From an uncultured Saprospiraceae bacterium (GTDB lineage Bacteria > Bacteroidota > Bacteroidia > Chitinophagales > Saprospiraceae): a stretch of 64,000 nt of DNA. The notes below the pieces were generated by a model that had not been told where the DNA came from, searched no databases, and saw only the letters and a program-made list of their open reading frames with translations. The translations under genes were made by a program, and so were the position numbers. The stretch covers positions 10,762 through 74,761 of the forward strand of contig CALDYY010000016.1 in the NCBI GenBank assembly GCA_937944245.1, written 5' to 3'. Shown one piece after another: positions 1-64,000 of this stretch. How positions within the stretch are numbered: position 1 is the stretch's first letter; the number at the start of each line of letters is the position of its first letter.

Positions 1-1
1 A

Positions 2-1498
2 GCATTGTTGAGTAGTCAAATAAAGAAAGCAACACAGTTATTGGGGCATTATTTCACATTGACTGGAACCGTGGTACATGGACAAAAAATTGGTACAAAA
101 ATCGGTTTTCCTACGGCTAATCTTGAAATTAATGACGCTCATAAGCTAATTCCTCCTGATGGCATATACGCTGTTTACGTGCATCATCAACAACAACGCT
201 ACAAAGGAATGCTGTACATTGGTAAGCGACCTAGTGTAGGCAAAGAACTAACTAGAACTATTGAGGTCAATATTTTTAATTTTAGCAAGAATATTTATGG
301 CGATAAGCTCACTTTAGAGTTGGTGGACTTTGTGCGAGAAGACCAGAAATTTGAGAGCCTAGACCAACTTAGTCAACAACTTAAATTGGACGAAAAGCAT
401 ACCATAGATTGTTTACAATATGAAGAAAGTTTAACAGAGACAGTAATGACAGCACGACAACCTGAAGTTGCAGTCGTTATTCTGAATTACAATGGTAAAT
501 ATTATTTAGAGCAATTTTTACCTTCTTTATTGAAAACTACCTATGCCAACTATAAAGTGTATGTAGCTGATAATGGTTCGTCGGACACTTCACAGGATTT
601 GATACAAACGCAGTTTCCAGAGGTGATTTGGGTTGATTTGAAGGAAAATCATGGATTTGCACAAGGATACAATTTAGCGTTACAGCAGGTGAAATCTGAT
701 TATTACGTTCTTCTCAATTCAGATGTAGAGGTTACACCAAATTGGATAGCACCCATTATAGAATTAATGGAACGCGATAGAACCGTAGCTGCTTGTCAAC
801 CTAAAATATTATCGTTCCACCAAAAAAATCATTTTGAATATGCTGGTGCAGCAGGTGGTTGGTTGGATTACCTAGGCTATCCATTTTGTAAAGGTAGAAT
901 TTTTCAAAAAGTGGAACGCGACAAAGGACAGTACGATACAACACAAGAAATTTTCTGGGCATCTGGTGCAGCAATGTTTATTCGGGCTAATTTATTTCAC
1001 GATATTGGCGGTTTTGATGGCAGCTACTTCGCTCATTTGGAAGAAATTGATCTTTGTTGGCGTTTGAAGCGAGCGGGCTACAAAATTATGGTTCGTCCAA
1101 AATCAGTCGTTTATCATGTGGGAGGCGGTACATTGAGCTACGAAAACCCTCAGAAAACATACCTTAACTTCAGGAACAGTTTATTTACCTTAGTCAAAAA
1201 CGAATCTATCTCAAAATTAATTTGGCTGATTCCGCTTCGCTTGCTGTTAGATGGATTGGCAGGTGTCATGTTTTTAATGAAGGGTCAATTTAAGAATACT
1301 GGGGCAATTGTAAAAGCACATTGGCACTTTTTCCCAAAAATTATCGCCTTACTTGCACAACGCAAAATAGTGTTGGAATACATTGAGAAAACAAGCATCA
1401 GCAAAGCACCTAATCAAACGGCTCAACTTAAGGGCAGCATCGTTTGGCAGTATTACATCCAGCGAAAACGTTACTTCAAAAATCTCACAACAAAATGA
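2..1498 (+). CDS. RibF C-terminal riboflavin-kinase domain (5' end cut by window edge) continuing in frame into a family-2 glycosyltransferase
   Basis: The frame is open from position 2. The N-terminal part reads GHYFTLTGTVVHGQKIGTKIGFPTANLE...FVREDQKFESLDQL, typical of the RibF kinase domain. From the ATG at 446 it reads PEVAVVILNYNG...VADNGSSD...DLCWR, typical of GT2. There is no stop codon between the two parts. Confidence 0.75.
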   Translation, partial: ALLSSQIKKATQLLGHYFTLTGTVVHGQKIGTKIGFPTANLEINDAHKLIPPDGIYAVYVHHQQQRYKGMLYIGKRPSVGKELTRTIEVNIFNFSKNIYGDKLTLELVDFVREDQKFESLDQLSQQLKLDEKHTIDCLQYEESLTETVMTARQPEVAVVILNYNGKYYLEQFLPSLLKTTYANYKVYVADNGSSDTSQDLIQTQFPEVIWVDLKENHGFAQGYNLALQQVKSDYYVLLNSDVEVTPNWIAPIIELMERDRTVAACQPKILSFHQKNHFEYAGAAGGWLDYLGYPFCKGRIFQKVERDKGQYDTTQEIFWASGAAMFIRANLFHDIGGFDGSYFAHLEEIDLCWRLKRAGYKIMVRPKSVVYHVGGGTLSYENPQKTYLNFRNSLFTLVKNESISKLIWLIPLRLLLDGLAGVMFLMKGQFKNTGAIVKAHWHFFPKIIALLAQRKIVLEYIEKTSISKAPNQTAQLKGSIVWQYYIQRKRYFKNLTTK

Positions 1499-2013
1499 CA
1501 GCACTATATCAATTAAAAATAGCACTTTCAGGCTCAAAGCCTTTAGTTTGGCGTAGAGTGATGATTTACAATACCATTTCGTTGTCGGAATTGCACAAGA
1601 TTATTCAATTAACAATGGGTTGGAAAGATGAGCACCTTTGGGCATTTGAGTTCCAACAGGGAAATTTTGATGAAAAATATGCTGACCATATTTTAAAGCA
1701 GTATGTTACTGAACCCAAGCAACATTTTTATTATATTTATGACTTTGGTGATCATTGGCAGCATAAGATTACACTAGAAAAGGTAATTAATAAAGGGCAA
1801 TCCGCTTTGCCACCCTATTGCATAAGTGGTAAAAATGCTTGTCCACCAGAGGATTGTGGAGGCATATGGGGTTACGCAGAACTATTGGAAGCCCTTGAGG
1901 ATGAAGCCCACAATGCACATGAGTTAGCCTTGGCACAATTAGGGCAGAATTTTAATCCCAATGCTTTTGATTTAGAAGCGGTGAATAAAGCTTTGCAACC
2001 TTATCAAAAGTAA
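1495..2013 (+). CDS. pRiA4b ORF-3-like (PF07929-type) domain protein
   Basis: MTALYQLKIALSGSKPLVWRRV...DFGDHWQHKITLEKV matches my memory of this family. The ATG at 1495 overlaps the upstream TGA (ATGA). The ORF-track start at 1444 is probably too far upstream. Confidence 0.6.
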   Translation: MTALYQLKIALSGSKPLVWRRVMIYNTISLSELHKIIQLTMGWKDEHLWAFEFQQGNFDEKYADHILKQYVTEPKQHFYYIYDFGDHWQHKITLEKVINKGQSALPPYCISGKNACPPEDCGGIWGYAELLEALEDEAHNAHELALAQLGQNFNPNAFDLEAVNKALQPYQK

Positions 2014-2045
2014 AGATTTCAATATTTTTCAACTTAAATCAGTAC

Positions 2046-2759
2046 ATGGAAATTCTTTTTGAGGACGAAGATTTAGTGGTAGTCAATAAACCAGCCGGAG
2101 TATTATCTATCCCAGATCGTTTTAATGCCAGCAAACCTAACATGCTCACCCAACTTAAAGCTCTTTATTCCAACGTTTTTGTAGTACATCGCCTAGATGC
2201 GGAAACAAGTGGTATTATTTGCTTCGCCAAGAATGAACAGGCACACCAGCACTTAAATTTACAATTTGAACACCGCGCAGTTGAAAAGATATATCTTGCG
2301 CTAACGGATGGTAGAATCGTGCAAGATACTGGCATTATTGATGCAGGTATAGAACCACATCCAACTTTGAAAGGAAAAATGATTACTTCCAAACGCGGTA
2401 AACCTTCCTTAACACTATTTCAAGTAACAGAACGCTTCAAACATTTCACGTTAGTAGAAGCTAATCTAAAAACGGGTAGAACACATCAAGTGCGGGTACA
2501 TTTTGCCAGTATTGGACACACTTTAGCTGTGGATGCACTTTACGGTAAACGTGCACAGCTATTTCTTTCAGAAGTGAAGCTCAATCGGTTTAATTTAGGT
2601 AAATTTCAGGAAGAACGACCAATAATGAACCGCACTACCCTGCATGCACATCGGCTTAAACTAAGGCATCCTAAACAAGAAAAAGAAGTAGAGATAACAG
2701 CACCATTACCAAAAGACTTTAAAGCATTACTACAACAACTCGAAAAATGGGGAAAATAA
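2046..2759 (+). CDS. RluA-family pseudouridine synthase
   Basis: Motifs HRLDAETSGIICFAK and GRTHQVRVHFASIGH. Confidence 0.85.
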   Translation: MEILFEDEDLVVVNKPAGVLSIPDRFNASKPNMLTQLKALYSNVFVVHRLDAETSGIICFAKNEQAHQHLNLQFEHRAVEKIYLALTDGRIVQDTGIIDAGIEPHPTLKGKMITSKRGKPSLTLFQVTERFKHFTLVEANLKTGRTHQVRVHFASIGHTLAVDALYGKRAQLFLSEVKLNRFNLGKFQEERPIMNRTTLHAHRLKLRHPKQEKEVEITAPLPKDFKALLQQLEKWGK

Positions 2760-2839
2760 AAAATTGATAAGCGTTGTTTTTTTAATTTTTTTTATCATTA
2801 CACTTCAATTATCAAAAACAAACAATAACAGAGAACATT

Positions 2840-4405
2840 ATGAAAAAATCTGTCTTTTTTACCTTAATAACCCTAATTGTACCAACGCTGTTGTTCTGTC
2901 AACAAAAAGGGTGGGACGAAAAAATTAATGATGCCTTTGCGCCCATTTCTAACTTCTGGCAAAGCATTGTTTTGTTTAAAGTAGCAGGTATCCCTTTTGT
3001 TGTAATGCTTTTAGTGTTTGGAGCTACTTTCTTTACCATAGTCTTTGGTTTTATTAATATCCGAAAATTTGGTTTAGCCCTCAAAGTGGTACAAGGAAAA
3101 TATGATGAATTGGAACAAAAAGAAGTCGAAGATACTCCCGGACATAAACTCAAGGAAGGTGGGGAAGGAGAGGTAAGCCATTTTCAAGCCCTAGCCACTG
3201 CCGTTTCTGGAACAGTGGGTCTAGGCAATATTGCGGGTGTAGCTCTAGCTATTGCACTAGGTGGACCAGGTGCCACTTTTTGGATGATTGTTTGTGGTCT
3301 TTTAGGCATGTCCACCAAATTTGTGGAATGTACGCTTGGGGTAAAATATCGAGATATTGGCGAAGATGGTACTGTTTATGGTGGACCGATGTACTATTTA
3401 TCCAAAGGACTAAAAGAACTTGGATTTGCTAGTGCTGGAAGAGTGATGGCAGTTATTTTTGCTATACTTGCAGTAGGTGCATCCTTTGGTGGTGGTAATG
3501 CTGCACAATCCAATCAGGCGGCCTCACAATTAGTTTCCATGCTAGGTATGACAGGGGGAAATGCGGGAACAATTATTGGCGTTTTTCTTGCACTTATTGT
3601 AGGTTTAGTTATTATTGGTGGCATCAGAAGGATAGCAGCAGTTACAGAGAAGGTTGTACCTTTCATGGCAATTATCTACGTTGGGGCTTGTTTGTTTATC
3701 ATTTTTGCTAATATTTCTATGGTAGGTAATGCGTTGAGCTTAATTTTTACGCAAGCCTTCAGTCCTCAGGCAGGTTTAGGAGGTATCTTTGGTGTTATTG
3801 TCATTGGTTTTCAGCGTGCTGCTTTTTCTAACGAGGCAGGTTCAGGTTCAGCGCCAATCGCCCATTCAGCAGTAAAAACGAATTATGCCGCTTCTGAAGG
3901 TTTAGTTGCCTTACTTGAGCCATTTATTGATACAGTAGTCATTTGTACTATGACCGCCTTAGTTATCATTATTTACAACGAAACTGGTGGTGTTTTTGAA
4001 TATGGTGGCAACGGTTCTGGTAGTGTGGTCATTAATGGTCAAACCGTAGAGGGTTCTGTATTAACTTCTATGGCTTTTGCATCGGTCATCCCTTGGTTTC
4101 CTTATATCTTAACTCTAGCAATTGTACTTTTTGCTGTTTCTACCATGATTTCTTGGTCATACTATGGCGTTCAATCGTGGATGTACTTATTTGGTCGCAA
4201 CAAAACGATGGAATTATTATACAAAATTATTTTTTGTGCATTCATCGTTGTTGGTGCTGCTGCCAATATGGACGCGGTTTGGGGCTTTTCTGATGCCATG
4301 ATTTTGGCATTGGTCTTTCCTAATATGATTGGCTTGTTTTTCCTTTTCCCAAGAGTAAGAGAAGAATTGAACAAATATTTAAAAGCAATTCGCGAGCAAA
4401 AATAA
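2840..4405 (+). CDS. alanine/glycine:cation symporter (AGCS family)
   Basis: Multi-TM protein with SHFQALATAVSGTVGLGNIAGVA..GGPGATFWM, characteristic of AGCS transporters. Confidence 0.85.
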   Translation: MKKSVFFTLITLIVPTLLFCQQKGWDEKINDAFAPISNFWQSIVLFKVAGIPFVVMLLVFGATFFTIVFGFINIRKFGLALKVVQGKYDELEQKEVEDTPGHKLKEGGEGEVSHFQALATAVSGTVGLGNIAGVALAIALGGPGATFWMIVCGLLGMSTKFVECTLGVKYRDIGEDGTVYGGPMYYLSKGLKELGFASAGRVMAVIFAILAVGASFGGGNAAQSNQAASQLVSMLGMTGGNAGTIIGVFLALIVGLVIIGGIRRIAAVTEKVVPFMAIIYVGACLFIIFANISMVGNALSLIFTQAFSPQAGLGGIFGVIVIGFQRAAFSNEAGSGSAPIAHSAVKTNYAASEGLVALLEPFIDTVVICTMTALVIIIYNETGGVFEYGGNGSGSVVINGQTVEGSVLTSMAFASVIPWFPYILTLAIVLFAVSTMISWSYYGVQSWMYLFGRNKTMELLYKIIFCAFIVVGAAANMDAVWGFSDAMILALVFPNMIGLFFLFPRVREELNKYLKAIREQK

Positions 4406-4410
4406 TTGTT

Positions 4411-4451
4411 ATATTGCATCAGGGGCTTAGTTATAAACCCCGATGCAATAT
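4411..4451. terminator. hairpin between the convergent symporter and smc genes
   Basis: ATATTGCATCAGGGG-loop-CCCCGATGCAATAT forms a stem of about 14 bp with one bulged A. Confidence 0.6.
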
Positions 4452-4454
4452 CAG

Positions 4455-7400
4455 CTAATTAGCTGAAAACGATTTGCTTTCTTCTATGGCTTCCATGACG
4501 GTTTTATGTTCAAAACTACTAAAATCAACGGGAAGCACACTAGAAATGCCCTGTTCATTATGAACTCCGTAAATCACATCCACAGCAGCCATGGTCATTT
4601 TATTGTGTGTAACAATAATAAATTGAGAATCTTTAGAGAATTTGCGAATAATGTTGTTGAATTTTTCGATGTTAGCATCATCCAGTGGTGCATCTACCTC
4701 ATCAAAAATGCAAAATGGTGCAGGTTTAAGCAAATAAAGGGCAAATAGTAATGCCGTAGCTGTCAATGTTTTCTCGCCTCCCGAAAGTTGGTTAATCGTT
4801 TGAGGACGTTTACCCTTTGGTTTAGCTATAATTTCAATATTGGATTGTAAAGGGTCATCAGGTTGCGTAAGTATCAAATCGCAAACATCATCTTCCGTAA
4901 ATAAACTTCGGAACACATCAATAAAGTAAATCCTAACTTCTTCAAAGGATTGCAAAAATTTATTGGTGGCGGTTTCTTCAATTTCCTTGATGGTTTCCTC
5001 TAGGTCGCTTTTAGCTTTAACAATATCGTCACGCTGTTGGGCAATATTATCGTGTCGCTCCTTCATAGCGTCATAAGCCTCCACCGCCATAGGATTGATT
5101 TCGCCATAGGTATCAATCCGACTTTTTAGGCGTTCCACTTTTAGTGTTAGTTCTTCTATGTTTTGCACTTCCACTTTTGGGGAACTATTGATGAGTTCGT
5201 TGATGTCCATATTAAATTCAATGCGCACACGTTGCGCCACAGCACTAATGTCGTATTTTACTTCATTAAACTGGTCTTTAGTCTTACCAATATTATTCTG
5301 GCTATCCTGCAGTGCTTTGCTTTGTTGCCTAAGTTGTTTTTCAATATCATTTATTTTTTCGCGGGCTGCAAAGTAAGTTTGTTCGAAGGTAGAAAGCGCA
5401 TTAGACTGTTCCTTTTTAGTTTTGTAATTCTCTGATAGTTTGTTATTTAGTGTCTCACTTTCTTCTATTAGCAACTTAATTTCATCATCCGCTTTAGCAT
5501 AATCTTTTTGATATTGCTGAGAATTGGTTCTTAGTTCTTGAAGTTGTTTTTCTCGAAATGCTAATTCTTGTTGGTATTGGTTGACCTTATTTTGCTGTTT
5601 GATGTAAGCAATATTTTGCTCGTTGAAGTAGGCAGAGGCTTGATTTAAAAGCTCGGCAATCGTTTTGAAGGAGTCTTCTGCTGCTGCAATTTCACCTTGT
5701 ACGGCTTGTGCTTGTTTTTGTTTTTCCTTTAACTGTTCTTCTATTTGCTGATTTTTAGTGATAAGTATTTCAATTGTTTTATTGGAATCCGCTATGGTTG
5801 TTTGCATATTTTGAAAAAAGGCTTCAAAGTTTTCTAGTGTGGAAACCAAACCTGCTTTTTTTTGCAATGTTTGACTAAGTAATTGATTTGCAGTTTTTAT
5901 TTCCTGTTCTGTTTTTTGATTTCGCACTTTTTCTAGTTGTTCTTGGCAGGCATAAAAAGTGGAAGCTAAGCGGTCTGATTGCCTTTCTAGCTGCTTAATT
6001 TCCATTTCAAGGATTTCTAAATTCTTTTTTCGTCCAATTTTTTTACCCTCGAAAAGCCCAATAGAGCCTCCGGAAAGGCTATGTTTTTTGCGAATTAATC
6101 GTCCACTTTTTGCTAATACCGTCAATTCATCACCCTGAATTTTTTCCATTTGTTGGTCTTCTTCCACCACAATTACATTTTCTAGTAAGTAGCTACAAAG
6201 ATTCAAGTATTTACCATCCACTTCAATTAAATCAATGGCTTTCTTTGCATTAGCTTGGATGGTAATGGGTGATACATATTGATTAAAAGTATCTAATAGT
6301 AAGAAATTGGCTTTGCCCTTTTGCGCGTTACTCAGCAAGCGAATAGCGGCAATAGCTTCTTCTTTATTTTCAACAACGTAGTAGTTAAGGTACGGCTCTA
6401 AATAATTTTCAATGGCTACGCGATAGGCTTCTTTCACGTAGATGATGTCAGAAAGCAACAAAGCAGAGGTATGCCAATTTTTTTTATTGCTTAAGAATTG
6501 AATAGATTCAGGAAAGCCTTCAAAGTTATCAATCATGCTTTTAGTGAGTTGCAACTCATTCTTTTTAGCATCTAACGTTCGATTTACTTTGGCTTGCTCT
6601 ACTCGAATTTCTTCTAGTTGATGCGTTAATTTTTGAAGTTCAAATTGGCGTTGCTCTTTGGCAAATTCCAGTGTTTTAAGTTGTTGAAGTTGTAAGGATT
6701 CTTGAGTCTCCACTTGCTGCAACTGTGCTTTTAAATCATCAATTTGGCGAGTCCGCTGTTCGATTTGTTTTTGTTGTTGTTCAATTTCTTGCTGCTTACT
6801 AGCAATTTGGTTGCTTTGTATGGCTTTTTGTTTTTCTAGTTCAAAAATACCTTGATTGGCTTGTTGTTGACGGTTTAAAAGTTCATCTCGGTTGCCTTTT
6901 AGGTTGGCATGGCTATTTTGGCTAGTTTTTAAATGCTTTTCTGCTGCATCAAGTTGTGCCTCTAGTGTGGCTTCGATTCGTTTTTCACTATTTAGTTCAG
7001 TGCGGTAGTAAACAATTTCTTCTTCTAGTTGGTCAATGGTTGTGTTAGCTTTTTCTATTTGCTGCGATAGCTGTTTTTGATTTTGCTGAATAAAAGTTAG
7101 CTTTTGGTCAATGATTTTTTTGTCATTCTCCATTCCTTTGATGTTGCCAATTAAGCGATTCAGTTCGCGCTGACGGTCGGAAAGTAAGCGTTCGTTATCA
7201 AGATTGGCTTTTTTTTCGGCTTCCAAATTTGCTTCCAACTGCCGAGTAGTAACTTCCAATCCTCGATAGATATCTTCTTGTTGCTCAAGTTGTTGCTTTA
7301 TTTTGTGATGCTTATCTTTTAAATTAGTGATTTTAACGAGGGTTAATTCAAGGCTATGCTGTTTGTATTGGTCTTTGATTTCAAAAAAACGACGCGCCCG

Positions 7401-8030
7401 TTTAGCCTGCTTTTCTAAACTATTGAGTTGACTGCTAATTTCGTGTAGTAAATCTTGTACGCGCTCCAAATCCTCGACGGTACTTTGTAGTTTTTGCAAG
7501 GTTTCTCGTTTTCTTGCTTTGTACTTGGAAATGCCCGCTGCTTGCTCAAACATTCTCCGACGTGCATTTTCTTTGTCGTTGAGAATGTCGTCCACCATGC
7601 CTAGCGCAATGATGGCGTAAGAATTAGAGCCGATACCAGTATCTAAAAATAAAGTGGTGATATCCTTCAACCGACAAGGCACATTATTCAGTCGGTATTC
7701 GCTTTCGCCCGTGCGATACAGCATCCGAGAAATAGATACCGAACTATATTCTGTGGGCAATAAGTTTTTTGTATTTTCAAAGGTAAGGGTTACTTGCGCT
7801 AAGCCACTTTGCTTTTTTGTTTTTGTACCATTAAAGATTACACTGGTCATTTGGTCGAGGCGCAGTTCTTTACTTTTTTGCTCTCCTAATACCCATCGAA
7901 TAGCATCTACAATATTTGACTTTCCCGAACCATTAGGTCCGACAATACCAACTACATCCTCATTAAAATGAATGACAGTATCGTTAGCAAAACTTTTGAA
8001 TCCCTTAATTTCTAATCGCTTCAATCTCAT
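4455..8030 (-). CDS. smc: chromosome segregation protein SMC
   Basis: N-terminal MRLKRLEIKGFKSF...GPNGSGKSN Walker A, very long coiled coils, a central hinge, and C-terminal LSGGEKTLTA..FCIFDEVDAPLD. I place the start at the ATG at 8030, not the ORF-track start at 8117. Confidence 0.95.
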   Translation of the reverse strand: MRLKRLEIKGFKSFANDTVIHFNEDVVGIVGPNGSGKSNIVDAIRWVLGEQKSKELRLDQMTSVIFNGTKTKKQSGLAQVTLTFENTKNLLPTEYSSVSISRMLYRTGESEYRLNNVPCRLKDITTLFLDTGIGSNSYAIIALGMVDDILNDKENARRRMFEQAAGISKYKARKRETLQKLQSTVEDLERVQDLLHEISSQLNSLEKQAKRARRFFEIKDQYKQHSLELTLVKITNLKDKHHKIKQQLEQQEDIYRGLEVTTRQLEANLEAEKKANLDNERLLSDRQRELNRLIGNIKGMENDKKIIDQKLTFIQQNQKQLSQQIEKANTTIDQLEEEIVYYRTELNSEKRIEATLEAQLDAAEKHLKTSQNSHANLKGNRDELLNRQQQANQGIFELEKQKAIQSNQIASKQQEIEQQQKQIEQRTRQIDDLKAQLQQVETQESLQLQQLKTLEFAKEQRQFELQKLTHQLEEIRVEQAKVNRTLDAKKNELQLTKSMIDNFEGFPESIQFLSNKKNWHTSALLLSDIIYVKEAYRVAIENYLEPYLNYYVVENKEEAIAAIRLLSNAQKGKANFLLLDTFNQYVSPITIQANAKKAIDLIEVDGKYLNLCSYLLENVIVVEEDQQMEKIQGDELTVLAKSGRLIRKKHSLSGGSIGLFEGKKIGRKKNLEILEMEIKQLERQSDRLASTFYACQEQLEKVRNQKTEQEIKTANQLLSQTLQKKAGLVSTLENFEAFFQNMQTTIADSNKTIEILITKNQQIEEQLKEKQKQAQAVQGEIAAAEDSFKTIAELLNQASAYFNEQNIAYIKQQNKVNQYQQELAFREKQLQELRTNSQQYQKDYAKADDEIKLLIEESETLNNKLSENYKTKKEQSNALSTFEQTYFAAREKINDIEKQLRQQSKALQDSQNNIGKTKDQFNEVKYDISAVAQRVRIEFNMDINELINSSPKVEVQNIEELTLKVERLKSRIDTYGEINPMAVEAYDAMKERHDNIAQQRDDIVKAKSDLEETIKEIEETATNKFLQSFEEVRIYFIDVFRSLFTEDDVCDLILTQPDDPLQSNIEIIAKPKGKRPQTINQLSGGEKTLTATALLFALYLLKPAPFCIFDEVDAPLDDANIEKFNNIIRKFSKDSQFIIVTHNKMTMAAVDVIYGVHNEQGISSVLPVDFSSFEHKTVMEAIEESKSFSAN

Positions 8031-8148
8031 AGCGTGCAAAAATACAAATTGAAATGGAGTGATTTGCTTTTTGCTTGATTTTACTATCCACAAGTATTCC
8101 ACATAGGAATGAAACAACTGTAATTAATAGGGCTAAAATATATTTTGG

Positions 8149-8895
8149 TTAGCGTTGTGCATAATCTGCAATGGCTGCTTCTAAAGAAATACCAATCCAT
8201 TCTTCTAGTGCTAGTTGCCATTGCATCACTTCAATTTCTGTGCGGAAGCGTTCTTCTTTTGCTTTATCTCTGTTGGTGATAGCGGTGTTAATATCTTCAT
8301 ATTCAGCACCTTCTTTTTGAAATAGTGCTAGTACGAAACGGTAGTTTTCATCTGCTTGTTCTTCTATTTTAATGCGTTGTTCCAGCACTTTTTGTGCAAT
8401 TAGTAGTCCGCGATAAGTGCTTAACACTTTGTTCCGAAGATTTAGTTTATACGTGTTAACATCTGCTTGGGCTACTTTAAGATTTTCTCTAGCAATGTTT
8501 ACTTGATGTTTTGTGGCAAAAAGAGGTAGCAAGCGAATAGAAACACCGATGGAAAAAGCATTAGCAGTGCCATCAGAAAGCGCCGCAGGTACTTCAGGCA
8601 TACCTGGTTGGAGCGTAGGTAAAGACGTTCCAGATGAAGTACCTCTGGAGTAGTTGATGAAAGGGGCAAAGCCCTCTAGAACGCCAAGTTTTTGTGCTTT
8701 TATATCTTCTTGGGCGATGTTAATTTTTGATTCTAAAACTTTGTTTGTAGGATAATTTAGCCACGCTACATAAATTAAATAGTCTTCAAACGTCTTAATG
8801 GTAGCTTGAGTAGGAATAACTTCTTCAAAATCGAGTCGCTGTGCATTTGTTACGAGCGAAAAAAGTATTAGGCAAAGCGTAAGGTATCTTTTCAT
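8149..8895 (-). CDS. secreted TolC/OEP-like protein, about half normal length
   Basis: Signal peptide MKRYLTLCLILFSLVTNAQ, followed by helical segments resembling a single outer-membrane-efflux repeat. The family call is weak. Confidence 0.35.
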   Translation of the reverse strand: MKRYLTLCLILFSLVTNAQRLDFEEVIPTQATIKTFEDYLIYVAWLNYPTNKVLESKINIAQEDIKAQKLGVLEGFAPFINYSRGTSSGTSLPTLQPGMPEVPAALSDGTANAFSIGVSIRLLPLFATKHQVNIARENLKVAQADVNTYKLNLRNKVLSTYRGLLIAQKVLEQRIKIEEQADENYRFVLALFQKEGAEYEDINTAITNRDKAKEERFRTEIEVMQWQLALEEWIGISLEAAIADYAQR

Positions 8896-10388
8896 GATTG
8901 AAAATTTTCGTCAAAATCTTTAAGTCGCACAACAGCAGCTAGTATGCCATTAAATACTAAATTAGTTGGTAACATATACGATGCTTCTTGCGGATAGTTA
9001 GCTACGGTTACTAAAAAAATGACATTAGCAAACGCTAAATAAAATAATTTGATGTTTGGGCTTTTTACTCTAAAGTAATAATAAATAGCTGTCCAAAGTG
9101 CTACGAAAAACATAGCTAAGTAAACTATTAGTCCTACCCATCCACATTCTATTGCTACGCGCACATAAGCACTATCTGGAGCAAAACCAGCCAACCATGA
9201 GTTAGTATTAAATCGCTTACCCCATATGCCAACGCTTCCTAGCCCAGTCCCAAACGGATGCGCTTGTATAAAAGGTTGAATATACTCCTGATTGCGCAAG
9301 CGGAGTTGCATGGAGCTATCTTCTTGAGGGCGAAAAGCAGATTGCAGCCTAAATATAACTGGATTACTTGTTGATTTTAATATGAAACCTGCTCCAATTA
9401 TGCCAAGAATACCTGCTACTATTATAGCTTCTTTTGTGAAATTGAGTAGAACATAAAATATAACACCAGCAGTAATGAGCAGTACCGGTGTTCTAGAGCC
9501 AGTGTAGCCTAGTGCGATAAGCATAAGTAACGCAGCGACTAATAAAAATGGTCTTCCCCAACGATTGTCCATTTTGCCTGTAGCTAAAATTAAGCACAAA
9601 ATAGCAGTGTAAGCCATAGCTATCCCAAAAGAAGTAGGGTCAGAAAAGAAGGAAAATATCCTCAATCTTGACCATGTAAAATAGAGTTGGAAACGTAGTG
9701 GGTCTGCATACAGCCAAGTCATTTCTTGGTTACTAAATCCGATAAATTCTTGTTTGAAGCCATAAAAAGCAGAAATGAGCATCATAATAATAATGAACCA
9801 AGTAAAACGCTGTATCTTTTTTAGGCTATCAAAAACATGGAATGCAACAAAGTAGGAAACTAGCCAAAGCGATAATGTCCGAACGGCAACAGACCAACCT
9901 TCTATGGAAGGTGAAGTTGGATTGAGTATTTGAAGTATATTGTAACCAATCCAAGCGTAAATAGCAATACTCAAATTACTTGTTGCTATTTTAAAGTTGT
10001 GTGCTTTTAATTGTTTGTAGCATAAACCCAAGAGCATAAGAATAAGCAGTGCATCTAGCATAGTGCCTATAGGTAACTCAGTATATTTGCGTGCAAAATT
10101 GACGAAAAAGCTACAAAAAACGGTCAGGTAAAAGCCTATCTCTAAGTTTAGGAAGACCAATAATATCAGTGGAAGCGCAAGGACAGCAGCCAATACTAAA
10201 ATTATTCCTTTCAACCCCATCAAAGCAGCAGACAAGGATATCAGTATAACTGCGCCTAAAACAATAGCAAAACCTAATAAGCTATTAAGTTTTGCTGCAA
10301 TCAACTCTTTGTAGAGCCATTCTTGAATGCGCCCTATATAATTTTTATTTGACCAATTAGAAAGGTACTTATAACTGCTTGTTATCAC
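8892..10388 (-). CDS. O-antigen ligase (Wzy_C)-like polytopic membrane protein
   Basis: About 10-12 hydrophobic segments and a GYTGSRTPVLL loop motif. Its stop overlaps the downstream start (ATGA). Confidence 0.65.
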   Translation of the reverse strand: MITSSYKYLSNWSNKNYIGRIQEWLYKELIAAKLNSLLGFAIVLGAVILISLSAALMGLKGIILVLAAVLALPLILLVFLNLEIGFYLTVFCSFFVNFARKYTELPIGTMLDALLILMLLGLCYKQLKAHNFKIATSNLSIAIYAWIGYNILQILNPTSPSIEGWSVAVRTLSLWLVSYFVAFHVFDSLKKIQRFTWFIIIMMLISAFYGFKQEFIGFSNQEMTWLYADPLRFQLYFTWSRLRIFSFFSDPTSFGIAMAYTAILCLILATGKMDNRWGRPFLLVAALLMLIALGYTGSRTPVLLITAGVIFYVLLNFTKEAIIVAGILGIIGAGFILKSTSNPVIFRLQSAFRPQEDSSMQLRLRNQEYIQPFIQAHPFGTGLGSVGIWGKRFNTNSWLAGFAPDSAYVRVAIECGWVGLIVYLAMFFVALWTAIYYYFRVKSPNIKLFYLAFANVIFLVTVANYPQEASYMLPTNLVFNGILAAVVRLKDFDENFQS

Positions 10389-10454
10389 AACCTAGTTGTT
10401 TAGTTGGGTACTTTTGCTACCTTCTTACGAGTCCTATTGCTGCTTTGTTTCGCA

Positions 10455-12431
<1,977 letters not shown>

Positions 12432-12553
12432 CTAAAAAAACGCTAATTTTAAAATGGTTAAAATGTAGGAATTAACAACAAAAAATCGGGCAAGATTTCT
12501 TGTTAGTAACTAAGTGAATGTAATAAAAGTGTTTTGTATTCACTGCCTCAAGC

Positions 12554-14149
12554 TCAAAATTCGCTAGTAAAATGAAATACTACTTTTGGGTGATTTTCTT
12601 GCACTGTTTTTAAACCCCATGCACTGGTGGCTAGATAAACCCATTTGCCGTCTTTATCCCTTGCCATATCTTGCATCCTACGTTGCAGAAATTCCTTTAG
12701 TGCTGCGGTATCATTGCAGGTAATCCAGCATGCTTTGTGCAGGGAGAGCGGTTCGTAGGTTACTGAAGCACCATATTCATGTTCTAAGCGATACTGGATA
12801 ACATCAAACTGGAGCGGTCCGACAGTACCTATAATTTTTCTCTGGCTGCTTTCTTTGGTAAATAATTGCGCGACTCCTTCATCCATCAACTGGTCTAGTC
12901 CCTTGCTGAGTTGTTTTTGCTTCATAGGGTCGGCATTATTGACATATCTAAATTGTTCAGGTGAAAAACTTGGGATACCTTTGAAGTGTAGCATTTCTCC
13001 CTCGGTCAAGGTATCGCCAATCTTGAAATTGCCACTGTCATAAAGTCCTACTACGTCGCCAGGGTAAGCATCTTCAATTACTTCTTTCTTGGAAGCCATG
13101 AAAGAAGTAGGGTTAGCAAATTTCATTTTTCGATTTTGGCGCACATGAAGATAATTTCGATTGCGCTCAAATTTGCCTGAACAGACCCTTAAAAAGGCAA
13201 TTCTATCTCTATGCTTAGGATCCATATTGGCATGAATCTTGAAAACAAATCCTGAAAATTGTTCCTCATTTGGGTCAATTGGGCGTTCTTCCGTAACACG
13301 TGGCATAGGGGAGGGAGCAATTTCTACGAAACAATCCAGTAATTCTCGAACACCAAAGTTATTGATAGCACTTCCAAAAAATACAGGAGATATTTCACTA
13401 TTTACATAATATTCTCTGTCAAAAGAAGGATAGACCTCTTCCACCATAGTTGTTTCTTCGCGGAGCTTCTTTGCTGCTCGTTCGCCTACATATTTTTCCA
13501 GTGCGGGGTCGTATAGATTATTAAACTCGACAACGCCTTCCTCCGCTTGTTTACCATGCGGTTTGAATAATACTAATTTCTTTTCGTACATGCTATATAC
13601 CCCTTGAAAATCATACCCCATACCTATGGGCCAACTCATAGGACAAACCGTAAGTCCTAGTTTTAACTCTATTTCGTCCAGTAAATCGAATGCGTCTTTA
13701 CCTTCTCTATCTAGTTTATTAATAAAAACAATGATTGGTGTTTTTCTCATTTTACAAACATTGACTAGCTTTTCTGTTTGTTCTTCGACCCCCTTAGCTA
13801 CATCTATCACCACAATCACACTATCCACTGCGGTTAAAGTGCGGTAAGTATCTTCAGCAAAGTCCTTGTGCCCAGGTGTATCTAAAATGTTGACTTTTAG
13901 GTTTCTATACTCGAATCCCATTACTGATGTAGCTACTGAGATACCCCTTTGTTTTTCGATTTCCATAAAGTCAGAAGTAGCTGTTTTTTTGATTTTGTTG
14001 GACTTCACTGCTCCTGCTACTTGTATAGCACCGCCAAACAATAACAGTTTTTCTGTTAAGGTCGTTTTTCCAGCATCGGGATGGCTAATGATACCAAAGG
14101 TTCTTCGTTTATCTATTTCCTCTTTAAACTTCATCATGTTTTGAAACAA
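12554..14149 (-). CDS. prfC: peptide chain release factor 3
   Basis: [37 protein letters not shown] and NKLDR motifs. The true start may be the ATG at 14137. Confidence 0.95.
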
Positions 14150-14412
14150 CTAAAATTATTATAAGGTCAAAGTTATCAACTTATTTGATGAACTACAAAA
14201 TTACTGTTGCTCCACATAGTTCCACAAATGCTCGGTGAATACAAATTTTGATATAAAATATTCATTTGTCAAAAATAATTTACTAAGATATTTCTATGCG
14301 TTTCCTATTTTCTTGTCTGAAAATATGAACCTTTCTAAGTACGCTCTGTTCACGTATTAATTTTACCAAGAACAGACTTAAATAAACAACTGATTAAAAA
14401 CGATTTGCAATA

Positions 14413-15336
14413 GTGGCGATATATTCAATAAAGGACTTAGAAAAACTTTCGGGAATAAAAGCACACACTATTAGAGTGTGGGAGCAACGCTACGGCTTAA
14501 TCGAACCTAAAAGAACTAGAACCAACATTAGATATTACCAAGATGACGACCTCAAACTTATCTTAAATATTGCATTGCTCAATAAAAATGGCATTAAGAT
14601 TTCGAGGATAGCAAAGATGAACAAAGAGGAAATTACAGACAAGGTATCTGCTATTTCTGAGGTTAACTTTGAATTTGGTACGCAACTCGACGCACTTACT
14701 ATTTCCATGATTGAGATGGATGAGTATAAATTTGACCGAATTATAACCATGAACGTTCAGAAAATAGGTTTTGAACGAACTATGATTGAAATAATTCATC
14801 CATTCCTTGACAAGCTCAGTTTGCTTTGGTTAACAGGGTCTATTCACCCTGTGCAGGAGAATTTCATTAGCTATCTTATCCGCCAAAAAATCGTTACTGC
14901 TATTGATAATGAGCCGTTTGTGGTCGGGAGGCATGTTAAGAAGTTTCTGCTTTTTTTGCCCGAAGGGGAAACACAAGAATTGAGTTTACTATTTCTCCAT
15001 TATTTGTTGAAAACAAGGCGTAATCAAGTGATTTATATAGGTCAAGACATGTCTATTATTGACTTACAAGATGTGTTTAAGATTCATCAGCCCGACTACA
15101 TGTACACCATGATTACAGAGACCTTTCTTAAAGAACCTGTGCAAAAGTACATAGATACCTTGGCGGCCACTTTTACAAATACACAGATATTAGTGTCTGG
15201 TTATCAAGTAATTACTCAAAATGTAAAATCTAATAACCGCGTAACCGTCTTAAAAAGTTTGGAACAAACCATCCAATATCTAGACCGATTGAATGAGAAG
15301 CAACAGCAAAAAGTCCAACTTTCTTTTGTGAACTAG
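14413..15336 (+). CDS. MerR-family regulator with a B12-binding-like C-terminal domain
   Basis: N-terminal HTH IKDLEKLSGIKAHTIRVWEQRYGL. The C-terminal Rossmann-like part has EGETQELS where cobalamin binders have D/E-x-H-x-x-G. GTG start. Confidence 0.7.
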   Translation: MAIYSIKDLEKLSGIKAHTIRVWEQRYGLIEPKRTRTNIRYYQDDDLKLILNIALLNKNGIKISRIAKMNKEEITDKVSAISEVNFEFGTQLDALTISMIEMDEYKFDRIITMNVQKIGFERTMIEIIHPFLDKLSLLWLTGSIHPVQENFISYLIRQKIVTAIDNEPFVVGRHVKKFLLFLPEGETQELSLLFLHYLLKTRRNQVIYIGQDMSIIDLQDVFKIHQPDYMYTMITETFLKEPVQKYIDTLAATFTNTQILVSGYQVITQNVKSNNRVTVLKSLEQTIQYLDRLNEKQQQKVQLSFVN

Positions 15337-15493
15337 CCTCTTGTTATATCCTCAGACTTTGTAGATTCTTTAGAAAAGAATTTGCCTATATTTAATATAT
15401 CCTACCTTCATCAACTACAAAAATTAGAAATTTCTCTACATTTGTTCTAAGACTTTTTATAGCGTATTAAAAGCAAACAAAAATCAGAATATC

Positions 15494-16426
15494 ATGAGTA
15501 AAGTAACTGTAATTGGTGCGGGTAACGTAGGAGCAACTTGCGCTAATGTGTTAGCCCACAAGGACATTGTCAAGGAAATTGTATTGTTAGATATTCAAGG
15601 TAACTTGGCAAAAGGGAAAGCGTTGGACAGTTTTCAACAAGCTCCAATTGACCATTATAGCACCTATTTACGAGGTACAGATAACTATGAGGACACTGCT
15701 GATTCCGACATTGTCGTCATTACAGCGGGTGTGCCTAGAAAACCGGGAATGACTAGAGATGATTTGATTGCCACAAATGCAAAAATCGTAAAAATGGTGA
15801 CCAATTCCATAATGAAGCATTCCAAAAATCCTATTATTATTGTTGTTTCTAACCCTTTAGACGTAATGACTTACGCTGCCCATAAGGCATCGGGCTTACC
15901 TGCTTCACAAGTTTTTGGCATGGCAGGTATTTTGGATACGGCGCGTTACAGAGCTTTTTTAGCTACCGCATTAAAGTTATCTCCCAAAGATATTCAAGCG
16001 GTATTAATGGGGGGGCATGGTGACACTATGGTACCGTTACCAAGATATACGACTGTTGCTGGCATCCCTGTTACGGAATTGATTGACCATGCTCAGTTGG
16101 AAGCAATCGTGGAGCGCACCAAAAAGGGTGGGGGAGAGCTAGTAGAATTGATGGGAACATCTGCTTGGTATGCACCAGGTGCAGCAGCAGCCCAAATGGT
16201 GGAAGCTATTGTGAAGGATGAGGATAGAATCTTTCCTTGCTGCGTGCAAATGAACGGTGAATATGGCTTAAATGATATTTTCTTGGGCGTTCCAGTGAAA
16301 CTGAATAAATCAGGAGTTGCCCAAGTGATTGAGCTAAAACTTACACCTTCGGAAAGAGAATTACTTTATGGCTCAGCTAATGCCGTAAAAGTAGTTATTG
16401 ATGCACTGAATAGCATGAACATTTAG
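15494..16426 (+). CDS. mdh: malate dehydrogenase (LDH-like type)
   Basis: KVTVIGAGNVGATCA, ITAGVPRKPGMTRDDL and GGHGDTMVP motifs. Confidence 0.93.
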   Translation: MSKVTVIGAGNVGATCANVLAHKDIVKEIVLLDIQGNLAKGKALDSFQQAPIDHYSTYLRGTDNYEDTADSDIVVITAGVPRKPGMTRDDLIATNAKIVKMVTNSIMKHSKNPIIIVVSNPLDVMTYAAHKASGLPASQVFGMAGILDTARYRAFLATALKLSPKDIQAVLMGGHGDTMVPLPRYTTVAGIPVTELIDHAQLEAIVERTKKGGGELVELMGTSAWYAPGAAAAQMVEAIVKDEDRIFPCCVQMNGEYGLNDIFLGVPVKLNKSGVAQVIELKLTPSERELLYGSANAVKVVIDALNSMNI

Positions 16427-16479
16427 CAATATTCCGAAAAAATTATACCATAACAATTTTTTCGTAAAAATTTCCTTTT

Positions 16480-16519
16480 AAAGAGGTATGAAATAAAGAA
16501 CTATTTTATGCCTCTTTTT
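16480..16519 (+). terminator. putative intrinsic terminator after mdh
   Basis: AAAGAGGTA-20 nt-TGCCTCTTT (one G-U pair), followed by a T-rich run. Confidence 0.45.
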
Positions 16520-16671
16520 ATGCTTTTATCATAATTTATCTTTATTTTACCACATCTTATTTGGTAATGCCTCATAACCTAGAGGAAATATTAAGCACAA
16601 TTTCACAACTAAATATTTATTTACGCATTATACTATTCCTATTTGATAAATTTTAAATAGAAACAAGTATA

Positions 16672-17214
16672 ATGATAGAGCAAGAAGTAGCCAATGAAGC
16701 ACTCCTCCAGATGAGGACTCAGGATGGGCAATCCTTAATTGATTTGTCGCAGCAACAAGCAATTTTGCTCATTTTTTTGCGCCATTTTGGATGTACATTC
16801 TGTCGGGAAGCATTATCGGATATTGCTAAGAAAAGACAAGAAATAGAAGAAACTGGTACAAAAATAGTTTTTGTGCATATGTCTGATAATAAACTGGCGG
16901 AAAGGTACTTTAGTCGTTACGATTTGATAGGCATAGACCACATTAGCGACCCGGAATGCAAATATTATGCAGCCTTTGGATTAATGAAAGGTAGTGTAAC
17001 CCAGCTTTTTGGACTTAAAACTTGGATTCGAGGTTTTGAGGCAGGTGTACTGAACGGTCATCTTGTAGGCGTAAAACAAATGGGCGATGGATTTCAAATG
17101 CCAGGTGTATTTGTTATTCAAAATGCTGTCATAAAAAATAGTTACATCCACAAAATAGCTGCCGACCGTCCTGATTATACAGCATTGGTGGGGTGTTGTT
17201 GTGGTAGTCATTAA
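16672..17214 (+). CDS. peroxiredoxin-like (AhpC/TSA, PF13911-type) redox protein
   Basis: The FLRHFGCTFCRE motif is typical of this thioredoxin-fold family. The C-terminus ends in GCCCGSH. Confidence 0.65.
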   Translation: MIEQEVANEALLQMRTQDGQSLIDLSQQQAILLIFLRHFGCTFCREALSDIAKKRQEIEETGTKIVFVHMSDNKLAERYFSRYDLIGIDHISDPECKYYAAFGLMKGSVTQLFGLKTWIRGFEAGVLNGHLVGVKQMGDGFQMPGVFVIQNAVIKNSYIHKIAADRPDYTALVGCCCGSH

Positions 17215-17307
17215 TTTCAACTTTCTTTCTTGCAAAGGTGTTTGAAAAACAAAACGTCTTGGTGAATTTTATTCATAGGGCAAAGTTTAAATTATTAAAA
17301 TAAATAT

Positions 17308-18411
17308 ATGATTGGCTGGAGATTTTCTGAATATACTCCCGATTCTTCTGATGAATCCATTTTCGAGCAATTGTTGAAGCTATTTCAAGAACTGCTTATT
17401 TATACTTCTGGTGATGTAAGTGAGGCACTTTCTTGGCTCAATGAGATTGACAAGGAATACAATATCACAAATGAAGATTACGGGATGGCAGATTTTATTC
17501 AGGAATTGATTGATAAGGGCTATATTCAGCAACAAGACCCTAAAGATGCTAAGTTTAGCCCAACGGCAAAAATAGAAATCGCCATGCGCCAAAAAGCATT
17601 GGAAGATATTTTTGGACAGTTAAAAAAATCAAAAAGAGGTAATCATAGCACTACATACGGTGGTGGTGGCGACGAAAAAGCATCCGAGTTAAAGCCTTAT
17701 GAGTTTGGCGATAGCTTAGATAATCTTGCTATTTCTGAAACTATAAAAAATGCACAAATTAATCATGGGATTGATGAATTTCAGCTAACCCACGAAGATT
17801 TAGAAGTACATGAAACGTTCTATCAAAGCCAAATGAGTACAGTATTAATGATAGACATTTCGCATTCTATGATACTCTATGGCGAGGACAGAATAACACC
17901 AGCTAAAAAAGTGGCAATGGCACTTTCTGAGCTTATCACCACGCGTTATCCAAAAGATACATTGGATGTTATTGTATTTGGCAATGATGCTTGGCAAATT
18001 GAAATTAAGGACTTGCCTTATCTGCAAGTTGGTCCTTACCACACTAATACTGTGGCTGGATTGGAATTGGCAATGGATATTCTTAAGCGACGCAGAAATG
18101 CTAATCGTCAAATCTTTATGATAACTGATGGTAAGCCAACTTGCATTAAGAAAGGTAATAAATATTACAAAAATAGCTTTGGTATTGACCGCACCATTTT
18201 GAATCGCACATTGAATTTAGCTACAAAGTGTAGGAAGTTAGATGTGCCTATCACTACTTTTATGATTGCCAAAGACCCTTACTTGGTAAAGTTTGTGGAA
18301 CAATTTACACAAGCTAATAATGGTAAGGCTTTTTACAGTAGCTTACAAGGCTTGGGTGAATTTGTTTTCAAGGATTACAAAAACAATAAGGCTAAGCGAC
18401 ACAGAAGATAG
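17308..18411 (+). CDS. VWA (von Willebrand A, CoxE-like) domain protein
   Basis: MIDAS-type VLMIDISHSM...FMITDGKPT in the C-terminal half. Confidence 0.7.
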   Translation: MIGWRFSEYTPDSSDESIFEQLLKLFQELLIYTSGDVSEALSWLNEIDKEYNITNEDYGMADFIQELIDKGYIQQQDPKDAKFSPTAKIEIAMRQKALEDIFGQLKKSKRGNHSTTYGGGGDEKASELKPYEFGDSLDNLAISETIKNAQINHGIDEFQLTHEDLEVHETFYQSQMSTVLMIDISHSMILYGEDRITPAKKVAMALSELITTRYPKDTLDVIVFGNDAWQIEIKDLPYLQVGPYHTNTVAGLELAMDILKRRRNANRQIFMITDGKPTCIKKGNKYYKNSFGIDRTILNRTLNLATKCRKLDVPITTFMIAKDPYLVKFVEQFTQANNGKAFYSSLQGLGEFVFKDYKNNKAKRHRR

Positions 18412-18560
18412 ATAGGAGCGTTGTCAAGTAGGAAAGAAAGTTACGTTAGGAAAACTGTAAATTTATGTGAAGTAAGGTTATAAGTTTTTTGTTCTTTTAA
18501 ATTAAATACCATTCTTTCAATATGCAATTTTTAAAACTTCATAATCGTTAAATCCCCAAA

Positions 18561-19580
18561 ATGCTTAAATTGTTTATGAAGTACCTTGTAATTGTCCTAG
18601 TGTTGTTGTATTCATTTAACTGTTTACAGGCGCAAAGCACGCTTTCAAATTTGGATTCTACTGCTGTAAAAGAGTTAAAAAAAATGGAGGATACATTAGC
18701 TTTGTTTGCTTATGCTGTTTTAAACGCCAAGCAAGCTGACCAGCGTTTTTTAGCAGTTCGTGCTTTTATTCCGATGTTAACTAAGGCTTTGAAAATAGAA
18801 AATTCATTTCATTATCCATTTGAGCGTCTGCGCAACGTTTCTATACAGTATCCTCAAGATAGTACATTTCGCATTTTTTCTTGGCAACTTTATGTAGATT
18901 CTTCTGACTATCGTTATTATGGGGCTATTCAGATGAACACATCTGATTTAAAGTTAATTCCGCTTGTTGACCGCTCTTTTCAACTTCAAGAAGAGGTTGA
19001 GCAGGCTATTCTTTTTAATGAAAATTGGTATGGCGCATTGTATTATAATATCAAAGATTTTGATACGCCTGAAGGGAGAAAGTATTTACTTTTTGGGTAT
19101 GATAATTATGAAAACTTTGAGCGTTTTGAAGAAGAAGGTGATCGCGAACGAGAATTTGCATTTAGCCACAACGACTATGAACACCTTTCCAAGCGTAAAG
19201 TGATTGATGTACTAAGTTTTAAGCAAGGCAAAGCAATATTTGGCGCGCCGTTATTCGTACACACAAATCCTAAAAGTAAAACGACATACACTAAGAACAG
19301 AGTAGTATTAGAGTTTTCGACAGATGCTGTAGTTAGTTGTAATTATGATGACTTTGAGCAGATGATTATTTTTGACCATCTCATGCCAATGGGCGAAGTA
19401 ATACCGGGTGAAAAACCAGTGTACATGCCAGATGGTACCTACGAAGGTTATCGTTTGCAAAATGGAAAATGGATTCACGTAGAAAATGTGTTCAATACAA
19501 CTGTGGAACGAGCACCTAGAGAACAACCCATTCTCGACCAGCGACCTAAAGACTTATTTGGAAAAAGTCCGAAAAGATAA
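18561..19580 (+). CDS. secreted hypothetical protein
   Basis: Long ORF with a signal peptide ending in LQAQ. I recognise no family. Confidence 0.6.
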   Translation: MLKLFMKYLVIVLVLLYSFNCLQAQSTLSNLDSTAVKELKKMEDTLALFAYAVLNAKQADQRFLAVRAFIPMLTKALKIENSFHYPFERLRNVSIQYPQDSTFRIFSWQLYVDSSDYRYYGAIQMNTSDLKLIPLVDRSFQLQEEVEQAILFNENWYGALYYNIKDFDTPEGRKYLLFGYDNYENFERFEEEGDREREFAFSHNDYEHLSKRKVIDVLSFKQGKAIFGAPLFVHTNPKSKTTYTKNRVVLEFSTDAVVSCNYDDFEQMIIFDHLMPMGEVIPGEKPVYMPDGTYEGYRLQNGKWIHVENVFNTTVERAPREQPILDQRPKDLFGKSPKR

Positions 19581-19628
19581 TCAATCATCATTCGGATTTG
19601 CTAATTTTAATATTTATGTTTTATCATT

Positions 19629-21947
19629 TCATCTTGTTAACAATACATCGCCCTTGAATATTTTGCGGTGTCCGTCAACGAACTCGACATCAGCGTAATA
19701 GATGTAAATTCCAGTAGATGCAGGCACATTTTTTATCGCACCTTTCCATCCTTCATTTGGGTCATTAAGAGGTAAATTATTTTTTTTAAAAACGGATTGT
19801 CCCCAGCGATCAAAAACTTGAAGGGTATGAATCGTTTTTACGTCCTTACCTACATAAATGGTGAAAGCATCGTTTTGACCATCGCCATCTGGTGAAAAAG
19901 CATTTGGACAAAATACATCATAATCCTTTCTAATTCTGATGTTTATGTTGTCCTTTGCAGTGCAACCATTTTCATCTAGCACTTCCACAAAAACCGTAGC
20001 AGGGTCAATGGCAATTGTTTTCAATGAAGTACAACTATTACACTCAGTAGTGTCAATATTGCGCCAAGTAATGGATTGAATATTCCTGTTGGAAGAAAAT
20101 TCAATTTTAATTTCATCCCCCAAATTTGCTAAAATATCGTCTCCTAAATCAAATATCCATTCTTCGGGAACATCTAGGTAAACGATAGTATCTAAACTAC
20201 AACCGACTGAATCAGTTATAAAGACTTCATATTCCTTTTTACCATTAGGGCTTTCACTGTGTCGTTTTTGTTCAAAAAAAGTATGTTGATAAGGTGGAGT
20301 GCCACCAAAAACATTATTTATTTGAATGTTGTCTGTGCAGTTTTGCTGTGTTAAGTCTAACTCAATCGCTTTTAAAGGATTATTATATAGCGAAATGGTG
20401 TCCAAAGCTATACAGCCATTTGCATCAATAGCTTTTACATTAAATGTGGTATCTCGAATAGGCAGAATTATATTTTTGATATTACCTGCATTTTGGGCTT
20501 GCCATTGGAAACGACAATCCCTGCATCCTTCAAATTGAGCGGCTAAGGTTAATTCTTTTTGGTTACAAGCCAAAACGAGAGAATCTGGCATTTGAGGAAC
20601 AATATTACAGCCTGTTTTAACTACCCAAATATCATTTACACCTCTGGATGGTTCTGTTTTGTCAATACCAGTATTTGATTCGGAATGGCCAGCCATGAAG
20701 ATACTTCCATCTGCACCAATAACAGTTTCTGTCAAAGCATCGCGCAAGAAAGATCCGTAAGTTTCATCCCAAATGACTTCGCCATCAGGTGTAAGATAAA
20801 GCAACCAATAATCAATAACTCCTTTTGCAGGTGCTTTTTTTACAGCGCTAGTATCAGAGCTAGAAATACCACCAACCACCAAATTGCCCCTTTCATTTAT
20901 TTTGATGTCGTAGGCGGTATCAGGGTTTTTACCACCATAGTTTTTTTCCCAAAGTAAATTGCCATCGTCATCAATTGCCACTATCCAATAGTCAATACTT
21001 CCATAAGAATCTTTGGATTTCTCAAATGTAGCGTCAGAGCCTGAGAAGCCTGCTAAATAAATCACCCCAGTTTCTGCTCGTACCATATCGAAAATGGCTT
21101 CATCCCAATTTGCACCAATGGTCTTTTCCCAAATCAAATTGCCTTTCGCATCCACGCGCACTACCCAATAGTCATTTAGACCTCTCAGGAAGTCATTTTT
21201 ATCACCACTCACTCCAGATCGAGATTCGCCTCCTAGTAAGAAACCACCATCGGGCATTTCAATTGCTGCCTGCATCAATTCGCGCTGTTCCCCTCCAATA
21301 GTTTTGTCCCAAAGTACATTACCTCTGCTATCGGTGCGAACAATCCAGTAATCCCAGCCGCCTCGACAAGGTTCTGTTTTTTCACCACTCACATTAGAAT
21401 CAGATACACCAGCTAGTAAAAATCCACCATCTTGCGTTTCAATAATGTCTCCTCTAATGGCATCATGCCCATCGCCGCCGATAGTTTTGTCCCATTCTAA
21501 AATCCCATTTTTATTGACCTTAATCATCCAAAAATCCCAGTTACCGCGAGAGGGTTCTGTTTTGTTGCCGCTCACGTCCGAGAGGGATTCTCCACCAATA
21601 ATAAATCCACCATCTCTAGTTTGCTTGCTTACCCAAATTCTATCTGCTTTATTACCGCCATATCGTTGCTGCCATTCTATTGCGCCTTTTATATTGAGTT
21701 TAATAAGCCAGTAATCCCAATCGCCAAGTCGCTCATAAGCTACATCGCCATCAGCAGGAGATTGTGTGATGCCAGCTACCAGTACCCCTCCGTCAGGTGT
21801 AGGCACAAGACTATGAAGTTCTTCCCAGCTACTTCCTCCTAATGTTTTATCCCAATCAATAGAAGGTGTCTGCGCAAGAACTAGTACGCTACTTACGATA
21901 AGTAAGCTTATCATAAAGAATAGCTTACATGTAGTCTTATTCAGCAT
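19629..21947 (-). CDS. T9SS type-B (CHU_C) sorting-domain protein with an N-terminal beta-propeller-like repeat array
   Basis: C-terminal FCPNAFSPDGDGQNDAFTIY...VFDRWGQ...GIYIYY, plus a signal peptide. Confidence 0.85.
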   Translation of the reverse strand: MLNKTTCKLFFMISLLIVSSVLVLAQTPSIDWDKTLGGSSWEELHSLVPTPDGGVLVAGITQSPADGDVAYERLGDWDYWLIKLNIKGAIEWQQRYGGNKADRIWVSKQTRDGGFIIGGESLSDVSGNKTEPSRGNWDFWMIKVNKNGILEWDKTIGGDGHDAIRGDIIETQDGGFLLAGVSDSNVSGEKTEPCRGGWDYWIVRTDSRGNVLWDKTIGGEQRELMQAAIEMPDGGFLLGGESRSGVSGDKNDFLRGLNDYWVVRVDAKGNLIWEKTIGANWDEAIFDMVRAETGVIYLAGFSGSDATFEKSKDSYGSIDYWIVAIDDDGNLLWEKNYGGKNPDTAYDIKINERGNLVVGGISSSDTSAVKKAPAKGVIDYWLLYLTPDGEVIWDETYGSFLRDALTETVIGADGSIFMAGHSESNTGIDKTEPSRGVNDIWVVKTGCNIVPQMPDSLVLACNQKELTLAAQFEGCRDCRFQWQAQNAGNIKNIILPIRDTTFNVKAIDANGCIALDTISLYNNPLKAIELDLTQQNCTDNIQINNVFGGTPPYQHTFFEQKRHSESPNGKKEYEVFITDSVGCSLDTIVYLDVPEEWIFDLGDDILANLGDEIKIEFSSNRNIQSITWRNIDTTECNSCTSLKTIAIDPATVFVEVLDENGCTAKDNINIRIRKDYDVFCPNAFSPDGDGQNDAFTIYVGKDVKTIHTLQVFDRWGQSVFKKNNLPLNDPNEGWKGAIKNVPASTGIYIYYADVEFVDGHRKIFKGDVLLTR
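20615..21860 (-). repeat. at least seven tandem ~50-codon coding repeats inside the T9SS protein
   Basis: Recurring DGG[FV]hhhG.S.S..SG.K.....G..DYWhh+h...G.h.W-[DE]K-T-hGG units. Confidence 0.8.
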
Positions 21948-22037
21948 CTAACTAATTTTATTGTAACAACACATTGCGTTTTTTTGTAAATGTGTTACTA
22001 TCTTTTTGTCAATAAAGTAATGCCAGTTTCCTATATA

Positions 22038-22077
22038 CGAAAAAAAGTCCGGCTAGTTCACAGACTAACAGGACTTT
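22038..22077 (-). terminator. putative terminator of the PspA-like operon
   Basis: On the minus strand, AAAGTCC-20 nt-GGACTTT is followed by TTTTTT. The large loop weakens the call. Confidence 0.4.
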
Positions 22078-22216
22078 AATGATTATTTATTTACAAATGA
22101 ACAGTATTTATTCAATTTATTGAAGAAATAACGATATTTATTTCTTAATCGTTAGGATTTTAACATAATTTTTTGCCCAGCATCAATTATACAGTTAGTT
22201 AGTGCCGTGCTATTTA

Positions 22217-22405
22217 CTATTCTTCCGAAGGGTTTTTGATAGCCGGCTCTTGCGTAGGTATTCGGTTTTGCTGTGGTGCATTTTCAATGATTTCTTTAAG
22301 CTCCGTGTTTTCTAGTAGCCATTTTACACCTAAGAAAATACCACCAGTAATGGCTAAGGCAATAATTAATCGAGCAAAAACAGTAAGTCTGCGTTTAACC
22401 GCCAT
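22217..22405 (-). CDS. small single-TM membrane protein
   Basis: 62 codons with the TM segment LTVFARLIIALAITGGIFLGVKWLL. It lies 44 nt downstream of the PspA-like gene. Confidence 0.5.
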   Translation of the reverse strand: MAVKRRLTVFARLIIALAITGGIFLGVKWLLENTELKEIIENAPQQNRIPTQEPAIKNPSEE

Positions 22406-22449
22406 GATAATTAAGTTTTGTCTTGCTTACAAATAAAAGCAAATTTAGT

Positions 22450-23460
22450 TTAGAAATCAAAAAAATTATCGTAATGATTAGTGTGGGTTTCTTTGTCCTT
22501 TATTTTTTCTTTCCTCGACTGATTCAAGTCTAATAATTCTGGTTCTTCTCCAAATAGAATCGAATCTTTATCTGCACCTAGCATAATGGATACAGCTTCT
22601 TTTTCCCACTTTTCAAGCATTTGAACGCCTTTTTCTTCAAATATGCCATTTTGAACATCAATGGAATCCATAAAATTGGCAGAAACTTGCATGAAACGCT
22701 CCATTTCTCCCACTCTATTACTAATATCTTCTGTCATTGCTTCCATTGCTTCGTCGAATAATACCCTTTTATCGGGGTCGCCCGCAATGATACTTAATGC
22801 TGATTTCATAGCGGAGTTGCTGGCATGGATAGCAATGCGTTCTTGTTCTTTTAACATAACTTGGTCTTTCACATCCTCAACGAGTATTTCGGCATTAGTT
22901 GTCATTTTACTCAATACTCGATAAAGTGTTTGCATCTTTTGATACAATTCCTCAAGGCGCATATTTGATTCCTGCAATCGTCCTGCTTTTCTTGTTTTGA
23001 GCACCATTTGCGCTGCTGCTTCCTCTTTTCTAGCTTCTTTAGCTTCTATTAAATTAGTTTGTATTTGTTTATTGTTGTTGTGAATTAGTTCTTGGAGTTT
23101 GTGCATTTGCCCACGCAATTTAGCACTTTGCTTTTTCATGTTTTGCAATTTTTCCTGCAAATCGTTGATGTAATTTTTTACAATAGCAATAGGATCAACT
23201 TCTATAAACAAACTGGTAATCCGGCGCATGGCAGACTTGTAAAAATATACCATCAATGCACGAGTTTTTGGGTCTAAAACAGAAAAAAGTAGAAGTAGTG
23301 CAGTTAATCCTGAAGCAATGGCAATTGGCAATACATTCAAAAGTGGAATGATATTGATAATTCCAATGCTAATAAGTGCAGTTAGCACCACTAAAAAAAT
23401 GATACCTGTTTTGCCTTCGGGTTTCTTCCAAAATGTTTTTATTTTCTTTGTTTCTGGCAT
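22450..23460 (-). CDS. membrane-anchored PspA/IM30 (ESCRT-III superfamily)-like protein
   Basis: Two N-terminal TM helices followed by a coiled-coil region of about 220 aa. It starts EVDPIAIVKNYINDLQEKL, comparable to the AEDPEK..I.DM.E.L start of PspA/Vipp1. The C-terminal tail is acidic. Confidence 0.5.
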   Translation of the reverse strand: MPETKKIKTFWKKPEGKTGIIFLVVLTALISIGIINIIPLLNVLPIAIASGLTALLLLFSVLDPKTRALMVYFYKSAMRRITSLFIEVDPIAIVKNYINDLQEKLQNMKKQSAKLRGQMHKLQELIHNNNKQIQTNLIEAKEARKEEAAAQMVLKTRKAGRLQESNMRLEELYQKMQTLYRVLSKMTTNAEILVEDVKDQVMLKEQERIAIHASNSAMKSALSIIAGDPDKRVLFDEAMEAMTEDISNRVGEMERFMQVSANFMDSIDVQNGIFEEKGVQMLEKWEKEAVSIMLGADKDSILFGEEPELLDLNQSRKEKIKDKETHTNHYDNFFDF

Positions 23461-23486
23461 AAGTTTTAGTGTTTTATCTCATTTTT

Positions 23487-24128
23487 TTAATTAAGGTACT
23501 GCTTTATTTTATGCATGTCCGATTCAATTTGAGCAATTAGAGCATAATGGGCTGCAGAAAAGTCATTTTTTGTATTTACAATCTTGTTAGTTGCTTCTTC
23601 CAGTTCAGTTTTAAGTTGTGCTACCCGTGCTTGGTACGCTTCTACTTCTGTGGTTAGTTCCTTTATTTGCTGCACCTTTTGATAAATCGTTTGCTCAAAT
23701 GCTTCTGCTTGCTTAACTTTAGTGTCAATCTGCCGCTCTTTTTGCTGCGATAAAGCTCGCTCAAATTTTTGTTCTTCTTGCTGTAATACACTCAAATAGT
23801 GTTGTGCCGTTTGCAATAATTTTTCTTTGGAAATCCCCATTGTTTGTGCTACCGCAAAAGCAGACTTGAAGCGCATAGCTTCATCTTGTGATAAGTCTCC
23901 TAGCGACTGTAAAGAACGTTTAAATTCCAGATAATCGAATCCCTCTAAATTGTTGCGGTCAATTGCTCCTAATAGCGCATCCACAAATGGGGACGATTCA
24001 TCTACTATTGGCGGAATCTTCTTTTCAGGAACGCCATCTTTTATCCTTTCTCTTTGGGGATTAGATACGGATTTTGAACTTTTATCTTCTTCTTCAATAA
24101 TAAATAGCGATTTTATTTTTTTCAGCAT
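23487..24128 (-). CDS. coiled-coil hypothetical protein
   Basis: 213 codons with a disordered K/E/S-rich N-terminus and a long heptad-like C-terminal half. It lies 26 nt upstream of the PspA-like gene. Confidence 0.6.
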   Translation of the reverse strand: MLKKIKSLFIIEEEDKSSKSVSNPQRERIKDGVPEKKIPPIVDESSPFVDALLGAIDRNNLEGFDYLEFKRSLQSLGDLSQDEAMRFKSAFAVAQTMGISKEKLLQTAQHYLSVLQQEEQKFERALSQQKERQIDTKVKQAEAFEQTIYQKVQQIKELTTEVEAYQARVAQLKTELEEATNKIVNTKNDFSAAHYALIAQIESDMHKIKQYLN

Positions 24129-24393
24129 AAGTGTTTTTTATCCATTGATTACACAATAGTAAAAATTGAACACTATCAAAAGTTTTGATTAATCGCTGAA
24201 TACACTAAAATTTTATATGAATGGTCAAAAAAATGGTGTTTGAGGGAAAAGATATAAATGCCTCAATTATTAGAATGGTTGTTTGCTGATGAGTTAGAAG
24301 CTAATCTCCATACCTGTTTACAGTGATATTGAAATTTTAACTAAAGTTAATGCTGCGTTTATTCAAATTAGTTGTATCATTGCAGTATAAAGA

Positions 24394-24429
24394 CAAAACA
24401 AAAAAAGCTAGAAGGAAAATGCTTCTAGC
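24394..24429 (-). terminator. intrinsic terminator (distal of a tandem pair)
   Basis: On the minus strand, GCTAGAAG-7 nt-CTTCTAGC is followed by TTTTTTTGTTTTG. Confidence 0.7.
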
Positions 24430-24482
24430 CATCATACCATAATCGGTTTTTTATATAAAGACACTAGCAATCGTCAGTTTAG

Positions 24483-24519
24483 AAAAAAAAGTACCTTGTT
24501 CAAGGCGAGAACAAGGTAC
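24483..24519 (-). terminator. intrinsic terminator (proximal of a tandem pair)
   Basis: On the minus strand, a perfect 11-bp stem GTACCTTGTTC-7 nt-GAACAAGGTAC is followed by TTTTTTTT. Confidence 0.8.
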
Positions 24520-24560
24520 GGATTCAACAAGTTATAATCTCATGAAAAAGAACGAATTTT

Positions 24561-24576
24561 ACCTAAAATTTTAGGT
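24561..24576. repeat. perfect 16-bp palindrome ACCTAAAATTTTAGGT
   Basis: Read directly. It lies between the micro-ORF and the proximal terminator. Confidence 0.9.
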
Positions 24577-24620
24577 TTTTTGGGCGGCTTGCAACAGTTT
24601 TATAAAAAGGCGAATTTTTA

Positions 24621-24695
24621 TCAATTTCTCAAACTCCAAGTTAGTGCAGTATTTCCACTTCTGTAATTTGTTCGTGGGATTACCTCTGTTTCCAT
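24621..24695 (-). CDS. candidate 24-codon micro-ORF (METEVIPRTNYRSGNTALTWSLRN), or part of an sRNA
   Basis: This is the only ATG-to-stop ORF I found by eye on the minus strand between about 24520 and 24760, the stretch immediately upstream of the two terminators. There is no homology evidence. Confidence 0.2.
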   Translation of the reverse strand: METEVIPRTNYRSGNTALTWSLRN

Positions 24696-24925
24696 AGCTG
24701 CTACTCGGAGTATATATCTCGTTAAGATACGTTATAAAGGTGGTAATTAGATTTCTTGTATTAGTTAAAAATGTAAACTAACAATAATTGTAATCAACTT
24801 CCTTTTGACATATCATCAAGAAATTCCTTTTTTTGTCAAATCATTTCCCACTTTCTTGCTCTCCTAATCATTATCTCTTTTGATGATACAAATATGCGGT
24901 AGGTAATTAGAAGAAAAAAAGACAA

Positions 24926-24958
24926 AAAATCTACTTTGTTGATAGGAAAATCTACTTT
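24926..24958. repeat. direct repeat AAAATCTACTTT x2, starts 21 bp apart
   Basis: Copies at 24926-24937 and 24947-24958, read directly. Confidence 0.85.
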
Positions 24959-25352
24959 TAAAAGCCTGGATTATATTAAAATAAGCGTTTTTAGATTTTG
25001 AATCGGTCATTTTTGTTGAATAGATTATTTTTTAGAAAAATTTTACTAACATTTTTTTTATTTTAAAAGATAGACCACCTTTTATAAAAAAAGTAAAATT
25101 ATGTCAACTTTAGTTGATTTTCTTTGTGATTAATTGATGCTTTTTTGTAGCAAATTGCTATCTTAATCGTTATGATATAATAGTGTACTTAAATGTAAAG
25201 CATTAGATTGACTTTCCCTAAAAATCATTTAAGCTACGCGAAACAAGTATGAAACAACAATTACTAACTCAACAATAAACGAACATTAACTATTGACGCT
25301 TTCCAAATGTTAGTTATAGTTAATCACTTTATTGATTAAAACACAAAATACT

Positions 25353-27608
25353 ATGGCGGAGGTAATGAGCGGTGGTGGCGTTTTTGCCACATCAGCAGAA
25401 GAAAAAGATAACTACTACCAAGTCCTTGTAAAAGAGCGTTTCAATAGTTTGCTGTTACTCATGGACAACAAAATGGATGATGTTGATAAGCGCAACGTGC
25501 AACTAGCGTTTGAGATTGCTTTGGAAGCGCATAAGCAACAGAAGCGCAAAACAGGAGAACCTTACATCTTACATCCTATTGAAGTAGCAAGAATTTGTGT
25601 AGAAGAAATTGGCTTAGGTGCTACATCGGTCATTTGTGCACTTTTGCACGACGTTGTAGAAGATAGCAGTGTAACGTTGCAGGAAATTAGCGAAAAATTT
25701 GGAGAAAAAGGTGAACGCATCGCTACCATAGTAGATGGGTTGACCAAGTTGGATATAGAAGATGCTAACGTCAACAAGCAGACAGAGAACTTTCGTAAGG
25801 TACTCGGAACACTCATCAATGACGTTAGGGTTGTACTAATAAAAATGGCAGACCGTCTGCACAATATGCGTACATTGGAAGCCATGTCCCCGATTCAGCA
25901 GGTGAAAATAGCTTCGGAAACAAGTTTTATTTATGCGCCTTTGGCAGGTCGTTTAGGGCTATATAAGATTAAAACCGAATTTGATGACTTGTGCATGAAA
26001 ATTGTGGATGCCGAAAATTATCAATATGTAGCTAAAAAAATCAACGAAACAAAGAAAGCTCGCCAAGAATATATTGAACGATTTATCAAACCTTTAAAGG
26101 AGCAACTTTCAAAAGAAACAAATTTTAAGTTCAGAATAACAGGACGACCAAAATCAATTAGTTCTATTTACAATAAGATAAAAAAGAAGAAAGTCGCTTT
26201 TGAACAAATATATGACCTTTTTGCCATTAGGGTGATTCTTGATTTGGGCGATCAGGTAACAGAGGCTTATGAAAGAATGTGTTGTTGGCAAGTTTATGCT
26301 ATTGTTTCTAACATTTATACTGCTTTGCCAGAAAGAACGAAGGATTTCATCAACTTGCCCAAAAGTAATGGTTATCAATCGTTGCACACCACAGTAGTAG
26401 GACCTGATGGACGTTTTGTAGAGGTACAGATTAGAACAGAGCAAATGAATGAAATTGCAGAGCGAGGGTTTGCTGCACATTGGAAGTATAAAGGAACTTC
26501 TTCTCAATCAGATGTTTATGACGTTTGGTTGGAAAGCATAAGAGATATTTTAGAAGACAATAATACTAATTCATTAGAGTTGTTGTATGATTTTAAAAAT
26601 AGTTTATTTCAAGATGAGGTTCATGTGTTCACGCCAAAGGGAGAAATGAAACGCCTTCCCAAAGGTGCAACAGCGCTTGATTTTGCTTATTCTATTCACT
26701 CTGATATAGGTAATCAGTGTGGGTTAGTGAGAATTAATAACCGAGTTGTGCCAATTTCAACGGAACTAAAGAACAGCGATCAAATTGAAATTATCACAAA
26801 ACCAAACCAGAAGCCAAGTCGAGACTGGCTTCAAATGGTGACTACCACTCTGGCAAAAAATAAAATAAGAAGTGCGCTCAAAGAGGAACAATATAAACTG
26901 GCGCAACTGGGGAAAGAAATGTTGGAGCGGAAATTGAGCCATCTGAAAGTAAATTTTGAAGAAAGCATTGAGTTGCTTGTTAAGCATTTTAATTACAAAT
27001 CTGCCCAAGATTTGTATGCTGACTTATTCAACCAAGATATAACTATTGCTGAGATATTCAGAGAATTTAAAGTAGAACAGGGTAAGATTGTCTTTAAAGT
27101 AGCACAAGAAGAAGGTACTAAAGTTGTGCCACTAGCAACAAGACAAACTTCCTCAAAATTAGGTCTTTACATCAATAAAGAACCAGCTGAACAGTACAAG
27201 TATCAACTCGCTTCTTGCTGTAATCCTGTGCAAGGCGATCAAGTTTTTGCATACATTACAGTTAATTCTGGGTTAAAAGTTCATCGAGTAAGTTGCCAGA
27301 ATGCAGAATATCTGATGGCAAATTATGCTCATCGTATAATGCCTGCTGAATGGTTGACCACGAGCGATTCTTCGTTTATTGCTAATTTAAGAATCACAGG
27401 TATTGACACAGGAACAGGGGTGATTGAGCGTATGATTAACGAAATATCTAATAATTTAGGGTTGAATATTCGCTCTTTTACTATCTCTGCACCCAACGGT
27501 TACTTTAAAGCGGAACTAAGCCTAATGGTTCAGAACATTAAGCAATTAAGCAGGGCTATCAACAGTATCAAAAACCTTGAAAACGTTAATGGTGTTTACA
27601 GGGATTAG
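25353..27608 (+). CDS. bifunctional RelA/SpoT-family (p)ppGpp synthetase/hydrolase
   Basis: HD domain (HPIEVA...LLHDVVEDS), a synthetase region (YQSLHTTV, VEVQIRT), and TGS and ACT-like C-terminal domains. The start is probably the ATG at 25353. Confidence 0.93.
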   Translation: MAEVMSGGGVFATSAEEKDNYYQVLVKERFNSLLLLMDNKMDDVDKRNVQLAFEIALEAHKQQKRKTGEPYILHPIEVARICVEEIGLGATSVICALLHDVVEDSSVTLQEISEKFGEKGERIATIVDGLTKLDIEDANVNKQTENFRKVLGTLINDVRVVLIKMADRLHNMRTLEAMSPIQQVKIASETSFIYAPLAGRLGLYKIKTEFDDLCMKIVDAENYQYVAKKINETKKARQEYIERFIKPLKEQLSKETNFKFRITGRPKSISSIYNKIKKKKVAFEQIYDLFAIRVILDLGDQVTEAYERMCCWQVYAIVSNIYTALPERTKDFINLPKSNGYQSLHTTVVGPDGRFVEVQIRTEQMNEIAERGFAAHWKYKGTSSQSDVYDVWLESIRDILEDNNTNSLELLYDFKNSLFQDEVHVFTPKGEMKRLPKGATALDFAYSIHSDIGNQCGLVRINNRVVPISTELKNSDQIEIITKPNQKPSRDWLQMVTTTLAKNKIRSALKEEQYKLAQLGKEMLERKLSHLKVNFEESIELLVKHFNYKSAQDLYADLFNQDITIAEIFREFKVEQGKIVFKVAQEEGTKVVPLATRQTSSKLGLYINKEPAEQYKYQLASCCNPVQGDQVFAYITVNSGLKVHRVSCQNAEYLMANYAHRIMPAEWLTTSDSSFIANLRITGIDTGTGVIERMINEISNNLGLNIRSFTISAPNGYFKAELSLMVQNIKQLSRAINSIKNLENVNGVYRD

Positions 27609-27637
27609 AAGCATTGATTGAATTGAAATTAAATACT

Positions 27638-28120
27638 ATGCAGCAGCCAATTAGCGAATCAGTAATACAGGAAGTTAAAAATATTTTTTCAGCGTATTTA
27701 GAAACAAACCAATTTCGCAAAACACCAGAGCGCTATGCTATTTTAGAAGAAATCTATCGAAGAAGCGATCACTTTGATGCCGAAGCACTTTACATACATA
27801 TGAAAAATCAAAGTTATCGAGTGAGCCGAGCCACCGTTTACAATACATTGGAACTTTTAGTGAATTGTGATTTGGTTAAGAAGCATCAATTTGGTAAAAA
27901 CTTGGCGCAATATGAGAAATCATACGGTTACAAACAGCATGACCATTTAATTTGTGTGGATTGCGGTAAAGTGCTTGAGTTTTGCGACCCAAGAATCCAG
28001 CAAATAAAAGATATGATGGGGGAATTGTTGCACTTCAGAGTAACGCATCATGCGCTTAATTTGTATGGCAAATGTGATGGGGCTTGCCCTAGAATGATGG
28101 CTAAGAACGTAAATAAATAA
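27638..28120 (+). CDS. Fur-family metalloregulator
   Basis: HDHLICVDCGKVLEF and a C-terminal CDGAC cysteine pair. It starts 6-30 nt after the relA/spoT stop. Confidence 0.85.
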   Translation: MQQPISESVIQEVKNIFSAYLETNQFRKTPERYAILEEIYRRSDHFDAEALYIHMKNQSYRVSRATVYNTLELLVNCDLVKKHQFGKNLAQYEKSYGYKQHDHLICVDCGKVLEFCDPRIQQIKDMMGELLHFRVTHHALNLYGKCDGACPRMMAKNVNK

Positions 28121-28126
28121 TTCATA

Positions 28127-28546
28127 ATGAACGCAAATTCAGCAGCATGGGAAAATCATCCTATTGTACTTTTCGATGGTGTATGCAATTTATGTAATGG
28201 CTTTGTGCAATTTATCATAGAACGAGATAAGCAAGCAAAATTTAGGTTTGCATCTCTACAATCTGAAAGTGCGCAGCAATTATTAAAACACCAGACCAAT
28301 TACCTTAAATCTCTAGAAACAGTCGTGTTGATTGATAAAGGCGTTGTTTACACACACTCAGATGTGCCTCTGCAAATGGCTCAATTATTAGGTGGTTGGT
28401 GGAATTTTTTGTTAATAGGCAAGGTTATACCAAAGAAAATGCGCGACCAAATTTATAAATTTATTGCTAAAAATCGCTATCATTGGTTTGGAAAGCAGTC
28501 GGCTTGTTGGATTCCTACTCCAGAACTCAAAGCTCGTTTTCTGTAA
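28127..28546 (+). CDS. thiol-disulfide oxidoreductase, DCC family (DUF393)
   Basis: FDGVCNLCNGFVQF motif. Confidence 0.85.
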   Translation: MNANSAAWENHPIVLFDGVCNLCNGFVQFIIERDKQAKFRFASLQSESAQQLLKHQTNYLKSLETVVLIDKGVVYTHSDVPLQMAQLLGGWWNFLLIGKVIPKKMRDQIYKFIAKNRYHWFGKQSACWIPTPELKARFL

Positions 28547-28691
28547 TAAAATAAAACGCATTCAATATTTTCAGATTTTTTTGAACGAAAAACGTTTTTT
28601 GCCATTAACCTTATCATAAAAATTGCTGTTTTGATAATAGTTTGACTAATAATTTAACCGTACAACATAGAATTGAACTATATTTGCGCTT

Positions 28692-30485
28692 ATGAAGCAA
28701 GAAAATATTCGCAACTTTTGTGTCATTGCACACATTGACCACGGAAAAAGTACACTTTCTGACCGCTTGTTGGAATTTACGAAGACTATCTCCGAGCGAG
28801 ATATGCAAGATCAAGCTCTGGATGACATGGACTTAGAGCGCGAACGAGGCATTACCATAAAAAGTCATGCCATACAAATGAATTATTTACATACCAATGG
28901 GGAAACATATATTTTCAATATGATTGACACTCCTGGTCATGTTGATTTTTCCTATGAAGTTTCTCGCTCCATAGCTGCGTGTGAAGGTGCTTTACTGTTG
29001 GTAGATGCTTCACAAGGGATTCAAGCCCAAACGATTTCCAACCTTTACTTAGCTATCGAAAATGATTTGGATATCATTCCAATCCTCAATAAAGTGGATA
29101 TGGAAAGTGCTATGATAGAAGAAGTGTCTGACCAAATTATTGATTTAATTGGTTGTGATAGGTCTGAAATTATTTTAGCAAGTGGTAAAACTGGAATAGG
29201 TGTACCAGAAATATTAGCAGCAGTAGTAGATCGTATTCCTGCACCAAAAGGAGATAAAGATGCGCCGCTGCAAGCAATGATTTTCGATTCTGTATTCAAC
29301 TCTTTTAGAGGTGTAATTGCCTATTTTAAAATCATTAACGGAACAATTAAGAAAAACGATAAAGTAAAATTCATTAATACAGAAGCCGTTTATGAAGCCA
29401 ATGAAATCGGTGTATTAAAAATGACTTTACTACCACAGCAGGAACTATCTGCCGGTAATGTCGGATATATCATTACGGGTATAAAAGAATCGAAAGAAGT
29501 AAAAGTAGGGGATACCATCACCTTGCTAAACAACCCTGCTGAGCCTGCTAAAGGGTTTGAAGATGTAAAGCCAATGGTTTTTGCTGGTATTTTTCCTATT
29601 GAAAACGATGATTTCGAGAAATTACGCGACAGCTTAGAAAAGTTGCAGTTGAATGATGCTTCTTTAGTATTTGAGCCAGAAACATCTATTGCACTAGGTT
29701 TTGGATTTAGATGTGGCTTCTTGGGGATGTTACATCTAGAGATTGTTCAAGAGCGGCTTTCGAGAGAATTTGATATGGATGTTATCACAACTGTACCAAA
29801 CGTATCTTACTTTGCTTACACTACAAAAGGTGTAAAGTTGCTGATAAATACCCCTTCTGATTTACCTGAACCAACTCAAATATCAAGTGTAGAAGAGCCT
29901 TTCATTAGGGCACAAATCATCACAAAATCAGAATATGTTGGTCCAATTATGACTTTGTGCATGGACAAACGCGGTATTATGACGCATCAGTCTTACTTGA
30001 CACAAGACCGCGTAGAGCTAACATTTGAGTTACCGCTGGCGGAGATTGTATTTGATTTTTACGACCGTCTTAAATCTATTTCCAGAGGGTATGCTTCTTT
30101 TGATTATGCGCCGCTCGATTACAGAGCATCCGATTTAGTGCGACTTGATATTAAATTGAATGGTGAACCTGTGGATGCCCTATCTGCGCTGGTACATAGA
30201 AGCAAAGCAGAATCTTTCGGCAGAAAAATATGCATTCGCCTAAAAGAATTGCTGCCACGTCAACAGTTTCTAATCGCTATTCAGGCAGCGATTGGTGCAA
30301 AGATTATTGCTAGAGAAACAATATCCGCCTTGCGAAAAGATGTTACAGCAAAATGTTATGGTGGGGACATTACGCGCAAGCGAAAACTATTAGAGAAACA
30401 AAAAGAAGGAAAGAAGAAGATGCGCCAAATTGGTTCAGTAGAAGTTCCACAGAAAGCATTCTTAGATGTACTCAAATTGAATTAA
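28692..30485 (+). CDS. lepA: elongation factor 4
   Basis: [34 protein letters not shown] and the C-terminal LepA domain [22 protein letters not shown]. Confidence 0.97.
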
Positions 30486-30501
30486 CCTTTGTTTTAAGTT
30501 G

Positions 30502-30530
30502 GCAGGCTTTTGAGCAATTCAAAAGCCTGC
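30502..30530 (+). terminator. terminator after lepA
   Basis: 12-bp stem GCAGGCTTTTGA-5 nt-TCAAAAGCCTGC. Confidence 0.6.
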
Positions 30531-30652
30531 TAACGTATGTTTATTATCCTCTCTTTTTCAGCTACATACATTCTTCGAGTTAAAACAAGGTCAAAAAAAT
30601 TACTGTTTCTCAATCAATTACGATATAAATTCCAAAAAAAAATAATCAAAAA

Positions 30653-30683
30653 TTTGTTTTTAAAAGGAAGAACATTACTTTTG
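30653..30683 (+). promoter_or_regulatory. Bacteroidota-type promoter for the rplM operon
   Basis: TTTG (30653-30656), 19 nt, then TACTTTTG (30676-30683). This matches the published TTTG / TAnnTTTG consensus. It sits about 58 nt upstream of the rplM ATG. Confidence 0.5.
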
Positions 30684-30741
30684 CAACCGCTTTTGGAGCG
30701 ACACGATATTCATTCAATAGAATTGATAGAAAGAAAAAGTA

Positions 30742-31203
30742 ATGGGATTAAATACGTTAAGTTACAAAACTGTTTCTGCAAAAAAAGAAACAGTAGAACA
30801 TAAGTGGTATGTTGTTGATGCCAGTGGGCAGATAGCAGGACGCTTATTTTCAAGAGTGGCATCTGTTTTAAGAGGCAAACACCGCCCTGATTATACTCCT
30901 CATGTTGATTGTGGGGACTATGTAATAGTCATTAATGCAGATAAAATACGCTTCACAGGTAGTAAACTAGATAAGAAAGAATACGTCACTTTCTCTGGGT
31001 ATCCTGGTGGTCAAAAAAGAATAGTAGCTAAGGATTTATTAAGCAAAAAGCCGAGAAGACTTACTGAAATAGGTGTAAGAGGTATGCTTCCAAAGAACCG
31101 TCTAGGGCGGATGATGATTAAAAAGCTTTTTGTTTACGAAGGGGCAGAGCATCCACATGAAGCACAAAAGCCAGAGGAATTTAATTTTTATTCTAACAAG
31201 TAA
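30742..31203 (+). CDS. rplM: 50S ribosomal protein L13
   Basis: KWYVVDASGQIAGRLFSRVASVLRGKH...GMLPKN. Confidence 0.95.
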   Translation: MGLNTLSYKTVSAKKETVEHKWYVVDASGQIAGRLFSRVASVLRGKHRPDYTPHVDCGDYVIVINADKIRFTGSKLDKKEYVTFSGYPGGQKRIVAKDLLSKKPRRLTEIGVRGMLPKNRLGRMMIKKLFVYEGAEHPHEAQKPEEFNFYSNK

Positions 31204-31224
31204 TCAAGTAACAGCATCTCTTAT

Positions 31225-31611
31225 ATGGAAATGATTAATGCAGTTGGACGGAGAAAAGCATCTGTTGCGAGAGTATATCTAATGAAAGGTCAAGGAAAAA
31301 TAACCATCAACGATAAAGACCTTAAAGACTACTTTCCAAGTCATGTTATGTTAAACGTGACAGATCCTTTTGTAACAGCAGATATTGACGGTAACATTTA
31401 TGATTTAAAAGTAAATGTGAAAGGTGGAGGATTTAAAGGACAAGCAGAAGCCATTCGTATGGGCATATCCAGATGCTTGGTGAAGTTAAGTGAAGACTTC
31501 AGAAAACCTTTAAAAGTGAAAAAATATTTGACTAGAGATTCTAGAGAGGTGGAACGTAAGAAATACGGTAAGCCAAAAGCGAGAAGAAGTTTTCAATTCT
31601 CCAAGCGTTAA
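31225..31611 (+). CDS. rpsI: 30S ribosomal protein S9
   Basis: GRRKASVARVYL...GGGFKGQAEAIRMGISR...KPKARRSFQFSKR. Confidence 0.95.
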   Translation: MEMINAVGRRKASVARVYLMKGQGKITINDKDLKDYFPSHVMLNVTDPFVTADIDGNIYDLKVNVKGGGFKGQAEAIRMGISRCLVKLSEDFRKPLKVKKYLTRDSREVERKKYGKPKARRSFQFSKR

Positions 31612-31679
31612 TTCATTATTTATTGCTGAATACTACACGCTAAGTATTGTGTTGTAGTTATAGGCGAAAAAAAAAGACA

Positions 31680-32411
31680 ATGAACAAACCTACCTATAAA
31701 GAATTATTAGATGCCGGAGTGCACTTCGGACACTTAAAGAAAAAGTGGAATCCTTCAATGTCGCCCTATATTTTCACAGAGCGCAAAGGAATACACATTA
31801 TTGACCTAAATAAGACGTTAGAGTCAATGGACAGAGCTGCAAATGCGATGCGTCAAATTGCAAAGTCTGGCAGAAAAATTATGTTTGTAGCTACAAAAAA
31901 GCAGGCACGCGATATTGTGGCGCAAGCTGCGTTGAGTGTTGAAATGCCTTATGTGACCGATCGTTGGCTTGGTGGTATGATGACTAACTTTGCTACCATT
32001 CGTCGTTCTATTAAAAAAATGAACAGTATTGAGAAAATCCTTTCTGATGAAACGGCAACGAATATCACGAAGAAAGAACGCTTGATGTTGGGCAGAGAAA
32101 AAGAAAAACTAGAGCGTGTGCTGGGCGGAATTGCTAACTTGAATAGAATTCCCTCTGCTATTTTTATAGTAGATATTCACCATGAACACATTGCTGTGAA
32201 GGAATCACATAAGTTAGGTATTCGTACATTTGGAATTGTTGATACCAATTCTAATCCAAACGAAGTTGATTTTCCTATTCCTGCTAATGACGACGCTTCA
32301 AAATCAGTAGAAATTATTGTAAACTATATGGTAGAAGCAATAAAGCAAGGTCAGGAAGAACGACGCAAAGCAAAATCAGAGCAAGAGGCAGCAGTGGTAA
32401 GAGAAGAATAG
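31680..32411 (+). CDS. rpsB: 30S ribosomal protein S2
   Basis: LLDAGVHFGHLKKKWNP...IHIIDL...AIFIVD. Start at the ATG at 31680. Confidence 0.95.
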   Translation: MNKPTYKELLDAGVHFGHLKKKWNPSMSPYIFTERKGIHIIDLNKTLESMDRAANAMRQIAKSGRKIMFVATKKQARDIVAQAALSVEMPYVTDRWLGGMMTNFATIRRSIKKMNSIEKILSDETATNITKKERLMLGREKEKLERVLGGIANLNRIPSAIFIVDIHHEHIAVKESHKLGIRTFGIVDTNSNPNEVDFPIPANDDASKSVEIIVNYMVEAIKQGQEERRKAKSEQEAAVVREE

Positions 32412-32523
32412 TCAGACGCTACAGAATTGTAGGAAAGCAGTAACTACTTCTTTCCTAAATAAAAAATTTTACTATTAACTACCATTCTATATTAATTATT
32501 TTTAAACATTTAATCACTTAACA

Positions 32524-33357
32524 ATGAGTAATATCTCAGCATCTGACGTAAAAAAGCTCCGTGAAATAACAGGAGCTGGTATGATGGATTGTAAAGCAGC
32601 ATTGGCGGAGGCAGAAGGTGATTTTGATAAAGCGATTGAAGTGCTTCGCAAAAAAGGACAAAAACTTTCTGCAAAGCGTGTGGACAGAGAGGCAAATGAG
32701 GGGGTTGTGATTGCAAAGGTATCGGAAGACCGCAAAAGAGGGGTAATTGTGAAATTAAGTTGCGAAACAGATTTCGTTGCCAGAAACGAGGATTTCATTA
32801 AGTTAGCAGAATCGTTTGCTAGTATAGCACTGGAATCTTATCCAGCAACTAAAGAAGCATTATTAGCACTACCATATGACAACATCACAATAGGTGAAAA
32901 AATAATTGAGCAGATTGGGGTTATCGGTGAAAAATTGGAAATTGCAGCTTACGAACAGTTAGAGGCACCTATGGTCGCTCCGTATATTCATATGGGATAC
33001 AGAGCAGGAGTATTAGTGGGTTTATCCGTAAGTTCTGATGCTGCTTATACAGCAGGTAGGGATGTAGCTATGCAAGTAGCGGCAATGCGTCCAGTAGCTT
33101 TAGATAAAGGAGATGTAGATGCTACGATTATCGAAAAAGAGATTGAAATTGGTAAAGAGATAGCTAAACAAGAAGGTAAGCCTGAGGCAATGCTAGAGAA
33201 AATCGCTAAAGGTAAGTTAGAAAAATTCTTTAAGGAAAATACACTGTTGAATCAACAATTTGTGAAGGATAGTAAATTATCTATCGCAGATTACTTAAAG
33301 ACAGTAGATAAGAAACTTACAGCGACTGCATTTAAACACGTTGAGTTAGGAAGCTAG
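32524..33357 (+). CDS. tsf: elongation factor Ts
   Basis: VKKLREITGAGMMDCKAALAEAEGDFDKAIEVLRKKG. Confidence 0.95.
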   Translation: MSNISASDVKKLREITGAGMMDCKAALAEAEGDFDKAIEVLRKKGQKLSAKRVDREANEGVVIAKVSEDRKRGVIVKLSCETDFVARNEDFIKLAESFASIALESYPATKEALLALPYDNITIGEKIIEQIGVIGEKLEIAAYEQLEAPMVAPYIHMGYRAGVLVGLSVSSDAAYTAGRDVAMQVAAMRPVALDKGDVDATIIEKEIEIGKEIAKQEGKPEAMLEKIAKGKLEKFFKENTLLNQQFVKDSKLSIADYLKTVDKKLTATAFKHVELGS

Positions 33358-33367
33358 TTCAAAAAAA

Positions 33368-33400
33368 GGGAATCATTACTCAATGATTCCCTTTTTTTTT
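33368..33400. terminator. terminator after tsf (A-run / stem / T-run, potentially bidirectional)
   Basis: GGGAATCATT-4 nt-AATGATTCCC followed by T9 and preceded by A7. Confidence 0.8.
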
Positions 33401-33467
33401 CTCACAAGAGAAGCCACTTGAAGTTGAACAATCATTCAAAGCACTCCAATATAATTCTTTAGCAAAG

Positions 33468-34196
33468 ATGATGAATCAAAATTCTAAAATGGTTAAATAC
33501 AAGCGAATCTTATTAAAATTGAGTGGTGAATCGTTGATGGGAGATCAAGAATCTGGTATTTCAGTAGATATGTTACGCCACTATTCTGAACAGGTCAAGG
33601 AAATTGTTGACTTAGGAGTAGAGGTAGCTATTGTTATTGGTGGTGGAAATATATTTAGGGGGTTAGAATCTGCGGCAATGGAAATAGATCGGGTGCAAGG
33701 TGATTACATGGGTATGATAGCGACAGTTATCAATGCAATGGCTTTGCAGAGTGCACTGGAAAAAATAGGTGTTTTTACTCGGCTGTCGAGTGCAATCGAA
33801 ATGCGCCAGATTGCTGAACCTTACATTCGTCGTCGTGTTATTCGTCATCTTGAAAAGGGGCGAGTAGTTATTTTTGGTGCAGGCATTGGAAGCCCTTATT
33901 TTACAACAGATTCGGCTGCTGCTTTGCGCGCTAATGAAATTGGTGCAAATTTGTTGCTCAAAGGAACAAGAGTAGATGGTATTTACACCGCTGACCCAGA
34001 AAAAGATCCTAAGGCAACAAAGTATGAAACCATATCTTTTACTGATGTTATTCAGAAAGGACTAAAAGTTATGGATATGACGGCATTTACGCTTTGCCAA
34101 GAAAATAATCTACCTATTATTGTTTTTGATGTTAACAATAAAGAAAACCTAAAGCGCATTGTGTTAGGCGAAAAGGTAGGAACATTAGTGCATTAG
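33468..34196 (+). CDS. pyrH: UMP kinase
   Basis: [11 protein letters not shown]..., [20 protein letters not shown]. Confidence 0.93.
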
Positions 34197-34200
34197 TGAT

Positions 34201-34914
34201 TTAGGCATCTACTACAACACCAATAACGGCTACACTTACAGTAGTATTGGGCAATTGAAGTAACTGTAAAGCACAAGATTCAATAGTTGCTCCAGTAGTT
34301 AATACATCGTCAACTAGTAGTATGTGTTTTCCCTCTAGCAGTAAATTATCGCTCACTTGGAATACGTCTGAGACATTTTTGAAACGCTCTTCTCTTGTCT
34401 TTTTAGTCTGAGATTTTGAATGAATAGTTCTGATCAATCCATTGGATAAGTAAGGAATTTCCATAGATTCAGATAAACCCTCCGCAATTAGAGCAGCCTG
34501 ATTATAACCTCTGATTTTCAATTTCTTAGGATGTAGTGGAACGGGAACGATAAAGTCAATATTACGAAAGTAGGTAACTTCTTTTAATTTTCTACCCAGC
34601 CGTTTACCAAGTAATATACCGACTTCTTTTTGCCCTTTATATTTAAGTTCATGAATTAGTTTCTGAGTACGTCCTTCTTTTGTAAATGGATAGAGGGCTG
34701 CACCGTATTTTATTGGAACGCGTCCCCAGAATTTTCCTGTAACTAGGTTTTCTTGTTCGGTATAAGAGGCTAGTTCCATTTTTTGTAGAGCATATTCACA
34801 AGCAATGCAGTTGATTTGCCCTGATTGAACTGCCTCATTTTTGCAGGCTAGACAAAGTTGAGGATAGAAGAGCGACAGAAAATCCTTCAACAAACCTTTC
34901 ATTAACACAACCAT
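34201..34914 (-). CDS. ComF-family phosphoribosyltransferase-like protein
   Basis: N-terminal CxxC pairs (CLAC...CIAC) and the PRTase motif ILLVDDVLTTGATI. Confidence 0.85.
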   Translation of the reverse strand: MVVLMKGLLKDFLSLFYPQLCLACKNEAVQSGQINCIACEYALQKMELASYTEQENLVTGKFWGRVPIKYGAALYPFTKEGRTQKLIHELKYKGQKEVGILLGKRLGRKLKEVTYFRNIDFIVPVPLHPKKLKIRGYNQAALIAEGLSESMEIPYLSNGLIRTIHSKSQTKKTREERFKNVSDVFQVSDNLLLEGKHILLVDDVLTTGATIESCALQLLQLPNTTVSVAVIGVVVDA

Positions 34915-34995
34915 TTTTTTGAGCTATTTTGTTTGAATAGCATAAAATTGAAGGCTACTGGTATAGCAATTTTCAATTTTATGCCGTCAAAGAGA

Positions 34996-36045
34996 TCATA
35001 TTTCTTCTCTTTCTTCTGCAACAGAAATTTTAGTTTTGTTACCTAGTATTTTTTCTTTAATCTTTAGTTCTATTTCTATTGCTACCTCTGGGTTGTCTTG
35101 CAAAAATTGTTTTGCTGCTTCTCGCCCTTGAGCGATTTTTGCGCCACCATAACTGTACCAAGCACCACTTTTGCCAATGATATTGTGTTCTACTCCAATA
35201 TCAACGATTTCGCCAACTTTGGAAATACCTTCACCGTACATAATATCAAACTCTGCGACACGGAAAGGCGGTGCCAGCTTATTCTTTACTACTTTTACTT
35301 TTACATTATTACCAACAATATTTCCTTCTTTATCTTTTATAGCAGCTCCATTTCTACGAATATCTAGGCGTTGAGAAGCATAGAATTTAAGGGCATTTCC
35401 TCCAGTTGTTGTTTCTGGATTACCAAACATTACTCCTATCTTTTCTCTTAACTGATTAATGAAAATGCAGCAGCAGCCTGTTCGACCAATAGTAGCTGTT
35501 AGTTTTCGCATGGCTTGCGACATCAAGCGTGCTTGTAAGCCCATTTTGGAATCTCCCATTTCTCCCTCTAATTCACTTCTAGGTACAAGGGCTGCAACAG
35601 AATCTACTACTAATATGTCTATTGCTCCAGAACGGATTAAGTTTTCTGCAATTTCTAGGGCTTGTTCTCCATTATCGGGTTGCGAAATAAGCAGTTCTTC
35701 TACATTTACCCCTAACGCTTGTGCATAGAAACGGTCAAAAGCATGTTCTGCGTCAATGAAAGCAGCTATTCCTCCTTTTTTCTGACATTCTGCAATAGCA
35801 TGAATAGCTAAGGTTGTTTTTCCAGACGATTCGGGTCCATAAATTTCAACAACTCTACCTTTGGCGTATCCATTGATGCCTAATGCTATATCTAACCCTA
35901 AGGAACCTGATGGGATATATTCTACCTCCGCCACTTGTTTGTCCCCCAACTTCATAATCGTCCCTTTTCCGTAGGTTTTTTCCAGACGATCTAGGGTTAG
36001 CTCTAATGCTTTTAAACGTGCTTCTCTTTCTTTGTTATCACTCAT
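34996..36045 (-). CDS. recA: recombinase RecA
   Basis: [52 protein letters not shown]. Confidence 0.97.
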
Positions 36046-36151
36046 GAATTGTAGTTAATGTTTCATATAAAATGAAGTTCACAAATTTAAAACAAATATT
36101 TTTAAAAAACAATACTTAAAACAAGAAAATTTTAACAATCTTAGTAGATTT

Positions 36152-36925
36152 TTAGCCTAAATTTTTTTTGTTTAATAACTTTTGGAGTTCCTCTATCGAA
36201 AACCCAGTAACAGTAGCAACTTCTTCTATTGTTCGATTTTATTCAAGTAACATTTTCGCTAGCTTAATCGTTTTTTTAGATCGTCCTCTTGCAATGGTTT
36301 TTGAAGATATTCCGCTATGTTCTTTGAATGCTTCTGGCACTTCCTCTAGGTTGAGTGTAAATTGTTCTTCCTACACCCATGCTTGATTAGAGAGTGTCAT
36401 AAATTGTTCTATTCTTGTTTGTCGCTTTTTAGGTAGTCTCCTCACTTGCAGAATATAACAAGTATGGGTAAGTAATGCTGTAAAATCACTTTCTATTTGT
36501 AATTCTTCTTTTGATGATAAATCTACAATGTTTCTATCCACCTTGGTTGCCATTACGGGAATATCTGCTATATTATATCCGAGAATGTAAATGGATATGA
36601 TTGGAAGTGGTGGTACTTGCGTTTCATCAGGTTTTGCTTTTCTTTGCGTGTAAGACAAACCTAAATAATTGCGAAAGCGGAGTATATTAGTAGGTAGTTT
36701 TGATTTTTGGAGTTCGATTAATACAGTTTCTTTTTCTCCGAATTCGTCTTGAATAACGGCTTTAAAATCAAAGCGATATAAGGTAAAACGTCGTTCTTCG
36801 TCTTCTATTACCAATTCTTGTAATACTTCTTTATCCAATATGACATTCAGCACTTTACGCGCCAAACAGTCGTTAGACATCAGGTACTTAAATGCTTGGT
36901 CGTATAGTGGATTCGCTATCCTCAT
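36152..36925 (-). pseudogene. Rpn/PD-(D/E)XK (PDDEXK_2)-like putative nuclease/transposase with two in-frame stop codons
   Basis: The 184-codon ORF (NPLYDQAFKYLM...FDF...VLIELQKSK) ends at a TAG (36371-36373). The same frame continues EEQFTLNLEEVPEAFKEH...IKLAKMLLE, then a TAA (36239-36241), then NRTIEEVATVTGFSIEELQKLL, and stops at 36152-36154. The total of 774 nt is 258 codons. Confidence 0.6.
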
Positions 36926-36955
36926 TACATAAAATTAGTATGAATCATTATTTTT

Positions 36956-37480
36956 TTAATTGCATAATATAATTATTGGTTCAGTTTCAATTCGGTTACT
37001 CTCGTTACCATCTTGGTCAACAATATAAATAGTGTAGGTCAAAGTATCTGTCGGAAATTCTTTTGAAGGTGTGCAGGGGTCTTGACCATTTTTATCATTG
37101 AAGATGCAACACATTCCGCCATTTAGATTAAATATTTGGAAGGAGACTTCGCCAGAAATACCATTACCAATACCCAAATTGGGTATGAAAGGAACGCTTA
37201 CGGTCTGGGTGAAACCATCTCTACTGTCTGTAAAGAAAATATTATTCGTAAATTTACCCTCATTAGGTGCACCGATATTACCATCGCCGTCTGTGTAGGA
37301 GAAAGTAATGATAATAGAATCCTTTGTTGCACCGAAGCTGCCTTGTCTAATGGTTTTTTTGTTTAGGCCGACGTATTCAATAATTGGTTCTTTTGGGTAT
37401 TCCGGTGGGGAAATACAAGATTGTAATAGGCAAAATAAAGTAAATATAAAAATGATATGTTTCATCGCTGTGAATTTCAT
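36956..37480 (-). CDS. hypothetical lipoprotein
   Basis: Lipobox LLQSC after MKFTAMKHIIFIFTLFC. The start is at 37480 or 37465 rather than the ORF-track 37555. Confidence 0.6.
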   Translation of the reverse strand: MKFTAMKHIIFIFTLFCLLQSCISPPEYPKEPIIEYVGLNKKTIRQGSFGATKDSIIITFSYTDGDGNIGAPNEGKFTNNIFFTDSRDGFTQTVSVPFIPNLGIGNGISGEVSFQIFNLNGGMCCIFNDKNGQDPCTPSKEFPTDTLTYTIYIVDQDGNESNRIETEPIIILCN

Positions 37481-37617
37481 TTGATGGATAAACCTTGATG
37501 CCTTTTCCTTGAAAAGGACATAAATATTACAGTTGTAACGGTATATTGTTCGCATTAGTGCATCAACATTATACAGAAACTAATGTTAATACCTCAGATA
37601 AAAATGAGTGCAACATA

Positions 37618-39900
37618 ATGAACAAAAACACCCGTATTGTTTCTATTAGTGTATTTTCTATTCTAGCAATTATTAGTGCATTTGCTTTGATGCACCTTAA
37701 ATTTTCGTTCGATTTTGAACAGTTTTTTCCTACTGGCGATGAAGATTTAGAGTTTTTTAAACAATTTCGAGATGATTTCGAAGCAGATGATAACTTTATG
37801 CTTATTGCCATTCGCAAAAAAGATGGTGTTTTTGAGCAAAATTTTTTAGAGCAATTCCATGATTTTTCTATCCAAACTAAGCAACTACCTTATGTAGAGG
37901 ATAGTCAATCGTTGACAAAAATTTCCTATCCTGTTAAAACACCATTTGGAATAAGTTCTATTCCAGCTATTCATATTAAAGAACCTGAAAAGTATGAATC
38001 AGATAAAAAACGCTTGCTTCAAGACGAGCGATTTTTGTATAACCTAATTTCGGAAGATGCGACCACACTAGTTGTTGGCTTGAAAACGATAGAGGGTATG
38101 ACACTTGGACAGTCACAAGAATTAATGGATAAACTTGGGACATTAATTGCCAAATATGATTTTGAAGCCCATCATTTTTTAGGTCGTCCTTACTTTCAAA
38201 AGGAATTAGTTGCTATGCAGAAGCGGGAAATTACGATTTCTGCAATCGTGTCAGGTATTTTGGTAACCTTAATCATGTTCCTTATTTTTAGAAAACCATG
38301 GGGGATTGCTACTGCCTTGTTTTCTATCGGTTTAGGGATGTTATTGTTCATGGGCTTTTTGGGCGTTACAGGTAGAGAACTGAATGCTATGGCTGCACTA
38401 TATCCCGTATTGATGATTATTGTTGGTACTTCTGATGTCATTCACATTATGTCGAAATATGTGGATGAGTTAAAAAAAGGATTAAGCCGCAAGGAAGCTA
38501 TTAAAATCACGATTAGAGAAATTGGTCTAGCCACCTTACTTACTTCTACTACAACAGCAATTGGTTTTATTTCCTTGATTTCCAGTCGTATTACGCCTAT
38601 CCGCGATTTTGGTATTAATTCAGCCATTGGTGTAATGGTTGCCTACATCACTGTAGTATGCTTTACGACTGTTATCATCTCCTATTTCAATAAAGACCAA
38701 ATTATGGAAAAGGGAAAGATGGATAAATTTTGGAGTAACTGGATGACTTGGTTCTATCGAGTAACTAAAGATTACTCTCGACAAATTATTTGGAGTACAC
38801 TAGGCTTGTTAGCACTATGTTTTTTGGGCATTAGCCAAATTACAACAAATTACAACATCACGAGTAACTTGCCAAGAGGACAACAGATAACAGAGGACTT
38901 TCTATACTTCCAAAATAATTTAACCAGTTTTCGACCGATGGAAATTGCAGTCACTGCAAAAAGTGACCATAAAGTTAGCGATTTTGTAGTCCTTCAAGCT
39001 ATTGATAAAGTGGAGCAACATTTAAAAGAATATCCTTCTATTCGGGCGGTGGCTTCCAGTACTGTTATCTATAAGTCTCTAAATCAAATGTTTAATAGTA
39101 ACCGTATAGATGCCTATCAATTCCCCGAAGATGAAGCTACGTTTAATCGCTACCAACAAATGGCAGATAAGATACCAGTTGCCAGTACAGCAGTATTGCA
39201 AAGCAAAGATGGTACAAAAGCTAGAATTTCTTCTCGTATTAATGATATTGGTGCGGATAGCATCAAAGCAATTGGCAATAATATAGATCGCTGGATTGGT
39301 GAAAATATAGATGCAAACGTAGTTGAATTTCAACGCACTGGTACAGGGTTGATTATTGATAAAAACGCAGAGTACATCCGCAGAAGTTTACTTCTAGGGT
39401 TGGGAGGAGCTATATTAATTGTTAGTTTAATCATGGTTATCTTATTTCGCGATTTGAAAATGCTTGTAGTTTCTCTTGTTCCAAACATCATCCCTTTGTT
39501 AATGGCGGGAGCGTTTATTGGCTTTGCCGGTATAGAACTAGAAGCAGGTATTGCCATTGTCTTTGCCGTCATTTTTGGTATTGCTGTGGATGACACGATA
39601 CATTTTTTAAGTAAATTCAAATTGGTACGCGACAAAGGAAAAACCGTAGATGAATCCTTGAAAATCACATTTTTAGAAACAGGTAAAGCAATTGGATTAA
39701 CTACCATTGTCTTATTTTTTGGATTTTTGGTGATGCTCTTCTCCATCCATCCGCCTAGCGTTATAATTGGTGTGTTGATTAGTTTGACCCTCTTTAGTGC
39801 ATTTTTTAGCGACTTATTCTTGATTCCAATTTTAATCAGATGGTTAATAAAAGACCAATCAGTTAAAATAGAAGCTTCTGAATTAGTTGACGTAATTTAG
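37618..39900 (+). CDS. MMPL/RND-superfamily (SSD-containing) membrane transporter
   Basis: Two blocks of about 6 TM segments separated by large loops, with GTSDVIHIMSKY and GIAVDDTIHFLSKF motifs. Start at the ATG at 37618. Confidence 0.8.
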   Translation: MNKNTRIVSISVFSILAIISAFALMHLKFSFDFEQFFPTGDEDLEFFKQFRDDFEADDNFMLIAIRKKDGVFEQNFLEQFHDFSIQTKQLPYVEDSQSLTKISYPVKTPFGISSIPAIHIKEPEKYESDKKRLLQDERFLYNLISEDATTLVVGLKTIEGMTLGQSQELMDKLGTLIAKYDFEAHHFLGRPYFQKELVAMQKREITISAIVSGILVTLIMFLIFRKPWGIATALFSIGLGMLLFMGFLGVTGRELNAMAALYPVLMIIVGTSDVIHIMSKYVDELKKGLSRKEAIKITIREIGLATLLTSTTTAIGFISLISSRITPIRDFGINSAIGVMVAYITVVCFTTVIISYFNKDQIMEKGKMDKFWSNWMTWFYRVTKDYSRQIIWSTLGLLALCFLGISQITTNYNITSNLPRGQQITEDFLYFQNNLTSFRPMEIAVTAKSDHKVSDFVVLQAIDKVEQHLKEYPSIRAVASSTVIYKSLNQMFNSNRIDAYQFPEDEATFNRYQQMADKIPVASTAVLQSKDGTKARISSRINDIGADSIKAIGNNIDRWIGENIDANVVEFQRTGTGLIIDKNAEYIRRSLLLGLGGAILIVSLIMVILFRDLKMLVVSLVPNIIPLLMAGAFIGFAGIELEAGIAIVFAVIFGIAVDDTIHFLSKFKLVRDKGKTVDESLKITFLETGKAIGLTTIVLFFGFLVMLFSIHPPSVIIGVLISLTLFSAFFSDLFLIPILIRWLIKDQSVKIEASELVDVI

Positions 39901-39901
39901 A

Positions 39902-39944
39902 TTAAATGAATGCTCAAAGTTCTTAACTTTGAGCGTTCATTTAA
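39902..39944 (+). other. 20-bp-stem hairpin between the transporter stop and the glgP start
   Basis: TTAAATGAATGCTCAAAGTT-CTT-AACTTTGAGCGTTCATTTAA, with one U-G pair. There is no trailing T-run. Confidence 0.85.
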
Positions 39945-39960
39945 TCAAACCTTATCAACT

Positions 39961-42552
39961 ATGATTGAGCAAATTCAAGATCAACAATTTAATCTCAAGC
40001 GAATTTATGTTAGGTCAAATTTACCTCAAGAACTTAACGCATTAAGAAAGCTATCTAATAATTTATGGTGGTCGTGGCAGAAAAGCGGTATAGATTTATT
40101 CAAGTTTATTGCAGGGGAGGAAAGATGGGCTTCTGAAGAAATCAAATACAATCCATTAGTGCTATTGGATGATATTAATGTAAAAAAAGCCAATGAACTT
40201 ATTCATAATCCAGATTTTATGGAGGCATTAGAATCGTTGAGTCAACGATTTGATGCTTACATGACACAACCCCCATCTACGCAAACGCCAAAAGTTGCCT
40301 ACTTCTGTATGGAATATGGCTTGCACATTTCCGTTCAGCTTTATTCTGGTGGCTTGGGTGTACTAGCGGGTGATTTCCTGAAAGAAGCCAGTGATATGAA
40401 TGTTAATATGGTAGGCATGGGTTTGCTTTATCGCTATGGCTATTTCCAGCAAGGTATTTCTATTCACGGCGACCAAATTAACCACTATCCACCACAAACC
40501 TTTACTAAATTACCGATTAGTCCAGTTTGGGATAGCCATGGTGAATGGTTAAAAATAAGTGTTGACTTTCCCGGCAGAACTGTATTTGCTAAGGTTTGGA
40601 AATTGATGGTTGGTAGAATTGCATTGTACCTACTAGATACTGATATTGAGGACAATAGTTGGGAAGACCGTAGTTTAACGCACCAACTTTATGGTGGCGA
40701 CAATGAACACCGCTTAAAGCAAGAAATTCTCTTAGGTATCGGTGGCTCTAAAGCCTTAACGCAAATGGGACTTGAGTTTGATGTTTATCATTGCAATGAG
40801 GGGCATGCTGCTTTTCAAGGGGTGGAGCGCCTGAAGAATTACATGAAATCTTCTAACTCCCAGTTAGGGCAAACTCAACTTTCTTTCAAAGAGGCTATTG
40901 AAGTAGTACGCGCTTCTTCTTTGTTCACTACGCATACACCTGTTCCGGCTGGTCACGATTACTTCCATGAAGATTTACTCCGTCGCTACATGTTGCATTA
41001 CATCCAAGAAATGGGTATTGAATGGCAACAGTTCATGGAATTAGGTCGAATTAATCCTAATAACACACAGGAGTTATTTTCTATGAGCAACCTAGCCGTT
41101 CGTTTATCGCAAGAAGTAAATGGAGTGAGCAAACTGCACGGTACAGTCTCTCAAAAAATGTTTAGTAGTCTTTATAGTGGTTATCATTGGTCGGAAAATC
41201 ATATTGGCTACGTTACTAATAGCGTACACTATCCAACTTGGATTGCCAACGAAATTCATCAGATTTTTAAGCAAGCGCATGGCGATAAGTTTATTGCTGA
41301 TCAATCTAATTATGACTACTGGCGGCACATCCATCAAGTGCCAAATGAGCAAATTCAAGCTATTCGCAATACTTTGAAGAAAAAATTGCTTACTTATCTG
41401 AAAGCCACTATTCAAAAGGATTTAACCGATAGGGGAGAAAGCCCTAGAGCTATTTTTGAAATTCTTAACAATATCAATGAAGAAGCCTTCATTTTTGGTT
41501 TTGCTCGACGTTTTGCAACATACAAACGTGCACAACTGCTATTTAACAATCCTAAACGTTTAGCAGAAATCGTTAATGACAAGGAAAAACCAGTCATGTT
41601 TATTTTTGCGGGTAAGGCACACCCTGCTGATAAGGGTGGACAATCTTTGATTAGGGAGATTGTTCAATATTCCAAGAAACCAGAGTTTGTAGGTAAAGTC
41701 ATTTTCTTGGAGAATTATAATATGGAAATGGCGAAATTGCTAGTGCAAGGTGTAGATGTATGGTTAAACACGCCAATGCGTCCTAAGGAGGCTTCAGGAA
41801 CAAGCGGTATGAAAGCAGCTATGAATGGTGTGGTGAATTTGAGTGTGCTAGATGGCTGGTGGGCAGAGGGCTATCGCCCAGATGCAGGTTGGGCACTGCC
41901 ACTAGAGCGCACCTATGAAGACCAGAATTTACAGAATGATTTAGACGCTGAAACCATATACAATTTGCTAGAAACAGAATTGATTCCCACTTTCTTTGAC
42001 CGTAACGAGCAAGGAGTATCTGTGCGTTGGTTGAGTTATGTGAAAAATATTATGAGTGAAGTAGCACCTTATTTCACTATGAAACGCATGATGGATGACT
42101 ATTTGAACCGTTTTTATAATAAATTGCAAGGTACTGGTAAACGCATGAAGGAAAACAATTTCACGGCAGCTAAAGACCTTGCCCTTTGGAAAGAGCAACT
42201 GCGTTTGCATTGGAACAAAATACAAGTTGTACAGATGGAAGTAATGGACACAGCTAATGAATCCATTGGCATTGGCGAAATGTTTAGTCCAACTATCGTG
42301 CTTGATTTAAACGGCGTTCCTGTACATAATGTGGGGGTTGAAATCGTGTTCTTCAAGCGTTTAAGTGAAAGAGAACTAGATTTGAAAGCGGTAGAAGAAA
42401 TTAGATTAGCTAGTTTGCAAGGTAGCAAAGCCACTTTTTCTGCTCAATTACCTATCAATATGGCTGGTGTCTATGAATATGGCTTTCGATTGTTCCCTAA
42501 ATATCGCGATTTAGCTAATCGCCAAGATTTTGAATTGGTGAAATGGTTGTAA
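39961..42552 (+). CDS. glgP: alpha-glucan (glycogen/maltodextrin) phosphorylase, GT35
   Basis: YFCMEYGL...GGLGVLAGDFLKEASD..., the EASGTSGMKAAMNG pyridoxal-phosphate lysine region, and LSVLDGWW. Confidence 0.9.
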   Translation: MIEQIQDQQFNLKRIYVRSNLPQELNALRKLSNNLWWSWQKSGIDLFKFIAGEERWASEEIKYNPLVLLDDINVKKANELIHNPDFMEALESLSQRFDAYMTQPPSTQTPKVAYFCMEYGLHISVQLYSGGLGVLAGDFLKEASDMNVNMVGMGLLYRYGYFQQGISIHGDQINHYPPQTFTKLPISPVWDSHGEWLKISVDFPGRTVFAKVWKLMVGRIALYLLDTDIEDNSWEDRSLTHQLYGGDNEHRLKQEILLGIGGSKALTQMGLEFDVYHCNEGHAAFQGVERLKNYMKSSNSQLGQTQLSFKEAIEVVRASSLFTTHTPVPAGHDYFHEDLLRRYMLHYIQEMGIEWQQFMELGRINPNNTQELFSMSNLAVRLSQEVNGVSKLHGTVSQKMFSSLYSGYHWSENHIGYVTNSVHYPTWIANEIHQIFKQAHGDKFIADQSNYDYWRHIHQVPNEQIQAIRNTLKKKLLTYLKATIQKDLTDRGESPRAIFEILNNINEEAFIFGFARRFATYKRAQLLFNNPKRLAEIVNDKEKPVMFIFAGKAHPADKGGQSLIREIVQYSKKPEFVGKVIFLENYNMEMAKLLVQGVDVWLNTPMRPKEASGTSGMKAAMNGVVNLSVLDGWWAEGYRPDAGWALPLERTYEDQNLQNDLDAETIYNLLETELIPTFFDRNEQGVSVRWLSYVKNIMSEVAPYFTMKRMMDDYLNRFYNKLQGTGKRMKENNFTAAKDLALWKEQLRLHWNKIQVVQMEVMDTANESIGIGEMFSPTIVLDLNGVPVHNVGVEIVFFKRLSERELDLKAVEEIRLASLQGSKATFSAQLPINMAGVYEYGFRLFPKYRDLANRQDFELVKWL

Positions 42553-42576
42553 TCTTAAGCGTAGTCAATAATTTGG

Positions 42577-42606
42577 TTGGGTATTGCGCTCTTGCGCAGT
42601 ACCCAA
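42577..42606. terminator. hairpin between convergent glgP and the PD40 pseudogene
   Basis: TTGGGTATTGCGC-TCTT-GCGCAGTACCCAA, a 13-bp stem with one U-G pair. Confidence 0.6.
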
Positions 42607-42635
42607 TCAAATTTAGCACTTCACGAAATACGATA

Positions 42636-43255
42636 TTAGTTTTTAAATAATTGCTCAAACTTTAAGAACTTAGTTTCTATGTAGAAAATATCCCATTCTC
42701 TAAATTCATAATTCCCTAAGTTTTTAGCTCTTGTAAAAAAGAAATATTTACCATCCCGTGAAAATCGTGGACAACTCTCCTCATCTTCTGAATTAACCTT
42801 AGCTCCGATAGACACTGCTTTACCCCAACCTGATTTGCCTCGTTTTGAAATGAAAATATCTTCGCCACCAACACCACCAGGAGCACCGTAGGAATTGAAT
42901 ACCAAATACTTACTATCAGGAGAAACGACTGCGGAATAAATCCAATACTTGGCATCATCAAAAATGCCACTTATTTCAACGGGACTAGAAAATTCGCCAT
43001 TTTTATATTTTGTTTCATATAATTTTATCGCTTTTTCTCCACGAATCATTGAGGTATAATAGAAAGTTTCATTGTCCAGAGGAAAGAAAAAGTTGTTGTT
43101 TGAAGAAGGCCACTGCTCTTCTTCAATTTGAACATCATTTATAATGGTATAGCTTCCGCAACGCTCCCCGTTGAATAATCAATGAAATTTGATTTCTGAA
43201 TGGTCTTACAGCTAAACATTGTTACAAGTGCAAATCCTATTATCGTCTTATTCAT
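42636..43255 (-). pseudogene. frameshifted PD40/TolB-like beta-propeller lipoprotein
   Basis: The ATG at 43255 opens MNKTIIGFALVTMFSCKT (lipobox), and this frame stops after about 35 codons. A second frame, open from about 43165, continues into the 137-codon ORF (DIFISKRGKSGWGKAVSIG..NSEDEESCPRFSRDGKYFFF). The 620-nt span is not a multiple of 3. Confidence 0.6.
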
Positions 43256-43502
43256 TTTTTGCTGCGATATTGATTGAACAGCAAAAATGCAGTTTATTTT
43301 TTTGTTGAACCAACACAAGATAATTTAATAGGGAATTACTAACCTATTAAGACTTTTCAGATTTATCTTTCTTGGAATCTGTTTTTTTGGAAAAAATATT
43401 TATTGTGGCATTTTCTTTTCCGCTTTTACCTTCTTTTTTATAAGAGGACAAAGGCTTAACTTTGACTTTAGACTTATCAGCGGTTGCTTTTTTATGATTC
43501 TT

Positions 43503-43658
43503 AGAGCTTGTTCAAAAATTTTCTTTAAGTGAAAATCAATAGTTTGTGGTTCTGACAATAGGAAGGCGAGGGAATTTAGCGGGCTAAATGACTAAGCCTT
43601 ACTGAAGTCAGATTCATAAAATATTGATTTTCAGTAATTAAAAATTTAAACATGCTCT
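43503..43658. repeat. long imperfect inverted repeat (arms ~40 nt) around a ~80-nt core
   Basis: Outer AGAGC/GCTCT (43503-43507 / 43654-43658) and a perfect inner 12-mer TGAAAATCAATA/TATTGATTTTCA (43530-43541 / 43622-43633). Partially paired A/T-rich stretches lie between them. Confidence 0.6.
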
Positions 43659-43714
43659 TACTTCCTTTATCCTTGCTCATAGCCAATCATTTTATCGTGA
43701 AATCATTTTCATTA

Positions 43715-43781
43715 GGTAAATGATGGCTCGTTTAAAAATGGAATATGTTATATAATTTCTGTAATAAGTTATATAATTCAC
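43715..43781 (-). promoter_or_regulatory. stress-island promoter module, copy C (degenerate -7 element)
   Basis: Minus strand reads GTGAATTATATAACTTATTACAGAAATTATATAACA. It has two TATAAC half-sites 21 bp apart. A 34-codon ORF starts 35 nt downstream. Confidence 0.45.
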
Positions 43782-43802
43782 GGATGATTCAATTATTCAT
43801 TT

Positions 43803-44168
43803 CTATTCAAATCCACTTTTTATCACAGTCGCAATCATTTTAAAACGTCCATTGGCTTTTATGTGATTGGCTGTATGGGCAGGTATTACAATGGATTGAC
43901 CCGTAACAAGCAAATTGGACTTACCGCTAATAACAATTTCGGCGCTACCCTCAATAATTTGTGCAAAAGTGTCAAAGGGTGTTGTTTGCTCTATTAATCC
44001 TTCCCCACTATCAAAAGACATTACACTTACGTTACCTGTTGATTTTTTTAGAATTGTTTTTATAACTACAGCATTAGGAATATATTCTATAATTTCAACG
44101 GTGATATATACTTTAGCTTTCTCTACTTCGACTGAATCCATAATTAAATAATTGGTTGAAATTTTCAT
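43803..44168 (-). CDS. cupin-domain protein
   Basis: About 120 aa of beta-rich sequence, GEGLIEQTTPFDTFAQIIEGSAEIVISG...IVIPAHTANHIKA, typical of small cupins. Confidence 0.65.
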   Translation of the reverse strand: MKISTNYLIMDSVEVEKAKVYITVEIIEYIPNAVVIKTILKKSTGNVSVMSFDSGEGLIEQTTPFDTFAQIIEGSAEIVISGKSNLLVTGQSIVIPAHTANHIKANGRFKMIATVIKSGFE

Positions 44169-44241
44169 GTGGTACTACTTACTCGTGAAGAGAAGCGATT
44201 GTATAACTCGCTTCTCCTTAGTTAGTTTTTATCGTTTCCTA

Positions 44242-44385
44242 CTAAGCATCCTGCAAGTTTTCCTTAGCTGCTGTTACCTCTGTTCGAGCATCTTCTACTT
44301 TCTGATTAGGCGATTTACAACCTGTAAAAATTGTGCCTGCAAAGAACGTTGTTGCTATGGCTAAAATAAAAAATACTTTTTTCAT
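44242..44385 (-). CDS. 47-aa lipoprotein (not in the ORF track)
   Basis: MKKVFFILAIATTFFAGTIFTGCKSPNQKVEDARTEVTAAKENLQDA has a signal peptide plus lipobox. I translated it by hand. Confidence 0.5.
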   Translation of the reverse strand: MKKVFFILAIATTFFAGTIFTGCKSPNQKVEDARTEVTAAKENLQDA

Positions 44386-44479
44386 TATAAATCAATTTAA
44401 AATATTAAATACCTTTATAAAAATTAAAAGAGTACCACTTCCAATTTTTTTTGGAAGCGATACTTTTATGAGTAGCCTA

Positions 44480-44668
44480 CTAAAGCTCACCCATGATGTC
44501 GCGTAATTCTTTCTCTGTTTTACCAAGTTTTATTTGGAGTTTACCAAGCATCTCGTCTTTCTTACCTTCTTCAAACATCAAATCGTTATCGGTTAACTCT
44601 GCAAACATTTGCTTAAGTTTTCCTTTTTGTTCGTTCCAGTTCCCTTTTAATTCAGTCTTGTTTATCAT
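44480..44668 (-). CDS. CsbD-family general stress protein
   Basis: [42 protein letters not shown] is the classic CsbD pattern. Confidence 0.85.
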
Positions 44669-44704
44669 CTTTTTTAGTTATTTAATTATAAAATAATTTT
44701 TACA

Positions 44705-44770
44705 ATACAAAAGTGCTTATTTTATAATTCTCTTACCTTACACAACTCTTTGAATAAGTTATATCATTCC
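44705..44770 (-). promoter_or_regulatory. stress-island promoter module, copy A (upstream of csbD-like gene)
   Basis: Minus strand reads GGAATGATATAACTTATTCAAAGAGTTGTGTAAGG, then N20, then CACTTTTGTAT. The ATG lies 37 nt downstream. Confidence 0.55.
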
Positions 44771-44892
44771 TACATATCATCTTTTTGATTATGAATTATA
44801 AGTGGTGAATTATAGATGGTAGGTTAGTTATTTCATGGTGAATGAGCTAAAAGAAAGGTATGTTGTACTGCTCATTTTAAAAAGTAGAATCA

Positions 44893-45453
44893 TTAAATAT
44901 CCTCTAGGTTCTTTCTTCTTTTTCGGTTTAACTGTTTATAAAAAGAAGGAGCAAGCCCTGTAATTTTCTTGAATTGGTTGGATAGGTGTGCGACGCTACT
45001 GTAATCTAACCGATATGAAATTTCTGTAAGCGTAAGCTCGTCATATAACAAGTATTCCTTTACTTTTTCAATCTTATGTAAAATAATAAATTGTTGTATA
45101 GTAATGCCTTTTACTTCGGAGAAGATACCAGATAGGTATGTATAATCGTAATCCAATTTTTCACTAATGTAATCAGAATAATTTACTCTTGGAAATTCAT
45201 CAGCATAATGAATCATTTCTATAATTACATTCTTTATTTTTTCAATCAGAATACTTTTTTTATCATCCATTAATTCTAATCCAGATTTCAATAAATTTCT
45301 TCCGAGTTGTTCACGTTGTGCTTCTGTTATATCTTCCAGAACATCAACCATTCCTAAATCTAAGACGATATAGTTCAATCCAAGTTTTTTCAATTCCTCT
45401 TTTACCATCATTTTACAACGCAAACTGACCATGTATTTGATGTAGAGTCTCAT
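44893..45453 (-). CDS. AraC-family transcriptional regulator (short, Bacteroidota type)
   Basis: C-terminal dual HTH: YISEKLDYDYTYLSGIFSEVKGITIQQF...EISYRLDYSSVAHLSNQFKKITGLAPSFY. Confidence 0.85.
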   Translation of the reverse strand: MRLYIKYMVSLRCKMMVKEELKKLGLNYIVLDLGMVDVLEDITEAQREQLGRNLLKSGLELMDDKKSILIEKIKNVIIEMIHYADEFPRVNYSDYISEKLDYDYTYLSGIFSEVKGITIQQFIILHKIEKVKEYLLYDELTLTEISYRLDYSSVAHLSNQFKKITGLAPSFYKQLNRKRRKNLEDI

Positions 45454-45750
45454 TGTGTTACATTTTTTATAGTTTGTCTTTAGCTTATAGACTAATATTT
45501 TTTAAGTGTCCACTGTATTATTAGTTTTATGAAAATGCCTTTTATTAATATTTGCAAGGTATCCTTTTTTATAGAAAGTAAATAAAAGAGGAATCGCTGT
45601 ATTGAGGTTAATGCTAATAATTTTTAGAGAAGAGACAAATAGGATATGATACTTAAAATAAAGATATAAGAATTAACAGACTTACATTAAAACTAGATTG
45701 AACTTTACTTTTTTGAACAGTTTTTTTCAATGTTAAACGAATGTCTAATT

Positions 45751-45782
45751 ACACAAAACCTACCAAAAGGTAGGTTTTGTGT
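45751..45782 (-). terminator. terminator of the beta-barrel gene 45799-46395
   Basis: ACACAAAACCTACC-AAAA-GGTAGGTTTTGTGT, a perfect 14-bp stem. Confidence 0.6.
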
Positions 45783-45798
45783 GAAAGAAATTTTAACA

Positions 45799-46395
45799 CT
45801 AGAACTTATAACCTAAAGAGACCTGACCAACTGCATTTTTGCCGTCACCTAGTAATATTTGAGCATTGTCCTTAGTTACGTCTATGAAGCCTTGAATATA
45901 TCGAACTCCAACCAATAATTTATTGAAGTTATAACTTAGCCCAGCCGTGAGACCTGCATCGAATTTTTTGAAAGCATCAACAATAATAGCATTATTACCG
46001 AACACCTTATAATCTGATGTAGATAATAAATAGGATGCAAAAGGACCTACCTGCAAATCAAACGCATCTAACTTAAAAGCCACTGGCAGCAATAAGTCCA
46101 CATAACTCATATTCAGTGTTTTACGCTCGTTGAGCAGCTTGAAAGCAGCACCTTTGAGTGAATAACTCAATTCAGGTTGTACCGACATAAAATCAGTTAT
46201 AACAGGTACATCTGCAAAAACACCCGCATGAAAACCGAATCGCTCACTTTTATCAGGCGACCTTTCAAAAGAGATATTACTTGCATTTAATCCACCTCGT
46301 ACTCCAACACCAACTTGAGCTAGTGAGATAGTAGTAACTAGTGTCAAAACTCCATAAACCATTGCTATCCTGATAAGTACATATCTGTTTTTCAT
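45799..46395 (-). CDS. small outer-membrane beta-barrel (porin-family) protein
   Basis: Signal peptide, alternating amphipathic strands, and C-terminal SLGYKF. Confidence 0.75.
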   Translation of the reverse strand: MKNRYVLIRIAMVYGVLTLVTTISLAQVGVGVRGGLNASNISFERSPDKSERFGFHAGVFADVPVITDFMSVQPELSYSLKGAAFKLLNERKTLNMSYVDLLLPVAFKLDAFDLQVGPFASYLLSTSDYKVFGNNAIIVDAFKKFDAGLTAGLSYNFNKLLVGVRYIQGFIDVTKDNAQILLGDGKNAVGQVSLGYKF

Positions 46396-46421
46396 AAAAT
46401 GAATTTAGCTTAATAGAAAAG

Positions 46422-46449
46422 CTAATGCCAAATGATTATTCGGCATTAG
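46422..46449 (-). terminator. terminator of the OmpA-family gene
   Basis: CTAATGCC-12 nt-GGCATTAG, followed on the minus strand by CTTTTCTATT. Confidence 0.5.
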
Positions 46450-46541
46450 TTAAATAATATTTAAATATTTATTGGTATGTTTTCTCATCGAATATAAAAA
46501 CCAAGAATAGTTAAAAGATGGTTGATTTAAGCAAGTCTATA

Positions 46542-47246
46542 CTATTGCCCAACTTCTTTTCTCACTTCTGATTTCATTTTCTCACTTGCGTAAATAGCAA
46601 TTTCTACTCTACGATTTTGCGCTCGATTTTCTTCCGTATCGTTAGGGAATGCTGGCTGCTCTTCGCCCTCTCCTTTAATTCTAAGACGATTACTAGCAAC
46701 TCCTAATGATGCTAGATAATTAGATACTGCTGCCGCCCTATTTTCTGACAAGGTTTGATTAAAGGAATTAGAGCCAACATTGTCCGTATGACCCACAATA
46801 AGCAAGTCGGTATCTGGATATTCTAGCAGCGTTTTCGCAAAATTCCTAAGGGCTATTTTATTGGTTTCCTTTAACGTTGCTTTGCCAAAGTCAAACAATA
46901 ATTGGCTGTTGAAGGTCAACTTGATTCCCTCGCCAACTCGTTCTACTGTCGCTGTGTTTCCCAGACTTTCTTCCAGTTCCTTCGCTTGCTTATCCATTTT
47001 ATTTCCAATAATAACGCCAATAGCGCCACCTGCTGTTGCTCCTATAATAGCACCCAGTGCAGTATTCTTGCTTTTATTACCGATAATGCCACCAATTACA
47101 GCACCAGAAGAGGCACCAACTATGGCACCTTTCTCTTTTTTGTTCATACTGGATTTATCTGTTGTATCGGTCTGAGCCTTTTGGGCGTTCTTACATCCAA
47201 CCAATAAAGTAGCTAGTATCACTAAAGAAAAGAGTATTTTTTTCAT
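46542..47246 (-). CDS. OmpA-family lipoprotein with glycine-zipper segment
   Basis: Lipobox LLVGC, a GAIVGASSGAVIGGIIG zipper, and OmpA_C motifs VGHTDNVGS..NQTLSENRAAAV..NRRVEI. Confidence 0.88.
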   Translation of the reverse strand: MKKILFSLVILATLLVGCKNAQKAQTDTTDKSSMNKKEKGAIVGASSGAVIGGIIGNKSKNTALGAIIGATAGGAIGVIIGNKMDKQAKELEESLGNTATVERVGEGIKLTFNSQLLFDFGKATLKETNKIALRNFAKTLLEYPDTDLLIVGHTDNVGSNSFNQTLSENRAAAVSNYLASLGVASNRLRIKGEGEEQPAFPNDTEENRAQNRRVEIAIYASEKMKSEVRKEVGQ

Positions 47247-47336
47247 AATTATTTTACTTTAGTATTATTCTAAAACTAAATACGATTGCTGGAATATATT
47301 CCCCATGAAATTATTGCAAAGTTAAACATATTTAGT

Positions 47337-47522
47337 TTATATTTTGATGTCCATTAATTCATTTAGAAGTCCAAAAGCACGTAGTAGCCAAAATATAACA
47401 GCTATGATAACCACTACATTAAGAATATTTTTGATTTTGCGATCCATTGGTATATAAGTGTTTACAAGCCAAAGCAGTACACCTACTACAACTAGAGTAA
47501 TTAAAACATTTACTAAAGGCAT
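47337..47522 (-). CDS. small two-TM membrane protein (Thivi_2564-like)
   Basis: MPLVNVLITLVVVGVLLWLVNTYIPMD.KIKNILNVVVIIAVIFWLL resembles that small-protein family as I recall it. Confidence 0.55.
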   Translation of the reverse strand: MPLVNVLITLVVVGVLLWLVNTYIPMDRKIKNILNVVVIIAVIFWLLRAFGLLNELMDIKI

Positions 47523-47625
47523 AATAAAAAATTTGAAGTGATGAAAATTAGATTAATATGTTATTGTTCTTTATTTTCAATGGTATCTTTTCAATACTCA
47601 AGCAAGGTCTTTTTATAAAGGAAAG

Positions 47626-48048
47626 CTATAATTTTTCCTTTTCTCCGAGTCGAGGTGTTTTCTTACCGAAGAGTTTTCTAAATAGAAAAGCACCAATTGA
47701 TTTTATACCCCCTGCATTTTTTGAAACAAGGCTTATTACGACTATTTCTAGTAGCGTTCCGAATAATTGCTTTAATGGATTGCGTGTGTTACCCACAACC
47801 ACTTTCTTGGAAACATAGCCCATGGCAAGTCCTATGGTTACGTCCAAAAGATTTCCTTTGATACTAGGGGTTGTTACTAATTGATTGACCGTACTTTTAA
47901 TTAAGTTAATAGGTTTTAAACTCTGATATACAGACTTTAATTCTTGTTTAAATGCTTTTCCCTCCCTTGCTTGCTCCATTTCGAGAGAAGTAATTAATGC
48001 GTTTAATGCTACGGTAGAAGTTATTTTTTTCATGATTAAATTAGTCAA
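47626..48048 (-). CDS. hypothetical protein, third member of a YtxH / holin-like / X unit
   Basis: 140-codon ORF overlapping the upstream gene by 8 nt (or starting at 48033). It has a hydrophobic C-terminal half. Confidence 0.5.
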   Translation of the reverse strand: MTNLIMKKITSTVALNALITSLEMEQAREGKAFKQELKSVYQSLKPINLIKSTVNQLVTTPSIKGNLLDVTIGLAMGYVSKKVVVGNTRNPLKQLFGTLLEIVVISLVSKNAGGIKSIGAFLFRKLFGKKTPRLGEKEKL

Positions 48049-48382
48049 GGGCTTGAGTAATAATTGAATTGCTAATCCACCTTTTAATTGAATTGTGCAA
48101 TAAGAAATGTAAAATAGCTCCTATTATTCCATAAAACCCTGCAACACAAAAGAATCCGTAATAGGATTTACCAAGTAAGTCTCCAAGCCAAAGCGCTACG
48201 CCGACGTTAGCACTAACAAAAAAAATAGAAGCAAATAGAATTGCCAAACTGCGAGAAACAAGTGTTGCCACCACACTTGCTGTCTTATCCAATGCTTTGA
48301 GTTGAAGTAGCTTGTAGCTAACCTTTCCGTATGCTTTTGCACGCTCAAATAAAGGTTCTATAAACGATGTTTTGTCTTCCAT
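48041..48382 (-). CDS. holin-X-like (phage holin family, PF07332-type) membrane protein
   Basis: About 110 aa with two TM segments, ASVVATLVSRSLAILFASIFFV and GFFCVAGFYGIIGAILHFLL. This is the typical partner of YtxH genes. Confidence 0.55.
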   Translation of the reverse strand: MEDKTSFIEPLFERAKAYGKVSYKLLQLKALDKTASVVATLVSRSLAILFASIFFVSANVGVALWLGDLLGKSYYGFFCVAGFYGIIGAILHFLLHNSIKRWISNSIITQALD

Positions 48383-48438
48383 AGGTTTAGATTGTAATGC
48401 AATACAAGATGAACGAAATAAGTTTAATTTAAACTACA

Positions 48439-48464
48439 CCTATAAGGCTTTTAAGCCTTATAGG
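48439..48464 (-). terminator. terminator after the YtxH gene
   Basis: Perfect palindrome CCTATAAGGCTT-TT-AAGCCTTATAGG. Confidence 0.6.
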
Positions 48465-48547
48465 CAGGTAAATCAGACACTTAACAATATAAAAAACACA
48501 CTACCTTTGCGATGCAATTATTGAATTGTGCCGTACCAAACTTAAAT

Positions 48548-48835
48548 TCATGGGTTTTGACCCAATTCATTCTTTGCTTTCGTAACACCATCTTTTACAT
48601 CTTCTTTCCCTTTTTCATAAAAGTTTACAACTTCTTCTCTAGCTGTTTTCAGTCTTTCGTTCAGGCTATGTAAAAGGTCGTCAAAATTGCTTTTCAAATC
48701 ATCTAATGCGTCATTACTTCCTTTAGAAATTTTATGTCTAGTTTTTGAGCCTTTATCTGGGGCAAATAATATACCAAATAACACACCCATAGCTGCACCT
48801 GCTATTATACCTGTTACTATTTTTCCTGAATCCAT
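48548..48835 (-). CDS. YtxH-domain protein
   Basis: GIIAGAAMGVLFGILFAPDKGSKTR followed by a helical tail. Confidence 0.85.
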   Translation of the reverse strand: MDSGKIVTGIIAGAAMGVLFGILFAPDKGSKTRHKISKGSNDALDDLKSNFDDLLHSLNERLKTAREEVVNFYEKGKEDVKDGVTKAKNELGQNP

Positions 48836-48876
48836 AATTATTATTTTTTAATGAATTAATACTTTGATTTTATTAT

Positions 48877-49032
48877 TTATAATACTCTCTTGCCGCTAAT
48901 AACCCTAAATATTACAGCTATAATCGCAATAACAAGAAGAATATGGATAATACCGCCAGCGTTGTATCCAACAAATCCAACTGCCCAAGCAATAACTAGA
49001 ACTACTGCAATAATGTAAAGTAGATTACCCAT
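48877..49032 (-). CDS. lmo0937-family small membrane protein (51 aa, not in the ORF track)
   Basis: Hand translation gives MGNLLYIIAVVLVIAWAVGFVGYNAGGIIHILLVIAIIAVIFRVISGKRVL. It lies 41 nt upstream of the YtxH gene. Confidence 0.65.
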   Translation of the reverse strand: MGNLLYIIAVVLVIAWAVGFVGYNAGGIIHILLVIAIIAVIFRVISGKRVL

Positions 49033-49078
49033 GATGAATTGATTTTAGATGTAAATGAAATAATGAGTTTTAGAATTA

Positions 49079-49134
49079 GTGCAGTATATTATCGCTTTTT
49101 ATATCTTATTATAAATAATGAAAATATACTGCAC
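49079..49134 (-). terminator. hairpin after the beta-barrel gene 49152-49790
   Basis: 12-bp arms GTGCAGTATATT / AATATACTGCAC separated by 32 nt. The large loop makes terminator function uncertain. Confidence 0.4.
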
Positions 49135-49151
49135 AAGGTGTAAGAAGACAA

Positions 49152-49790
49152 TTAGAATTTATATCCTAATGTTCCTTGAATCCAAGTATTTTTATAACGA
49201 GGCGTTGTTGAAGTTCCATCTCCATTGTTTTCTTGAAGATCCCATGCAACTCTTGCACCAACTACAACTTTTCCTAAGTTAATATCAGCACCACCTATAA
49301 ACCCTAAGGTGTTTTTGCGAATATTATCATTGTCAAATTCTCGCTCTTGGTCAATCGTCGCTCCTGCACCTGTGAATTTATTTTTTTGCTTTAATAAGTA
49401 AGAAAATTGAGGACCCGCTACCAACGATAAAAAAGGTACTGGCTTTACCAACAACAAAAGGGGAACATCAACGTAAGTTGTTGTACGAGTCAGGTTGTAA
49501 CTATTGTTCAGTACATTACCTGTTGCCTTAAATCCCTTTTGAGAGAGTAATACTTCTGGTTGTACACCAATATACTTGCTAATAGGAACAGTCAAGAAAA
49601 TACCTCCCACTGCACCCAATTTACCATCTGCGTTAAATGCTTCTCCCTGTGAATCATAAACATTAGAATAATTAGCTCCTAACTTAGCTCCAAAGGAAAA
49701 TTGAGTTCGCATATCTGCATTGCTACTTTGTGCAGTCCCGTCGTAAATTAAAACGATGACTATTGCAAACATTAAAATTATTTTGTTCAT
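49152..49790 (-). CDS. small outer-membrane beta-barrel (porin-family) protein, same family by eye as 45799-46395
   Basis: Signal peptide MNKIILMFAIVIVLIYDGTAQ and C-terminal GTLGYKF. Start at the ATG at 49790, not the ORF-track 49898. Confidence 0.75.
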   Translation of the reverse strand: MNKIILMFAIVIVLIYDGTAQSSNADMRTQFSFGAKLGANYSNVYDSQGEAFNADGKLGAVGGIFLTVPISKYIGVQPEVLLSQKGFKATGNVLNNSYNLTRTTTYVDVPLLLLVKPVPFLSLVAGPQFSYLLKQKNKFTGAGATIDQEREFDNDNIRKNTLGFIGGADINLGKVVVGARVAWDLQENNGDGTSTTPRYKNTWIQGTLGYKF

Positions 49791-49831
49791 TTTCTTAACA
49801 CTTAATTTATACTGTATAATCAATTTTACGG

Positions 49832-49898
49832 ATACAAAAGTGAGGGTTTTTTCTATTAGAAGCGTTACATAACTTTTTGAATAAGTTACATCATTCAC
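49832..49898 (-). promoter_or_regulatory. stress-island promoter module, copy B (upstream of beta-barrel gene)
   Basis: Minus strand reads GTGAATGATGTAACTTATTCAAAAAGTTATGTAACG, then N20, then CACTTTTGTAT. The ATG lies 42 nt downstream. Confidence 0.55.
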
Positions 49899-50062
49899 AT
49901 ATATTATAGTTGAACTACGAATTATTAATTTCGGGTTAATTGCCTAATATGAATTAATCGTGGAGATAGATTGATATTTTGCTTATTGCTTGTTTTCAAA
50001 TCTTACAGCATAAGAGTTAGGACGATTTTTGGGAAAATCATTGTGCGTTAGGAATTTTTACG

Positions 50063-50728
50063 CTATTTTGGCACAAGATTGAGTAGTTCCATTCTCTTCT
50101 TTTGCTGCTTTTGTTGATAAAGTTCATCGTTCAAATGATCTAGGTATAAAATACCGTTCAAATGATCTACTTCATGTTGGAAAATAACTGCTGTGAATCC
50201 ATAAATGGTTTCTTTGTGGTGTGAACCATCTATTTTGTTGTATTCAATCACCACAAAATCATATCTTTCTACCACTGCACGATAATCGGGAATAGATAAA
50301 CAACCTTCGGTCGTTAACTTTGTAGAATCGCTGTACGCTACAATATCTATGTTGAGATAGCATTCAAATGGAAAGGCTTCTTTGTCAAAACGTTGCACCC
50401 ATATAATTTTTCTTGGTATGCCCACTTGTGGTGCAGCAATACCTACACCAAGTGAATTGGGATGGGTAACGGTTTTGTAAAGCCGAGCTATAAAATGGTT
50501 CAGCACTATATCTTGCGTGTCTGGTTTTATGAGCATTGACTTTGTGCGTAAAAAAACAGAATCTACGTAATTGGTGATTTTTAGTACCCGCATTTCTTTA
50601 CTGGTATCCGCTTCTATGATAGTATTCACTTCTGTGGGCGTAAAGGGCTTATTTTCAAATTTTTGTGCATTTAATAATTGATAGAAACCAATACATAGGG
50701 AGATTATTAAAAAGCGGTGATAAAGCAT
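50063..50728 (-). CDS. def: peptide deformylase with an N-terminal signal-peptide-like extension
   Basis: GIAAPQVG, EGCLSIP and HEVDHLNG motifs are all present. The N-terminus is MLYHRFLIISLCIGFYQLLNAQ. Confidence 0.85.
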   Translation of the reverse strand: MLYHRFLIISLCIGFYQLLNAQKFENKPFTPTEVNTIIEADTSKEMRVLKITNYVDSVFLRTKSMLIKPDTQDIVLNHFIARLYKTVTHPNSLGVGIAAPQVGIPRKIIWVQRFDKEAFPFECYLNIDIVAYSDSTKLTTEGCLSIPDYRAVVERYDFVVIEYNKIDGSHHKETIYGFTAVIFQHEVDHLNGILYLDHLNDELYQQKQQKKRMELLNLVPK

Positions 50729-50808
50729 GGTGGCGTTTTTTATTGTAATAGAGAACTACTACGAATTTGCACAAGTTGCAACTGCTTGAAACTTGTGCAA
50801 ATGCTTAA

Positions 50809-51735
50809 CTACTTCAAAGTAGGAATTAAATTTGGATAATCGGTGATTATTCCATCAACGCCTAGCACTAGTAATGCTTTCATCCGCTCCACATCATTAA
50901 CTGTCCAAGGAATAACTTTCATGCCTCTGGCATGGGCAGCTTTTACAAAATCTGCATTTACCAGTTGATGGTTAGGACTTATAATATTTGGTGTAAAGCC
51001 TAATTTTTGTAAATCTTGCTCCAAGCCTTCTGAAGTAGAAATTAAATAAGCTAGTTGCAAGGTACTATCCTGCTGATGAACCGCTTGCAACGCACGAACA
51101 TCAAAACTTTGAATATTACTTCTTTCTTTGATTCTTAGCCTATTAATGGCATTTATGACTAGAGTGGCAAAAGTTGCTGGTTCTGGATGATAAATATTGT
51201 CGCCTTCTGGTGCACTTTTGATTTCGATGTTGAATTGAGGAGCTTCTAAACTTTTTTGTGCGGCGTAAGCATTAACAGCTTTTACTATATTTTCAAAAGT
51301 AGGTTTGCTTGTTTTGATTTTCTTTTGCTCAGGGAAATCCTCTACTGGCTTCGAGCCACAATCGTAGGCAGTAATTTCTTCTAGCGTCATCTGAAAAATG
51401 TTGAGTTGTTTTTCATTTGCTTCACCGATTTCACTACCCTCTGGCGTTAAACAAATTTTGGAAGACATCCAAGGCTCGTGAGAAACGACTAAGACACTAT
51501 CCTTTGACACAACTAAATCTAGCTCCAAAGTTTTGACATAGGGTAAAGTAACGGCATAAGTGAATGCAGGAACTGTATTTTCGGGTGCTAATCCCTTGCC
51601 CCCTCTGTGCGCTTGCCAGTCAATGGTATTAAGGTCTAAAGTAGCTAAGTCAATCGTCTTTTCTTTTTGTTCTGTTTGACAAGAACTCCATACTAATAGT
51701 ACCAATAAGCATCCTATAAAACGTTGATGATTCAT
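50809..51735 (-). CDS. secreted glycerophosphodiester phosphodiesterase (GDPD family)
   Basis: AHRGGKGLAPENT, LELDLVVSKD..VVSHEPW, GVDGIITDYP, plus a signal peptide. Confidence 0.8.
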   Translation of the reverse strand: MNHQRFIGCLLVLLVWSSCQTEQKEKTIDLATLDLNTIDWQAHRGGKGLAPENTVPAFTYAVTLPYVKTLELDLVVSKDSVLVVSHEPWMSSKICLTPEGSEIGEANEKQLNIFQMTLEEITAYDCGSKPVEDFPEQKKIKTSKPTFENIVKAVNAYAAQKSLEAPQFNIEIKSAPEGDNIYHPEPATFATLVINAINRLRIKERSNIQSFDVRALQAVHQQDSTLQLAYLISTSEGLEQDLQKLGFTPNIISPNHQLVNADFVKAAHARGMKVIPWTVNDVERMKALLVLGVDGIITDYPNLIPTLK

Positions 51736-51819
51736 ATTGAAATAAGGTTTAAGTTTTCAGTGCAAATATAGCATTTATCGAGACACACTCAATTACCCAA
51801 ATGAGTGTGTCTTGATGTT

Positions 51820-53244
51820 TTAATCCCAATTCATATGGAAAATACCTTCTAAGTCAATGCGCTCGTAGTTGTGTGCACCAAAAAGGTCGCGCTGTGCTTG
51901 CACTAAATTAAGCGGCAATCGCGCTGTTCGGTAAGCATCAAAATAGGCTAATGTCGAAGTAAAACCCATCAAAGGAATGCCATAATCAATTCCTAGTTTT
52001 ATCATTAATCGAGTGGCTTTGTGCGTTTCTAACAATTTCTCTTTGAAAGCATCTGCTAAAAGCAGATTTTTTAAATGTGGCTCATTTTGGTATGCTTGAC
52101 GCATTAACTCTAACAGTTCAGCACGGATGATACAACCTCCTCTCCAAATTCTGGAAATAGTTTCCATGTTCAAATTGTATTGGTATTCCTCAGAAGCCTC
52201 TGCTAGTAGTCGCATTCCTTGCGCATAAGTAACGATAAAGGCAAAATATAAACCTTGCTCTACTAATACTACCAAATCACTTTGGTCAATACTAGCACCA
52301 CTAAGTTGTAAATCAAAAAAGGCTTCTGCTGCTTCTCGCTCTGATTTGGAGGAGGAAATGCCACGCATGCTCACGGCTGCGTCAATGCTTGGAATGGCAA
52401 TGCCCAAATCCATTGCATTTTGTGAAGTCCATTTGCCTGTTCCCTTTTGTTTTGCTTTATCCAAGATTTTGTCTATTAAATCGCCCTCCGCCACTGGGTC
52501 GTTTTGATTAAATATTTGTGCTGTTATTTCAATCAAGAAAGAACGCAAACGACCTTCGTTCCAATTACTAAAAACAGTGTGTAGCTGCTGATTGGAAAGC
52601 CCACCCACGCGCTTGAGGACGTCGTAAGCCTCAGCAATAAGCTGCATTAAACTGTATTCGATGCCATTATGCACCATTTTTACATAGTTTCCCGATGAGG
52701 TTTTGCCCAAGTAAGCTACACAAGGTACGCCATTTACTTTAGCAGATACGGCTTCCATAATAGGACGTACTAACTCGTAAGCATCTTCTTCACCACCCGG
52801 CATAATGCTTGGACCAAATCTAGCTCCTTTGGAGCCACCAGAAACACCAATACCCAAAAAGTGAATCCCTTTTTCTTTCAAATAGGCTTCCCTTCTGTTC
52901 GTATCCTCATAAAAAGAGTTACCTCCATCAATAACTAAGTCGCCTTCTTCCAAGTGTGGCAGTAAGTCCTCAATAACAATATCCACAACCTGTCCAGCGG
53001 GTACAAGCAACATGATTTTGCGAGGCTTTGCAAGGAGTTGAACAAAATCTGACGTTTCTGTTGCCCCTTTTATTTTTCTGAAGCCAGCTTCTTGCTCTAG
53101 TAAGCGTGCTTTTTCATCGTCTTTATCTAAACCTACAGCGGAAAAGCCATGATCCGCTACATTGAGTAAAAAGTTTCTTCCCATTGTCCCCAGTCCAATC
53201 ATACCGAAATCATAAAGTTGAGTATCCATTTTAGTTTTGTTCAT
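51820..53244 (-). CDS. gnd: 6-phosphogluconate dehydrogenase (decarboxylating)
   Basis: FGMIGLGTMGRN, GVSGG..GAR.GPSIMPGG, MVHNGIEY, GTGKWT. Confidence 0.95.
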   Translation of the reverse strand: MNKTKMDTQLYDFGMIGLGTMGRNFLLNVADHGFSAVGLDKDDEKARLLEQEAGFRKIKGATETSDFVQLLAKPRKIMLLVPAGQVVDIVIEDLLPHLEEGDLVIDGGNSFYEDTNRREAYLKEKGIHFLGIGVSGGSKGARFGPSIMPGGEEDAYELVRPIMEAVSAKVNGVPCVAYLGKTSSGNYVKMVHNGIEYSLMQLIAEAYDVLKRVGGLSNQQLHTVFSNWNEGRLRSFLIEITAQIFNQNDPVAEGDLIDKILDKAKQKGTGKWTSQNAMDLGIAIPSIDAAVSMRGISSSKSEREAAEAFFDLQLSGASIDQSDLVVLVEQGLYFAFIVTYAQGMRLLAEASEEYQYNLNMETISRIWRGGCIIRAELLELMRQAYQNEPHLKNLLLADAFKEKLLETHKATRLMIKLGIDYGIPLMGFTSTLAYFDAYRTARLPLNLVQAQRDLFGAHNYERIDLEGIFHMNWD

Positions 53245-53277
53245 AGATGAAATGTTATTTTCTTTAGAAAAATGAGT

Positions 53278-53733
53278 TCAAGCCTGCCATTTTTGTTCCA
53301 TGTCGGAAACTTTGTTTAGACGTCTATTATGGCGATCTTCACCAGTGTAAGTAGCGTTGATGTAGTTGCGCACTAATTCTTCTGCCACGGCAATACCTGT
53401 GATTCGACCTCCCAAACACATGACATTCATGGCATCGTGTTCCACACCTTGCTTGGCAGAGTAAGCATCTGTAATCACAGAAGCTCTAGCACCTTTTACC
53501 TTGTTGGCAGCGATAGCGGCACCAACTCCACTACCACAAAAAGCAATACCTTTATCAACTTCCTGTTGAACAACCGCTTCGGTGAGTGGAATGATAAAGT
53601 CGGGATAATCATCTTGAGCGTCATAAGTATAGGCACCATAATCTACCACTTCATGCCCCATTTTTTTAATGAACTGTGCTATTTGTTCTTTTAAAGCAAA
53701 TCCTCCATGATCTGCCGCTACGCCTATTTTCAT
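53278..53733 (-). CDS. rpiB: ribose-5-phosphate isomerase B
   Basis: MKIGVAADHGGFALKE...GIAFCGSGVGAAIAANKVKGARA. Confidence 0.92.
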   Translation of the reverse strand: MKIGVAADHGGFALKEQIAQFIKKMGHEVVDYGAYTYDAQDDYPDFIIPLTEAVVQQEVDKGIAFCGSGVGAAIAANKVKGARASVITDAYSAKQGVEHDAMNVMCLGGRITGIAVAEELVRNYINATYTGEDRHNRRLNKVSDMEQKWQA

Positions 53734-53780
53734 ATGATGTGCATTAATTTTTTTAATATGAAATGTAATATCTAAGAATC

Positions 53781-53808
53781 TATTGAAATTTGCAGTATCA
53801 TTTCAATA
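53781..53808. promoter_or_regulatory. inverted repeat in the divergent rpiB/zwf promoter region
   Basis: TATTGAAAT-10 nt-ATTTCAATA. The function is unknown. Confidence 0.3.
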
Positions 53809-53966
53809 AAAAACCATTCTGCAATAATCCGTATTTTGCTTCAGTCATCCTTGCTATTTGACGGACAGAATCAAAAATATAAAATTAAATTAACACAGAT
53901 TCTGGCATTAAATTTACAAAAATCCTTTTTGTGTCCTATATTTCGAGCATTAAACAAAAAATAATA

Positions 53967-55487
53967 ATGATGCAGCCTCTCATTTTGGTGATTTTTGGTG
54001 CTTCTGGCGATCTTTCTAAACGAAAATTAATTCCAGCGGTTTTTGAATTGTTTAAAGATAAGTTATTGCCTGATAATTTTGCGATATTAGGAGTGAGCCG
54101 AACTGCCTACTCAGATGATGAATTTAGGAAGAAACTATTTTACGATAACGAGCACGTAAACTTTAAGCAAAGCGATTCAGAAGTTCAAGTTCGTTTCGCT
54201 AGTAAATTATTCTACACATCTGTACAAACATCTGACATTGAAGATTATGTCAAAGCAAAAGACCGTCTAGCAGAATTAGATGCCAAATACAAAACAGCAG
54301 GCAATTACATGTTTTATCTCTCTACGCCGCCTTCCCTTTACGAAACTATCCCCAAAGCACTTGCGAGACATGGCTTAAATCAAAGTGAGCGTGGCTGGCG
54401 ACGCTTGGTCATCGAAAAGCCTTTTGGGCATGATGAGACTTCTGCTAAAGCTCTAAATAAAGCCCTTTTGCAGTATTTTACAGAGGAGAATCTTTATCGA
54501 ATTGACCATTATTTAGGAAAGGAAACTGTACAAAACCTATTGGTCACTCGATTTGGAAATGGTATTTTTGAGCCACTCTGGAATAGAAATTATATTGAGC
54601 GCATCGAAATTACAGCAGCGGAAAGTGTAGGTGTAAAAGGGCGTGCTGGTTACTATGACAAATCAGGTGCTTTAAAAGATATGGTGCAAAACCATCTATT
54701 GCAAATCGTTAGTCATGTGGCAATGGAAGCACCCATTAATGCAGATGCTAGTGCCATTCGCAGTGAAAAATTAAAGGTTTTTCAGTCCATTCGACCCATT
54801 AAGAAAGAAGAAGTAGCAAAATATGTTATTCGAGGGCAATACATTGCTTCTGAAATCTTTGGCGAAATGGTGGAGGGCTATCGTGAACATGATGATGTAC
54901 CAGCTAACTCTAAAACAGAAACTTATGTTGCACTGAAATTTTATATTGACAACTGGCGCTGGGCTGGTGTTCCTTTTTACATTAGAACAGGAAAATATCT
55001 TCCAACAAAGGTTACGGAAGTTGTAGTTACGTTCAAAACACCGCCACATCCTTTATTCAAGAGACAATCAGAATATGATGACCAAAACAATCAGCTCATC
55101 ATGCGCATTCAGCCAGATGAGGGAATCGCGCTTCAGTTTGGCATGAAAGTGCCAGGACAAGGATTTAAGGTCAAGTCTGTGAACATGGAATTTCATTACT
55201 CCGAGCTAATTGATTCCCATTTACCAGAAGCCTACGAGCGGTTGATTCTCGATTGTATGCGCGGTGATGCAACGCTTTATGCACATGGCGAATCGGTAGA
55301 ATCCGCTTGGCGATTTATTGACCCTATTGTTGAAGCATGGCGTGAGGATGAGTCTATTCCTGTTTATGGCTATCCGGCTGGCACTTGGGGACCAGATATT
55401 GCCGACGAGATGATTGATGGTGAAGGCGAAACTTGGTACAATCCTTACAAAGCTTTAACGAGGGATGTTAATTTTTGTGTGCTATAA
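53967..55487 (+). CDS. zwf: glucose-6-phosphate dehydrogenase
   Basis: LVIFGASGDLSKRKL, RIDHYLGKE, EKPFG. Start at the ATG at 53967. Confidence 0.95.
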   Translation: MMQPLILVIFGASGDLSKRKLIPAVFELFKDKLLPDNFAILGVSRTAYSDDEFRKKLFYDNEHVNFKQSDSEVQVRFASKLFYTSVQTSDIEDYVKAKDRLAELDAKYKTAGNYMFYLSTPPSLYETIPKALARHGLNQSERGWRRLVIEKPFGHDETSAKALNKALLQYFTEENLYRIDHYLGKETVQNLLVTRFGNGIFEPLWNRNYIERIEITAAESVGVKGRAGYYDKSGALKDMVQNHLLQIVSHVAMEAPINADASAIRSEKLKVFQSIRPIKKEEVAKYVIRGQYIASEIFGEMVEGYREHDDVPANSKTETYVALKFYIDNWRWAGVPFYIRTGKYLPTKVTEVVVTFKTPPHPLFKRQSEYDDQNNQLIMRIQPDEGIALQFGMKVPGQGFKVKSVNMEFHYSELIDSHLPEAYERLILDCMRGDATLYAHGESVESAWRFIDPIVEAWREDESIPVYGYPAGTWGPDIADEMIDGEGETWYNPYKALTRDVNFCVL

Positions 55488-55599
55488 TCTTGCTTAATCA
55501 CTTAGCCATTTACTTATCCGTTTTGTAATTAGATGGACAAACAACTCAAATTCCAAGCTATAAGTATTTTTGTTCTTACATAAACTATCATTTATCATA

Positions 55600-56316
55600 A
55601 TGAAAACCTTATACTCTATTTTTCAGACCAAAAGAGAAGTAGCTAGGCAATTAGCTGAAGATTTAGTGCTTTGGACTAGCGAAAAAACAAAATTCAATAT
55701 GGCTATTTCTGGTGGAAGTACACCAAAAGTGCTATTTGAACTTTTAGCTACGGCATATCTAGAGCGTATTGAATGGCGTAAAATTCACTTTTATTGGGTG
55801 GATGAACGCTGCGTACTGCCCAATCACGAGGATAGTAACTTTAGGATGACCTACAATACTTTACTGCGTTACATTCCTATTGGCGACCTTAACGTGCATC
55901 GCATTCGCGGCGAAAAAGAACCCGTCGAAGAAGCAAATCGTTATGGACAACTTATTGATTATAGTGTACCTCATCATCAAAATATCCCACAATTTGATTT
56001 GATCATGTTGGGTATGGGTGATGATGGACACACGGCTTCTATCTTTCCAGACCAAGTAGGATTATTGACTTCAGAGCAAATTTGTGCAGTTGCAAGACAT
56101 CCTCAATCAGGGCAATTTAGAGTGACTATGACAGGTAAAGTAATTAACAATGCTAAAAAAGTAGTTTTTATAGTAACTGGTGAGGATAAAGCAAAGTGTA
56201 TCCATGAGGTATTAAATCAAAAAAATAATTGGATGTTTTATCCTGCTGCATACATTCAACCTAAAAGTGGCGATTTAACTTGGTATTTAGACCAGGCAGC
56301 AGCAGCTATGCTTTGA
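55600..56316 (+). CDS. pgl: 6-phosphogluconolactonase
   Basis: AISGGSTPK...WVDERCV...FDLIMLGMGDDGHTASIFP. Confidence 0.9.
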   Translation: MKTLYSIFQTKREVARQLAEDLVLWTSEKTKFNMAISGGSTPKVLFELLATAYLERIEWRKIHFYWVDERCVLPNHEDSNFRMTYNTLLRYIPIGDLNVHRIRGEKEPVEEANRYGQLIDYSVPHHQNIPQFDLIMLGMGDDGHTASIFPDQVGLLTSEQICAVARHPQSGQFRVTMTGKVINNAKKVVFIVTGEDKAKCIHEVLNQKNNWMFYPAAYIQPKSGDLTWYLDQAAAAML

Positions 56317-56426
56317 CTCGGTAACTTAATAAAGTCCTAAAGGTAAGGTTAAGAAAATTGCATAATTTCAAAAGTGAATACTTATTATTGTAGAGGAAAT
56401 CTAAATCAGGCAAATAGACTTAACCT

Positions 56427-57878
56427 ATGGCAAAAAATATTGTTTTTATTATGGCAGCTATTCTACTGTTATTATGGAGTAGCTGCCAATCAAAGAAGAA
56501 GCTACCTCCACCACAAAAAGAGGAGGAAGCGGAATATTTAGATATTATTACTACGGAAAAAATTGAAAAACCTTTGGAAAGTTACAGTTTTACGGATGAA
56601 GTGCTGGTAGAAACCTCAGTAATCAATATTCCTGTTCGATTAGGTTTGCGGGAGTTAGAAAAGATGGTGAATGATGAATTTAACATCGTTTTAGAACAAA
56701 ATAAATCTTTTGAGCAAGAAGGGTATCAAGTAGAAATTGAAAAGCTAAATGAAATCAAAATAGGTATTGATAATCAACGTATTAAATACCTTGTTCCGTT
56801 GAAATTGAAGATTCAGAGAAATATGGGTTTCGCTAATGTAAAAGCAGATGCAGCATTAGCCATGCAATTTTTTACCGATTTTGACATAAAACCCGATTGG
56901 ACACTCTCTACCGTTTCTTCCATAGAAAGCTATCAGTGGTTGGAGCAGCCCAAACTGCGGTTTGGTGGTGTAAGTATTCCAGCACAATTTATTGGCGATA
57001 TGGTCATTCGACAAAGTAAAGCAGTAATTACAAAGTCTATTGATGAGCAAATTAAAGAAAATTTGAATTTGCGCAAAGTAATTGAAGATGCTTGGAAGCA
57101 ATTACAAGTGCCTATTGAGGTGTCTAAAGAATACGACTCGTGGGCGGTTATTCATCCGCAAAGTATTACTGCAACACCACTTAGAACAATCGCGGATGCT
57201 GTCGTTTTTACCATTTCTGTGCAATCGAAGCCCGATATTACACTTGGTATGAAGCCTTTCAATACTAAGCCAACGTCCCTACCACCATTCAAATTTAGCA
57301 ATGTTTCCGAACAAGATTTTAAGATATATCTTTCTACGGTTGTTTCTTACAAGCAAGCAGAAGAAATTGCCACACAAAATTTGAAGGGAGAAACATTTAC
57401 TTCAGGTAGGTATAAAGTAACATTGGAGGACATTTCTTTATATGGGCAAGGCGAGAAACTGGTGATAGAAACCAAACTTTCTGGCAGCTATAAAGGCAAT
57501 ATTTACTTAATAGGTGAACCTTACTACGATACTGCTAAAAATAGGGTGGACATTAGAAACTTAGATTATTCTCTAGGAACGCAAAATTTTCTGCTTAAGA
57601 CAGCAGGCTGGCTGATGAAAAGTAGCATGAAAAATAAAATTAGAGAAAACATTAATTTCTACGTGGACTATAATCTTCAAGAAATTAAAAAACAAGCTCA
57701 AGAGCAATTTACGCGCTATGAGATTGCGCCAGGTATTGTTCTAAAAAGTGAACTTAGAGACCTGAATATTACAGATGTTTTCCTTACACGACAAGGTATT
57801 CGTGTGCAAGTAGGCGTACAAGGAAATATGAATGTCGCTTTGGAAGGCGTGCAAATGGTCAATCATAGTGGGCGTTAA
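56427..57878 (+). CDS. hypothetical lipoprotein (possibly DUF4403-like)
   Basis: Lipobox LLWSSC and a long soluble domain. The family assignment is from memory only. Confidence 0.4.
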   Translation: MAKNIVFIMAAILLLLWSSCQSKKKLPPPQKEEEAEYLDIITTEKIEKPLESYSFTDEVLVETSVINIPVRLGLRELEKMVNDEFNIVLEQNKSFEQEGYQVEIEKLNEIKIGIDNQRIKYLVPLKLKIQRNMGFANVKADAALAMQFFTDFDIKPDWTLSTVSSIESYQWLEQPKLRFGGVSIPAQFIGDMVIRQSKAVITKSIDEQIKENLNLRKVIEDAWKQLQVPIEVSKEYDSWAVIHPQSITATPLRTIADAVVFTISVQSKPDITLGMKPFNTKPTSLPPFKFSNVSEQDFKIYLSTVVSYKQAEEIATQNLKGETFTSGRYKVTLEDISLYGQGEKLVIETKLSGSYKGNIYLIGEPYYDTAKNRVDIRNLDYSLGTQNFLLKTAGWLMKSSMKNKIRENINFYVDYNLQEIKKQAQEQFTRYEIAPGIVLKSELRDLNITDVFLTRQGIRVQVGVQGNMNVALEGVQMVNHSGR

Positions 57879-58003
57879 AGCCTGCTTTATTAATTAGCTG
57901 TGCGAACTTAGTTCATACAAAAAACAAACCTTATTGTCATTTTATATAAAAGAATAATCGAATTCTATTATTTTTGGGCGTTTCCAAAAAAATACATATA
58001 TCT

Positions 58004-59449
58004 ATGAATTTACACGAATATCAAGGAAAAGAGCTATTAGCAAGGTATGGCGTACCTGTTCAGCAGGGAATTTTGGCACATACTTTAGAAGAAGCAGTGG
58101 CAGCTTATGAAAAAATTAAGCAGGATTCTGGTTCTCCATTTGCCGTGGTGAAGGCTCAGATTCATGCTGGAGGACGTGGAAAAGGAGGTGGAGTGAAATT
58201 GGCTAAAAATATGGATGACCTGAAAACGCATGCAGGTAACATACTAGGCATGATGCTTAAAACACCTCAAACGCCGGGGGGTATGGAAGGTTTAGGTAAA
58301 TTGGTAAGAAAAATTATTATCACAGAAGATGCCTACAAACCTAACTTTGAGTCTTGCAAGGAGTATTATATTTCTGTGCTAACAGATAGAGATAGCAAAC
58401 GAAATGTAATTGTTTATTCTGTCAAAGGCGGTATGGACATTGAAGCAGTAGCAGAGGAAACTCCAGAACTGGTACACAAAGAATTTGTTGACCCACAGCT
58501 AGGTTTACAGGCTTTCCAAGCAAGAAAAATTGCTTTCAACTTTGGATTGCAAGGGGAAGCGTTTAAAAATATGATGAAGTTTGTTACTAAATTATATGAT
58601 GCTTTTGTAAAATCAGATGCTACACTTATTGAAATAAATCCTTGCATGCACAATGGATTAGATGAAATGATTGCAGTAGATACGAAAATGTCATTGGATG
58701 ACAACGCACTCTTCCGCCATAAGGATTTGATAGCGTGGAGAGATAAAGATGAAGAAGACCCTATGGAGGTAGAGGCTGGGGAGCATGATTTAAACTATGT
58801 GAAATTAGATGGCAATGTAGGGTGTATGGTGAATGGTGCTGGATTAGCTATGGCAACTATGGATGTGATAAAACTCTCTGGTGGCGAACCAGCTAACTTC
58901 CTAGATGTAGGTGGAACTGCTGATGCTCAGCGTGTAGAGCAAGCCTTTCGATTAATTTTGAAAGACCCTAATGTGGAAGCTATTCTTATCAATATTTTTG
59001 GTGGTATTGTGCGCTGCGATAGGGTAGCAAATGGGGTAGTGGAAGCCTATAAAAATATGGGCGACGAAATAAATGTACCTATTATTGTTCGCTTACAAGG
59101 AACGAATGCTGATATTGCCAAGCAAATTATTGACGAATCGGGATTAAATGTGCGTTCTGCTACTTTATTGCAGGAAGCGGCAGAAGAAGTGGCTAAAGCA
59201 TTACAACCAGATGATCTGACAAAAATTGAGGGCATAGGTCCAAAAATTCAAGAAGCATTGAACGAAGCGGGCATTAAATCATACAGAAAATTATCTGTAA
59301 CTTCTGCCGAGCAACTGAAAGAAATCCTTAAATCATTTCCAATGGCAAATCCAAGCACTTGGTCGCAACAAGCGGACATGGCTTCCAAAGGAAAATGGGA
59401 GGAATTAAGGGAATGGCAGGATAAGTTGATTGGTGGTGTAGAGAAATAA
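58004..59449 (+). CDS. sucC: succinate-CoA ligase beta subunit with ~80-aa C-terminal helix-hairpin-helix extension
   Basis: MNLHEYQGKELLARYGVP, QIHAGGRGKGGGVK, and GNVGCMVNGAGLAMATMD for the SucC body. The extra tail reads LTKIEGIGPKIQEALNEAGIKSYRKL... Confidence 0.9.
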   Translation: MNLHEYQGKELLARYGVPVQQGILAHTLEEAVAAYEKIKQDSGSPFAVVKAQIHAGGRGKGGGVKLAKNMDDLKTHAGNILGMMLKTPQTPGGMEGLGKLVRKIIITEDAYKPNFESCKEYYISVLTDRDSKRNVIVYSVKGGMDIEAVAEETPELVHKEFVDPQLGLQAFQARKIAFNFGLQGEAFKNMMKFVTKLYDAFVKSDATLIEINPCMHNGLDEMIAVDTKMSLDDNALFRHKDLIAWRDKDEEDPMEVEAGEHDLNYVKLDGNVGCMVNGAGLAMATMDVIKLSGGEPANFLDVGGTADAQRVEQAFRLILKDPNVEAILINIFGGIVRCDRVANGVVEAYKNMGDEINVPIIVRLQGTNADIAKQIIDESGLNVRSATLLQEAAEEVAKALQPDDLTKIEGIGPKIQEALNEAGIKSYRKLSVTSAEQLKEILKSFPMANPSTWSQQADMASKGKWEELREWQDKLIGGVEK

Positions 59450-59461
59450 AAACAGTATTTA

Positions 59462-59523
59462 CTAAATTAAAAATGAGGTAGTTTTGAGCAGTTGCGTTCA
59501 AAACTGCCTCATTTTTAATTTAG
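59462..59523 (+). terminator. 26-bp-stem hairpin after sucC
   Basis: CTAAATTAAAAATGAGGTAGTTTTGA-10 nt-TCAAAACTGCCTCATTTTTAATTTAG, with one U-G pair. Confidence 0.7.
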
Positions 59524-59585
59524 TAACTTTCAATAAGTTTTTAGCAAAAAATAATAATTTCATCAGTCAAACACAAAACGAACAT

Positions 59586-60530
59586 ATGTTTCTTCAACGT
59601 GCAAACGAGGGTAAAAACGATTTTTGGCGATATGTCATTACTATTTTAATAGTTATTGCTGGGGCTGCTTTGGGCGGTGTTCCTTTATTGGTGGTGCTAA
59701 TGTTGAATAGCGATGGTACAATGTCTCCAACTGATTTGCAGGAAGCTATGGAAGCAGGCGATTTCAGTCAATTTGGTATCAGTTCCAACACTTTTTTGGT
59801 GCTAATGCTGCTTCAGTTTGTAGTTGTTTTCTTCCTACTTTGGTGGATGATTGTGGCGCTGCATAAGAAAACGCTCACAGGAGTAATGACGGCTCGCCCT
59901 AAGCTCGATTGGAAAAGAATTTGGCTAGGTTTTGCTGTGTGGGGTGGCATGATGATGGCTTTTGAGATAGTTTCCTATGCCATGAATCCTGAAAATTATG
60001 TTTGGCAGTTTGAATTAGCCTCTTTTATTCCGCTACTTGCCATAGCGTTAGTGTTATTACCAATACAAACTTCTGCGGAAGAGTTGCTCATGCGTGGATA
60101 CCTCATGCAAGGCATCAGCTTATTAAGTCAATATCGTTGGATACCTTTGGTTGTTACCTCCTTAGTGTTTGGTCTGTTACATGGTTCAAATCCAGAAGTA
60201 AGCAAATATGGTTTTTATACCATGATGTTAGGTTACATTTCTATCGGTTTAACCCTAGGCATAATTACTTTAATGGACGATGGTATGGAGCTTGCATTAG
60301 GTGTACATGCTGCCAACAATATTTTTGGTGCATTGTTCGTAACCTTTGAAGGTTCAGTATTGGCTACGCCTGCACTATTTAAAGTAAAGGAAATAAACCC
60401 TCTAATGGCGAATATTTTTGGAGTTATTGCTTGTATATTATTTATTTTGCTCATGACAAAGATATTAGATTGGAAAGATTGGAGTAAGCTTTATGGAAAA
60501 ACAAAAAGCCAGAAGGAAACATTACTTTAG
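59586..60530 (+). CDS. CPBP-family (CAAX/Abi) intramembrane metalloprotease
   Basis: SAEELLMRGY, FGLLHGSNPE and HAANNIF motifs in a polytopic protein. Start at the ATG at 59586. Confidence 0.8.
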   Translation: MFLQRANEGKNDFWRYVITILIVIAGAALGGVPLLVVLMLNSDGTMSPTDLQEAMEAGDFSQFGISSNTFLVLMLLQFVVVFFLLWWMIVALHKKTLTGVMTARPKLDWKRIWLGFAVWGGMMMAFEIVSYAMNPENYVWQFELASFIPLLAIALVLLPIQTSAEELLMRGYLMQGISLLSQYRWIPLVVTSLVFGLLHGSNPEVSKYGFYTMMLGYISIGLTLGIITLMDDGMELALGVHAANNIFGALFVTFEGSVLATPALFKVKEINPLMANIFGVIACILFILLMTKILDWKDWSKLYGKTKSQKETLL

Positions 60531-60586
60531 CAGAAGAATGAAATTAATAGATAAAATTCAGCTTTAAAAATTCAAACTTACAATTT

Positions 60587-62413
60587 ATGAAGTGGCAGAT
60601 TATTGTGTTGTCTTTTTGTATTTCAGCTATTGGATTAAACGCACAACCGGAGCGTTGGCAGCAACGTGCAGCATATAAAATGGACATTGATTTCGATGTA
60701 AGAAAACATCAATTTAAAGGAAAGCAGGAACTGAAATATTACAATAATTCCCCAGATACTTTAGATAGGGTATTTTATCATCTCTATTTTAATGCTTTTC
60801 AGCCCAATAGTATGATGGATGTGCGTTCACGTTTACTGCCCGATTCCGACCCCCGTGTGGCTGCACGTATCTCTAAATTAAACGCTGAAGAAGTTGGCTA
60901 CCTTAAAGTTAATTCACTAACGCAAGATGGTCAAACTGTTGCTTTTGAAGAAGTAGAAACTATCCTAGAAGTGCAGCTTAATCAACCGATTTTGCCACAT
61001 AGTACCGCAACTTTTATCATGGAGTTTGATGGGCAAGTACCAATTCAAATTCGTCGCTCTGGCAGAAATAGTGCCGAAGGTATTGACTATTCTATGGCGC
61101 AGTGGTATCCTAAAATGTGTGAATACGATTATCAAGGTTGGCATGCTAATCCATACATTGCAAGAGAGTTTTATGGGGTATGGGGTGATTTTGATGTAAA
61201 AATTTCGATTGATAAAAACTATGTTGTTGCGGCTTCAGGGTATATTCAGAATCCAGAACAAGTTGGCTACAATTATGAAGAGAAAGGAATAACCGTGAGA
61301 AAGCCACAAGGTGAAAAATTGACTTGGCACTTTATTGCACCAAACGTTCACGATTTTATGTGGGCGGCTGACCGCGACTATGTACACACCAAATATCCTG
61401 CAAAAGATGGTACGTTGCTGCGTTTTTTCTATCAGGAAAACGAGCGAACCAAAGAACCTTGGGAAGCACTACCCGCTATCATGTCAGAAGCATTAGAATT
61501 TCTAAATGCTAATTATGGAAAATATCCTTATAAAGTTTATTCTTTCGTTCAAGGGGGCGACGGTGGCATGGAATACCCTATGGCAACTTTAATAACGGGA
61601 GAGCGCAATTTGACTAGCCTAGTTGGTGTGGCAGTGCACGAATTGGTTCATAGTTGGTATCAAATGGTATTGGGATCAAACGAAAGCCTTTATGCTTGGA
61701 TGGATGAAGGCTTTACCACCTATGCCAGTGCAGAAACAATGAACCATTTGCGCGCTAAAGGCTTAATTCCAGGTAGCCCAGTCGCTAATCCGCAAGCGAG
61801 TAATTACGATGGTTACATCCGATTTGCTGCCAGTGGCTACGAAGAACCCCTCTCTATTCATTCCGACCATTTTAATACTAACAGTGCTTATGGCGTAGCA
61901 GCATATACAAAAGGTGGAGTTTTGCTGGGTCAACTAAAATACATTATGGGTGAGCCAGCGTTCAAGAACGCTTTGCTACGTTACTATGATACTTGGAAAT
62001 TCAAACATCCTAACGCTAACGACTTTATCCGTGTTATGGAAAAAGAATCAGGTTTGGAATTAGACTGGTACAAAGAATATTTTGTTTACACTACTCATAC
62101 GATTGACTACGCTATTGATTCTTTAGGTACAGACCAAATTTATCTAAGTAGAAAAGGCGTTATGCCTATGCCTGTGGATGTACTCGTAACCTATGAGAAT
62201 GGGAGTAAAGAACTGTTTACCATTCCATTATGCTTAATGCGTGGTACAAAAAAAGAAGTATTGCAAGGCATTAAATTTACCGCTGCACCACGCTGGTACT
62301 GGACAAATCCAACATATAAATTAAAAGTGAACGGAAAAATTGTAAATGCACAAATTGACCCATTCAGGGGAATGGCAGATAGCAATGTGAATAATAATAA
62401 AGTAAGTAAATAG
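60587..62413 (+). CDS. secreted M1-family (gluzincin) metallopeptidase
   Basis: HELVHSWY (HExxH) followed by WMDEGFTTY, plus a signal peptide. Confidence 0.85.
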   Translation: MKWQIIVLSFCISAIGLNAQPERWQQRAAYKMDIDFDVRKHQFKGKQELKYYNNSPDTLDRVFYHLYFNAFQPNSMMDVRSRLLPDSDPRVAARISKLNAEEVGYLKVNSLTQDGQTVAFEEVETILEVQLNQPILPHSTATFIMEFDGQVPIQIRRSGRNSAEGIDYSMAQWYPKMCEYDYQGWHANPYIAREFYGVWGDFDVKISIDKNYVVAASGYIQNPEQVGYNYEEKGITVRKPQGEKLTWHFIAPNVHDFMWAADRDYVHTKYPAKDGTLLRFFYQENERTKEPWEALPAIMSEALEFLNANYGKYPYKVYSFVQGGDGGMEYPMATLITGERNLTSLVGVAVHELVHSWYQMVLGSNESLYAWMDEGFTTYASAETMNHLRAKGLIPGSPVANPQASNYDGYIRFAASGYEEPLSIHSDHFNTNSAYGVAAYTKGGVLLGQLKYIMGEPAFKNALLRYYDTWKFKHPNANDFIRVMEKESGLELDWYKEYFVYTTHTIDYAIDSLGTDQIYLSRKGVMPMPVDVLVTYENGSKELFTIPLCLMRGTKKEVLQGIKFTAAPRWYWTNPTYKLKVNGKIVNAQIDPFRGMADSNVNNNKVSK

Positions 62414-63352
62414 ATGGCAAAATTTAGAATGAATCACGCTCGCCAAAGTAAAGGTGGTTTGCCAAAAATCCAACCTTTATTGGCTTTAATTGCCATAGTT
62501 GGTGTTTTTGTTTGGGGTGCGATGGGATTGCCAAGTTGGTTGGCTATTAATGACTCGCCTCAAGTAGAAGCAGACATTTCTTTCCCGGACAAAGAGATAA
62601 AGAATCACGCAGAGGAGGAAGTATTTTTTCTGCCAAAAACAGTGGTAGATCAAGTGATTCATCATAAACATTATTCATTAGGTTATGTAGAGGAACACGA
62701 AGTAGCAGCGTGGGTAGCTTACGAACTCACACGCGAGCAACTTAAAATGGAGCGCGTCAAAAGGGCTGATTTTTTTCAACCCGATTCAAAAGTGATTACT
62801 GGGTCAGCACAATTAAGTGATTATCGAGGTTCAGGTTACGACCGTGGACATTTAGTTCCCGCTGCTGACCGTGCCTTTTCCACAGAAGCGATGGAAGAAA
62901 CTTTTTTGATGAGTAATATTACCCCTCAGGTGCATACTTTCAATGGAGGTATCTGGCGAGAGTTAGAAGAATTAGTGCGCGATTGGGCGTATAAATATAA
63001 AAAAGTCTATGTCGTTACAGGACCAGTACTGACTATGTCGCCTGTGAAACGAATTGGTGCAAATAAAGTAAGTGTACCTGCTGCTTTTTATAAAGTTATC
63101 TTAGATATTTCTGAGCCTGAATTAAAAGGAATTGGGTTCATCATCCCAAATGAAATGAGTACCCAAAGATTGCAGCAATATGCTATGAGCATTGACGAAG
63201 TAGAAAAGCAAACCGATATTGACTTCTTTGCGGATTTGATGGATGAAGTTTTAGAAAAAACAATAGAAAGCAAAATTGATATTTCTCTTTGGCATTTCGA
63301 TGAAAAAAAGTACGAATTACGCATTAATCGCTGGAATAACAATACTAGATAA
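62414..63352 (+). CDS. membrane-anchored/secreted DNA/RNA non-specific endonuclease (NUC/EndoG family)
   Basis: GYDRGHLVPAAD and SNITPQ motifs, plus the N-terminal TM segment LLALIAIVGVFVWGAMGL. Confidence 0.85.
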   Translation: MAKFRMNHARQSKGGLPKIQPLLALIAIVGVFVWGAMGLPSWLAINDSPQVEADISFPDKEIKNHAEEEVFFLPKTVVDQVIHHKHYSLGYVEEHEVAAWVAYELTREQLKMERVKRADFFQPDSKVITGSAQLSDYRGSGYDRGHLVPAADRAFSTEAMEETFLMSNITPQVHTFNGGIWRELEELVRDWAYKYKKVYVVTGPVLTMSPVKRIGANKVSVPAAFYKVILDISEPELKGIGFIIPNEMSTQRLQQYAMSIDEVEKQTDIDFFADLMDEVLEKTIESKIDISLWHFDEKKYELRINRWNNNTR

Positions 63353-63433
63353 TTGCCGAATAGGATACAGTCAATCTGAAAGATTTGCTGTCTAATTAAA
63401 TTTTGTCATTTAGAACTTGTAAAGTAATCAATC

Positions 63434-64000
63434 ATGTCTAAGCAAGAAAAATTTAGCAAAGAAATTGTAGAAAAATATACGACCAAAGGAGACTACATCG
63501 TGCTTGGTGGTGGTATTCTCGAAGGGATGCCAGTTAGTAATACTTTAGTAAAGTTACCTTTAAAAACGCTCAATCGGCATGGTTTAATTGCTGGTGCTAC
63601 TGGAACAGGAAAAACCAAAACGCTACAAGTTATTGCGGAACAACTCTCTGCAAAGGGTGTTCCTTGTTTATTAATGGATATAAAAGGCGATTTGAGCGGT
63701 ATAGCTGCTGAAGGAAAAACGAATCCTAAAATCGAAGAACGACACCAGCATATTGGTATCCCTTTTGAAATTGGAACAAGCCCTGTGGAGTTTTTGACGC
63801 TTTCAGAAGAAAAAGGAGCTAGATTACGTGCTACGGTTTCTGAATTTGGTCCAATTTTATTTTCCAAGATACTAGGTCTTAATGACACTCAATCAGGTAT
63901 TGTAGCAGTTGTTTTCAAATATGCTGATGACAATGACTTACCGCTCTTAGATTTAGAAGACTTCAAGAAAGTGTTGCAATACCTTGCTAAGGAAGGTAAA
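63434..64000 (+). CDS. HerA-like P-loop ATPase (DUF853/YjgR family), 3' end beyond the window
   Basis: Hand translation gives MSKQEKFSKEIVEKY...LNRHGLIAGATGTGKTKTLQVIAEQLS...LLMDIKGDLSG. The frame is open to the window end. The ORF-track entry 63493-63888 (-) is its antisense shadow. Confidence 0.75.
   Translation, partial: MSKQEKFSKEIVEKYTTKGDYIVLGGGILEGMPVSNTLVKLPLKTLNRHGLIAGATGTGKTKTLQVIAEQLSAKGVPCLLMDIKGDLSGIAAEGKTNPKIEERHQHIGIPFEIGTSPVEFLTLSEEKGARLRATVSEFGPILFSKILGLNDTQSGIVAVVFKYADDNDLPLLDLEDFKKVLQYLAKEGK

Follow-up and report, generated by a model that had tools for sequence, protein, structure and literature searches.

Three upstream regions on the minus strand of the 64-kb stretch of DNA analysed here (the window) share a module of direct repeats, raising the question of what this module does and which protein reads it. 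The original prediction quoted three module sequences, all of which were found on the minus strand, and described an element, CACTTTTGTAT, which does lie 32 nt after TTATTCAAAR in copies A and B. A degenerate 33-mer derived from the three copies matched the 64-kb window, at up to three mismatches, only at 43747-43779, 44737-44769 and 49864-49896, and none of 100 shuffles of the window contained a match. The half-site pattern TRTAAS-N15-TRTAAS (21 bp from start to start) also found only these copies, against 0.11 expected. Thus, the window holds exactly three module matches, all on the minus strand, where chance predicts none. CACTTTTGTAT itself occurs exactly twice in the window, at 44705-44715 and 49832-49842, followed by a start codon after 36 nt in copy A and 41 nt in copy B. 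When we scored the window with a weight matrix built from 142 module instances from other genomes, the three copies received the scores given below, and no further site in the window reached 8 bits (0.04 hits in shuffles).

49835-49903, minus strand: copy B, matched by the 33-mer, the half-site pattern and CACTTTTGTAT; 57.8 bits
49885-49899, minus strand: distal element of copy B, TGTGAATGATGTAAC
49864-49875, minus strand: proximal element of copy B, AAGTTATGTAAC
49835-49842, minus strand: -7 box of copy B, CACTTTTG, with the ATG of the beta-barrel gene 44 nt past its G
44708-44776, minus strand: copy A, 120 nt downstream of the stop codon of an AraC-family gene; 38.1 bits
44759-44763 and 44738-44742, minus strand: half-sites of copy A, TATAA and TGTAA
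44708-44715, minus strand: -7 box of copy A, CACTTTTG, with the ATG of the CsbD gene 39 nt past its G
43718-43786, minus strand: copy C, a degenerate module matched by the 33-mer and the half-site pattern; 36.9 bits

Copies A and B stand before island genes, and copy C stands before the remains of one.

49152-49790, minus strand: outer-membrane beta-barrel protein (OMP_b-brl_2), first gene after copy B, of a family that also follows the module elsewhere
48877-49032, minus strand: DUF5670 (lmo0937-family) small membrane protein, second after copy B, of a family found directly behind the module elsewhere
48548-48835, minus strand: YtxH-like protein, third after copy B, of a family also found directly behind the module elsewhere
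48041-48382, minus strand: holin-X-like protein, 113 aa
47626-48033, minus strand: 135-aa protein
47337-47522, minus strand: Thivi_2564-family protein, 61 aa
46542-47246, minus strand: OmpA/glycine-zipper lipoprotein
45799-46395, minus strand: beta-barrel outer-membrane protein
44480-44668, minus strand: CsbD-like protein, the gene behind copy A
44431-44464: terminator-like hairpin after the CsbD-like gene
44242-44385, minus strand: 47-aa lipoprotein ORF, truncated; relatives keep an intact 157-aa coiled-coil lipoprotein
43803-44168, minus strand: small cupin protein, 121 aa (weak Cupin_2 match)
43347-43680, minus strand: disrupted gene for a 56-58-aa lysine-rich hydrophilic protein, the probable original target of copy C
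43496-43652: 157-bp self-complementary MITE-like insertion that splits this small gene, outside the module

Upstream of the five genes between 45799 and 48382 on the minus strand, the matrix gave no site scoring at least 8 bits; the families of these genes recur in motif loci elsewhere. Copy C had been proposed as a working promoter for a 34-codon ORF, a reading that does not hold: the ORF is the 5' fragment of the disrupted gene, whose 5' part lies at 43653-43680 and 3' part at 43347-43495. The insertion between them (71% self-complementarity over 145 bp) is not repeated elsewhere in the window or in the loci. In the relatives L129 and L130, the lysine-rich small gene is intact behind an equivalent module. 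Alignment with these two loci revealed that the -7 box of copy C is damaged, reading CATCaTTTA against CACCTTTG in L129, while both half-sites of copy C read TATAA. Judged from this alignment, copy C is a decaying unit that formerly stood in front of the small hydrophilic-protein gene.

An exact 19-base pattern scanned against GTDB species genomes returned at least 144 matches, spread over 120 or more genome stretches that come almost entirely from Bacteroidota; by our own calculation, rather than as tool output, at most ∼26 matches would arise by chance in the whole collection. The matches listed range from Cytophagales to Bacteroidales. They define the consensus AAtGTGTGAATnATGTAAc-N15-TGTAAca-N21-nAnCTTTG, with half-sites exactly 21 bp apart and a Bacteroidota -7 box 25-26 nt further on. 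The predicted 21-bp spacing is also kept in sites outside the retrieval set: among 76 such distal-element matches, the next TRTAA lay at exactly 21 bp in 56 and at another offset in 4, and 37 of those 56 carried TTT[GA] after 25-26 nt. Positions left unconstrained by the search pattern are conserved as well (A59 97%, C61 76%, and AAT after TGTG ∼90%). The module promoters lack a -33 box and have a conserved -7 box, nAnCTTTG. In the place of the -33 box stands a proximal 11-bp unit, AATnRTGTAAC, fixed 21 nt upstream of the -7 box (the gap from TGTAA to TTTG is 26 nt), and a distal copy of this unit, with an extra GTGTG extension, lies 21 bp, or two helical turns, farther upstream. An inverted repeat is present at the predicted start site in ∼15-20% of module instances.

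An ATG-initiated ORF of at least 45 aa begins within 130 nt of 123 of the 144 matches listed, so these matches are not dispersed over non-promoter sequence, and the module is also present in orthologous promoters. The distance from module box to start codon is most often 30-39 nt among these 144 matches. Both the box and this distance agree with the -7 box (TAnnTTTG) and the 5' UTRs (23-32 nt) of Bacteroides thetaiotaomicron (PMC7366714). We thus confirmed a rigid promoter module, Bacteroidota-wide, ahead of general-stress-type genes. Its recurrence before orthologous and analogous genes across the phylum supports the predicted class II layout, in which the proximal repeat would occupy the -33 place.

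The candidate binder is encoded inside the island:

44893-45453, minus strand: 186-aa AraC-family regulator (Pfam HTH_18, E=3.4e-15), proposed to bind the module

In the AF2 model of this protein (pLDDT 87.5), an N-terminal beta-alpha-beta-beta-alpha-beta domain (residues 1-61, with an invariant Cys13) is followed first by a linker helix and then by a C-terminal DNA-binding domain of the MarA/SoxS type, with two helix-turn-helix motifs. Foldseek assigned the ∼60-residue N-terminal domain to a ferredoxin/HMA-like fold and gave 1bl0, 1xs9 and 7w5w as the best structural matches of the DNA-binding domain. The protein retains ∼80% identity across orders, and its relatives form 474 clusters (50% identity level) at E≤1e-30. 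The idea that ATGTAAC, 3 nt before the AraC ATG, is a further half-site fared less well; the heptamer is present there, but it occurs nine times in the window and is missing before orthologous AraC genes, and its lack of conservation leaves it unsupported as a meaningful half-site.

Among the 47 ORF clusters that recur in the motif-selected loci, no transcription-factor family other than AraC is represented. The AraC gene is present in 22 of the 120 motif loci listed (loci of up to 8 kb) and missing within 8 kb in the other 98. In a regulon, most module copies are expected to lie away from the regulator gene, which does not prove the binder's identity. An independent set of 73 evaluable loci, picked by the AraC gene alone, speaks to the linkage: a strong module lies just downstream of the gene in 40, and in 28 the AraC stop codon is the TGA of GTGTGAAT, in fixed register. 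The remaining 33 AraC genes have no strong module downstream at the strict threshold, and ∼10-14 of them have weaker versions as judged by eye. Named relatives gave four distinct loci selected by AraC (Imperialibacter, Reichenbachiella, a Flammeovirgaceae genome and a Chitinophagales MAG), and all four have the module directly after the AraC stop, with additional copies before ice-binding-like, CsbD, Band_7 and outer-membrane protein genes. Upstream of the AraC gene itself the module was found in only 6 of 70 loci. It is through this gene–site linkage that the 186-aa protein is the likely binder of the module, in keeping with the original prediction; its gene is physically locked to the site.

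Building on what was observed directly (the module, its geometry and distribution, its position before genes, which families follow it, and how it is physically linked to the AraC gene), we propose that each copy is probably an activator-dependent promoter of the housekeeping sigma factor, bound by the adjacent AraC-family protein as a dimer and subject to class II activation. A start site ∼6 nt past the G of the box would centre the two units near -39 and -60. The small ferredoxin-like domain at the N-terminus would join two AraC-family proteins into a dimer that occupies both units, and each monomer would touch DNA through its two helix-turn-helix motifs; for the proximal monomer, contact through both motifs is conjectural, because its unit has just one well-conserved box. 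This monomer would stand in for the absent -33 contact and recruit RNA polymerase. Copy B would then drive the OMP-DUF5670-YtxH genes and copy A the CsbD gene; copy C would once have driven the small hydrophilic protein and now be decaying. Across the phylum, the module would control envelope and general-stress-type genes that recur from genome to genome.

The activator might instead be encoded elsewhere, for example a LytTR-type response regulator, with the AraC gene merely a frequent neighbour. Bacteroidota encode many LytTR regulators, locus L006 has a His_kinase/LytTR pair 8 kb away from its AraC gene, most listed module copies are not beside an AraC gene, and the half-site read in reverse complement (GTTACA) presumably bears a loose likeness to LytTR sites. 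However, a LytTR homologue was detectable in only 1 of the 120 listed motif loci, against 22 with the AraC gene; no other transcription-factor family appears among the recurrent ORF clusters, and neighbourhood alone explains poorly why the AraC stop falls inside the module at a fixed register. We therefore regard an unlinked regulator as unlikely, though deserving some weight, and LytTR, which the original prediction had offered on equal terms with AraC, loses that standing. Quite unlikely, in our judgement, is that the AraC-family protein acts as a repressor or dual regulator, occluding a constitutive -7-box promoter until stress relieves it. Some AraC-family proteins are repressors, the proximal unit overlaps the expected polymerase contact at the -33 region, and the inverted repeat that some instances have around the predicted start might serve as a second operator. 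Against this, promoters without a -33 box should be weak unaided, and the distance from proximal unit to -7 box is fixed within 1 nt phylum-wide, which is typical of polymerase-touching activators and needless for occlusion.

A promoter read by an alternative, ECF-type sigma, with the two TGTAAC boxes as its -35 and -10 elements and the TTTG box in the 5' UTR, seems very improbable. TGTAAC is similar to -35 elements of the AAC type found in ECF promoters, and the boxes are separated by 16 nt, within the ECF spacer range. B. thetaiotaomicron also has non-canonical stress promoters, PM2 (Ryan et al. 2020), whose near-palindromic sequence contains -10 and -30 elements and whose expression is low (PMC7366714); they are attributed to ECF sigmas (PMC12596196). 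The PM2 layout differs from that of the module, however, and -35 and -10 elements, being read by different sigma domains, are not copies of one sequence, whereas here an 11-bp unit is repeated. Moreover, nAnCTTTG at its fixed distance matches the housekeeping -7 box, A59 is conserved though unconstrained, the start-codon distances suit a start site just past the TTTG box, and the module loci show no enrichment for sigma factor genes. Finally, three similar 67-nt stretches within 6 kb, with a real MITE-like insertion starting 66 nt downstream of copy C, could suggest dispersed repeats or mobile-element fragments devoid of regulatory role. This explanation is effectively refuted: resemblance ends at the module edges, with spacers that differ between copies and between genomes; the module is followed by a nearby start codon in most listed matches and conserved from Cytophagales to Bacteroidales before the same gene families; and the MITE-like element is unrelated to it in sequence.

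The preferred reading, class II activation by the AraC-family protein, has parallels in AraC at araBAD I1-I2, XylS at Pm and RhaS/RhaR at rhaBAD/rhaSR, class II activators on tandem direct repeats. As in those systems, half-sites lie 21 bp apart as direct repeats with the proximal one over the upstream promoter element, a C-terminal double helix-turn-helix accompanies a separate N-terminal domain available for dimerisation or sensing, and the regulator gene adjoins a target promoter. The present system departs from them in several respects: the N-terminal fold is ferredoxin/HMA-like instead of a sugar-binding cupin or jelly-roll; the promoter belongs to the -7/-33 type of Bacteroidota; envelope and stress proteins take the place of a catabolic operon as predicted targets; and in many genomes the site begins within the regulator's own stop codon. 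Enterobacterial MarA/SoxS/Rob, the best structural match to the DNA-binding domain, also control multi-gene stress regulons from class II promoters, but MarA and SoxS bind as monomers to one asymmetric 20-bp box and have no extra domain, whereas the system described here combines two repeated units with an N-terminal domain. LytTR response regulators (AgrA, ComE, AlgR) use direct repeats with the same 21-bp periodicity before activated promoters; in contrast, the linked regulator here is of the AraC family and lacks a receiver domain.

The recognised members of the sigma-B (Bacillus/Listeria), sigma-S (E. coli) and EcfG (Alphaproteobacteria) regulons overlap in gene content with the families found here (CsbD, YtxH, lmo0937-family, Usp, OmpA-like lipoproteins, L,D-transpeptidases and CbpA-like DnaJ), yet the control proposed is a transcription factor with the housekeeping sigma, not a dedicated sigma. 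Like PM2, the module would be a Bacteroidota promoter variant tied to stationary-phase and stress genes; unlike PM2, it retains the canonical -7 box with tandem direct repeats upstream. As the original prediction supposed, no description of a regulon with this module was found in the literature.

Among the matches listed, the first gene after the module most often encodes an Ice_binding (13), OmpA (11) or beta-barrel outer-membrane protein (9), followed by CsbD (8 of 123), DUF5670 (6), YtxH (5) and cupin (5) families; Usp, MlaDEF, L,D-transpeptidases, DnaJ/CbpA-like proteins and DUF2383 occur elsewhere in the listed loci. CsbD is present in 19 of the 120 motif loci listed, and the cupin family of the window's 121-aa protein in 15, directly behind AraC in L005 and L006. 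Together with the AraC-family protein, the module appears to define a stress or stationary-phase regulon that spans the phylum, the word "stress" being suggested by family names such as CsbD, YtxH and Usp.

Between 43400 and 50200 on the minus strand, the three stretches quoted in the original prediction were all present as quoted. These copies of the putative promoter module, and two of the island genes, are as follows.

43718-43786, minus strand: copy C of the module (36.9 bits; TATAA in both units)
44708-44776, minus strand: copy A (38.1 bits; TAGGA in place of TGTGA, distal unit TATAA), preceding the CsbD gene
44893-45453, minus strand: gene for the 186-aa AraC-family protein proposed to bind the module
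49152-49790: beta-barrel gene (Pfam OMP_b-brl_2)
49835-49903, minus strand: copy B (57.8 bits, near-consensus), before OMP-DUF5670-YtxH genes

A degenerate 33-mer, GAATKATRTAACTTATT-N7-TTRTRTAAS, allowing up to three mismatches, matched the window solely at 43747-43779, 44737-44769 and 49864-49896, and 0 of 100 shuffled sequences had a match. The pattern TRTAAS-N15-TRTAAS hit the same three places only (0.11 expected), and CACTTTTGTAT occurred exactly twice, behind copies A and B. The predicted alignment of three minus-strand copies, the pairing of half-sites 21 bp apart and the identical element following copies A and B were thus all confirmed, and the open reading frames (ORFs) were as first described, including the AraC-type HTH_18 protein. 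Pfam assigned other genes of the island to YtxH, OmpA/glycine zipper, a second OMP_b-brl_2, CsbD and, weakly, a cupin family; small membrane proteins of the DUF5670/lmo0937 and Thivi_2564 families are also encoded there. A matrix scan of the window found no module in front of the five middle island genes, and terminator-like hairpins lie behind the CsbD and OmpA genes. Scanning the whole window with Rfam at gathering thresholds gave no match, so the module and the 5′ untranslated regions (UTRs) are not a described RNA family. A scan for sigma-70-type promoters brought no information, as anticipated for the phylum (29 observed vs 33 expected).

In the DNA around four orthologues of the AraC gene, the two-half-site motif lay right behind the AraC stop codon in every distinct locus, and extra copies preceded three ice-binding-like genes, CsbD, Band_7 and a beta-barrel outer membrane protein (OMP) gene. 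The pattern derived from these copies, TGNGA-N3-ATGTAA-N16-TGTAA-N26-TTTG, was scanned against GTDB species genomes and returned at least 120 stretches holding at least 144 matches, which are the sample behind the taxonomic distribution given here. The matches listed were virtually all from Bacteroidota (Bacteroidales, Marinilabiliales, Chitinophagales, Saprospiraceae, Cytophagales, Flavobacteriaceae and Lentimicrobium), apart from three MAGs: one from Ignavibacteria, one from the ‘FCB group’ and one labelled Woesearchaeota. By our arithmetic, chance would supply at most about 26 matches to the 19 specified bases in the whole collection, even if it were AT-rich. Drawn from 142 instances, the logo reads AAtG-TGTGAAT-n-ATGTAAc-T..Tt......AaTT-r-TGTAAca.tt ... 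(c/t)-A-n-C-TTTG, and positions that the pattern had left unconstrained were conserved too (A 97% and C 76% in the last box). This conservation defines the repeated unit as an 11-bp AATnRTGTAAC, the distal copy of which carries an extra GTGTG immediately upstream. Modules were also seen in pairs on opposite strands, back to back before divergent genes, with about 40-150 bp between their distal ends (L009:1683-1849, L026, L033 and L042, all stretches from other genomes). The motif could have been a dispersed repeat or MITE, and this was excluded: the flanks are unrelated and the spacers variable, the copies keep one orientation towards start codons and a set distance from them, and the motif is conserved across orders before the same gene families.

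An ATG ORF of at least 45 codons began within 130 nt in 123 of the 144 matches listed. Pfam scanning of these 123 first downstream ORFs gave the following families.

Pfam families of the first ORF downstream of the module (count among 123 ORFs, from the matches listed)
Ice_binding (DUF3494): 13
OmpA: 11
CsbD: 8
DUF5670: 6
YtxH: 5
OMP_b-brl / OMP_b-brl_2: 5 + 4
Cupin_2: 5
DUF6600: 4
MlaE: 3

Ice-binding-like secreted proteins (DUF3494, often with Big_5) were the commonest direct target among the matches listed; Imperialibacter roseus has three such genes in a row, each with its own module (L002:14327-19230). Unbiased clustering of all ORFs in the 120 motif loci listed recovered the same families and added MlaD and MlaF, a 740-aa glycosyltransferase with a GH130 neighbour, an AI-2E transporter and Usp, Thivi_2564-family proteins and DUF2383, L,D-transpeptidases, a DnaJ/CbpA-like protein and a P-type ATPase, together with holin-X-like 113-aa and 128/135-aa proteins that are present in the window island too. 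Because these families recur in the motif loci, the window island is a local sample of a recurring gene set which, to judge from the family names, resembles the general stress regulons of other phyla.

Since the spacings within these matches had been fixed by the retrieval pattern, we tested them on sites outside its selection, namely 76 matches to the distal element only. The next TRTAA lay exactly 21 bp downstream in 56 of the 76 and at another offset in 4, and TTT[GA] followed after 26 nt in 28 sites and after 25 nt in 9 (37 of these 56 independent sites). The -7 octamer begins 21 nt beyond the proximal unit, and 26 nt separate TGTAA from TTTG. The housekeeping sigma factor of Bacteroidota has a -7 box of TAnnTTTG and a -33 box of TTTG (PMC7366714). 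The nAnCTTTG of the module, including its almost invariant A, fits this -7 box, and its fixed distance in the independent sites upholds the match originally proposed. In the consensus, no TTTG or TTG was found 17-23 nt upstream of the -7 box, where the proximal TGTAAC unit lies instead, again as predicted. With the -33 box replaced by a TGTAAC unit, we call the promoter activator-dependent. Judged from its sequence, the candidate activator site touches or covers the place of the upstream promoter element, which is missing, and the position of the proximal unit in the -33 place, 21 nt from the -7 octamer, would bear out the class II layout that had been suggested.

Among the matches listed, the ATG most often lay 30-39 nt past the G of TTTG, which agrees with the 5′ UTRs of B. 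thetaiotaomicron (mode 23 nt, median 32 nt; PMC7366714) if transcription starts a few bases past the box. With positions relative to +1 deduced from the published -7 box, a start about 6 nt past the G of TTTG would centre the units near -39 and -60. The same layout is found for AraC at I1-I2, XylS at Pm and RhaS, and the module system would be mechanistically of the well-known kind in which AraC/XylS class II activators work on tandem repeats. An ECF-type promoter is unlikely. [quoted passage not shown]

In about 15-20% of module instances an inverted repeat, GTGAAAAT-N3-ATTCAC, directly follows the -7 box, where the transcript is predicted to begin; its RNA form would be a 5′-UTR hairpin, GUGAAAAU-N3-AUUCAC. 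Examples are found at L048, L098, L112 and L130:2700-2730, with weaker forms at 43690-43712 and 44680-44704 of the window. Its pairing survives A-U to G-C and G-U changes, 91% of cells being paired and 6 cells being changed on both sides, a number reached by 1 of 500 shuffles. The repeat could be a 5′-terminal mRNA hairpin or a second operator.

Gene linkage points to the AraC protein as the binder of the module. Among 47 ORF clusters, each present in at least 4 motif loci, the sole transcription factor family was the AraC subfamily, 44-75% identical to the window protein and present in 22 of the 120 motif loci listed (loci of up to 8 kb). We estimate this as an excess of roughly 50-100-fold, assuming 1-3 copies per genome. 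Their arrangement carries more weight than the number: within the motif loci listed, a same-strand module lay immediately downstream of 25 of 35 AraC genes, and in 15 of those 25 its start fell exactly five bases ahead of the last codon's end, a register in which the AraC stop TGA is the TGA of the module's GTGTGAAT. In L021, L053, L075, L126, L002 and L006, for example, the last regulator codons (…N-[MVL]-stop) and the presumed binding site overlap in this fixed register; in the window, the AraC stop and the module are 120 nt apart. To guard against selection bias, we retrieved 80 metagenome loci (L131-L210) with the AraC protein as the sole query. Of the 73 AraC genes followed by enough sequence, 40 had a module scoring 20 bits or more within the next 400 nt, 28 of these 40 in the stop-codon register, and weaker versions were recognized by eye at another 10-14 of the AraC-selected genes.

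A LytTR-type regulator, the other binder originally considered, is rejected by the linkage, as a tblastn search with a Bacteroidota LytTR regulator, sensitive to BLAST-visible relatives, found a homologue in 1 of the 120 motif loci listed. It is possible that some unlinked regulator binds the module; the AraC linkage data speak against this. It is likewise possible that the AraC protein acts as a repressor, a role poorly matched by the rigid spacing and the lack of a -33 box. A PAS kinase partner was rejected, having appeared in 27 loci by single-linkage clustering and in 6 of 120 motif loci and 6 of 80 AraC-selected loci by direct search, which found no PAS kinase of that type in the window. 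In L136, L180, L184, L186, L202 and L208, an AraC paralogue of a second type (57-68% identical, C-terminus …IEE[IV]GN) is directly followed by PAS sensor kinase genes with repeated ELAFQNEEK-type coiled coils. Autoregulation of the AraC gene was also rejected: the ATGTAAC before its ATG, taken at first for a half-site, is not conserved before orthologous AraC genes, and just 6 of 70 AraC genes in the AraC-selected metagenome loci have an upstream module. In the window, the 345-nt non-coding stretch upstream of the AraC gene (45454-45798) has no module; it contains a strong hairpin, CACAAAACCTACC…GGTAGGTTTTGTG, behind the preceding OMP gene, and some 100 nt ahead of the AraC ATG stands TACCTTGC, possibly a -7-like box.

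The AraC protein belongs to the AraC/XylS family by Pfam (HTH_18, E = 3.4e-15; HTH_AraC, E = 1.4e-9). A sequence search of the PDB gave AraC-type domain matches, and both Pfam and PDB detect the C-terminal domain only; NCBIfam has no specific model for the regulator and gave sub-threshold matches to the shared AraC domain. An AF2 model (pLDDT 87.5, pTM 0.77) predicts that residues 1-61 form a beta-alpha-beta-beta-alpha-beta domain, 64-83 a long helix and 92-185 a double helix-turn-helix domain of seven helices. In Foldseek, the C-terminal part matched MarA, SoxS, AdpA and related domains (TM about 0.7-0.8), and the N-terminal part matched the copper chaperones Atox1, CopZ and Atx1 weakly (TM about 0.6-0.7 on the target, E 0.08-0.15). 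The order of modelled elements in the N-terminal domain (E2-6, H11-23, E28-32, E35-38, H44-56) is that of the HMA-type fold. The metal-binding CxxC motif that HMA domains carry in their first loop is missing, its place being taken by a single invariant cysteine, Cys13 in SLRCK, and Pfam HMA gave no hit for the regulator; the domain is HMA-like in fold and, by the CxxC motif, not an HMA member. We infer that this small domain may mediate dimerization and perhaps sensing. The protein has more than 8000 database relatives, of which the best 120 match it along all 186 residues with 77-99% identity and belong to Cytophagales (Imperialibacter, Fulvivirga, Reichenbachiella, Ekhidna, Catalinimonas), Chitinophagales and Saprospiraceae. 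At E ≤ 1e-30, the family comprises 474 clusters at the 50% identity level.

Copy C requires a correction. In two relatives (L129 and L130, AraC 87% and 84% identical), the equivalent copy precedes a 56-58-aa lysine-rich protein, MSKDKGSKNNKKAPADKSK..., the gene for which is split behind copy C by a 157-bp self-complementary insertion at 43496-43652. The 34-codon ORF at first assigned to copy C is the 5′ stump of this gene, which is intact in both relatives. The MITE-like insertion is self-complementary at 71% over 145 bp, and no second copy was found in the window or in any fetched locus. L001, a near-identical contig from another sample, stops inside it, as expected of a repeat that breaks assemblies. 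The -7 box of copy C has a one-base insertion and a G-to-A change, and with its gene split as well, copy C is best seen as a relic. The 47-aa lipoprotein ORF at 44242-44385 is truncated, L129 and L130 having a 157-aa coiled-coil lipoprotein at the same place, and the truncated lipoprotein and the split gene suggest local gene decay at this end of the island. Shortly upstream of the AraC gene in L129, the closest relative with a different gene order, a truncated beta-barrel OMP gene adjoins an inserted transposase pair of the IS3 type (HTH_Tnp_1, rve; L129:2088-3204).

The observation of a shared promoter module is thus confirmed, and its interpretation is supported with the corrections described. 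A search of the largely open-access full-text literature yielded no description of the motif, of the AraC subfamily or of a Bacteroidota general stress regulator, in line with the original statement that no regulon with this motif was known; a single apparent match, PMC3914696, was due to the word ‘arachidonic’. Coordination of the general stress response is poorly understood in Bacteroidota, which span gut Bacteroides, marine and soil Flavobacteriia and Cytophagia and have an unusual housekeeping sigma factor. To our knowledge, systems of the RpoS, sigma-B or EcfG type are absent from the phylum, and we know of no general stress regulator described for it. We tentatively speculate, holding it possible rather than probable, that a general stress or stationary-phase response in most Bacteroidota has its master switch in the AraC protein and the module. 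Such a switch would be a transcription factor working with the housekeeping sigma factor, not an alternative sigma factor, and the invariant Cys13 in the HMA-like domain may be its sensor.

The interest of the system lies in the phylum-wide breadth, the extreme conservation of the regulator and the unusual fusion of its stop codon with the presumed binding site. A small, extremely conserved regulator with a 65-nt site recognizable by eye is a concrete and testable candidate, with a recurring target set of CsbD, YtxH, lmo0937-family, OmpA-like and ice-binding-like proteins, beta-barrel OMPs, Usp, Mla and L,D-transpeptidases. Regulon members in any Bacteroidota genome can immediately be predicted from the module, which could further help to design stress-responsive reporters and to choose the gene for deletion in tractable species, Flavobacterium johnsoniae and Bacteroides thetaiotaomicron among them. 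It would also stand as a clear case of class II activation at a promoter of the -7/-33 type, and it holds out the prospect that this is the missing general stress switch of the Bacteroidota.
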